Below are positions 1 through 52,285 of a stretch of 52,285 nt of DNA, piece after piece. The position numbers were made by a program, and so were the translations under genes. The stretch is taken from NCBI RefSeq assembly GCF_001194135.2, contig NC_068988.1:33256597-33308881 (forward strand). The letters run 5' to 3'. Each line of letters starts with the position of its first letter. Positions within the stretch are counted from its first letter, which is position 1. Under the pieces are notes generated by a model. The model saw only the letters and a list, made by a program, of their open reading frames with translations, searched no databases and was not told where the DNA came from. The stretch is from Octopus bimaculoides. Lineage: Eukaryota.

Positions 1-962
1 AAGAAACAACATATCTATAAAACAAATGAAATCCAAACTAAAACTAGAACACCAACGGACCATGATAAAACGATGGCAAGAAAAGCCCCTACATAGTAAA
101 TACTGGGCTAAACTAAATGCGAAATAAATAGACAGAGAAAAATCCCAGCAATGGCTGGGAAGCTCAGGACTCAAAGCAGAGACTGGAGGATTTTTAATTG
201 CTGCACAAGACCAAAGCCTCCCCACCAGAAATTACCAAAAACACATAATGAAAAGAAATATAACAAGTAACTGTAGAATATGTGGAGATGGACAAGAAAC
301 AATGAATCATTTTATTTCTGGCTGCCCAGTCCTGGCTAAGAAGTAATATATTCACAGATATTAAAAGAGCTGGGACTTATATACACTGGAAGCTATGCCA
401 ACACTATGGAATAACAACAGAAAAAAGATGGTATAAACAGATGCCAGAAAAGGTCACAGAAAACGAGAAAGCAACCATACTCTGGGATATGCCAATACAC
501 ACAGATAGAGAAATTAAGCCAAATAGACCAGATATAGTTGTCAAAGATGATGAAGAAAAAAAATGCTTTCTAATTGATGTATCAATACCTGCAGATGACA
601 ACGTTTCTCTAAAAGAAATGGAAAAACTTTCAAAAAACAACGACCTGGAAATAGAGAAAACTCGAATGGGGAATCTAAAAACAGAAACAATTCCTATCAT
701 AGTAGGAATAATTATTAGGTATAATTAAAAAAATATTCAGACAAATACATAACAAAGACACCAGGACTTACAAATATGTATAACATACAGAAAATTGCAC
801 TACTAGGTACTGCACACATTCTACGCAAAACACTTTCAATACAGTAAACATAAGAGCACCACAGCAAACCACAGCACATACCCAAGGCGCACAGAGCTGC
901 GCTCGGTAGTGAAGTGATAGCACGTTATAAAAAGAAAACTACTGAACAATAATAATAATAAT
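1..962 (+). mobile_element. 3' end of a restriction-like-endonuclease (RLE) non-LTR retrotransposon, R4/Dong-like, decayed
   Basis: Frame from nt 2 reads ...GLKAETGGFLIAAQDQSLPTRNY...CRICGDGQETMNHFISGC (C-x2-C-x8-H-x4-C knuckle). After frameshifts it reads ILWDMPIHTDREIKPNRPDIVV...CFLIDVSIP (PD-(D/E)xK RLE) and IQKIALLGTAHILRKTLSIQ* (stop 845-847). A short 3'UTR and (AAT)5 at 948-962 follow. Internal stops and frameshifts present. Confidence 0.9.
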
Positions 963-1410
963 TGATTGGAGGTGTTATCATGTGCATTGTTTTGTCTTGG
1001 TATAAAAGATGGTCTACAGCAAATATTCTGCTTAATACCACAGATTTGCTTGTCATTTGTTTGACCTTAACCAGTTGAGCATGTCCCTTATTGGCTGACG
1101 AAATGTGCATCTCTGATCATGAGCAGAAGTAGTTGGGGAGCATCATAGCCATGTGTTGAGAGGAATTATTTGGGGTTTGAATAATTCACCTTTGGAAACA
1201 TGCCTGTTTTGCTCAACATACTTAAACAAACCTTATTCAGAGACCATTTGAACGGGCTGGGCTACTTGACCTGAAGAACATTCTAACTGGGTCCAACCTG
1301 CAAGGTCATGCGCTGTTTATCTTGATATGAGATCACCATGTCGCGCATATATGGTCGTGATGCATGTGCCTGGTGTACCCTTATTAGACAGGAAGTCATC
1401 AGTAGTATAT
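963..1410 (+). repeat. GC-richer interspersed repeat attached to the (TAA)n tail of the RLE element (probable non-autonomous retro-derived repeat)
   Basis: Abrupt composition change right after (AAT)5 and no ORF. Resembles a common Octopus repeat from memory only; family not verified. Confidence 0.4.
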
Positions 1411-4149
1411 TCCCACAGAGACATTCTTCGTTATATATGTATATAGGTATATGTATATGTACATACGTGCACCAGCACCTACTAGAACTAAACGACGATT
1501 ACATTTAGTTATTTTAGCGAATACGCGTAAGTGACATCGCATTGACAACACTGTAGCAACACCTAACGTCAATATCACATATCTATAATCTCTAAATTCT
1601 CACATTTATCGTGTGTTGCCTATATGTGGAATATGTACAAAAAAGTTTTATCAAATATAGAAGAATTAATCTAATGCAATTATTAAGCATCTTTGTTGTA
1701 AAGCACATATGAATCCAAATTTCAATTTTTTAATGATTTCTATAGATGCATCATTTGTGTGAGACATTTGATATTGAATGCTTTAATTTCCGTGTTAAGA
1801 AAAATAGTATCATCTTAGTTTGCATGTCACCTTGTTATTCATGATTCAGCGCATTAAAAAGAAGTAATTATAACAGCCATGTTTTTTTTATTTATTTATG
1901 AAGAGATGTGGATTACAGAATCTTATCGTCCGGCAGTTTCGAACATCGTAGTAAAAATTTCTGCTCCTTCCATTATATGAGAATGGAACGTAGAACCGGT
2001 CATAAGAAAAACAACTCATACAATATTGCAGTAATATCCCCGAATCTCACCTTTCTTAGAAAAATAAAGTGTTGCGATTAATTAAACATGCAGATATACA
2101 TGCGATGAGAACTAATATGAAGTGAAACAGTTTTCTTTCTCATGATATAATTTACGGGTTATATGTGTTTTCTACAATGAGGGAGTTATAGTTTATCCAA
2201 GTATTGCTGCAGCAAAATGAGTATCCCTTCTGTAGTTACTGGCTACCTGAACGTACAGAAATGCCTCAGAGAGTCTTCAAAATATCAGCTGATTTGTTGG
2301 ATAGTGGATAGCATAATTAACGTCAATCACGTTTTAAATAATTTTTTTCGTTTTGGATTTGACTGATGCTTACTGAGTGGTAATTGTTTTAATATACTGG
2401 ACATTACCCTTTTAGCAAACTGAAGCGAATATCAAGGAATCTGATGTAATTTCTATGGTTCTGTGATGGGTCAGGAAAAGAATGTTAATCCCAGTTTTGG
2501 ACATTAGAAGATGATTTTTTTCCATAAAGTTTTTCTTATTTTGTATATCATCAGATTCGAGTTTTTGCTAGCCATTGTATACATATAAACAGAATGATTT
2601 GCAATTGTTGATATCGACATAAAATTATTAAATACACACCCCATCTTGCATTTTCGTTGATAATACATTTATACACTACTTTAACGCATCTTCTCGACCT
2701 ATCTGTAGGTGTTGTCTTTAAAATGATTGGCGGTTCGTCTGAAATAACAGAAAGCAAAGGCTGTATCACGGCACATGATTTTACTGTTGGGTGATTGCAA
2801 TGTTTGCAAGCAAGCTCAAGATGCACGTGTGTTACCCATTATACATCCAGCTATTAATCATGCAACTAATAGTTTAATCGTCTTATTGGTTAATTATTTC
2901 ATTAATATTAATATGTATAGTATAACCAAGATCTATGTCACCCGTTATCAACAAATGCTTTTTGCTAACCACTTTTGCATCCCTGACAAATAAAATGCAA
3001 TATTTCTAGTTAGATTTTCGATGTTCTTCAATTAAAATTTGCGCAGTAAATTTAATATTGTCATTTTCATTCGGTACAGCTTCTGATTAATTAGTCGTTA
3101 AACAATTTCACTACGTAATTCTAGAATTCATCACTTAGAGTTACTGCTATCACTACAACATCTATGGCGAGGTAAATGCCTCATTAATATGATCACGGTT
3201 AAATTTTATTAAGTCATTCTTTAATATTTTTTCACCAAAAACATTTTTTCTAATTAGTTTATTAATCGTCTCTGTATTAAATATATACAGACTAGTTTTT
3301 TTTTTGTTTTCTGGTTTCCTTAACATATTAAAGCCTGCTTGGGATTTTAAATATTCTCTTAAAGTGATACAATTATTCAACTATAGCGTACAAAATGCCG
3401 TTCCTGTCATTTTATAGCGATTCAACAAAATATTCTACAATTAATCTAATTAATCTAATTGCAATTCATCAAAGGTTTTGCTGAGTTTATTTTTTGATTA
3501 TTAATAACAACTGAATAGCTGTACTCTTGTTATTGGAATTTGCTTTGATACAATATTAATTAGAATCTCTTTTAACGGCCTCACTGAATTTCGTTAACTT
3601 CGCTTATTACTCTTAGAATGAAACGAAGGATATGATGAAGACACTATTACAGAGATATATTGACTATATTACCCACATTAATCCTAATGGATAATTTATA
3701 GGGAAAATATAAATATAATGATTATGCCGAAGAAAATGATTTGCATGTTTTATTTGAACGGTTCTCTATTCTAATATGGTCTATTAAAATATATTAGCAA
3801 TTTACTGTTCGTTTACGTTAGGACAGAATGCAAAATATCGGGTCATGTATCATTATTAATTTTAAATTATAAACGAAGAATAAAGATGCATTCAACATGA
3901 TTTTCTGTTTAAATACATTGTTATAGTATTATTTGGAGCACGTTTCCTGTGTTTTATGCCTATTAAAATCCAGTCTCCTGAAAAAAAGATTGTTATATTT
4001 AATGAAATGACATCTTCCTTTCAATACACAAATTTATAGATCAGCCACTTTTAGGATATTGCTTGAAGATGACAAAAAAAGAAATCGAGATTTTCACAGA
4101 CAAGCCATTTAAGTCACCTTTTGTGAATATTAATACTAATTTCTTAATT

Positions 4150-4260
4150 AAGGCGGTAATCTGGCAGAATCGCTAGCACATCAAACACAATGTTTAGCGG
4201 CATTCTGTCCGTATTTAGATTCTGAGTTCAATTTTCTGCAAAGTCGACTTCGCATTTGAA
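4150..4260 (+). mobile_element. tRNA-derived SINE, 5' part, decayed
   Basis: AGGCGGTAATCTGGCAGAATCGCTAGC...TTCTGAGTTCAATT...GTCGACTTCGC aligns by eye to the fuller copy at 24536-24743, with Pol III A/B-box-like motifs. Confidence 0.75.
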
Positions 4261-4281
4261 ACAAATATTAATTTCATAATT

Positions 4282-4440
4282 AAAGCAATGAACTGGCAGA
4301 ATGGTTACCATGTTGCTTACCAGTATTTCGTCCGTCTTTACTTCTGATTTCAAATTTCGGGGTCGATGCAATAAGTACCAATTGATCAGTGGGGTCGATC
4401 TAATCGTCTTACCCTCTCTCCTGTGTCGAAATTTGAAATT
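4282..4440 (+). mobile_element. second tandem copy of the same SINE, with internal deletions
   Basis: CTGGCAGAATGGTTA...TTCGTCCGTCTTTAC...TTCGGGGTCGAT...AAGTACCA...TGGGGTCGATCTAATCG matches 24536-24743. Confidence 0.75.
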
Positions 4441-5289
4441 AATATTGATATTCCCTAATTAGGTTTAATGACTAATCTCGTACGGAAATTAAATAGTCCC
4501 TTCAGAGGAAACTAGTATTGTACCTATGTCTGATCCTTTCTTCAAACAATAATGTTTCCAAACATAGCCACATAGTTAAAGTTTTATGACATATTAGCTA
4601 TTTAGATCAACACTCAAATTTAAGATCGTTTTTCTGATAAACTAGCATTGACATTTTGTCTCAAAATGCGTGTATTCATATAAATAAGATGATGAGAATG
4701 GAGATAATAATTCACTATTTTTGTTCGTGCACTGAAAATCTAGCTTTCAATGGTAGGATCGTTTGAGCATTGAATAAAATTCCTAAAAAGTATTTATACT
4801 AATCTCAGCATTATGTGTTTCAATTCTGGTAAGGTAAACTTCTTTCTTCATCCATTGAAAAACGAGAAGGCGGAGTAGTCCGGAACTGATGGTTAACAAA
4901 ATTGTTAACGCATTGGTTGGGAAAACTTGCGGTATATGTTCTGATTCTGTCTTTCTTGAGTTATATTCCAATCCTTTACTGAAAAACCGTCTCACTCCGG
5001 TCAGGAGTTGCAACGAATAGACTGTATTAACAATTCGAAAATCTAGAGAAAAAGTTTCCTTCGTTGGACCTTTAGAATTCTGTTTTCTACGGTCAATATA
5101 TATTTTCAGTAAAATCTAAATATTTTTGTTATTTATTTGCAGGTCTTTAGTCTAGGTGTCCTTAATATTCTTCCAGCAACAGGGAATGATTATAAATTTA
5201 ACTCTCTGTTATATAATAATTTCTTTGCCGCAAAAGAAAGTCTCCATAAGTTCTCTGGCTCTCGGATGATATGAGTCGACGTGATAACT

Positions 5290-5465
5290 ACAGCAATACA
5301 TGCACATATGTCCAAACACACACAGAGACAAACATACAGACATGCACACATATACACTCACGCGCGTACACACACACTTATACAAACTCGCGTGCGCACA
5401 CACTTATACACATACACGCACGCATATACATATACAGACATATATCTGTATAAGTGTATATATAT
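5290..5465. repeat. compound (CA)n/(TA)n microsatellite
   Basis: Degenerate CA/TA dinucleotide run. A similar (TACA)n run lies at 5700-5790. Confidence 0.9.
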
Positions 5466-6632
5466 ACGTTGTAAATGTTAAATGTTTCATTTTCATAAAG
5501 AAACCATAAACATGATATCTCAGTTGTGGCTGCTTAGCAAGAAATGCGCACTGACAATTATGAAAACATTTGTGGTGGTTATAAGCGAATAATAATTAAT
5601 ATATTTTTTTTAAATATCATTGCAATGAGAATTGAAGTATATAAATTCATGAATCCCAAACAGCAACTGCTTAGAACCAGGATTACCGGAAAAAAACAGT
5701 ATACATACACATACACATACATACACACATACATACACACACACATACATACATACATACATACATACACACACACATACATACATATATATTTAAGTGT
5801 TTTATATCATAGATATAACCAATTACCTTTGCTATGCCCATTAATGGCTTTCAGAATGTTATGAAATTCATGCAATCTAATTTTATTGTTCTTCAAAGTT
5901 GTGTCTTTGCATCTAATTAATAAATCAATAGATATTAGATTACATACAGTGGTTCCTGTTGGGAACGTAATTACGATCAAAACCTTTCTTTACTAGGACA
6001 TATATACTTGTTATCATCCAATCAATTTGTAGATTAATCATAGCTACTAGTAATTGAAAAGATTTACTTAAACGTTAATTTGATGAAAATTCTAGATACG
6101 CAAATTTGCAACCACGAAACGTGTAGCTACAAAAATAAATTCGGAGGTGGTATGAATTTTAATGGCTCTAGCGTTATTTGATCTTGAAAGTTTGTAAATT
6201 GGCTAATATACCACTCAATGCTTTTCACTTATTCTTCTCACTTGTGTGATTTAGCCAATACTTTAAATCATAGTATCCATAATTTTATTCCAAGTATAGA
6301 TTAAAAATCTACATATGTAGGAATATACTTGCTCAGTTGTTGTGCAAATAATATGAATACATTTAAACTTACATGAGGGGATTTCAATTGTTCTATGAAT
6401 GATATTTTTGAATTTGCATTATAAAACATAGAGGAACAACTTTTGAACATAATTTCTGTTGTCCTCGTCATTTAGATTAAAATAGGTACGTTGATTTCAA
6501 AGCTGTAGTCAATTTTCTTCTACCACCTAAGTTTTCCTGTTTTTCTACAGCGTACCCTCTGAATAAGCACAATTGCATTATTTGTATGTAAGTAATAGGG
6601 CTGGCCAGCTGTCTTTAAAATTTTATTTATAA

Positions 6633-7330
6633 CACTGGGGAACATTTTTAGAAACAAAATTAGTTATGTTGCTTTTTGCAATTAGTCCTATCTAATTTGA
6701 TGGTGATGTTTTCAGAAATGCCTTCGGTAATTTCTATTGCGTCAAGTTTATTTTCTGAAGCAATGATTCATACTTTTACCGAAAAATGTCAATTTAGCCG
6801 TCAAATGCTATCCTGAAATAAGAAACAAACACAAACCAAATAAGTCATTTTATTGTTTAAAAGAAATGTTACTCAAAATATTTAATAACCCATCTTAGGA
6901 TAGAAATTTCTCTCAAACTAGAGTTTTAGCTGTTTAAGAAGTGTGAATAACTTGCACCACGCGTCTGTTTCAAAGTCCAATAGTACTCAGCCATCCAATT
7001 CTGTTTCACCTGTCTTGATATCTGACCTCCATGGTCTCGTTGTCTAGGTGGAATCTTTCTCCTTGCTCATCACACATTGCACTGGATTTTCAGGGAAGTA
7101 GTTCAGATAACTGAGCAGGAAATGCACTCTTATACACATGTTGCACCCTAGACCTCGAAAGCTGGTTAACTGGGCCTGCTCATGTTCTTGATTCTTTGAT
7201 GACTTTCCAGGAAATCAGACATGCGCATTAAATGTATTCCATGCTTCTTTTACAACGCCAGATATGATCTCCAAAAGCTACACGTCTGGCCATAGCCATG
7301 TATTCTGTGACACGTCAGACACACCAGACT
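6633..7330 (-). mobile_element. Chapaev (CMC superfamily)-like DNA transposon, decayed 3' part
   Basis: Minus strand reads GCNMCIRVHFLLSYLNYFPEN-(fs)-AMCDEQGERFHLDNETMEVRYQDR*..MAEYYWTLKQ. This matches the recalled Chapaev3-type C-terminal motif (HFLHSHLDYFPEN..SDEQGERFHQDI..ME.RYQG.W..M.ADYCW). A CAC-starting terminus CACTGGGGAACA is at 6633. Confidence 0.7.
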
Positions 7331-7385
7331 TAACCTTTTTAAAAGACAAATCTTGAAATTTTTTGCTTAGATATTTGAATTAGTC

Positions 7386-9230
7386 ATGTATCAGTGTTTC
7401 AACACATGTTTTAAACAATATATGGGTTGCCGAGCCTTCGTTTTGAGAACTCAGTTTCATGTCAAAATAAGTTTTATTTCCAAAATTTATGATTACGTGT
7501 TTAGGTACAGAATGAGATCTATAAACATAACAGAAAACATGGGGACTGTTTTTCAATTTTCTTCTCTGAAAACTGGCCATAACTCTGAATTACAAAACTT
7601 CTATTCAAACTTGTAACCTAGGAAAAGCATTTTCAGAATTGTCAAGTTTTAAAGTAAATAATTGCAGATTTGCGATCACAAAGTTCTATAAAGAATACTT
7701 TATGAAGCGCTTTCGACAATTCTCAGATCATGCTTGGCAAACAGTGATCAATACTCATGTGACCTCAGAATTAAAATATTAAAGATGCATTCAAAGTACA
7801 AATTTTCGTAAGGAATACGTAAAAGTTCAACAAAACATGGCTCACCTGATTTGCAATGGCAGTCAGAAAAAATGATACTTAGCGTGGCATGTCGGAGAGA
7901 TATTTTACAAATATGAGACATGTATGATGTTTAGGACCACAGATATGTTGTTTATTAACATACAATTCTACGAAGGACTCCTCTGACATCATCATGCAAT
8001 TTAAAACTGGTTAGATTGAAAATAGCGAAAGTCGCTCATGTTTGATTCGTTTCATTTACTGAAGATACTTCAATCATAAGTTTTGTTTTCGTTTTCGTGG
8101 TTCAATCTTAAATGATATTAAAAATTGTGATGTCAAGTTCCCCATATGGGCATACAATTGGTGGAAACAAATCTATCCTAACGGAATTGTTGAAAAATAT
8201 ACGTTTCTGTTCATGTAAAACCATGACGTGACAGACCAAAATGGAATTCCTTTTACAAATCAGCACCCCTAAATTACTAGGGGACATAACTCCAATACCA
8301 GACAATGAAAACCATGATCCCCAGTGTAATATATTATTCTGTTGATTGCTGTATCATCAGGCTTTATGACTTAGGTGTCATTGCTAAGGAAGAATATTCA
8401 AACGAACTGAAGTATTCAGAATAGATTAATTAACAATCGTGACGTGTTTATTACAGCCTAAATTAAGAACAAGGTAAACGATCGAGATAATGCAGCAAAT
8501 ATTACAACTGTTAATAGTAAAATACTAGATATTAGACTAGATACTAGATATACACTTCGAAAGTGTATTGGAAAAAAAAGTTTTGTGCAGGAAGGAGAGT
8601 AGTTTCCAGCATTTAGAAGTACAGAGTTTAAAACAATGGTGACATTGTTCATGGCTTGGGCATACTTGTAAACATTATCCACAAGCGATCGACCTGACTC
8701 TTCTCCAAAGAAGCAGTGAATGTTTTGCAGATTTGGAATTTGGTGTTCTAGTTCGTGCACCATAACCGACGAAAACTGCCGAAGTGAGATATTGTGCAAT
8801 TGTTAGTGCATGGGAGTTAAAAATGTAGAGACATAGGAAAAATGAACGGCATTGTTTTTAAAGACGTGATTGGAGAGATTGATATCTTTTATAGACACCG
8901 TTGAACAAAACTAAAAGGCGTGATATACATAGCATTATAAGGAAAATTTGAATATGGTGCTGTAAAATCCCAGTGTCCCGTTCCATCGGTTAATATGTTG
9001 GAGGTGTTGCAGTTGTCATTACATCAACCTACATAAGGGGAGCGCACTCATCAAAGCCTCAAAATCTCTATTTCATCGTCGCCTATGATGCGGTTTTTGT
9101 AACTTAGATTCATCTCAGTAATCTTCTAGGTTTATGCAGAAAACTTTGTACAGAGAAATAGAAGATAGGTATACATCGGTATTTTTGCCATGACCTTCAG
9201 AAATGTCAAACTTAACAGATCAAGATGACA
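7386..9230 (+). pseudogene. unidentified decayed coding-like segment
   Basis: A 76-codon ORF (7386-7616) overlaps a frame running 7570-7983 with only 2 internal stops in ~138 codons. Further stop-poor stretches continue to ~9230. No microsatellites; no family recognised. Confidence 0.35.
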
Positions 9231-9355
9231 AATTCGTCAATTTTAAATCTAACATGAAAGTAGAAATTTCAATGCTTGATTGACGTGTTAATTGTAGCGA
9301 GGATTAAAAATTAGTTTCCATTTCTACAATCACTTCTTCTATACACACGTATACA

Positions 9356-9389
<34 letters not shown>

Positions 9390-10123
9390 NNNNNNNNNNN
9401 NNNNNNNNNNNNNNNNNNNNNNNNNNNNNNNNNNNNNNNNNNNNNNNNNNNNNNNNNNNNNNNNNNNNNNNNNNNNNNNNNNNNNNNNNNNNNNNNNNNN
9501 NNNNNNNNNNNNNNNNNNNNNNNNNNNNNNNNNNNNNNNNNNNNNNNNNNNNNNNNNNNNNNNNNNNNNNNNNNNNNNNNNNNNNNNNNNNNNNNNNNNN
9601 NNNNNNNNNNNNNNNNNNNNNNNNNNNNNNNNNNNNNNNNNNNNNNNNNNNNNNNNNNNNNNNNNNNNNNNNNNNNNNNNNNNNNNNNNNNNNNNNNNNN
9701 NNNNNNNNNNNNNNNNNNNNNNNNNNNNNNNNNNNNNNNNNNNNNNNNNNNNNNNNNNNNNNNNNNNNNNNNNNNNNNNNNNNNNNNNNNNNNNNNNNNN
9801 NNNNNNNNNNNNNNNNNNNNNNNNNNNNNNNNNNNNNNNNNNNNNNNNNNNNNNNNNNNNNNNNNNNNNNNNNNNNNNNNNNNNNNNNNNNNNNNNNNNN
9901 NNNNNNNNNNNNNNNNNNNNNNNNNNNNNNNNNNNNNNNNNNNNNNNNNNNNNNNNNNNNNNNNNNNNNNNNNNNNNNNNNNNNNNNNNNNNNNNNNNNN
10001 NNNNNNNNNNNNNNNNNNNNNNNNNNNNNNNNNNNNNNNNNNNNNNNNNNNNNNNNNNNNNNNNNNNNNNNNNNNNNNNNNNNNNNNNNNNNNNNNNNNN
10101 NNNNNNNNNNNNNNNNNNNNNNN
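9390..10123. other. assembly gap (N-run), one of 12 in the window
   Basis: Other N-runs: 12236-13089, 13498-13977, 14786-15107, 16331-16477, 21216-21270, 22175-22307, 27909-28153, 28884-28893, 32986-33570, 33912-33989, 47235-47606. Most are bordered by (TA)n. Confidence 0.99.
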
Positions 10124-10149
10124 ATATATATATATATATACATGCATAC

Positions 10150-10300
10150 ATATGCGACGGGATTCTTTCAATTTACGTCAACTGTATCCGTTCACGCGGC
10201 TTTGCTCGGCCCGAAGTTATATTAGGAGGCACTTAGTGAAGGTACACCGCAGTAGGACTGAATCTTGAACCATGTTGTTTGGAAGCAAGCTGCTTACTAC
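10150..10300 (-). mobile_element. tRNA-derived SINE (second family) with a (TA)n tail
   Basis: Reverse complement GTAGTAAGCAGCTTGCTTCCAAACAACATGGTTCAAGATTCAGTCCTACTGCGG...TCGGGCCGAGCAAAGC...GAAAGAATCCCGTCGCATA(TA)n. The head is homologous to 27497-27568. Confidence 0.75.
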
Positions 10301-13122
10301 AGAATCAAGGGAAACTTGTGAAATATTTGGAAAAATGAAAATAAATTCTTCTTTCTGATAAGAAACTAGAATAGAATGTAATATTAATTTTGACAAATAT
10401 TTCTTATGCAATAACTACATTATGTTTCACAGTAACGACCACTAAATTAACGTTATATAATATTTAGGAATGGGTGAAATAGTGCATATAGTAAGTAAAT
10501 TACCGATTGTATGCGAGGTATATAATACGTGGGCGAATTCTGACATTAAACACCTTGATAATTGGATTATGTGCAGAATATGAAAGTTCAAACATTCGCA
10601 AGAAAGCGTATCTGCGAGAGTCCTTAATATCTTAAACCCTTTATATGTAATTTAATTATTACTGTGGCACTCCCTTTGACTCTATGAGAGCTAGTAGAAT
10701 CCAATTAATATTGTAAAGAAGAAATTTTTATTCTTAATACTTGTTTGTAGAAATGCAACTTTATTTCTTGGTGATGAACGTGTAGAAAATTTACAACTGC
10801 CATCTAAATGTTGTCTAAACTATTCATCATAATTATATAAACGAATAACCAAACAGATAGCCAAAAGTTTATAATGTCTACAAATCGTTAGTTGTATAAC
10901 GATAGCTGGTGTACAAATTAACGTTAGAATAGAATGAGTGAAAAATAGATTTGATTGGCATATTTAGGAAACTGATAATTGAATCTTTAAAATAACAATA
11001 ATTAACAGCATAAAAGAATACAATAATTAAAAGCTAATATTATTCGCGTGGATTTGCTCCTAAATACAAAACTGTTTCTTAATTAATATAGGTATGAGAA
11101 AAAATGGCAATATTGATTTTTAACTCTTGATATAGTCATTGATATGTGGTATGTTAATATAGTGTAATATATCCAAATGTAATATATCCAAGATGGTGAA
11201 GAAAGGCGATGGTTTTAAAACGAGAATTAAACTCAGAAAGAATTTTACGTTCTAATTATTTGATAGGACACTATTTTTGATGCCAGCATAATATACTACA
11301 AAATGTATTAAACACTTTATAAGTCAAAACTATGTCCTAAAATACTAGTAGTGCTATCAAATCATTTTTAATTTTAGCTCTATAGATTTTCTATAGGATA
11401 GCTAATGGCTTGAAGGGGCAAGAACGCCTGGAGTATGCACATACACCAATTACTTATATTGCCATCTTCGATCACATTATTTACATAAAACGTATTCTTA
11501 TACGAAACATCGCAATAAATCAGTGGTGGATATAATTTCTATAGAAATTCTGTTGAGATAATCTTAAAAAGTTTATATTCTAAAACTTCCAAGTTTAAAA
11601 GACCTTACACTCTTCAATGATTTGCTTCCCGCCTCGTGCAAGAATATCCCTTCTAATACGATATTGCATTTCTCACTATGTTACACTTATATCACGTAAC
11701 ATTCATACGAAAACAAAATACCCCATGTTGCATAGCTCTGTACCCATTAAAATGAGACTGAGAAAGCATTCTACAGTATAAGAAACTTTTCTTTTTCTTT
11801 CACTTCCAATACAATTCCAAGTTTTAATAATATGAAGAAAACGTCGCAACAAGATTTCCTTGACCATGAGTAAAATTTGTAGAGTGTTCAAGTTCGTTCC
11901 AAAAATAATAGTTTACAAAGATGATCGTGGTGTCCACTGAGGAAAGCAACACTCAGAAGCAGATAGGAGAGCGACGGAATTTGACACCTCTTATTCGGAG
12001 CTGGAGTGTCTGGTGCTACATATAAAGAGTGCTGTAGAAGGTTCAAAGATATGGAACTTACCCGAGGCCAGACCACCGATAGATATACATACTCACGCCA
12101 GCTTAATTTATTTCGTCCTTAGTCGAAAGACACCTATTGTTATGTCCTGTTATTTTTATTGTAGTCGTGTAACATTTTGTCGTTTTTTTCCATCCTTGTT
12201 TTGTAAACATTAGCTGCTTTCTTCCAAGGAATCTANNNNNNNNNNNNNNNNNNNNNNNNNNNNNNNNNNNNNNNNNNNNNNNNNNNNNNNNNNNNNNNNN
12301 NNNNNNNNNNNNNNNNNNNNNNNNNNNNNNNNNNNNNNNNNNNNNNNNNNNNNNNNNNNNNNNNNNNNNNNNNNNNNNNNNNNNNNNNNNNNNNNNNNNN
12401 NNNNNNNNNNNNNNNNNNNNNNNNNNNNNNNNNNNNNNNNNNNNNNNNNNNNNNNNNNNNNNNNNNNNNNNNNNNNNNNNNNNNNNNNNNNNNNNNNNNN
12501 NNNNNNNNNNNNNNNNNNNNNNNNNNNNNNNNNNNNNNNNNNNNNNNNNNNNNNNNNNNNNNNNNNNNNNNNNNNNNNNNNNNNNNNNNNNNNNNNNNNN
12601 NNNNNNNNNNNNNNNNNNNNNNNNNNNNNNNNNNNNNNNNNNNNNNNNNNNNNNNNNNNNNNNNNNNNNNNNNNNNNNNNNNNNNNNNNNNNNNNNNNNN
12701 NNNNNNNNNNNNNNNNNNNNNNNNNNNNNNNNNNNNNNNNNNNNNNNNNNNNNNNNNNNNNNNNNNNNNNNNNNNNNNNNNNNNNNNNNNNNNNNNNNNN
12801 NNNNNNNNNNNNNNNNNNNNNNNNNNNNNNNNNNNNNNNNNNNNNNNNNNNNNNNNNNNNNNNNNNNNNNNNNNNNNNNNNNNNNNNNNNNNNNNNNNNN
12901 NNNNNNNNNNNNNNNNNNNNNNNNNNNNNNNNNNNNNNNNNNNNNNNNNNNNNNNNNNNNNNNNNNNNNNNNNNNNNNNNNNNNNNNNNNNNNNNNNNNN
13001 NNNNNNNNNNNNNNNNNNNNNNNNNNNNNNNNNNNNNNNNNNNNNNNNNNNNNNNNNNNNNNNNNNNNNNNNNNNNNNNNNNNNNNNNNATATATATTTC
13101 CATAGTTTAGAAGTGTGATTAC

Positions 13123-13203
13123 GATGACGGATCGGGACGCCCATCAACCTTCACCACTGACGAGAAGATTCAGCAAGATCGAGACATGGCAATGGTGAAC
13201 CGA
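13123..13203 (+). mobile_element. mariner transposase N-terminal fragment
   Basis: Translates DDGSGRPSTFTTDEKIQQDRDMAMVNR, matching the mariner D..RSGRPST..T.E.I..V..MV..DRR segment. Confidence 0.6.
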
Positions 13204-13977
13204 TTCAGGGTTGCACTGTAAAACCAGAAAGTAAAATGGTGCGATCACGCTCAAGATTCCGTCACATGATCACAATATTACCAACTATAAGTACGCATGC
13301 GCAGAAGACAGTATGACAATAATAAAGGTATGTTACTATGAAACTGCTGAAAATTTTGTATCTATACAAAATGTGTATATATACATATATATATCAACAC
13401 ATGCATAGGCACACAGGTATACATCTACACAACATATACACACACAGACATATACCTACACACACATATACATGCATTTATATATATATATATATATNNN
13501 NNNNNNNNNNNNNNNNNNNNNNNNNNNNNNNNNNNNNNNNNNNNNNNNNNNNNNNNNNNNNNNNNNNNNNNNNNNNNNNNNNNNNNNNNNNNNNNNNNNN
13601 NNNNNNNNNNNNNNNNNNNNNNNNNNNNNNNNNNNNNNNNNNNNNNNNNNNNNNNNNNNNNNNNNNNNNNNNNNNNNNNNNNNNNNNNNNNNNNNNNNNN
13701 NNNNNNNNNNNNNNNNNNNNNNNNNNNNNNNNNNNNNNNNNNNNNNNNNNNNNNNNNNNNNNNNNNNNNNNNNNNNNNNNNNNNNNNNNNNNNNNNNNNN
13801 NNNNNNNNNNNNNNNNNNNNNNNNNNNNNNNNNNNNNNNNNNNNNNNNNNNNNNNNNNNNNNNNNNNNNNNNNNNNNNNNNNNNNNNNNNNNNNNNNNNN
13901 NNNNNNNNNNNNNNNNNNNNNNNNNNNNNNNNNNNNNNNNNNNNNNNNNNNNNNNNNNNNNNNNNNNNNNNNNNNNN

Positions 13978-14218
13978 GACCTAAATTGTTCTCAACATGA
14001 AATATAGCAGCATACCAAAACGTAAGCGGGCAAGACATTTAAAATCAACTGCGGTTACATTACAAATCAGGCTGAAGAGGAATAGACAATCGGTAAGATT
14101 CGTTAAATCCGAAACCGGTCCCTGTTTAAGAATGTGTTTTTCTTTAGGTGATTTTAAATGTCTTGCCCGCTTACGTTTTGGTATGCTGCTATATTTCATG
14201 TTGAGAACAATTTAGGTC
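13978..14218. mobile_element. 241-bp foldback element: perfect 70-bp inverted repeats around a 101-bp spacer
   Basis: 13978-14047 is the exact reverse complement of 14149-14218 (checked base by base). TTAA follows at 14219-14222. The left side abuts an N-gap. Confidence 0.85.
14068..14124 (+). ncRNA. minimal type I hammerhead ribozyme
   Basis: Stem I CAGG(14068-71)/CCTG(14121-24); core CTGAAGA (14072-78); stem II GGA/TCC with internal AATC/GATT hairpin; GAAA (14111-14); palindromic stem III ACCGGT; GUC triplet 14118-14120. Confidence 0.85.
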
Positions 14219-16477
14219 TTAATACACAAAATGTGATCTATTTCTAGCACATTAATTGTCCACGTTAGTGGTCAACGTTATATATAAAAATATATATATA
14301 GACAGATAGAGAGAGAGAGGGAAATACATAAATATAAACGTATGTATATAAAGACAAATATATACACACACATACATATATACATGTGTAAGCATACACA
14401 GATATACATATCGCAGTACACACACACATATACACACATGCCTAAATGTTCTAATATATTTCTATGTTGGTGCAAGTGTATGTATGTATGTTTATATACC
14501 CATACACGTATATAATCTACACGCTTACACACACACAAACTTACACCTGTATACATATACTCACACATATATAAATATACCCCCACGCACATGTATATAC
14601 ATATATATATGTGTGTATCTGTGTTTATACACACACATACACACATCCATGTACACAAATATAAACATGAGAGGATGTGCATCCATTCAAACATATATTC
14701 CTATATAAATTTCTATGCATAGACACATACATACATACCTATATACATGCACACACACAAACATATATATATATATATATATATANNNNNNNNNNNNNNN
14801 NNNNNNNNNNNNNNNNNNNNNNNNNNNNNNNNNNNNNNNNNNNNNNNNNNNNNNNNNNNNNNNNNNNNNNNNNNNNNNNNNNNNNNNNNNNNNNNNNNNN
14901 NNNNNNNNNNNNNNNNNNNNNNNNNNNNNNNNNNNNNNNNNNNNNNNNNNNNNNNNNNNNNNNNNNNNNNNNNNNNNNNNNNNNNNNNNNNNNNNNNNNN
15001 NNNNNNNNNNNNNNNNNNNNNNNNNNNNNNNNNNNNNNNNNNNNNNNNNNNNNNNNNNNNNNNNNNNNNNNNNNNNNNNNNNNNNNNNNNNNNNNNNNNN
15101 NNNNNNNATATATACACTTAAACATACATTCAAATATATGTACATAGACATAGAGAAAGAGATTGACAAAGGGATGAGGAAAAACACCTGCATATAACTT
15201 TTGGGTGCATAAAATAGTGCATAAAAGAGTATATATTCTTATGTAGTTTTCATTATTCAGCCAGTGTTTGGCTGGTGTCTTTCAGTGGATTGTCGGTATG
15301 GTAGTTCCAGTCCTTTTTGTCTTATTTTTTCTTCTTGTAAGATATTCATCCTCTATCCTGTGAATATACTACTAGCTAAAATATATGCAACGCAAATTTT
15401 CTTTTCAAGTAAAACTGATGTCAAAAAGCATTTAAATCAGTTTTGTTTGCAGATCAAATTCTAAAGAGATTATTTTGTCTTGTTCAATCCAGATAATGAA
15501 GACCTAACGAAAAATAATATCGTTGACTGCATTCCTACTGATTGCTCAAACACAACAGTTCAACATAACGAATTAGCCAAATTTAAATCTTACAGCTGTT
15601 ATAAACTACAATTTTGATTTACGTAATAATAGTAATAAGAATGATATAAAGCAGTTTCGATTGTACGATAAGCACTACTTATCATTTATTTGATTGTTCT
15701 ATACACTATGAACGTTTTGAAATGGTGATTTTATCTGCATTTAGCGAGACAAGTATAATGGAATTACTAACGCGGACGAATTTATGTGATTTCGCTCTCG
15801 TCAAAAAGCTACTATTTCGATATATCTTCTTGCTGTCTTGAAGAAAATTATGTCGCCTTGTTCTTAATAACAATTCAGTCGCATACGTGTAAAAATAATA
15901 TATATGTAAACTGAGCTGCAATGTCTAGAAGTTTGATAAAAACAATCGTTTTTGTGAATTGTGATGTATGTATCATCATTGATCTCTCTCAAATTTACAA
16001 TTAACTCCAATATATATTTAGCATTATCTAAAATGGACATTTTGCTGCAGATCAGTGAATTTGACATTGCAAATCTAAACTTGCTGTTTAAGTCGTTCCG
16101 TATACATTATGCTGAAAACGCAGTTTAGAATTTCAATAAAGTTACTTAGATTTATATCCCGTCTTTCAAAGTAACAAAAGTACTATAAATATGTGCAAAT
16201 ATGAGAGAACTAAATGTTTCAAGTTCATTTTCTTTGGTGCGATTTTACAATTCTGCTTTGTTATATTTTATTTCAAGTTATATATATATATAACTTGAAA
16301 TAAAATATAACAAAGCAGAATTGTATATATNNNNNNNNNNNNNNNNNNNNNNNNNNNNNNNNNNNNNNNNNNNNNNNNNNNNNNNNNNNNNNNNNNNNNN
16401 NNNNNNNNNNNNNNNNNNNNNNNNNNNNNNNNNNNNNNNNNNNNNNNNNNNNNNNNNNNNNNNNNNNNNNNNNNNNN

Positions 16478-16542
<65 letters not shown>

Positions 16543-17099
16543 TGAATACACAAACTCAGACATTAGGAGTGGAATGCCCTGATGAGTTTGAATATTGGAA
16601 TATATTGGTACAAGCAAACACTGGACTTAGTTATTAGACGCATACAGAAATCTTTAGGGAAACTTTGGTGGGGCTTTGCAAGTAGTAACAGCCACATTTA
16701 CCCTCATATTATAGAAAACTGCCAGCCAATAGAGTCAAATCATAATATAATTGTAGATATGCAAATTGTAAAAGTAGGGGGTAGGGTGAACATACAGGGA
16801 AAGATTAATTTGTGATCATATATGTGCGAATAATGTGTTCACCTAGCCTAGGGCTACACAGCAACAAATTTTCTGATAATTGTCTGTGTATCACCGAGGG
16901 AGAGGATAATCAACATTTGAGCGTTGCTTTTATTATTTTCTATTTTATGTAATACAGTTAACACATTCTGACAGCCTACTATGCTCCATTGATGTGATTG
17001 CGTTCCAGTATAATATCATTAGCTACTTCTACACAAGAAGAGCTTTCCTAATGTTGTTTCAGGTTGTTCATTAACTGATAATGGTTTCTTATGATACTT

Positions 17100-17780
17100 C
17101 TGCCAGGTGGGAACCACATAAAATACCTGGGATTTTCATCAAATAAATTCAGATACTATCACTCTCAAAGTATATTCAACCTGATAATGAGATTCTTGTA
17201 ATAATCCTGTATAATTCAAATCTGGTAATTGCTTTTATTTATTTTCCTCATGTTATAATTCACATAAACATCTACCCTATTGTATGTCCATATTCACTCC
17301 TATTATAATACACAATGATGTAATGCAAATGATCTCACATATGTGAATGAAAGTGCCATGATACTAAATTCGAATGTCTTTATAGATTGCTTCTTCTTCG
17401 TCTATATAATTTCCTTCCTCACAATGTTACTTTAACAGATTTTATCTATTCAATGACTTCATCTCACACAATTACACAACCTCTTGTTATTCATAGAAAT
17501 TTCGTTTCCATCCGAATTACGAAGTATCTCCTTTCTGTGATGTTGGACCACTTCAAATCATCAGTTACCTTAACTGTATTTTTTCATACTTGGATGTTTA
17601 TATAAATCCAACGTAAGAAGTGAAGATTGTGCTGAAGGAGAATCGTTTTCCATAGGTGTATATATTTTGTCACGTACTGCATTTTATGTTATAAAATATC
17701 TTGTAATATCTGAGTATCCTATAGTTCCTTTTCTTGCAGTTTTAGTATCATGTCACTGTTCTTTGAGAAAGACGTATTGG
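17100..17780 (-). mobile_element. possible highly decayed L1/Tx1 reverse-transcriptase remnant
   Basis: Fragments LRWIYINIQV*KNTVKVTDDL, ITRGCV and MKIPGILCG fall in the order expected for L1 RT motifs. Many stops. Confidence 0.3.
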
Positions 17781-18119
17781 CCATTATTAAGAACCATTTC
17801 TCATTACTTACTTGGCGTATAAAGTATCGTGTTCTAAAACGTCTAGCATGATATCTACACGTTTAAAGATCCCGATACTCCTTTGGTTACATATTACGTT
17901 GAGGATTCAAATAGTCACGATGTTGTGGTTGCCCTACTGTGGAGCTTTACGCATACATACACTAATACATAAAGGCGTACATAGATATATAGACAAATAC
18001 ATATAAATATAAATATTTTATACGATAAATGTGTGTGCGAGTGTATATATCTGTATATCTTTTTCTCTTTCTATATATATATATATATATATATAAATAT
18101 ATATATATTGATAGGAAAT

Positions 18120-20495
18120 TATAAATTTTATTTCTAGCCATAAGTGTCAAACACAGAGGGAGCAACATAAGTTATGTGGGGACATATAACAATTAAAATA
18201 AAAATTATGAAAATATGAATGATAAATGATAATGATATATGAAGAATGTGCCACTTACACCACCTCAGCAGCATCATTTACGTCCTTTCATATCCAATTA
18301 AAAATAATCCCATATTGACCCACTAAGTTTTCATATTCTATTCCGTCTGGTACGTCCTTTATGTTGCATACCACTTCTCTGTATTCTACAACTTCTTTAC
18401 AGTCTCTAATTATCCTTATTCTGCATTCCGGCACTAATGCGCCAAAAACCATTTTTTCCTTTTTTTCTTTCTCTTCATGTTTATGACTTTTACATCCCTC
18501 CATTACATTAACTTATCCATCACTTCCATTTTTACACCTTTCAATAAAGCGCAAGCATAAAAAGTGGGAGGGCCGTTTTGCGATTTTTTGTATGACTGCT
18601 GCTCTTTTTTTCTTTTTGTGTCGGTGGGGAATGGGTGGGTTTGGTGTCTGCAGGGGAAGGGTGGGTTTGAGAAGGTATGTGTGGAGTGAGTACGGGCTGT
18701 AGTTCCCTTCAGGGGGATTACCTCCACCCTGATCTTGGAATTTCGTCCAAGGTGTATGGGTAGAAGGATTACCCTTTCCGTTTCCATCCATTTTACAGAG
18801 TTTCCTTTCACTTTTTCTTTGTTCTTAAAATATACATCAATAGTAACGTATTGACTTCCTCTGGCGAGATACGCTATGTATTGCCAGATTAGCCTCAATG
18901 CCTTTTCAAGTCTGTCAGTTCATTTTCTAATCTTTTCTCCTTGATAGAATTAACTTTATGCACAAACTGTTTCTCCTCTATTTTCTTTAGCATGTCTTGT
19001 GGTCGTGGTAATTACACGGTACCCACTTCTTTTTCCAACATTTTCTCATTTTTTAAAAAATTATTGACGGTTACCTCTTTCTTTTGCACCTACATCACCT
19101 CCCCAAAACTTTTAATAACCTTGTCCATCTTCTTTACAGCTTCTACCAGATCCTCTTCAGACGAATACAGTTCCGAGTACTCCACTTCTGATTCACTCAC
19201 GTCCGAATAAGCTTGAGTCACCCTCCTCAAAATGTTGAGGGAGAGCTCAACCAGAAAAAAACCGCTACAAAGCAGCATACAGCAATCAAAATTTCACAAA
19301 AACGATACAAACGTTTTGTTTCTTTATTGCCCACAAGCGGCCACGAAGATAATACATTATAAGGAAATGTGGGGACACATGATAGACAGGGGAAAAAAGA
19401 CGAAAGAAGAAACAAAAAACTATGCTATAAAGGCTGAGAGATGAAAATGAGAAATGGAATGAAGCTTCCCCAGCCTCACTATTGAGTTACTTCATTTTTA
19501 CCTCTGTTCATTTTTTCTTTCTCTACTCGGAGCCTTCCAAAATATCAACACCATGCACCTTCAGTAAAAATGTGTAGTTCATGTTCTACGGTAAATCCTG
19601 AATGACCAAATCAACCTCCCATATTTTATATCTATTTTTGAATTTTACAATTTTCCTTTCCCGTTCCTCGTCCAACGACAGGCCGCAATGCCACCCTTGC
19701 ACGTTGTCGAACATGCGAGTGTCTACTACTCCAATGTCCTACCACTTTTTAATTTCTTCACACAAGTTTCTATTAGTGTCATCGAGCATACTAACATAGT
19801 TTCCTTTTTTCTTTGTTTCAGGTGGAGGGAGTTTGAATGACTTGTCTGACTGTATTTGTTTTTTGTTTCTGTGTTGCCGAACGATTGTGTTGCGGAAATT
19901 GCCGAACGATTGTCAAACGATTGTCAAACGATTTGGCATTTAGAGAACTTGTACCGAAGGATCGCCTGGGATTCAGTATTTTACCTGGTTTTCTCTTTTG
20001 TTTCTTCCTTTTCTGCTCTGGTGTCACCCATTCGCCTTCTGTTTCTGCTGCTGGTGGTATTATTTTCTCATTTTCTCTTACTGCTTCTTCCTTTTTTTCT
20101 TATCGAGGGCAGTTTGCATTAATGTGACCTTTCTGGCTACACTTGTAGCATCTGGGTATCCTGCCCTCTATACTCTCTAATATTTGCATTCTTCTTCATC
20201 TGTTCCTACTTCCACCGCTTGCACAGTTTTAGACTTTAATTCCTCCTCACCTTCATATGTCTCCTTGGTTTCCGTAGATTTTATATTGCTTTTGCTTTCT
20301 TCCTCTTGGAGCTGATAAACTCATCACTCCCCTCTTTCACTTCGTTACTTTTCTTTATATTGCTGACTCGCTCACCATCACTTTTATCTTCTTTCTCCTT
20401 TTCTTTCTCTTGTTCCCCCCCCCTTTTTCCTAAAGCGTAAATTCCTCCAAGGGGCATGGACCTTCATATGGCCCCGTGTCCCACAAATGTAGCCG
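18120..20495 (-). mobile_element. mosaic of LINE ORF1/gag-like fragments with two CCHC knuckles and no EN/RT
   Basis: IEGRIPRCYKCSQKGHINANCP (~20105-20170) and degenerate (C)YICGTRGHMKV.CP (~20450-20495), each followed by a K/E-rich tail. ORF1-like LRLIWQYIAYLARGSQYVTIDVYF...ILLPIHLGRNSKIRVE at 18700-19260. AATAAA near 18126 is followed by (TA)n. Confidence 0.65.
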
Positions 20496-20831
20496 TCATA
20501 TGGCAGTAATTTTATTCAGCTGAATACACGTCATTCATTGGTTGAAATTACCGAAATATGACAACTTTAACACGAAATAACTTTGAAAATACAAAATTTT
20601 CTCAATAACACTAAGAGTAAAATAGGTTTTATGTGACACATTCTACCAGTATCCGAAGTTTGAAAGTGTTTAGTTACAAAACAGTGCCGTTCAAAGGGTA
20701 AAAATCCGACTATTTAATTTTTTAACTCTAATTATTGATGTAGACTGGCAGCCGTTTTGTGTAATGAACTTTTAAGTTTAAATGGTTGCTTTGACATTAT
20801 ATTTCTAAGTCCAAGTTCTGAAAACATAATT

Positions 20832-20966
20832 TGTGAAGCCAGATTTTATGAATCCAAATTTCCGGAATCCATATATTTTGAAAACCAAAGTTGCGAGGCC
20901 AATTTTGGACGAAACCAAATTTGTGAATCCAGAGTTGGTGAAGCCGGGTTTCTAAGTCAGAATTTC
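20832..20966 (+). repeat. degenerate 15-bp tandem repeat, about 9 units
   Basis: TGTGAAGCCAGATTT/TATGAATCCAAATTT/CCGGAATCCATATAT/TTTGAAAACCAAAGT/TGCGAGGCCAATTTT/GGACGAAACCAAATT/TGTGAATCCAGAGTT/GGTGAAGCCGGGTTT... Confidence 0.75.
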
Positions 20967-21270
20967 TGAACTATATATGTTTTACCTTTATAAATATTTT
21001 GCCTGCACGTCTAGTGTAGCATTAATTTATTTTGTCCGTATATATTTGTTTTGTATGTAGGCTGGTTGTGTATGGTGACACTTAATTATTAATAGTAATT
21101 TTTAAAAACTTCATGATGTTTTGGTGTTCTGGCTTCACCCCATCATTGTCGGTTGTGTAAATTCTTGTTATCGCCACCCTGTCGTAATACATACATACAT
21201 ATATATATATATATANNNNNNNNNNNNNNNNNNNNNNNNNNNNNNNNNNNNNNNNNNNNNNNNNNNNNNN

Positions 21271-21348
<78 letters not shown>

Positions 21349-21378
21349 AAGAGAGAGACAGAGAGAGAGAGATAGAGA
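21271..21378. repeat. (TG)n-(TA)n-(GA)n compound microsatellite
   Basis: Direct inspection. Confidence 0.95.
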
Positions 21379-22307
21379 GAACTTATAGCTCCTTGTATAA
21401 CATATTTTACTGAACTTAATTTTGCTTAATGTGTTAGAGGAGCACGGTTAACGTTAATATTTAATGCGAAGAAATGTAATGTTATCTAGTTATATTTTGT
21501 TCCTTCCAATCACATCGTTTTGAAAACAAGTCATTCTTTATGACCTTCGATAATGTAGATATTCCTCAAATTTAAATTCGAATACCTTATACTCTTATCC
21601 CAACCAAGTTAACTAATCTATTTTTTTCTTCGATTTGCTAGCTAATAATCGAATTCATTAACAATTAATGCGTTCGATATACATAACTATACAGTACAAC
21701 TTTGTACATATTTCAATATTGAAAATAATTGCTGTCTGTTGTGTTTGGGGACAGTCATTTCACGTTTTTAGTCATACATTTGTTATCCATAGGATAAGAA
21801 TTTGTGTTTACACATTGTGAAGTTTTCGTTGTGTTTATTAAGCAATTTTAACCCCAAAATTACCACACCTGATTTATAGTTAATGGCATAATAGAAGTTA
21901 TTGTTTGTTTAAGAGTGAATGGAGAGGGTACAATTTACAATGGTTTCGATAAAAATGCTTTCTGTTCTTAAGAAGGAACAGAAAGTGTATATTGTTTCAT
22001 CGTATAAAAGGGGGTTAATAAGATTTTGTCCAGAAATCACGTTTTCAGAATTTGAATTTCAATCCATCCCCACCGCAATTTCTTAATTTGTAAATATTTT
22101 TCGAATTTTTCTATTGTTATCTATATCGAAAATACAGAGATTACGAATCTGGGAAATATATATATATATATATANNNNNNNNNNNNNNNNNNNNNNNNNN
22201 NNNNNNNNNNNNNNNNNNNNNNNNNNNNNNNNNNNNNNNNNNNNNNNNNNNNNNNNNNNNNNNNNNNNNNNNNNNNNNNNNNNNNNNNNNNNNNNNNNNN
22301 NNNNNNN

Positions 22308-22340
<33 letters not shown>

Positions 22341-22399
22341 GTTTAATTTTTTTTAAAGAAACACTCGATGCTCCTTCTCCGACTTCACCCATCCATCAT

Positions 22400-22800
22400 C
22401 TACCCGCTTTGAAAAAGCTAAAATCTCCCAGGCGTCGAATTCTACTGAAATAGCAGACATAAAAAATACCAGACCAATACCAGAAGACCCGACATGCTAG
22501 AAACAACAGGTAAACGTTATTATTTCTGAAGAAACTTAGACGCTTTCTAAAAAGGTAACAGTGAAACATCGGGAGTGTGTAGCTCTTTGAAAGTGGCGAG
22601 GTGATGCTTAAAATAATTAAAGATTCGTACTCTGTTTTTTCCTCATGTATTACCGAGAAAACAAATTTGAAAAAAGTTGAAAATAAATTTGATGTAGAGA
22701 GGGAGAAAATTAAAGTATTGGGAACGTATTTTGAGAGTGAAATCTTAATTTCTTGTATCGCAAACATAGGAATCGGAAGAAATTTAGGAAATTAAATAGG
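22400..22800 (+). mobile_element. decayed L1/Tx1-type RT fragment
   Basis: IADIKNTRPI resembles IKNWRPISLL. VFSSCITEKTNLKK and KIKVLGTYF resemble the late RT motifs (KIN..KS, K.LG). Internally deleted. Confidence 0.45.
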
Positions 22801-23024
22801 GGGAGTGGTGAATATGTCACCTCGGTGATGCTAGAAAGAAGTGGTAAAGGACAGAACTTCTAGGAAAACGTCTTTTCAAGTTTATATCGAAGATCCGGTT
22901 TTTAAGTACGCTCATCATAAACAGGAATTACACAATAGAAAAAGATAATTTCAATTCGAATTGAGGTGTTAATTTCAGTGTGCGCACAGCAAGAAATATA
23001 ATACGTACAGAAGTTTTACCTAAA

Positions 23025-23136
23025 GTGTCTATGTGTGTGAGTGTGTATGTGTGTGAGTGTCTATGTGTGTGAGGGTGTATGTGTGTGAGTGTGTATGTGT
23101 GTGAGTGTGTATGTGTGTGAGTGTGTATGTGTGCAA
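23025..23136 (+). repeat. 16-bp minisatellite GTGTGTATGTGTGTGA x7
   Basis: Seven consecutive units with few substitutions. Confidence 0.9.
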
Positions 23137-24455
23137 GTGTGTGTCAAAAGGAGTTATTTTATGGCATTCTTTTGTTTGAAGAAGCAAAGTTGTCGGCACG
23201 TTTATATGGGACCATATGATTGTTCGTTAATTTCGTAAAAAATATTTTACGAAAATATTGAAAGAGAGGAGAGCAGGAAAAGGCAACATTTGCTTTGAAA
23301 TGACAGTAGAAAGTAAAAGACGGGGAAAGTGAAAGACGCATGTACGAGTATATGAAATGGCGATGTGTGCCTGAGAGAGATTGAGAACGAGAAAAGAATG
23401 AGTGAGTGAGTGAGTGAGTGTGTGTGTGTTTTGATATATGAAGTTTTTAAATGCATGCGCAAGTGGCACTTACTCTCTCTCTCTCTTCTCCCCACACACA
23501 TTATCTTTCATATGTAACCATAATCTAAGCACTGAGTGTGCATATTCTTTACCTTCATCCATTAATACATATACATCATATTTTATGCGTGTGAGGAAGA
23601 GAGAGATAGAGAGTGTCTGTATTTCCTCATTATATATGGAGAAATGGATTCTTTTAATGCAATTTCTTTTGGCTGTGGCTTATTTTAATACAATATGTAT
23701 GTGTACATTTTCATGAATGTGTCTGAGTACAATTTTATACATGCGTGAAACATCGAAAGAAAGTGTAACATTAGAAGCAAATCGAATTATTATCCGAAAA
23801 TAACATCAAAATAGAGCGACCCAACCTAGTTTCCGAGGTTATTTTAGTACTAAAAAAGAGATGTTGTGCCAAAAACATAGTTTATTTGGTAGACAAGTAA
23901 TAAGCAGTTTTCTTTATTATAATACAGATGTGACTAATTCGAAGAAACATTACTTTCATTATTCACACATCGACACTCTTGTAATCCAACACTTTGTAAT
24001 TTTGGTTCAAACTGAAAGTATGAAACTATTTTCACTTTCTAATGAAACCTGGTAGTTGTAGAGAAGTGTATTTGAAATAATTATAGCTGGTTGTTGAGAT
24101 AACGTAGAAAATATGTAAATGAAAATAAAATTTATTTGACGTGTAATTAATTGATTTGGTTATTCTGGTCTTAACATCAGTTGGTAAGAGCACAAGTCAT
24201 TTGATGGCACGTTTTTACTTGTAACTTCCTCTCCTGTTGCAGTTTCCATCCGTGGAATATTAAATTAATGATAGCCGTCTTGTCCATTTCACAGAATAAA
24301 ATGATACCGCGAGTATGATAAGAAGGATGAGTCTGTGAAACACATTTAAGGTTGGTATATCAAACACGAATCAGAATATCATGATTTTCATGGGGCTCAG
24401 TAAAACAGCATAAAATGTTCTTTACTATAGTTTACTATACACGTAACGAACTCAG

Positions 24456-24488
<33 letters not shown>

Positions 24489-24535
24489 TACATGGACACT
24501 CATAGAATTGATACTATTGAAAACAGCAATAGTCT

Positions 24536-24743
24536 GCGAGCTGGCAGAAATATTAGTAGACTGGGTGAAATGCTTTGCATTATTTCATCTGTCGTTACGT
24601 TCTGAGTTCCAATTCCACCGAGGTCGGCTTTGCCTTTCATCCATTCGGGGTTGATAAATTAAGTACCAGCTGCGTACTGGGATCGATCCAATCGAGTGGC
24701 CCTCTCCCACAAAATTTTGGGCCTTGTACCTAATATAGACAAG
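24536..24743 (+). mobile_element. near full-length tRNA-derived SINE
   Basis: A-box-like GCGAGCTGGCAGAA, B-box-like GAGTTCCAATTCC, and body GTCGGCTTTGCCTTTCATCC...GATAAATTAAGTACCAG...GATCGA. Two further copies at 4150-4440. Confidence 0.85.
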
Positions 24744-25736
24744 TTCAAACGAAACAAAATGTAATAAAAATAGGTGCAAAACATACTTTCTGTAGCATAG
24801 GTACGCTATAAAAAATGGAAAGTCACTAATTTAGCAAAAAATTCTATGCGTCATCAATGTAACAATCTACAGAAAGTCAACATTTATTTGGAACTTGTAC
24901 TAAATGTTATAAAATTCACGATTGAACGAATGTTATGCTGAATAAATTGAAAGTCCAAGGAATTTCTGTAATTATATTGAAAGAGCTGCTGAGGTTTTCT
25001 ACGTCACCAAGTTACCGAATTTGTTCAATTAAGCAGAGTAATATTTTTAAAGATATATTTGCGAATATAGTGCGAGCTGTCAAATCAGACAAATCTTTGT
25101 GTTGGCAGTATTTCAAAGTGAAAGCTGTTCGTTTAAAATCCAAGCTGCAACTATGCACTGTTTAAAAATCGGCGTGTTTCACTGTTGGGGGCGGAATGTC
25201 GCATACATATATTAAGATATACACACACAGACACCTAAAGCCTATATTTGTTCCTGTGTCTGTCTGTCTTTAAATGTGTGCGTGTGTGTCAGTCGTCACA
25301 AAAATGTATTATACTGACAAACACATACTCTGTCACACACATATACTTGTCAGTCATCGGCTTAACGTACGTAACCAACGTGCTAACACACTCATATAGA
25401 AAATGTGACTCATCGTCGTTATGGTAGTGCTATAAAAAGTCGTTTACCATACTGATTAACATCTAATGTTAATTTTTTTTAATGCAAATATTTGAATGAC
25501 GATAAAGTTTAGTTGATACTGAATCTTTTGATACTTCATACGTCAAAATCGGCAACTTTGTTTTAGAATGCATAAGGAACATACCCCCCCCCAACACACA
25601 CACACACCCACATACACACTCTCTTTTATAGCTAAAGATATATATATACGCTGCCGGGTAGTGACGAATCGAGAATGAAATATATGGTTCAGCCTGAACA
25701 ACAACATGTTTGTAAACAAATTTTAAACCTATGTTA

Positions 25737-25774
<38 letters not shown>

Positions 25775-25810
25775 TACACAAAATAACCCAAAGCTTAACT
25801 ATATATGCTG

Positions 25811-25851
<41 letters not shown>

Positions 25852-25955
25852 TTACATATAGCTATTTTTCAAGTTTGTGTTGCGTTGTATTAACTCGCAC
25901 CGCCAACTCTCGCGTTTTTAATCAAAACTAATTAGTTACTAGGCTGTCAACACTG

Positions 25956-26014
<59 letters not shown>
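25956..26014. repeat. (TCTA)n tetranucleotide microsatellite
   Basis: Perfect array. Confidence 0.95.
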
Positions 26015-26017
<3 letters not shown>

Positions 26018-26751
26018 ACACGCAAGCACACACATATACACAAGCACACATACTCACACAGAGAAGGAGTGTGTACTCCTTCTCTCTCTCACTGTATTTC
26101 TCTGTGAACAAGCACTTTTCATTTCCCATTCTTCCCTCCTAAATATTCGTTGTGACAGGTGTTATCTCCCCTATTGATTCCCCCCACCCTTCTTCCTTCT
26201 CCCTATATCATGTTGTTACAGGCAGACAGACGGCGATCTGCTCCACTTTTATAGTATATGATTGTCTACGCGCAGTCATTTTGATTCCCGAAACATCTCA
26301 TTTAACAATATCCACTGATCATTCCATTTCCTATTTTCCAAACCTTTCTTGATATATACAGCTGATTCTTTTTTTTTCATATGAAAGACTGCCTATGACT
26401 CTACTTAGTTAAACGAACTTATGCATATTCCATTATTTTTTAGTTGAAGGCATATTCCCAGTCTCTCACGGAAGATATTTCAGATATCCCATTAATACAA
26501 TTTGGTAAAGAATTCATTTTAAGGAAGCTCTATATATCATCTACATTAGGAATAATATTCTCCTGAAGAATGTAGGGAAACAAAGAAGCAGATATTCTTG
26601 AAATGTTTTGAAAACAAACAAAAGGTGCCAGCACATCGTTAATAAATTCCCCACTGAGTCTATAACAAAGCCTTATTTTAAGTCCTCACGCAGTTGCGAT
26701 TTATTATCCTATATATGTGTATGCATATGCACAGATACACATACATACAAT

Positions 26752-26836
<85 letters not shown>

Positions 26837-27496
26837 TGCATATATTTATATAGGCATACATATATATATATATAAGTATACATATATGTGTCTGTGTCTG
26901 CGTGTGTGTGCGCGTGTGTGTGTATATACATAATAAGTATTGAAGAGGAAATCATAGTATATTTTGTTTATAGATATCGACTTCAATTTCGTAATATTCT
27001 CTGTTTTGAAATATTACTTTTATAGTCTTCAAAAAATAGAGAGAACGTTCAAAGTATACACATCTTTGGTAGTTTCCAGTAATGAAGGAAAATGAAATAA
27101 TGGAAAGGATGAAGGTTTGTTATAAAAGAGTAGGCAGTAAGATAGATAAACCGTACTGCTGCTCATATCTTATGGAGAACATTTTTCCATTTTCTGCTTA
27201 CACATGCGCGTATATACATTCGGTTGTGCATGTATTCATATATTCGGCTATGTCTCTGTGTATGTGTGTTTTCGAGCAAAATTTGCTCTCATATTATAAA
27301 TATCTGCATGCAGACACAGTCATATGCACCTATATGTATTGCAGCAATAGTAACTTAAAACATAAATTATTAATATAAATAGAATTTTCAGTCGTTTCTC
27401 TGAAAGAATCACAATAAAGAAACTATAGGTAACGGAATGTGTATAAGAAACTTTTTCGAAGGAAAATTATTGGCATAAATCTCAAGCAAAGTTATA

Positions 27497-27568
27497 GGCA
27501 TGGCTGTGTGGTAAGAGGTTTGCCTGCCAATCACATAGTTCAAAGTTCGGTCCCACTCCGTTGCATTT
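27497..27568 (+). mobile_element. tRNA-derived SINE head (5' fragment)
   Basis: A box TGGCTGTGTGG and B-box-like GTTCGGTCC. Homologous to 10150-10300. Confidence 0.65.
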
Positions 27569-28489
27569 TCGCATTAAGAATATAGTTAAATCTTTGATCC
27601 ATAGTTAGGGTTGGAAGATTTTGTATAATGGTGTTGTATGTCTCATTGTTTCTTGGTTTTTGAGAAGATACATACCTCTCCTGTCCCGAATAATAACTAC
27701 AACCAATTACACCCCCTTACATTTTTCTACTTGTTGATTCATTCCAAAACTTTCATGCAAGGACACTGAGTGAAAACTTCCTAAGAAAATAAGAAATCAC
27801 AATAATTTCAATGTCATGACTAACGAAAGCGAAACCGGTGGACAACCATAATAGTCTTTCATTTACAATATATTAAAACTATATAAACTGTGGGAATTTT
27901 CATTCTTTNNNNNNNNNNNNNNNNNNNNNNNNNNNNNNNNNNNNNNNNNNNNNNNNNNNNNNNNNNNNNNNNNNNNNNNNNNNNNNNNNNNNNNNNNNNN
28001 NNNNNNNNNNNNNNNNNNNNNNNNNNNNNNNNNNNNNNNNNNNNNNNNNNNNNNNNNNNNNNNNNNNNNNNNNNNNNNNNNNNNNNNNNNNNNNNNNNNN
28101 NNNNNNNNNNNNNNNNNNNNNNNNNNNNNNNNNNNNNNNNNNNNNNNNNNNNNTATATATATATATACATTTGCATTACAACTCACCACGTTGGGATAAT
28201 CCAAATTGTCTTTTTTCTTACTCTATATATATAGTACAACCCTTGATACATTCATGTATCTCTCTCTGTCTGTCTCTCTGTCTCTCTGTCTCTGTCTCTC
28301 TGTCTCTCTCTCTCTCTCTCTCTGTATCTAATTCTTTCCCTCCCTCTATACTTCCTCTTATCTACCACGTGGCCGGTGTCCGGTGAAAGAGGAGTTGTTC
28401 TTTTTCGCTCACCTTTTGACCAGACTGGTTATACTGATACGTTAGGACTTACTCCATTTCAGCTTGCGCAACCCCACTAAGTTCATTAG

Positions 28490-28800
28490 TTAGCTACAAA
28501 GCTCTTTCTGTTGTATTTGTGGCATTTGTATAATTACAATTTTTTTTCTTCTGCTCTCTATAGCTGTAAGGCTTCGTGCTGTTTTATATGCATAATTCTT
28601 CATCTCTTGCCGGTATCTCACGCAGTATACACTCGTAGCTTTTCCCAGTAGTTTAATACCAGGATTGACGCATCCACGTTTAATTGGTCTCAATGATAAT
28701 AGCGGGATACAACTATGATTTTTTGGCTCATTGACTTCCTGGGATGACTCAGCTGCGGACATTCCGAGTATCGTGTTTTTGACTATATTTCCCGTCCGTT
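28490..28800 (-). mobile_element. possible decayed RTE-type APE endonuclease fragment
   Basis: TRNVRS (cf. TWNVRS) and, ~83 codons downstream in another frame, KKIVIIQM-P (cf. NITIIQVYAP). Confidence 0.35.
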
Positions 28801-28893
28801 TTCGTCTAATTTTTTCTCCTTGCTGTCTGTTCAACGCATAATATACAAACATACACACACACACATACAAACAGATGTATATANNNNNNNNNN

Positions 28894-28933
<40 letters not shown>
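28894..28933. repeat. (GATA)10 at the 3' flank of the Tx1 element
   Basis: Direct inspection. Confidence 0.95.
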
Positions 28934-28964
28934 TAAATGGATGGATAAATGGGTAGATATATAG

Positions 28965-31495
28965 ATATGTTACATTATTGGTCACACAGAAGGGACAAAA
29001 TACAAAGTAGAGCATTTCTTTTTGGGAAGAAGAGAGAAAAAAGTGGATCAAATTTCGATCAAAAAGGATCGTTGAAAAAAAAAGCCGATCAGTAGGGATC
29101 GTGTATCACAGAAATGTCAATGTCAAAAGGGAGAACAGATTAGGTTTATCCGTGGAAAGAAAGCTTAGGGAAACGACCACGGTAACCTTAGGCAATTATG
29201 TCATGCGAAAAATACATTACAGTAAGTGACTCACTTTTTCTTTTCTTTTTTTTCTTCATAGTACTATGCTCAAGTTAGTTCCGTCATTCACACGTGCCAT
29301 CCTTGCTACATTCACCCATCTTTTTTTGAAACATTCACTAAACAAAACTTCCTTCTCCACTCTCACCTTCCTCCTCAAGTGATACTTGAAGAAGTTGATG
29401 AGAGAGGAAAGTGTTTGTCTCTAGACCTTTCAGACGTGTCCACCATACACATTCTTTCGCCATAGCCACTTCTAGCTTCTTAACTAGGTCACGGTCCACT
29501 GTGAAGATGGTTGAAGATGGTTGAAGATGGTTCCCGTCAAAGCCCGATTTACTAGCGTGCTAATCCGGTCTCTGAAAACCTGTCTCGACGGGAAAGATGC
29601 GTTTAGTTTCCAGTAACCAGAATCCTGCCTATGTGTCTTATCTCAGTCTAGCGTACACGCCACAAGTTTGTGATCCGTGTAGCTGACGATGTGGAATTGT
29701 GTACACCCTACACTATCTCTATCTACAGTCCTACAAAGGATTCTCTCTAGATATGATCTCGATGACCCGATGAGGTTACTCCATGTCCACGTTGATGCAT
29801 TCGGGTGGTCGAGACGGTACCTGTCAGGCAGTTGAAAGCATTTGAGGAAGGCTCTGATGCATTTGCATCCTCGTCTATTCCTATCTCTACCCACGTAGTC
29901 GAGATGCGTGTCCAAGGTATCATTCCTATACCCCACTAAAAAGTATAGGACGTTCCTAGGAATACTTCTAGACGTCGAAAGAAATCCAGCCGACCAGTTA
30001 AAGGCGGTGTGTAGATTGATACGAGTCGAAAAGCGTACCCATCGCTGCCATCGACATCTAGGAGAAGCAGTCTACCCTCCGGATCTACGAATATTGTCTT
30101 TACTTCGAGATTCAGACTCTCTCGAAAGAGTACCGCCGTGCCACTACCACCCGTTCTCGGCAGACAGGTAGAAAAATAAATGTTAAACTTTCCGCCAAAC
30201 ATGGACTTTAGAGCCCGTGGATTATGGAGTCTGGTCTCACATATGGCTTTGATTTCTAATTCATGTGACTTTATGTCGTTTAAGAGGAACCCTTGTTTCC
30301 AAGGGGACCCCAAGTTTGGCGCATTCACACAGCCAATCCTGATCATAATCCTAATGATTTGTATGTGTATAAACACTAATGATAGGAATAGAGCGTCACC
30401 AACCGTCGGAAATATTTTGTGTTTCCTCCTTCGGTATTTCCTCGAGGAGATCACTATAAAGGTTTTTGGAAGAGTACTTCTGGAATCTTCCAACCGCATC
30501 GGGGTAAATAGATTTTAATGTGTGGTGCAGGGTTGGCGTGATGCGCAATACTTTGATACGTTCTGGTGGTGTTGTGTGTGGGTGGTTGCTTGTTTTTATG
30601 TCTTGGTATGTCAGGTTAGTTTTGTGTTGATGAAATTCATCGACTCTATATTTTTCGTGTTGATGGCAGCGAGCATTTTGCGTGTGTTTGTTTTTGAAGT
30701 GTTGCTGTCGGTCTTGATATTGTGTGTGCTACTGTTGATGTGCGAAAAGTTTTCGGGAGTTGTATATCTTCCTGCTTTCTTCACTTTTGGATTTGATTTG
30801 ATTCTTTTTTGCTCCTTTTCCTCCTTCCATTTCTGGCTATCTGCCATTCCTCACTGCTTTCGTCTTCCGACGAAATGTCTGAGGAATCGGAAGGCGATAG
30901 GGGCATATTGTAAGCTTCTATGTATGTTTGTGTAATTGGTTGTGTTGGTGTTTTCGTTGATGTTGGTTATTTACTGTTTGTGTGTGGTGTATGTGATGTG
31001 GGGGAAGGAGAATCAGTTTTTGTATTGTCTTTTGGTTTTACTGTTTCTTTAGTTCCTGCTGTTATTGTTGGTGGTGCTTTTACAGGTGCTGTTGTATGTT
31101 CATTTGTTGGTGTTGGTGGGTTTGGTTGGTATGTTTCTTTTGTCATACTCCCTTTGCTTGCATTCTGTGATGATGGTGGGGTGGGTAGTAAGGGTTCTTT
31201 TCTCATTTTCCTTTTTCCTTGTTGTGGTTGTTGTTCTTGTTCTTGCTTTTCTTCTTTCTTTGCAGTTGGGCAATCAGTGTTTAGGTGCTCTTCGCTGCCA
31301 CCCAAGTAACAGCGAAGCCTCCTACCTTCTACGATCACGTATAGGATATGGCCGTCTGGCAGCTCAATTTGGTGCGGGATCTATTGTTTGATCTTGATCT
31401 GTTTGTATCAGCAACTGAATCGTTTTTCCCGACAAATTTTGTTGCTCAAATGCAGCAATCTCTAGGATGTTTATGTTATCCTCCATTTGACTAGC
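28965..31495 (-). mobile_element. Tx1/L1-clade LINE, 5'-truncated and internally deleted (RT absent), flanked by (GATA)n
   Basis: ORF1 C-terminus with degenerate knuckle VEGRRLRCYLGGSEEHLNTDCP (30967-31480). APE domain IGCVNA..ICETRL..GRLL..LVSIYTP..YLERI..YTDHKLV..GYWKLNAS (29590-30360). ORF2 C-terminus VAMAKECVWWTRLKGLE...RWVNVARM (stop 29256-29258). A 3'UTR follows. Confidence 0.9.
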
Positions 31496-31504
31496 GTCCG
31501 TCCA

Positions 31505-31541
31505 GATAGATGGATGGATACATGGATGGATAGATAGATAG

Positions 31542-31602
<61 letters not shown>

Positions 31603-31609
31603 CGGATAA

Positions 31610-31648
<39 letters not shown>
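31505..31648. repeat. (GATA/GGAT)n-(GA)n-(GATA)n compound microsatellite at the 5' flank of the Tx1 element
   Basis: Direct inspection. Confidence 0.95.
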
Positions 31649-31649
<1 letters not shown>

Positions 31650-32655
31650 AGATATTTAAAGAGAATGAGAGAGATGCACTTTATTTCTATTGTAACTAAT
31701 CACTCAGAACCTACGAATATCGTTGAATCCTCAAGAACATATCAGCAAGACTGACTTGTGTAGACAATGAGAGAGATAATTGTTCCCATCACTTTTGTGA
31801 GGTACGATAAAGAAAAACAACTCATATATCGACTTCACTGTAAGTTTTCTTCCTTTCTTCAGTAAAAAATATAATAATAATAGGTAACACACTCTTTGTA
31901 ATGGACGAAAATAGTCAAAATTATGTGAGTTAAGATTACACTCTGCAATTTTACATTACTGCAATGAGAGCTTTACAAGTAAAGAATTTGCTGTATAATG
32001 CACGTCTGGTTGAATTCAAGCAAAATGTCAAGCCTTATTAATACCGGTACCAACATTGTCTCATAGATCGTGGTTGCTATTCAGAACATGAATAGATAAT
32101 ATCCATATGAATTTTACGCTCATATGAGCTGAAAACCTCTACTCAAATTCTATAGATCTCCCTATCATCATAATAGGAAGAATGGCAAAAACAAACATAA
32201 AACTGAGAAGCATGTCGGGCTCCAACAATGGTAGACACTATAAACCTTTTGAAATTCTGCCCGCAGCAACAGTAACAACATTTCTGAATTTGACTGAACT
32301 ATACACTGTAACTGGATGTAGTAGTGAGAGCCGACGATATAAAGACTTCACGAGTATGCATCTAGCATCACATTTGCATCATCTATTTTGTAGGTACGAG
32401 TAAACAGAACGTCTATCTGCTGTTATAGTAATCATTTGAAGTTTAATTCTACACAATCAAATATTCCAATGCAGGTTTTATAAAACAATCATCAAGATAC
32501 ACAACTATATAGAAATGATACAAAGAAAAAGAAAACACTTCTAAAACTGCGAAGCATTACATGATCCATTATTATTAAGATGTATCACCACGTTTTACAC
32601 AAATACCAAAACACTTACACAACGATTGCAGGGATAAAGTCAAATACATCCATAT

Positions 32656-32701
<46 letters not shown>

Positions 32702-32940
32702 ACACAAACACACACACACACACACAGAGGCATATATTTGTACTTACGTAGGTGTATATATACCTCCATATATTTTTATTTGTATATGTATATATACACA
32801 CGCACAGACATTTTTTTTCTGGGCACACATACATATATACTGGAACTGTAGATCTTATTATTTCGAAGAACTAGACACAGGAAGAGAACTACAATAGACA
32901 TGTGAAATACTAAACAAGATGCATCAAACTGGTAATTAAG

Positions 32941-32985
<45 letters not shown>

Positions 32986-33570
32986 NNNNNNNNNNNNNNN
33001 NNNNNNNNNNNNNNNNNNNNNNNNNNNNNNNNNNNNNNNNNNNNNNNNNNNNNNNNNNNNNNNNNNNNNNNNNNNNNNNNNNNNNNNNNNNNNNNNNNNN
33101 NNNNNNNNNNNNNNNNNNNNNNNNNNNNNNNNNNNNNNNNNNNNNNNNNNNNNNNNNNNNNNNNNNNNNNNNNNNNNNNNNNNNNNNNNNNNNNNNNNNN
33201 NNNNNNNNNNNNNNNNNNNNNNNNNNNNNNNNNNNNNNNNNNNNNNNNNNNNNNNNNNNNNNNNNNNNNNNNNNNNNNNNNNNNNNNNNNNNNNNNNNNN
33301 NNNNNNNNNNNNNNNNNNNNNNNNNNNNNNNNNNNNNNNNNNNNNNNNNNNNNNNNNNNNNNNNNNNNNNNNNNNNNNNNNNNNNNNNNNNNNNNNNNNN
33401 NNNNNNNNNNNNNNNNNNNNNNNNNNNNNNNNNNNNNNNNNNNNNNNNNNNNNNNNNNNNNNNNNNNNNNNNNNNNNNNNNNNNNNNNNNNNNNNNNNNN
33501 NNNNNNNNNNNNNNNNNNNNNNNNNNNNNNNNNNNNNNNNNNNNNNNNNNNNNNNNNNNNNNNNNNNNNN

Positions 33571-33616
<46 letters not shown>

Positions 33617-33989
33617 GTGTGTGCGTGTGTGTGTGTTTGTGTTTGTGTGCATGTAGGTATTTATGTACGTATGTGTGAATGTATGTAAATGCGATGCGTG
33701 CGTGTGTCTTTTTACTATATATATTGAGATTATAGTGAATATTATGTGAGGAGAATCCTTCAATTACGATAGTGTTGAAGCACAAACCAGCAATATTTAG
33801 ATATATGTTCTAGGTATTGCTCTCTGTATACATAGACTTAGAAACATACATACATATGTATATTATATACATATGTGTGTGTAAGTATATGTACATATAT
33901 GTATATCTACANNNNNNNNNNNNNNNNNNNNNNNNNNNNNNNNNNNNNNNNNNNNNNNNNNNNNNNNNNNNNNNNNNNNNNNNNNNNNN

Positions 33990-34031
<42 letters not shown>

Positions 34032-35035
34032 ATATGCATATATATGTATATATATGTATATGTATGTATATATATATATTCACATATATTCACACATAAA
34101 AACATGTGCATGCAGAAAAATGGCTTCCAAAATATACTTATGTTAAGCAACCAACGTATATCAATAATCTGAGGAAGGTAAATACACACAATACTGCAGA
34201 GGAAGAAGGAAAATCGAACAATATAGTGCATATAATGCCCAAATAGAAACATGAATTAACGTTCTCCACGTGGAAAGCTTACATACAGCCAAAATAAAAT
34301 ATGGCACAACCGAATTGTAAGCGTACTGAACTTATCATAAATCTATTTAATATCTCATTACAATACCTGCAAACTACATTACATGCAGTACTAATATATC
34401 GAGGATTCCAGCCTTATCATACATACCCTCGTATATCATTAGTCATCCTGATTATACCACACACATTTCAAGATTCCTTAAGTATCTTTTCTACCAGAGA
34501 AAGTAAATTACACAGAGAATTTAAACTTCGATGGTAAAAGATGTGAAGTCACCCGTGTCAATATCTGTACATTCTTAACCAAGTGATTTATGACATAACT
34601 GTTTGAAAAATTGAGTATTTATGGAAACAAGACATATATGTGACGACGTAGCTGAAATAAATCTTGCGGTACAAGGACCTCCAAAATATGACACCTATTT
34701 AAGGAAACATATCATCTTGGAAAACATGGCATGCAAAAAAAGACTGCCTTAATTCAGGCATCAAAACAACGATTCACTGACTATCTAGATACTCTAAAAA
34801 TATTATGCTCGTAATAGTCTATAAAATATGGGCTACAGAAATTGACTCCTAGTTTGTTATTTTAGACATGTATGCCTTTTCTCCTTGATCAGAGTGCATT
34901 CAATTTACGTAAACATTAAATCAAATGAAACGTAGAATCAAGCGTTATGAAACATGCAAGTCATTCTATGAAAAAATCGTCTAGCGTCGATAACAAAATC
35001 AATTTAAATTCTAAACCACGTAGGGACCTACATAC

Positions 35036-35225
35036 GATTCTTATGATGTAATGTAGTGACTTCGCAAATACCTGCATGGCAGAAGAATCCCGTACTGTGA
35101 TTGATGGGATTGTCGAGAAATTCAACGCTGGGAATAAACTCCGTTGTGCACACCCACACAAACCGATTGACCACCAAGACAACACACAGAGTAAAAGCAT
35201 GAATTTGACCCCACCGTCGACACAT
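35036..35225 (-). CDS. candidate first coding exon encoding a signal-peptide-like N-terminus (host gene unidentified)
   Basis: GC-richer island. ATG at 35225 reads MCRRWGQIHAFTLCVVLVVNRFVWVCTTEFIPSVEFLDNPINHSTGFFCHAGICEVTTLHHKN, then a phase-1 donor C|GTATGT at 35036/35035. An overlapping frame (MLLLCVLSWWSIGLCGCAQ...) is also open. Confidence 0.3.
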
Positions 35226-36140
35226 TCGATAAATGAATCAATGAGATTTCTCATCAAGAACTCAGAACTAATAATACCAGCAGAAGTACTAATAACGACA
35301 ATAACAATGATAATATTAATAACAATTAGTTTAATAATATTCTTATGATAGATAGTGTGGGATGAACGTGTTTCTTTTTTTGCAAAATTTGCTTTCCAAG
35401 ACAACAACATATGCAAATAACTCACACAAAAACTTAAATATACATAAATACATTCACTTATGTTTATATGTTTACATATGGGTGTGTATATACATATAAC
35501 ATTTTATGCAAAATATGGTTTGAACCTTAAATAGTGGAGTCAATTTACATATTGGAAAGCTTATCCGAAAGAGAGAAATTAATATAAAATCTTTCCCATG
35601 TGAGATTCTATATGCATACATTAACTGAATACATGAGCGCGCAATTTATAAGCATGAATAAGAAAAACTGAAAGAGAAGGAACTGCTAGGGAATATTTCG
35701 AAGATAGAATTTCCATTTGCAAATCATTAATCAAATATTCTGATTATTTTCCTATTTGAATCTATAAACATAAACATTTCAATCTGAGTACATATACTCA
35801 AGCACGTGTTGGCAAAACACTTTCTTTCTCCCCTATCTATTATTTGGTGAGCCTTATCTACAAGCATTCTATATTAGAAACTGCTATACCACAATCGAAA
35901 CCAAAACAAAAGATAACGATTTCTTTCAGGAAAAATATGTTGTTCCATATACTTCTACAATTTATACAAGCGTTACTTCGTTAGTCTCAATCATGTATCG
36001 TTTGATTTTTCTAGTGTTCCTCTCATTGTAGCACATGTCCTATTTAAATTTTAGGTAGGCATTATTGACAGATGGACATGCCTGCAAAGTTGTGGACTAC
36101 AGTGACTGATCTCCTAAAGCCAGCAGTCTTCCGAGTTGTA

Positions 36141-37015
36141 CACGAGGTGTTATCAAACATTTCTTAGACTAGGTCTATAGCGCGCCAACAGATGGCAGCT
36201 CACTGTTGCATGTGCAGTGCGAACTAGCAGTTAGCTTCATAAGGCAGTATGCCGAGTGGTATTGCCGTGTTTACTTTACAAGTTGTGAAATGTCTGTTTT
36301 TATGGTTATATATATGCTATAGTTAGATTTTGTCATGGCCAGGAGCAAAGGGCCACGTGGAATTTTGCATTAGACTTCGGAAGTCTGCGACAGAGACATT
36401 GAGCATGTCTCGGCAAGCTTATAGCGATGAGGCATTGGGTTGTACGCAATGATTCCAGTAGCACTGTCGCCTGGCGCTTCAAAAGTGAAAATATTTTCCT
36501 GCAAGATGATGAGCAATCTATAAGGCATGTCGCAATCGTCAACCTCGAAAATGTGGTATTATACATCGAGAATTCCCCAGGGCCATCGAGATTGTTACTG
36601 CGACATTTTGAAGCGTTTCAGGGAGAACAATTAGAGCAAAAAAGACCAGATCTGTGGAGAGTGATGAATTGTATTCTTCGCCGATCGCCTCACCCCTGAG
36701 TTTCTTGCCAGCAAAATCATTGTATCGCGTCCGCACCCGCCCTATTCGCCAGATGTAGCACCTGCAGATTTCCATCTTTTCCTCAAGAGGAAAATGCAGT
36801 TCAAGTGTCACCATCTTAACACCCTTTTCGAGATCCAGAGTGAATCGTAGAATCTCTTCGCCGCTTTGACGGAAAACGACTTCCAGGCTAGATTCCAAAA
36901 TGCGGAGGAACGCTGATTCCGGTGTACTGTTGCGCGAGGTGGCTCTTTCGAAAGAGTTGTTAAAACTTCTTTTTATTAAACGCAACTAGTCTGGCAACCT
37001 TTTCATATCTCCTAG
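36141..37015 (+). mobile_element. mariner element, internally deleted and decayed
   Basis: EQRA-VEFCIRLRKSATETLSMSRQAYSDEALG..FKS....LQDDEQS, then RPDLW and HPPYSPDVAPADFHLF. Degenerate TIRs CGAGGTGTTATCAAACATTTCTTAGACTAG and CTAGTCTGGCAACCTTTTCATATCTCCTAG, with TA flanks. Confidence 0.85.
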
Positions 37016-37423
37016 TAAGTTAAAATAAGGGACAATATTGGAAGCATGGATAGACATTACCACCTTGTATAGCATAGACTTCGTGATTAATGAGTAAGTC
37101 CATAGTTCTCAAAACACCAGATCTTCCAATCTGGAGACACATCTACGCATATTGTGTTTAGAATCGTGGTGAAGTCATTTTCGAGCAGCAATTATTATTA
37201 TGGCATGAGTGACACCAGAAAATTTCTCTTCTAACGGGATTTCATTTTCATTCACATTTCGTTCTGAATATCCTTTAACTACACTAAAATTTTAAATAAC
37301 AAAAAATTAACTCACTCAAAGTTTTTTTTACATAATATATCTTCCATTGTATAAATGGTAATAGAAATACTGCTCGTTTAGGGTTCTATGGATTGGAAAG
37401 TGGAATATGTCCGTATAAACTTA

Positions 37424-37461
<38 letters not shown>

Positions 37462-37580
37462 ATTGTTTGAATCTTCTAAGAGATCATAAGTCAGGGAGAA
37501 GATGCACTCATATAAATGTTTGTAGAGAAGGTGTATTATCCAAGTCTTATAGTATAAGACTATAGTATAAAACCATCACA

Positions 37581-37668
37581 GCTAGTCTTACCAATCGGTT
37601 TCGAGCAAAAAATAAAATTGAGTGTTTGGCAACAAAACAATTATATAAATACGCTCATCAGAGGTAGC
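37581..37668 (-). ncRNA. type I hammerhead ribozyme motif in the PLE pseudo-LTR
   Basis: Minus strand: GCTACCT-CTGATGA-G(52-nt stem/loop II)C-GAAA-CCGATTGGT-A-AGACTAGC. Core intact, stem III ACC/GGT, GUA triplet, imperfect stem I. Confidence 0.65.
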
Positions 37669-38032
37669 CGACATAGAAGGGAATATGGTGATTGCTCTCC
37701 ACATTCCGGAGGTGGATTAACACGACCAGTCGGCGTCTGCTGTAAAAAAACGTGGTGTAAGGAAAAAAGGACTAGAGGATTTGCTCAGAGTTATGTCCCT
37801 TGGCCAGGTATGTTATGGAGCCAGCAAAAGTCATCATTGAAGTTGGTATAATCTCTATTAGCAATGTGGTCACATTGCGGGGATGGGGTGTGTGGTGTAT
37901 GTAGCAGTGTTATATGTATATATTTTCTGAGTTTATATATATATATAATTCAATCACTACTACCATCTGCAACAGGTCACTTTCAGGGCACTTGACCATT
38001 TAACATCCTACTACTATCATGGCACTCCCGCA

Positions 38033-38148
38033 TTCTTCTTCTTCTCCTCATCCTCCTCCTCCTCCTCATCCTCTTCTTCTTCTTCTTCTTCTTCTTCTTC
38101 TTCTTCTTCTTCTTCTTCTTCTTCTTCTTCTTCTTCTTCTTCTTCTTC
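38033..38148. repeat. (TTC)n/(TCC)n trinucleotide repeat
   Basis: Direct inspection. It produces the spurious poly-E and poly-K ORFs. Confidence 0.95.
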
Positions 38149-39926
38149 CGTATCAAAAAATGGCAACGACCTCCAGCCCACAAGAGTAAACAAGAGAGAC
38201 AGAGACAAGCAGAAACAAGGAAAATCCTTTTGTATGCGAATACTATGCAAATATTCTTTTAAAAATCTTTTCTTTTAACTTTTCCAAAATTTAATTGTTT
38301 TCCATACTTACAATCTCAATGACTTAAACCGGTACTGATATATATTTTATAAAATTATTTTTGCATTTTCTGCATTGACTTTTTTTCCAGGATGTAGCAA
38401 TATCTAACGCTGTGTTCGTTACTTTGTTTTCTTTCTGTAAAGGATAACGTTGTGGGTTTGTTATATTAGCGTGCAGTGTATGATGTATAATGTATAATGT
38501 GCGTATGGGGTTGTTTATATTTGGGGGTGTAATTTGCTTCAGAAGCTATGTGCTGATTTTATATGGGTGCATTGGTGGGGTGTGTGTTATGGTCAAAGCC
38601 TTGATGTCATGTCCAAAAGCATTTGTGGAAGGTCGTTTGCGAACGGTTTTGGCAGGGTACCGTGGTGAGAGTCATGGTGAGTCACGTAGGTCTGACAGAA
38701 TGAAATTTATGTTACGTGGACAAGGATTAAACACCGCACTCCTGCTACTGAGGTAAATATCCGGGCCTTGAATGCCTTTTAAAATCGCCCTCTTCTCAGC
38801 TAGGCATAATCTGCGTTCCCTGCTACTATTTAAGTACGGCTTGTATCTTTCAATGATCTTCCACTTTATGGTGTACCCCGTGTGCTAGGGTAGGGTTGTG
38901 GCGTTACGTCTCTTTGGGATGTTGAATGGTTATTAAAGCGGGTTCTGAAGGGGCCTTTCGTTGACCCTACATATTTCCGCACAATCGGTTGTCCGTTGAG
39001 TCATGTTGCTGTTTCCTCTGTCTCGTAAACAACTGTTTCCATATTGTATTGTCCGTTAAGGGGACAAGCTGTGTTACCCCCTACATTTGCATCCTGCTTC
39101 AGTCTATCGTACCTACACGACCCACCATCATTGCAACCATGATTTGCCTACCTCGACTTTTCGCAAACGACTTTCCACCAATGCCCTTGGACATGACATA
39201 AACGATATATGCATATAACGCCCAGAATAATTTATACATATACCACTGCTACATATACCACACACCCCATTCTCGCAGAGTAACTACATTGCTGATACTC
39301 CAATGATGATTTTGCCGGCTCCACAATATACCTAACTAATGGACATAACTCCGAGAAAATCCCCTGATCCTTTTTTTATTCCACCACTTTTTACAGCAGA
39401 TGCCGACCGGTTGTGTTAATCCACCTCCGTAATGTAGAGAGTAATCGCCATATTCTCTTCCAAGTCGACTATCTCTCATGAGCGTATTTATATAATTGTT
39501 TTGTTGCCTAACATTCAATTTTATTTTTATTTTTTGTGTGACACCGATTGTTACAACAAGCTGTCATGTATACTTAATACTATAAAACACGGATAATATA
39601 TATAGAGAGAGAGATACATTAACAGATATATTAAACATTTTCAGAAAAAAGTGACTAGGAAACTATCGTATGTACTCAAGGTCAGTTCACATGGTTTTAT
39701 CATTTCGGCAGAGATAAATATTTATCAGACTGGTGGGCAAGACGTTTTGAGCTATTAACAATATTTGCTTTCTGAAATAAAATCATGTCTGGGATAAAAT
39801 GAAACCAATATCGTCCAAAACCAAATAAAGGAGATATTTTCAGTATTAGTACGTGACTGCCATAACAGAGAAATATATAGTAAACATACATAGACACACA
39901 TATGTATACACATTAATGTATATATA

Positions 39927-41260
39927 CACCCAGAATTACGCTAACAGCTTTGAAGTGAAATTTAGGTTTTCTCAGTTTCGTTGAACCGATTTCGATAAAA
40001 CTTCTCCCAGCTGGTTGGCACACTGCGGCAATACCATTGTTACGTTTTCATTTATTGATATAATGAATTATTTAGCCACATGAGCGCCAAGGCAAAAACG
40101 ACCCGATCGTGGAACGTCCAAAACTGTGACAGCTTGAGATTTAAGGAATATTGACTGCACGTTACCTGGGAAACCTGAACAAACAAGTAAACCATTTTCA
40201 CCGCCTTTGGACTGCCGCATGTACCGAAAACCATGAGAAATCACATCGTCGGGAGCATTGCTTCCGTGCGAGAACTACTGAAACTGCCTCCTCACAGGAG
40301 TTTGAACTTTCAATGGGCCCAAAATCACATGACGTTAAACATGAGTTGTGCTCTGTTCACTGACGAAACCAAAGTCAATTTTGACGTACCTGATAGTTGG
40401 GCAAATTACTGAGTCTTGGAGATGAGAGTTACCAACATTTACAACGACAACAACAGGGTAGAGCAGTCATGTTGTGGGCTAGTATCATTGGGGACAGACT
40501 TGTTGCCCCAGTTAGGGCGCCTAAAGTGATTAAAGTGACCGCAGCCGCCTTCTGCAATCTCCTGAAGAGGGTCTTGGATTCGTGGCTAGATGACATACTG
40601 TTGTCACTTGTAAGTAATCTCGTATTCATATATGACAACGCTGCCTCCCATTGTGCTAGGACCAACCATTCCTAGGTTCTTACGGCATACAAGTTGAAAG
40701 GTTGACGGAGTGGCCACTAGCATCTTCGGTTCTCAACCCTATGGAAAATTTGATCCATTACTAAACAAGATGATAATGCCGATGGACCCGATTGACATCG
40801 AAAGATATCTAATGGGCGACCATCTAAGTTGCAGCAGAGGCAGTCCGTCCTGCAGCTATTAAGACAATGAAAGATTCCCTGACTAATAAAGCGTTTGAAG
40901 TTATCCATCGAAATGACGCTCACATGGCTAAATAATTCATTATGTCAATAAATGTTAAAATATTGTCATGGTTTTCAGTTAAACATATACTCAATGTATG
41001 CTTAATATCTATCATTACCCTTCAGTTTCTGAAGAAAATGTCTAGAAGTGCTATCTTCATTCAAAAACTATTAGCGTGGTTCACCCCAAACCTGAAGAAT
41101 TTGGAATAAAAAAGAAAGGACGCTACACAGAATAATAAAAACATAACAATGGTGTTGCCATTGTGTGCAGACCAACTGAGAAAAGTTTTATCAAAATCGA
41201 TTCTGAGAAAACCGAGAAATCCTAAATTACACTCCTAAGCTATTAGCATGCCTCTGGGTG
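39927..41260 (+). mobile_element. Tc1-family transposon (TRT/DD37E-like motifs), near full length, decayed
   Basis: TA-flanked. ~130-bp imperfect TIRs begin CACCCAGA and end TCTGGGTG. Transposase motifs: ALFTDETKVNFDVPDSWA, RQQQGRAVMLWASIIGDRLV, FIYDNAASH, WPLASSVLNPMEN. Confidence 0.9.
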
Positions 41261-43419
41261 TATTCTAATAGTATTATATAGGTGCATAAAGAAATATGCA
41301 TATATGGATAAGTGTATATACACACATGCATGTATACATACATACACACATATATATAATTACACTTGAGAGTAATTTTGAGTTCCATATATTTTTCCGA
41401 TAGGATGGATCAATAAAATGATTGATGCATCACCATTATATATGAGATTTCTGAGAGTGATTGCATTGAAGAACACCCAGTGTATAAGTGAAATTAAACT
41501 GAACATAAAAATAAAGAGAAGGTATGGCTTGTTTTCAATTCCATTTATACATTTCAGCTGCAACACTGATTAAGGTGCGTGCATCTCACACTTCACTGAT
41601 TTAAGATATCTACGACAATGCCAAATATGATAGTTTCCATTGAACTCGCTGACCTTTATTCTTATACACCATGTCAAGTTTTCTACATACTTTTTTCCGA
41701 GCTTTATGAATCATTTTATCCTCTAAAACGTTGCAGAGTATCACTCAGTTTTAACACCGACTGGTTTTCCATTTCATTTATCAATCTAGAATGTTCTAAA
41801 TCTCATTTCATGTTTTGTATCTATACCATCTGCGATACTGATTTTGCCTTCAGAATATTTCTTTAGACGTTTAATTGAAAACTATATGAAGACGGATGCG
41901 ATGTAAAGAAACTTTTATCATAGAACTTCAGTACAGAGTGATTGAAATAATAAAGTCCTATCACTTTGCAATCTATTGTCTTTTTTACTACTAACTTAAT
42001 AATAGCTAAGTTGCATCAGTTTCATGGGTGCATTTAGAAATGAACAATGCAAATATTGTAGAAATGTTCAGCATTAAACTGAGAAAATTTTAATTTAAGG
42101 TTAAAGATCTTCGGCGATGGAGCGTAGAGTATATAGCAAAAAACATGGAGAAACGAACTAAACAAATTAACTTGAAAGTACACATTAAGTGTTTTATATT
42201 TCGTATCTGATCACTAGTAAGTTCCTTTTCTCAGGCAGCTCTAGGCGTATCGAAATATGTGAAATTCTGGAGAAAAATAAATACACTACTTTTACAATCG
42301 GATATTAAAAAAAACAACAACATTCAAATTGCAGACTATTTTTTCAGCACAAAATGTAAAGAAAGAAAAATATGCTATTTGTAACCATTCTGTTATAGAG
42401 CAATTGCCGTACGATACCAGGTCTTTCATCTTCAACCAGAATATGTCATTTGCTAAGCCCCTTTAGTGATTAGAAAGAAGTTATTAGTAAGGTGTTTGCA
42501 ATTTTTCGGAGTATGATACAGTCACTTCTACCAAAAGTACCAAATAACATTATGGAAATGAAGGAATTTCGCTGTTTGCTTTTCAGAAATTTTTTTCGTC
42601 ATTTACATTTGATTTAATTTTATTAAACACTAAATATATGAGAGCAAACAATTTTCTGTATATTATTTCAACATTAATAATTCGGTTACAACATAACTGC
42701 ATTAATTATTATTTCGAAATTTTATTCCAAGATTTTAGTTTATTAATATATTTGTTTATAAAGTTATCCGTTCAAGATAGCAACAAACTAGTTATAGCAT
42801 TTCTTGTTCGTTGGCATAATTGCATTTTAAATCTTTTCTCTACACATCTGTAACTTTCTTTATACGTCACGTACACCTACTTATCAATTACATTTTTCAG
42901 TGTACACCATTATGTTGCTAGGCTCATATTTTAAAATCCTTATGATGTTAGCAAGTAACATTAACGATTCGCAAATTGCAAATATCATCCTGCCAAAGAT
43001 GCTGCAATAGTCATGGAATATATAATTTACATGAAATTCAATTACCAAATCCATTAAATGCACGATTAATTCGGTAAAAGTTATACATAACTTGTATAGT
43101 AAAACATAGATTTATTGATATTTATAGAGTCAAATATATAGGCGCATATATCTTGAGGTTATAGGTCACAACAAATAACAGTACGCTATTTTACTCATAA
43201 AACTTGAAGTGACGTATACAGTAAACCAGAGTATATTTCATTCTTTACATTAAAGCATTCGCATACATATCCTTTGAAACTCTACCATCATAGGCTGGTC
43301 ATGGAAACATTTGAACACTGTGGAACACTACAATGTATTTTCCCAACTGCACCACGAATAAAAAATGTCTTGATGTTATGACAAATATCAGAAAGTAAGT
43401 ATATATATATATATATATA

Positions 43420-43486
43420 TATACACCCACACACATACACACACACACATACACACACACATACACACACACATACACACACACAT

Positions 43487-43529
<43 letters not shown>
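43420..43529. repeat. (TA)n/(CA)n/(GATA)n compound microsatellite
   Basis: Direct inspection. Confidence 0.9.
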
Positions 43530-45836
43530 TAAGGAACAGTTCATTGAAATTTGACTGATAGAAATGAGGTCATATGTTATCAAATTTTCAGATTGCAATG
43601 CCATTGTACTCATTTAGTACTGGGTATACGAAACAGAATTCCACTTCTTTTAGTTTGCAATAACGACGCACTCTAAAACCGTATTTGTCTCTAAGTATAT
43701 GAGCCTCGATTGGATGCTAAAATAGATGTAAGTGTTTATATGCACCATACATGCAAGTGGATGTGGCTTTATTTTACTGATGATAATAAGGGCACCGATT
43801 CATTATATGTAAATGTCTTCCAAACATGAGGTGAATCTTACATAAGATAAAAGATTTCACACGGGTCCAAAAATTTCACATGTGACCAACAGCATTTTAG
43901 GTCTAAAAACCGACACAACTTACAGCAGAACATTTAACCCTCATAGTGGGATCCCATTATTGCTTAATTCGCCCAGAGATCATATTACTTCTTTAGTAAC
44001 ATTGTGATAAATGTTTAGCTATTTGGTAATTGTTTTGACGTTTGGATTTAAAGTCAGGGGATTTTGGTTGTCTTCAAAAATGAGTTATGCAAAATATATA
44101 ATTATTTGCTGAATTAATCAGAAATTTCCAATCAACACTTCAATTTGGCATTGCTCCGTTGATATGGTGGAGCCTTTGGTATTTTTTAAAAATTTGTTCT
44201 TCAATTTGTTCGTCGGCTGTATTGAATTTCTATTCGTTGTTCTATTTACTTGTGATACACAATCATGAATGTCATTTACTTTTGCAATATACATATCAAT
44301 TTGCATTGTATATAAGACTGGAATGATTATTTACCGTTGGGATAATGCGTACTCAATGAACGTCGTGACCAAACTTTAAAACAAAAAATCCCATTTATTC
44401 ATCATTGCAGCATAATACCAACAAAATGTAATAAAACAATTTGAATATTCACTAAACATTTACTGCATGTATTTTATTCTATTATATTACTTATTACTTA
44501 CTAAATAAAGTGCATAGTACAAGCTCAAATATGCAAACTAATTTAATCAACTATTGAAAGTAATAAACGAGATATTTTACTAATTTGTATATTTAATTTT
44601 TCTTGTGTGAACAGTGTCATTATTTTCTAACTGAATATTAAACAGTTAGATGAAAGAGTATTCAACGAATTAATTTACTCTTTTAAGAAGATCGACCTAT
44701 TGAAGTTAGTTGAAAAATCAAATTATGCTTAGCTGCTTACACAATCTTTTAACTGAGGTACGGTAGCGTATATTTATTTTATACATTATCTTACGTAATC
44801 TCCAGTCTGTGATCATTTATTAATTTTTCAGCCAACTCGATTTTTATGTCTTGTTTACTTTTTTCTCTTAAATAAAATTTTCCGTTAAATAAAATGTTAT
44901 ATTTTGTATAGTGACATACTGCAATTCAATAAAATATCAATTTGTTGTAACTATAGCAGCGTAACTTATTTGTTTTACTTTGCATTTGAATTAATACATG
45001 TTATAAAAGTAAATCTAGTAAAACAACAATTTGAGATTTTACATGTATGACATACCTAATAAGATTTTTGTATATAGCATATATGATAAAACTATAAAAG
45101 TCGCATTAACTCAATTACTGAAAGAATAAAATGTTAAAATTAAAAAGAAAATATAGCAGATAGATCGTAATTGCAAAATTCAAAGCTTAAAGAATTCATT
45201 AGCAGATATATTTAATTTTGATTCAGTAGAAACATCAATTCGAAATATTAAAGTCTTTGGAAGAGATCTTTTTTTTTTCTGCGTAAAAATCAATATCCCA
45301 CTTTGAAAAAGAAACGGTTTTAAACGATTATGATGATACATAAAAAGCATAAAATTTTACTTGACGAACAGAAACCGTAAGACATTTCAATATTTATACA
45401 AGATTTAAATAGGAAAAGCAATTATTAATGTCCACGATGCATTTACAAATGAAAAAAAAAATACATATGCAAATAATCACTGTACTAGCAAGGGAGGAGC
45501 GAAAATGATGAAGGGAAAATATTTAGTGGTAAATGTTCTAACATGAATAAAACAAATCAAAGGGAATATCTAAATATTTTATGTTCCACTTGACTTCAAT
45601 GAGAAATCAGATGAAACCAGTGAAATAGATAAGAAGGCAATATTCTTTACTCCAAAGCCTTATTTAATGAAGCATAATTTTCATGTCTCCTCCTTATGCT
45701 TACACACACACACACCCACACCCACACACAGACACACAGACACACGCACACACACATACACACACACACATCTATAAATATACACCGACACACCTAATCG
45801 TGCATATATCTGTTTGTATGGCTGTGTGTGTATGTG

Positions 45837-45883
<47 letters not shown>

Positions 45884-45897
45884 AAGTTTGAGGAAAT

Positions 45898-46006
45898 CTA
45901 AATTATTTACGAAAGTCTATCTTTTCATCTACGAATCGTTGAAATGAAACGAATATATTCTGACGATTCGTAAAATGGTACGTTAGATCATTCGTAAATA
46001 ATTTAG
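45898..46006. repeat. small nested palindrome (MITE-like)
   Basis: 16-bp perfect IR CTAAATTATTTACGAA/TTCGTAAATAATTTAG, with an inner 10-bp IR TACGAATCGT/ACGATTCGTA. Confidence 0.6.
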
Positions 46007-46110
46007 CGATCAGTGAATATAAAACAAAATAGTATTTTTATAGTCAATCTCGTTATAAGTTGCAATTGATTTCATATTCATGTGTTTGGTTATGCTTTTA
46101 AGACGGACAT

Positions 46111-46158
<48 letters not shown>

Positions 46159-47203
46159 ACACACACACACACACACATACAGGCACGGACACACGTATGT
46201 ATGAAATTTATGAGTTCCCAGTACGTATCCAAATATATAAGTAGCTTATGATTGTGTGCGTATTTCTACTCCCGTATGCTTGTGTAAGTCGACCTATGAT
46301 ATGATAGAAATTTCCGTCAACAAAGAAAAGTGCTGAATAACAAAATGTTTCAAGCAGAGTTTATTATCATTTAAAAAATAATTTTATGATATGTACGAAA
46401 TTTTCTCTAGTGTATTTCATGTTAAAATATTTTGATTTTCGAACTGCAAGAAACGCAAAAATCATACAAAAATTTACGAAATTTGCTGGTACTACTGCAT
46501 AAGTATATGTGTTTGTGTGTGTGTGTGTGTGCGTGTAAAAATATTTTTTTAGTATTTTTTCCACTGGCATAATGCTACAAGATACAGCATAGTGAACGAG
46601 AGAAGATTCCTTTTACCAGTTTTTCCGTGTTCAGATGTAAATAATTCTCCATATGTATGTTTTTTTTCTGAACAGAATCATAAAAATCTTATGAACACTA
46701 AAGTGTCCTCTAAGCTGTTTGAAATGAGTGCTCTATATTTAAACGAACGTAGATTTTGGGTGGAACTTCACACCTTAGGAATATATTCAATTCAGTACAC
46801 AATTTATACTTCTATGAGATCAATTGGTATCTACTTATTATTGGCTAAAACAACAATAATTTGTATCAGTTTCACGATTTCCATTTTTATCTTCCGAAAT
46901 AAAATAATGCATCATACATCTACGAATAACTCTAGAATGATTTACATCCAATACCTTCCACCCTATATATAAAGAACTTGTATAAAGAACGTGAATCACT
47001 GTTCAGTATACATATGTGCAAGTCAGCATATGAGCTATTTAGTAGAACGTCTAGGTTCTTAATACTATACATGTACTCACGATTGTGAGTGTCTATATTC
47101 GCGTGTATATATTCATTTCTATCTATCTATTTATCTCTCTCTCCCTCTCTGTATCCCCCTCTCTCTCTCCCACTCTCTCCTTCAATCTCTCCCTCTCTCC
47201 CTG

Positions 47204-47234
<31 letters not shown>

Positions 47235-47606
47235 NNNNNNNNNNNNNNNNNNNNNNNNNNNNNNNNNNNNNNNNNNNNNNNNNNNNNNNNNNNNNNNNNN
47301 NNNNNNNNNNNNNNNNNNNNNNNNNNNNNNNNNNNNNNNNNNNNNNNNNNNNNNNNNNNNNNNNNNNNNNNNNNNNNNNNNNNNNNNNNNNNNNNNNNNN
47401 NNNNNNNNNNNNNNNNNNNNNNNNNNNNNNNNNNNNNNNNNNNNNNNNNNNNNNNNNNNNNNNNNNNNNNNNNNNNNNNNNNNNNNNNNNNNNNNNNNNN
47501 NNNNNNNNNNNNNNNNNNNNNNNNNNNNNNNNNNNNNNNNNNNNNNNNNNNNNNNNNNNNNNNNNNNNNNNNNNNNNNNNNNNNNNNNNNNNNNNNNNNN
47601 NNNNNN

Positions 47607-47704
<98 letters not shown>

Positions 47705-47924
47705 CATGTAGGTAAAAGAGTGAGACAGATAGACATGCAGACATACAGAAACAGCAGTCTGATCGTTGTCCGAGCATGATCATCGTTGAAAGTGACAGTA
47801 ATGCCCGTACAAGGGCTTTAAATCAATTACAGTTTGTATAACACCACAACAAATCCAAGAATGCCCGAAAGAAGGAAATTGCACCGAATTTTATAATACA
47901 AGTTAACCTTCTATCTATCAATCA

Positions 47925-47961
<37 letters not shown>

Positions 47962-48073
47962 ATTTTCTATGTCTGTTGCTTTATATCTTCCCCTTTTTCT
48001 CTTTTTCTCTTTCTCCTCTCTCACTCGATAATACACACACTCACACACACACTCACACACATACACACAATCA

Positions 48074-48118
<45 letters not shown>

Positions 48119-48346
48119 CGTGTTACATTTTCTCCGTTTTCTCGTATTTCTTTTGCCTGTGATGTGGTACACCTTCGCTTGCTTTCTTCTATTAATTTGA
48201 TTTTCTTAGTTTAGATTTTGGGGGCCTACCAATATTGAACAGTCTCAAGTGTAACAAACCGAAACTGAGGGCCACAATGATCCGACCTGGTATATCCTGT
48301 CCGTCTTTGTATCGCCTATTTGTCCGTATGTTTTTATTGTCGTCAG

Positions 48347-48421
48347 GTAAGTAGTCTTTTCGGAGTTTTGTTGCTCATCTTCATGATTCTGATATTTTAA
48401 TTTTTTATTTTTTTGTTGCAG
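48347..48421 (+). other. predicted 75-nt GT-AG intron in the mariner 5' leader
   Basis: CAG|GTAAGT donor, CTGAT branch-like site ~28 nt upstream of the acceptor, long T-tract and TTGCAG| acceptor 36 nt before the transposase ATG. Confidence 0.55.
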
Positions 48422-48457
48422 ATTTTGGAATAGACAAGTGAAGAGGTTACAAGGAAA

Positions 48458-49464
48458 ATGGAGAAAACTGAGTATCGTGTTGTCATAAATTACCTTCATT
48501 TGAAAGGCATGACTCCATCTGAAATGCATGAAGATATGATGAGAACCTTAACAGAAAATGTTCCTTCATATGCAACGGTCAACCAAACACTGGGTAAATG
48601 AATCCCAGTGTGGCAGGGAGAGTGTGGAGACTCCAACTGCAACCACCCAGGACAATATTGACCTTGCTCTAGGTATGATAATGCAAGATCGTCGAACATC
48701 ATGTCATGAGCTAGCCGAGAGACTGGGCCTCTCAACTAACTTTGTGACAAAAGAACTTGGGTTCTAAGAGGTGAGTCCCTCACCTTTTGATTCCTGAGCA
48801 GAAACGCACCAGGTGAACTTTGTCTACGAGAAATTTGGAACTGTTTGAAGCCGGCGAACAGAATTTTCTTGCTCGTTTCATTACTATGGACGAAAATTGG
48901 ATTCATCACCAGCCTGAAACAAAAGAAAAATGAAGGCAGTGGAAGCACACAAACTTCTGCTACCCCAAAGAAGGCCAGGATCATTCCTTCAACTGGCAAG
49001 GGCATGGTGTCAGTTTTTTGGGATTTCAAGGTGTCTTGCTGATCGATTACTTTGAAAAGGGTCGGACCATGACAGGACTGTATTATTCTCAGCTACTGAA
49101 ACGCCTCCGAGAATCAATCAAAGAAAAGAAGCCGGTAATGCATACCAGAGGGGTCCTTTTTCATCACTACAATGCTCCAACCCACACCCCAGTGGTTGCT
49201 ATGGCAACAATACGTGATGGTGGACACGAAGTAGTTCCCTATCCACCTTATTCGCCAGACTAAGCCCCCTCTGACTTTCATCTATTCCCAAAAATGAAAA
49301 CAGCACTGGCTGGTCACCATTTCGCCATTGACAATGACGTCATAGACGCTGTAGGAAATTCCTTGGAGTCTCAAACAAAAGATTTCATTTACGGCGGGAT
49401 AATGGCGCTTCAGCACCGCTGGAGAAAATGTTCAGCCATCGAGGGGGACTATGTTGAAAAATAA
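48458..49464 (+). pseudogene. mariner (DD34D) transposase pseudogene; element right TIR ends ~49526
   Basis: MEKTEYRVVINYLHLKGMTPSEMHEDM..., FITMDENWIH, HHYNAPTH (second D mutated to Y), YSPD*APSDFHLF with 34 residues between catalytic positions, and EGDYVEK* end. Frameshifts and stops present. Confidence 0.92.
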
Positions 49465-52207
49465 ATCATGCGAAGTCTTGTACTATGTTTTTTTTTTGAG
49501 GCTCAAGACATTTCATACACCCCACGTATATATACATACATACATACAACAAGCATATTAGCTAGATAATCTTTACAAGAGATGAAAGCAGTAACTAGAC
49601 TTAGAAGTAATATTTATTGTCACCTAAACAAGGCTTTGTTGAAAGAACCCACGTTACTGCTATTTTAACCCCAGGATGATGCCTCCTCCAGCAAATTATT
49701 CGATGCAACCTACACCTGATATATATTGCAAGCAGGGCAGTGAACTCTTATCAACTTCCACTATCACCTTCGGTGTTGGATACTCGTCTGCTAGAGATAG
49801 CATTAGTTCACTCCAGCTCGAAATATATGGAAACCAAGTGACACTCAGTGACTGTTCTTGCAACGAGGAAGTTAATTCGTCCAAACATTCTTATAACGAT
49901 TTTATAACTATATATACACACAGATATATGCACGCGCGCGTATGGGTGTATGCATAAGTAGGTGAATTAATTCAAATTTATCGGTATTCATTTATACATT
50001 CAGCCATGACGAAACTATTACAAGCTATGGATTATATTGGCAATATAAGATATTATATAATATAAGATATTAAAAATGAAAACGCTCACATAACCAATGG
50101 TCAAATGCCTGCTGCACTAATGAATATATTTTACCTCTTATGTTATTGAAACAGATGTAACCAAAGGATAAACGTGATACCCGTACCGCACTTATTTTGC
50201 ATGTTCTATAATTCGTGATTTAAGTATATCCATTTCTGGTGAATACATGCCAGAGTAGAAGCATTGTTTCTTTCTACGCATTCTCTTCGCAGGGGTGCTG
50301 ATAGTAGTAGCTGCCTTGTTTGTCTCATCCACTTTCCTTTAATATACACACACTCTCACTCACACACGCGCACGCACACAAAAACGCTAACACACTATCA
50401 TATATGCATGCGTATTATGTGTGAATTGTTATTTATTTACTCAAACATTTACAGAAAATATTTGATAAAAATACGGTGGTATAAATTCTGAAAGGCGCTG
50501 CTGGGTTACATGAGTTGTGGTTTAGTGTATATAATTATGCTATCATTTTCATTTGACACACTAGTTTCGCAATCAAATAATGATACGCATCGGCATGTCC
50601 GCCAGCATACATTTATATACAACAGTGCATTGAAATCCATGGATTATACCACAATTAAGGAAGACAAAGCTCACATTTTCGATGCATGTTTAATAAATTC
50701 TTGTTAGTCGTGACGAACCAGCTTTCGATTTTCATGTATAATTCATTTTAGAATTAGCAAGCTCCAAGTAACTGCAATTGACCTATAATTGAGTGGTTGT
50801 ATAAGAGCAAATACGATCCAGTTGGTACATATTTCGGTACAAAAAAATGTATATTTCATATATTAATTCATTCTCAGGAAAAAAACAAAGAATTATGACA
50901 CGCGGGAGAAAATACGATGGCACTTTGATGGGCCTCACTAGCGTATAATTTGATACGTGTTGATCTAAAAAAGTGTCGTTTTGTGATATCTGAAAAATGA
51001 CTGTATCATTTAAAGTGGTTTCTTTCTGGACCTACGACGAAGTTACTTTGCTTCCTCAAGATGCATACAAATACACAACACAACCTATTGAATACTATAT
51101 CTCTATAAATGAGAGCTAATTTCAAACATATATATTTGTGCTGAAAATCGTAGAAAAATCTAACATATTTTTGGGCGGCAATATTTTATACAAAAATAGG
51201 GAAATCGCTTTGCATTTCAAACAAGTAACAAAACGATGCGCATGAATTATGAAAAAGTTGCTTACACAAATCATTGGAAAATTCTAACGAAAATAGGACG
51301 AGAAAATTAGTTTAGGAAGAGAATGTTGTCCAACTTACGGCTAACATGTCTCGCAAAAGCTTCATATTAGAAGATATGGATCAAACAATCCATAAAATAT
51401 AGAACAGCAAGTTTCCATGCGCATCAGTGAGTATTTAATTATTCTCCTTTATACGGTTTATAATATGCAATAATAGTCATAACAATAAAACCGAAATAGG
51501 AAACCGTTCATAAAAAATGGACATGCATAGGAGAAACACAAACTTTGCGAAAACATCGTAATAAAATATGGCATAAAATGCAAAGAATTGCATGGCATGC
51601 TATCATGATACCTGTCTCCATGTAATACAGGAGAATGAAATCACCACCAGTACCTTACGCACGTCAGGTAGAAGGTATCATCAGTAATCAATTGCAGCCA
51701 ATGACAAACTAAACCAAAGAAATTTACCACTTCTTTGGGAGTGGCAGAAAGTGGGAGGCTAAAGACTCCCTATGCTGCAAGATGCTCTGGTTGAAGTGAC
51801 CTACAACTAATAATAAATTAATGGTTAACTTGTTGGTGTCATTTTATAAGAGTCAAAATTTCTTGTCCAGTAATTTCTTCTACTTGCAAATCTTTGTTTT
51901 GCTTGCAAATATTCGGATTTAGCGAGATTCCGTCTCTGGTTTAGGCTTTATATTAAATATAATGGGATAAAATGACAACGTTTATGAGAAAAGTAAGATT
52001 TTAAATTTTACCCTTAAAATCCCCATAACATGATATTCTCATCCGTGTAGTTTTTATGGACAAGTATATAATACAGGAACATTAAATTGACGTTAAGAAC
52101 CTCCTACACGATGGTATAAGGCTGTTTACTTTAAACATTTCTGTAAATAAATGAAAACATGATTTAACGTTTCTTCCTCTAACCAACAAAAATGCAGATT
52201 GAAATAG

Positions 52208-52208
<1 letters not shown>

Positions 52209-52285
<77 letters not shown>
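52209..52285. repeat. (ATT)n trinucleotide microsatellite running off the window end
   Basis: Perfect array of about 25 units. Confidence 0.98.

Follow-up and report, generated by a model that had tools for sequence, protein, structure and literature searches.

A hammerhead ribozyme motif in the spacer of a long perfect hairpin and its possible origin from a PLE- or retrozyme-type insertion

A complete type I hammerhead ribozyme motif (14068-14124, plus strand) lies in the spacer of a long hairpin, which in turn forms part of a 300-nt island of unique sequence (13978-14278) embedded in an extended, degenerate microsatellite of the TA/CA type (from about 13370 to about 15150). All coordinates refer to the window, i.e. 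the whole stretch of DNA analysed here (52,285 nt). The island may well be a relic, short and non-autonomous, that a hammerhead-bearing retroelement of the Penelope-like element (PLE) / non-LTR retrozyme lineage left on insertion into the microsatellite, a reading to which about an even chance of being correct is assigned. If it holds, the locus would join the solitary hammerheads which PLEs and retrozymes have scattered by the thousands in invertebrate and lower-vertebrate genomes, which is helpful for repeat annotation and unsurprising in itself. Its value would be modest and would consist in exemplifying how head-to-head insertions of the PLE type give rise to long hairpins with perfect pairing and interrupt assemblies made from short reads.

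The hairpin comprises a left arm (13978-14050), a non-palindromic spacer of 95 nt that holds the hammerhead motif (14051-14145, plus strand) and a right arm (14146-14218), which is an inverted-repeat match to the left one. Both arms are identical at 72 of 73 positions, the outer 70 bp being perfect (13978-14047 on the left side) and a mismatch occurring at 14048. The resulting 241-nt foldback has a predicted folding energy of -140 kcal/mol (z = -21) and constitutes the strongest hairpin of the window (48 kb of sequence). The possibility that the spacer belongs to a degenerate palindrome of greater length was rejected, as the global alignment of the element with its own reverse complement fails between the arms. 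Immediately to the left lies a scaffold gap of 480 N (13498-13977), and the first base of the left arm is the first base past this gap. Hence, the outer limit of the repeat is hidden, along with the upstream sequence and a target-site duplication, if there is one. On the right side, the unique flank of the island (14219-14278, plus strand) stops at the TA-rich microsatellite; if the repeat extends into the gap, it would mirror this flank there. The microsatellite itself is a degenerate TA/CA repeat on both sides: its left portion (13370-13497) ends in (TA)n at the left of the gap, while the portion to the right of the island (14279-14785) runs up to the following gap, before which it terminates in (TA)n. 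An interpretation of the arms as mariner-type terminal repeats is not supported, given the outer end concealed by the gap and a TTAGGT-like string in an unfitting orientation.

The motif is of the GAAACCGGUC type and was detected by both a descriptor scan and a covariance model. Its conserved core is complete, encompassing C3, U4, G5, A6, N7, G8 and A9 (the CUGAAGA box at 14072-14078), G12, A13 and A14 (within the GAAA box at 14111-14114), the pair A15.1-U16.1 and H17 (U at 14119, C at 14120), and all three helices around this core are present, though minimal in length. Helix I is formed by CAGG (14068-14071) and CCTG (14121-14124), giving 4 bp that are followed by a U-U mismatch and two further pairs. 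Helix II (14079-14110) is closed by the pair G10.1-C11.1 and consists of GGA (14079-14081) and TCC (14108-14110) with an insert of 26 nt between them; hence its contiguous pairs number three, while beyond a 3x3 internal loop a distal hairpin of GAC/GUU plus AAUC/GAUU contributes 7 bp with a bulge. Positions 9 and 10.1 are not separated by an unpaired base, and a scan tolerating such a bulge aligns the motif in the bulge-free form only. Helix III is made up of the palindrome ACCGGU (14114-14119), which is its own reverse complement. In the monomer, it yields a single A-U pair capped by a CCGG tetraloop, whereas two molecules would pair over 6 bp. Cleavage is predicted 3' of C17 (14120) at a GUC site. 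The preliminary description of this DNA had listed the complete core, stems I and II, the GUC triplet and the palindromic ACCGGU at the same positions, and a renewed reading of the sequence came out identical. Its further statements, that the ribozyme sits in the loop of a perfect 70-bp hairpin and is centred in the foldback, also hold in the sequence as given, with the motif midpoint at 14096 and the foldback centre at 14098.

The architecture of helix III bears directly on the predicted activity. Co-folding of two 57-nt copies with RNAcofold yields a classic double hammerhead (-25.9 vs 2 x -11.6 kcal/mol), in which an intermolecular ACCGGU/ACCGGU helix III of 6 bp is formed and the strands of helix I are swapped. 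This prediction, as well as the literature, agrees with the earlier proposal that the ribozyme would act as a dimer through its palindrome. In the isolated spacer, the hammerhead-competent fold is 2.6 kcal/mol less stable than the minimum, and its helices have probabilities of 0.54-0.77. A second hammerhead that might serve as dimer partner in cis was not found on either strand anywhere in the window. Since a partner in cis is missing, the motif is most likely inactive at its locus, where the hammerhead is probably inert or would at best cleave rarely in trans. A precedent is the newt/axolotl HHR_Amex1 hammerhead, the retrozyme monomer of which cleaves to about 6% after one hour in a transcription assay, while amphibian hammerheads of this kind are efficiently cleaved as dimers (PMC7229834). 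As in HHR_Amex1, one A-U pair is combined with a palindromic tetraloop (ACAUGU there, ACCGGU here), the cleavage site is GUC and the strand reads GAAAC-CG-GUC in place of GAAAC-AU-GUC (PMC7229834); poor activity of the monomer and cleavage as a dimer would be expected for the candidate by analogy. On the contrary, hammerheads of the HHR_Amex1 type have 6 bp in helix I and 4 bp in helix II, the loop of the latter being short, show conserved contacts between loops, and reside in tandem repeats of 330-350 bp that are expressed as circular RNAs (PMC7229834), whereas the candidate is devoid of a tandem repeat, carries the 26-nt insert in helix II and interrupts helix I by the U-U mismatch after 4 bp.

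The arrangement of the locus corresponds in several respects to what is known of PLE insertions. These are highly 5'-truncated and frequently accompanied by an adjacent, inverted and likewise 5'-truncated copy, so that inverted repeats are formed; moreover, they exhibit a strong bias towards microsatellites and are troublesome for short-read assemblies (PMC8557442). The locus shares with them an inverted repeat around a unique segment, a presumably heavy truncation, a TA-type microsatellite as the putative site of insertion and breakage of the assembly, and differs in that the unit is non-coding and measures at most about 0.8 kb, its arm corresponding only presumably to a PLE terminus. The presence of the motif in the spacer of the strongest hairpin, which is unlikely by chance, is expected from the architecture of PLE insertions. 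The alternative that had been offered in the preliminary description, namely an inverted junction of PLE pseudo-LTRs, fits both the evidence and the inverted truncated copies reported for these elements (PMC8557442).

According to the proposed scenario, a single insertion event would have produced a head-to-head pair of copies, both 5'-truncated. The longer member of the pair, on the plus strand and extending from about 14051 rightwards, would have retained the hammerhead, while the shorter left copy would be inverted and truncated downstream of the ribozyme, with its inner 73 nt being visible before the gap. Two copies truncated in this manner would give rise to identical arms and to a unique spacer containing the hammerhead, and the hairpin with a ribozyme in its loop would be a by-product of the insertion as opposed to a functional design. 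The 73-nt length of the left arm may simply reflect the reach of short reads anchored in the unique spacer. With its weak helix III, the ribozyme would be nearly inactive as a monomer and would need a second copy to establish the helix of 6 bp. The motif, the repeat, the gap, the microsatellite setting, the predicted dimer and the want of copies in the window are observed, whereas we infer that the island descends from a PLE or retrozyme, that two copies were inserted and that the ribozyme is inactive.

Genomic minimal hammerheads of metazoan PLEs occur in thousands per genome, most of them solitary and some as close pairs on opposite strands (PMC4209133). [quoted passage not shown] On the other hand, it deviates from the PLE hammerheads by lacking the unpaired base that separates positions 9 and 10.1 there, by a helix II of 3 bp plus an interrupted extension in place of six to eight continuous pairs, and by a setting in which neither a pLTR nor an RT-GIY-YIG context is visible (PMC4209133). 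A similar picture emerges for non-LTR retrozymes, which are derived from pLTRs and whose solo monomers are common (bioRxiv 10.64898/2026.07.22.740005) and considered immobile offspring (PMC7229834; bioRxiv 10.64898/2026.07.22.740005): the non-coding unit of a few hundred nucleotides, the single type I hammerhead and the low GC content match these solo monomers (PMC7229834; bioRxiv 10.64898/2026.07.22.740005), while the 150-450 bp head-to-tail tandem copies of retrozymes (PMC7229834) are absent from the locus. Neither in 13978-14785 nor elsewhere in the window was a tandem or direct repeat of the unit found, although the left gap could hide one.

Further searches were directed at relatives and coding partners of the element. 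Within the 52-kb window, no second copy of the arm, the spacer or the motif exists. Scanning a metagenome with the pattern CTGANGAGGA-N(18-34)-TCCGAAACCGGTC returned one match and no relative, as the contig concerned is GC-rich, cannot pair helix I and lacks any Rfam match, so that it was judged a chance hit. Neither the 22-mers of arm and spacer, searched against GTDB genome contigs, nor the hammerhead pattern and the arm, searched against viral contigs, had a match. A Pfam search for PLE reverse transcriptase or GIY-YIG domains on the frames of at least 60 aa in 1-31955 gave no match and was of low sensitivity, since the search on concatenated frames missed a zf-RVT match that the single frame gives. 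Because most genomic copies are solitary (PMC4209133), the missing RT/GIY-YIG is compatible with PLE descent. An exact-protein look-up of two 72-aa frames spanning the element and of a 187-aa endonuclease-like frame elsewhere in the window retrieved no record. An origin from a tRNA or SINE was rejected, tRNA genes being absent from the window. Counting against descent from a PLE or retrozyme are a miss in Rfam, the three contiguous pairs of helix II, the non-significant z-score of the distal hairpin (-1.26), the absent bulge between 9 and 10.1, the lack of an RT or GIY-YIG frame and the lack of a further copy in the window. That PLEs are present in the source genome is an assumption made by analogy to the invertebrate-like relatives of a LINE fragment described below.

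An origin of the hairpin in assembly or gap closing is the first alternative to be weighed. In this case, the left arm would not truly be next to the spacer, or would stem from another copy of the repeat, and the locus would consist of a segment in single copy, be its hammerhead genuine or not. The position of the left arm directly past the 480-N gap and the identity of the arms at 70 of 70 outer positions are in line with such an artefact, as is the scaffold as a whole, which is short-read-like and contains 12 N runs, structures of this kind being noted to upset short-read assemblies (PMC8557442). Moreover, a second perfect foldback on the same scaffold, an 80-nt palindrome at 16246-16325 with unique arms of 33 nt around (TA)7, ends 5 nt before another gap (at 16331) and may be either a real TA-centred cruciform site or a turn-back artefact of the de Bruijn graph. 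Foldbacks at contig ends hence recur in this scaffold, be it that the assembly is interrupted by hairpins and TA repeats or that the assembler makes some of them. However, the turn-back route via (TA)n is inapplicable to the ribozyme foldback, since its unique, non-palindromic spacer of 95 nt offers a de Bruijn path no self-complementary k-mers, and the junction of arm and spacer requires spanning reads. In addition, contigs would be expected to break within or at the edge of an inverted repeat even if it is real, and real hairpins and TA repeats themselves cause gaps. An artefact is therefore regarded as unlikely, while deserving some weight.

With regard to the gaps of this scaffold, which has 34% GC and many microsatellites, (TA)n runs flank most of them, e.g. 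at 9360-9389, 13476-13497, 14764-14785, 16478-16515 and 22308-22330 and, further along, at 32948-32985, 33572-33613, 33991-34022, 47210-47234 and 47607-47656. The gaps thus largely correspond to TA microsatellites that were left unassembled. An exception is the gap whose right edge lies at 13977, since this edge adjoins an arm of an inverted repeat and not a (TA)n run.

A second alternative holds that a hammerhead-like match arose by chance inside an unrelated foldback, such as an element resembling a MITE or an inverted duplication of local origin, and its merit depends on how often comparable motifs are to be expected. Descriptor scans of both strands of the whole window returned 14068-14124 as the sole site, and still did so when the descriptor was relaxed so that 3 bp sufficed for helix I and both a bulge and a U3-A8 variant of the core were allowed. 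In simulated windows, the loose descriptor is matched 0.06 times per window, which amounts to thousands per genome and renders it uninformative at the genome scale. The strict descriptor adds the pair G10.1-C11.1 and a palindromic helix III, features set a priori by the literature, where both are counted as evidence against randomness (PMC4209133). It was matched twice in 1e9 random bases, in both instances with 4-nt palindromes, which corresponds to some 2e-4 expected matches per window and about 4 per Gb. This rate argues against chance for a single window, yet still leaves up to a few sites per Gb, and many windows may have been screened. Besides, the spacer makes up 0.2% of the sequence, and a random motif would fall within these 95 nt with a probability of about 0.2%.

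Searches with covariance models yielded a divided result. No hammerhead or other ribozyme family of Rfam matched, neither in the whole window at the gathering score nor in segments of 283 nt and 73 nt at E<=10, all matches being noise. In contrast, a model derived from four metazoan retrozyme hammerheads with experimentally demonstrated cleavage (one each from a coral and a mussel, two from axolotl; supplement of PMC7229834), run with filters off on both strands of the 52 kb, placed the candidate first in the window with 15.5 bits (E about 0.03), its alignment containing a 28-nt insertion in helix II. The match is suggestive of a hammerhead, yet far from genome-wide significance, as this E value, scaled up, corresponds to hundreds of equal matches per Gb. 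The runner-up of this search was 13151-13198 (plus strand, 11.5 bits, E = 0.47, CACUGACGA), which was judged a chance match, since it has a 6-bp helix I but is devoid of helix II, GAAA and helix III.

Several observations speak for chance: helices I and II are minimal with 4 and 3 bp, the Rfam models detect no hammerhead, the score of the retrozyme model is just 15.5 bits and family evidence is wanting, and the window contains other small foldbacks (e.g. 45898-46006). Nor does fold stability exceed that of shuffled sequences for the spacer (z = +0.14), the 57-nt motif (-0.66), the helix II arm (-1.26) or an extended form of 81 nt (-1.58). They are opposed by the low expectation for the strict descriptor, the improbable placement in the spacer, the palindromic helix III together with G10.1-C11.1, and the first rank obtained with a model of validated ribozymes. 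Hence, a fortuitous motif is considered improbable.

The headline of the preliminary description, an undescribed hairpin- or rod-like ribozyme retroelement, is supported neither by copies nor by structure statistics nor by a mechanism of release. It would imply that small retroelements of foldback type, or loci of hairpin RNA, make up a distinct new family whose long and perfectly paired transcript is processed by a hammerhead that lies in the terminal loop and depends on dimerisation. The near-central position of the motif would suit such a design, and so would a rod that sequesters the core while the hammerhead-competent fold of the full foldback lies 3.3 kcal/mol above the minimum (helix probabilities 0.26-0.38), a relation recalling the switches of viroid-like RNAs; however, the element is a single locus without copies in the window and with its outer end hidden by the gap, self-pairing of the spacer is no better than that of shuffles, the minimum-energy fold pairs the catalytic core away (14072-14084 with 14135-14147, AUCGGU with ACCGGU), a perfect duplex of 70 bp is atypical of retrozyme or viroid-like rods and such an inverted duplication is not among the described features of retrozymes, neither a tandem arrangement nor a second cleavage site is available to release the unit, and the known pattern of PLE insertions accounts for the geometry more simply (PMC8557442). 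That the foldback is real and recurs as a family, i.e. as a non-autonomous element with a hairpin transcript and a hammerhead switching between the core-sequestering rod and the active fold, is thus very improbable. Were it true, ribozyme processing would be tied to hairpin or small-RNA biogenesis, or a new PLE-dependent mode of mobilisation would be at hand, and only as a recurrent, transcribed family of hairpin-plus-ribozyme layout would the locus matter more than the solitary remnant favoured here.

Apart from the island, the window holds a variety of repeats and transposon remnants. Judged from its sequence, it looks like part of an animal genome of the invertebrate kind, as it contains the 3' end of a LINE with relatives in invertebrates, a mariner fragment and an endonuclease-like frame. 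The LINE reading frame (128-725, plus strand) represents the 3' end with its conserved C-terminal region; a zf-RVT domain at 128-343 scores just under the Pfam cut-off (E = 1.7e-5), and homologues of this frame occur in Holothuria (sea cucumber), Exaiptasia (anemone) and Penaeus (shrimp) with 50-62% identity as well as in ENA contigs with 75-83% identity. Two consecutive frames at 29646-30514 (minus strand) resemble the apurinic-type endonuclease domain of LINEs and include the 187-aa frame mentioned above (29936-30499). They have no Pfam match themselves, and the only database relative of the 187-aa frame is the ENA protein P0001 (52% identity), which carries PF03372 (Exo_endo_phos).

Inverted repeats other than the ribozyme foldback are present as well. 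The imperfect 109-nt foldback at 45898-46006 is self-complementary at 72%, bears perfect termini of 16 nt (CTAAATTATTTACGAA / TTCGTAAATAATTTAG) and appears MITE-like, with no obvious target-site duplication. An inverted repeat of 41 nt (90%; 40049-40089 / 40914-40954) brackets about 900 bp comprising a Tc1/mariner-like transposase fragment, the reading frame of which (40397-40672) yielded no significant Pfam match. A more extended pair (37534-37946 / 39205-39598) is 78% identical over 421 nt with its members about 1.2 kb apart, and a second, weaker pair is located at 38601-38704 / 39098-39202.

To the left of the microsatellite and the gap, a GC-richer unique stretch (13096-13215, plus strand) translates to DDGSGRPSTFTTDEKIQQDRDMAMVNRFRVAL. 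This 32-aa piece had no match in Pfam and resembles the N-terminal helix-turn-helix region of mariner transposases. A further fragment of a mariner-type transposase extends over two frames at 48934-49461 (plus strand), with a match to Transposase_1 at 48934-49260 (E = 2.3e-8).
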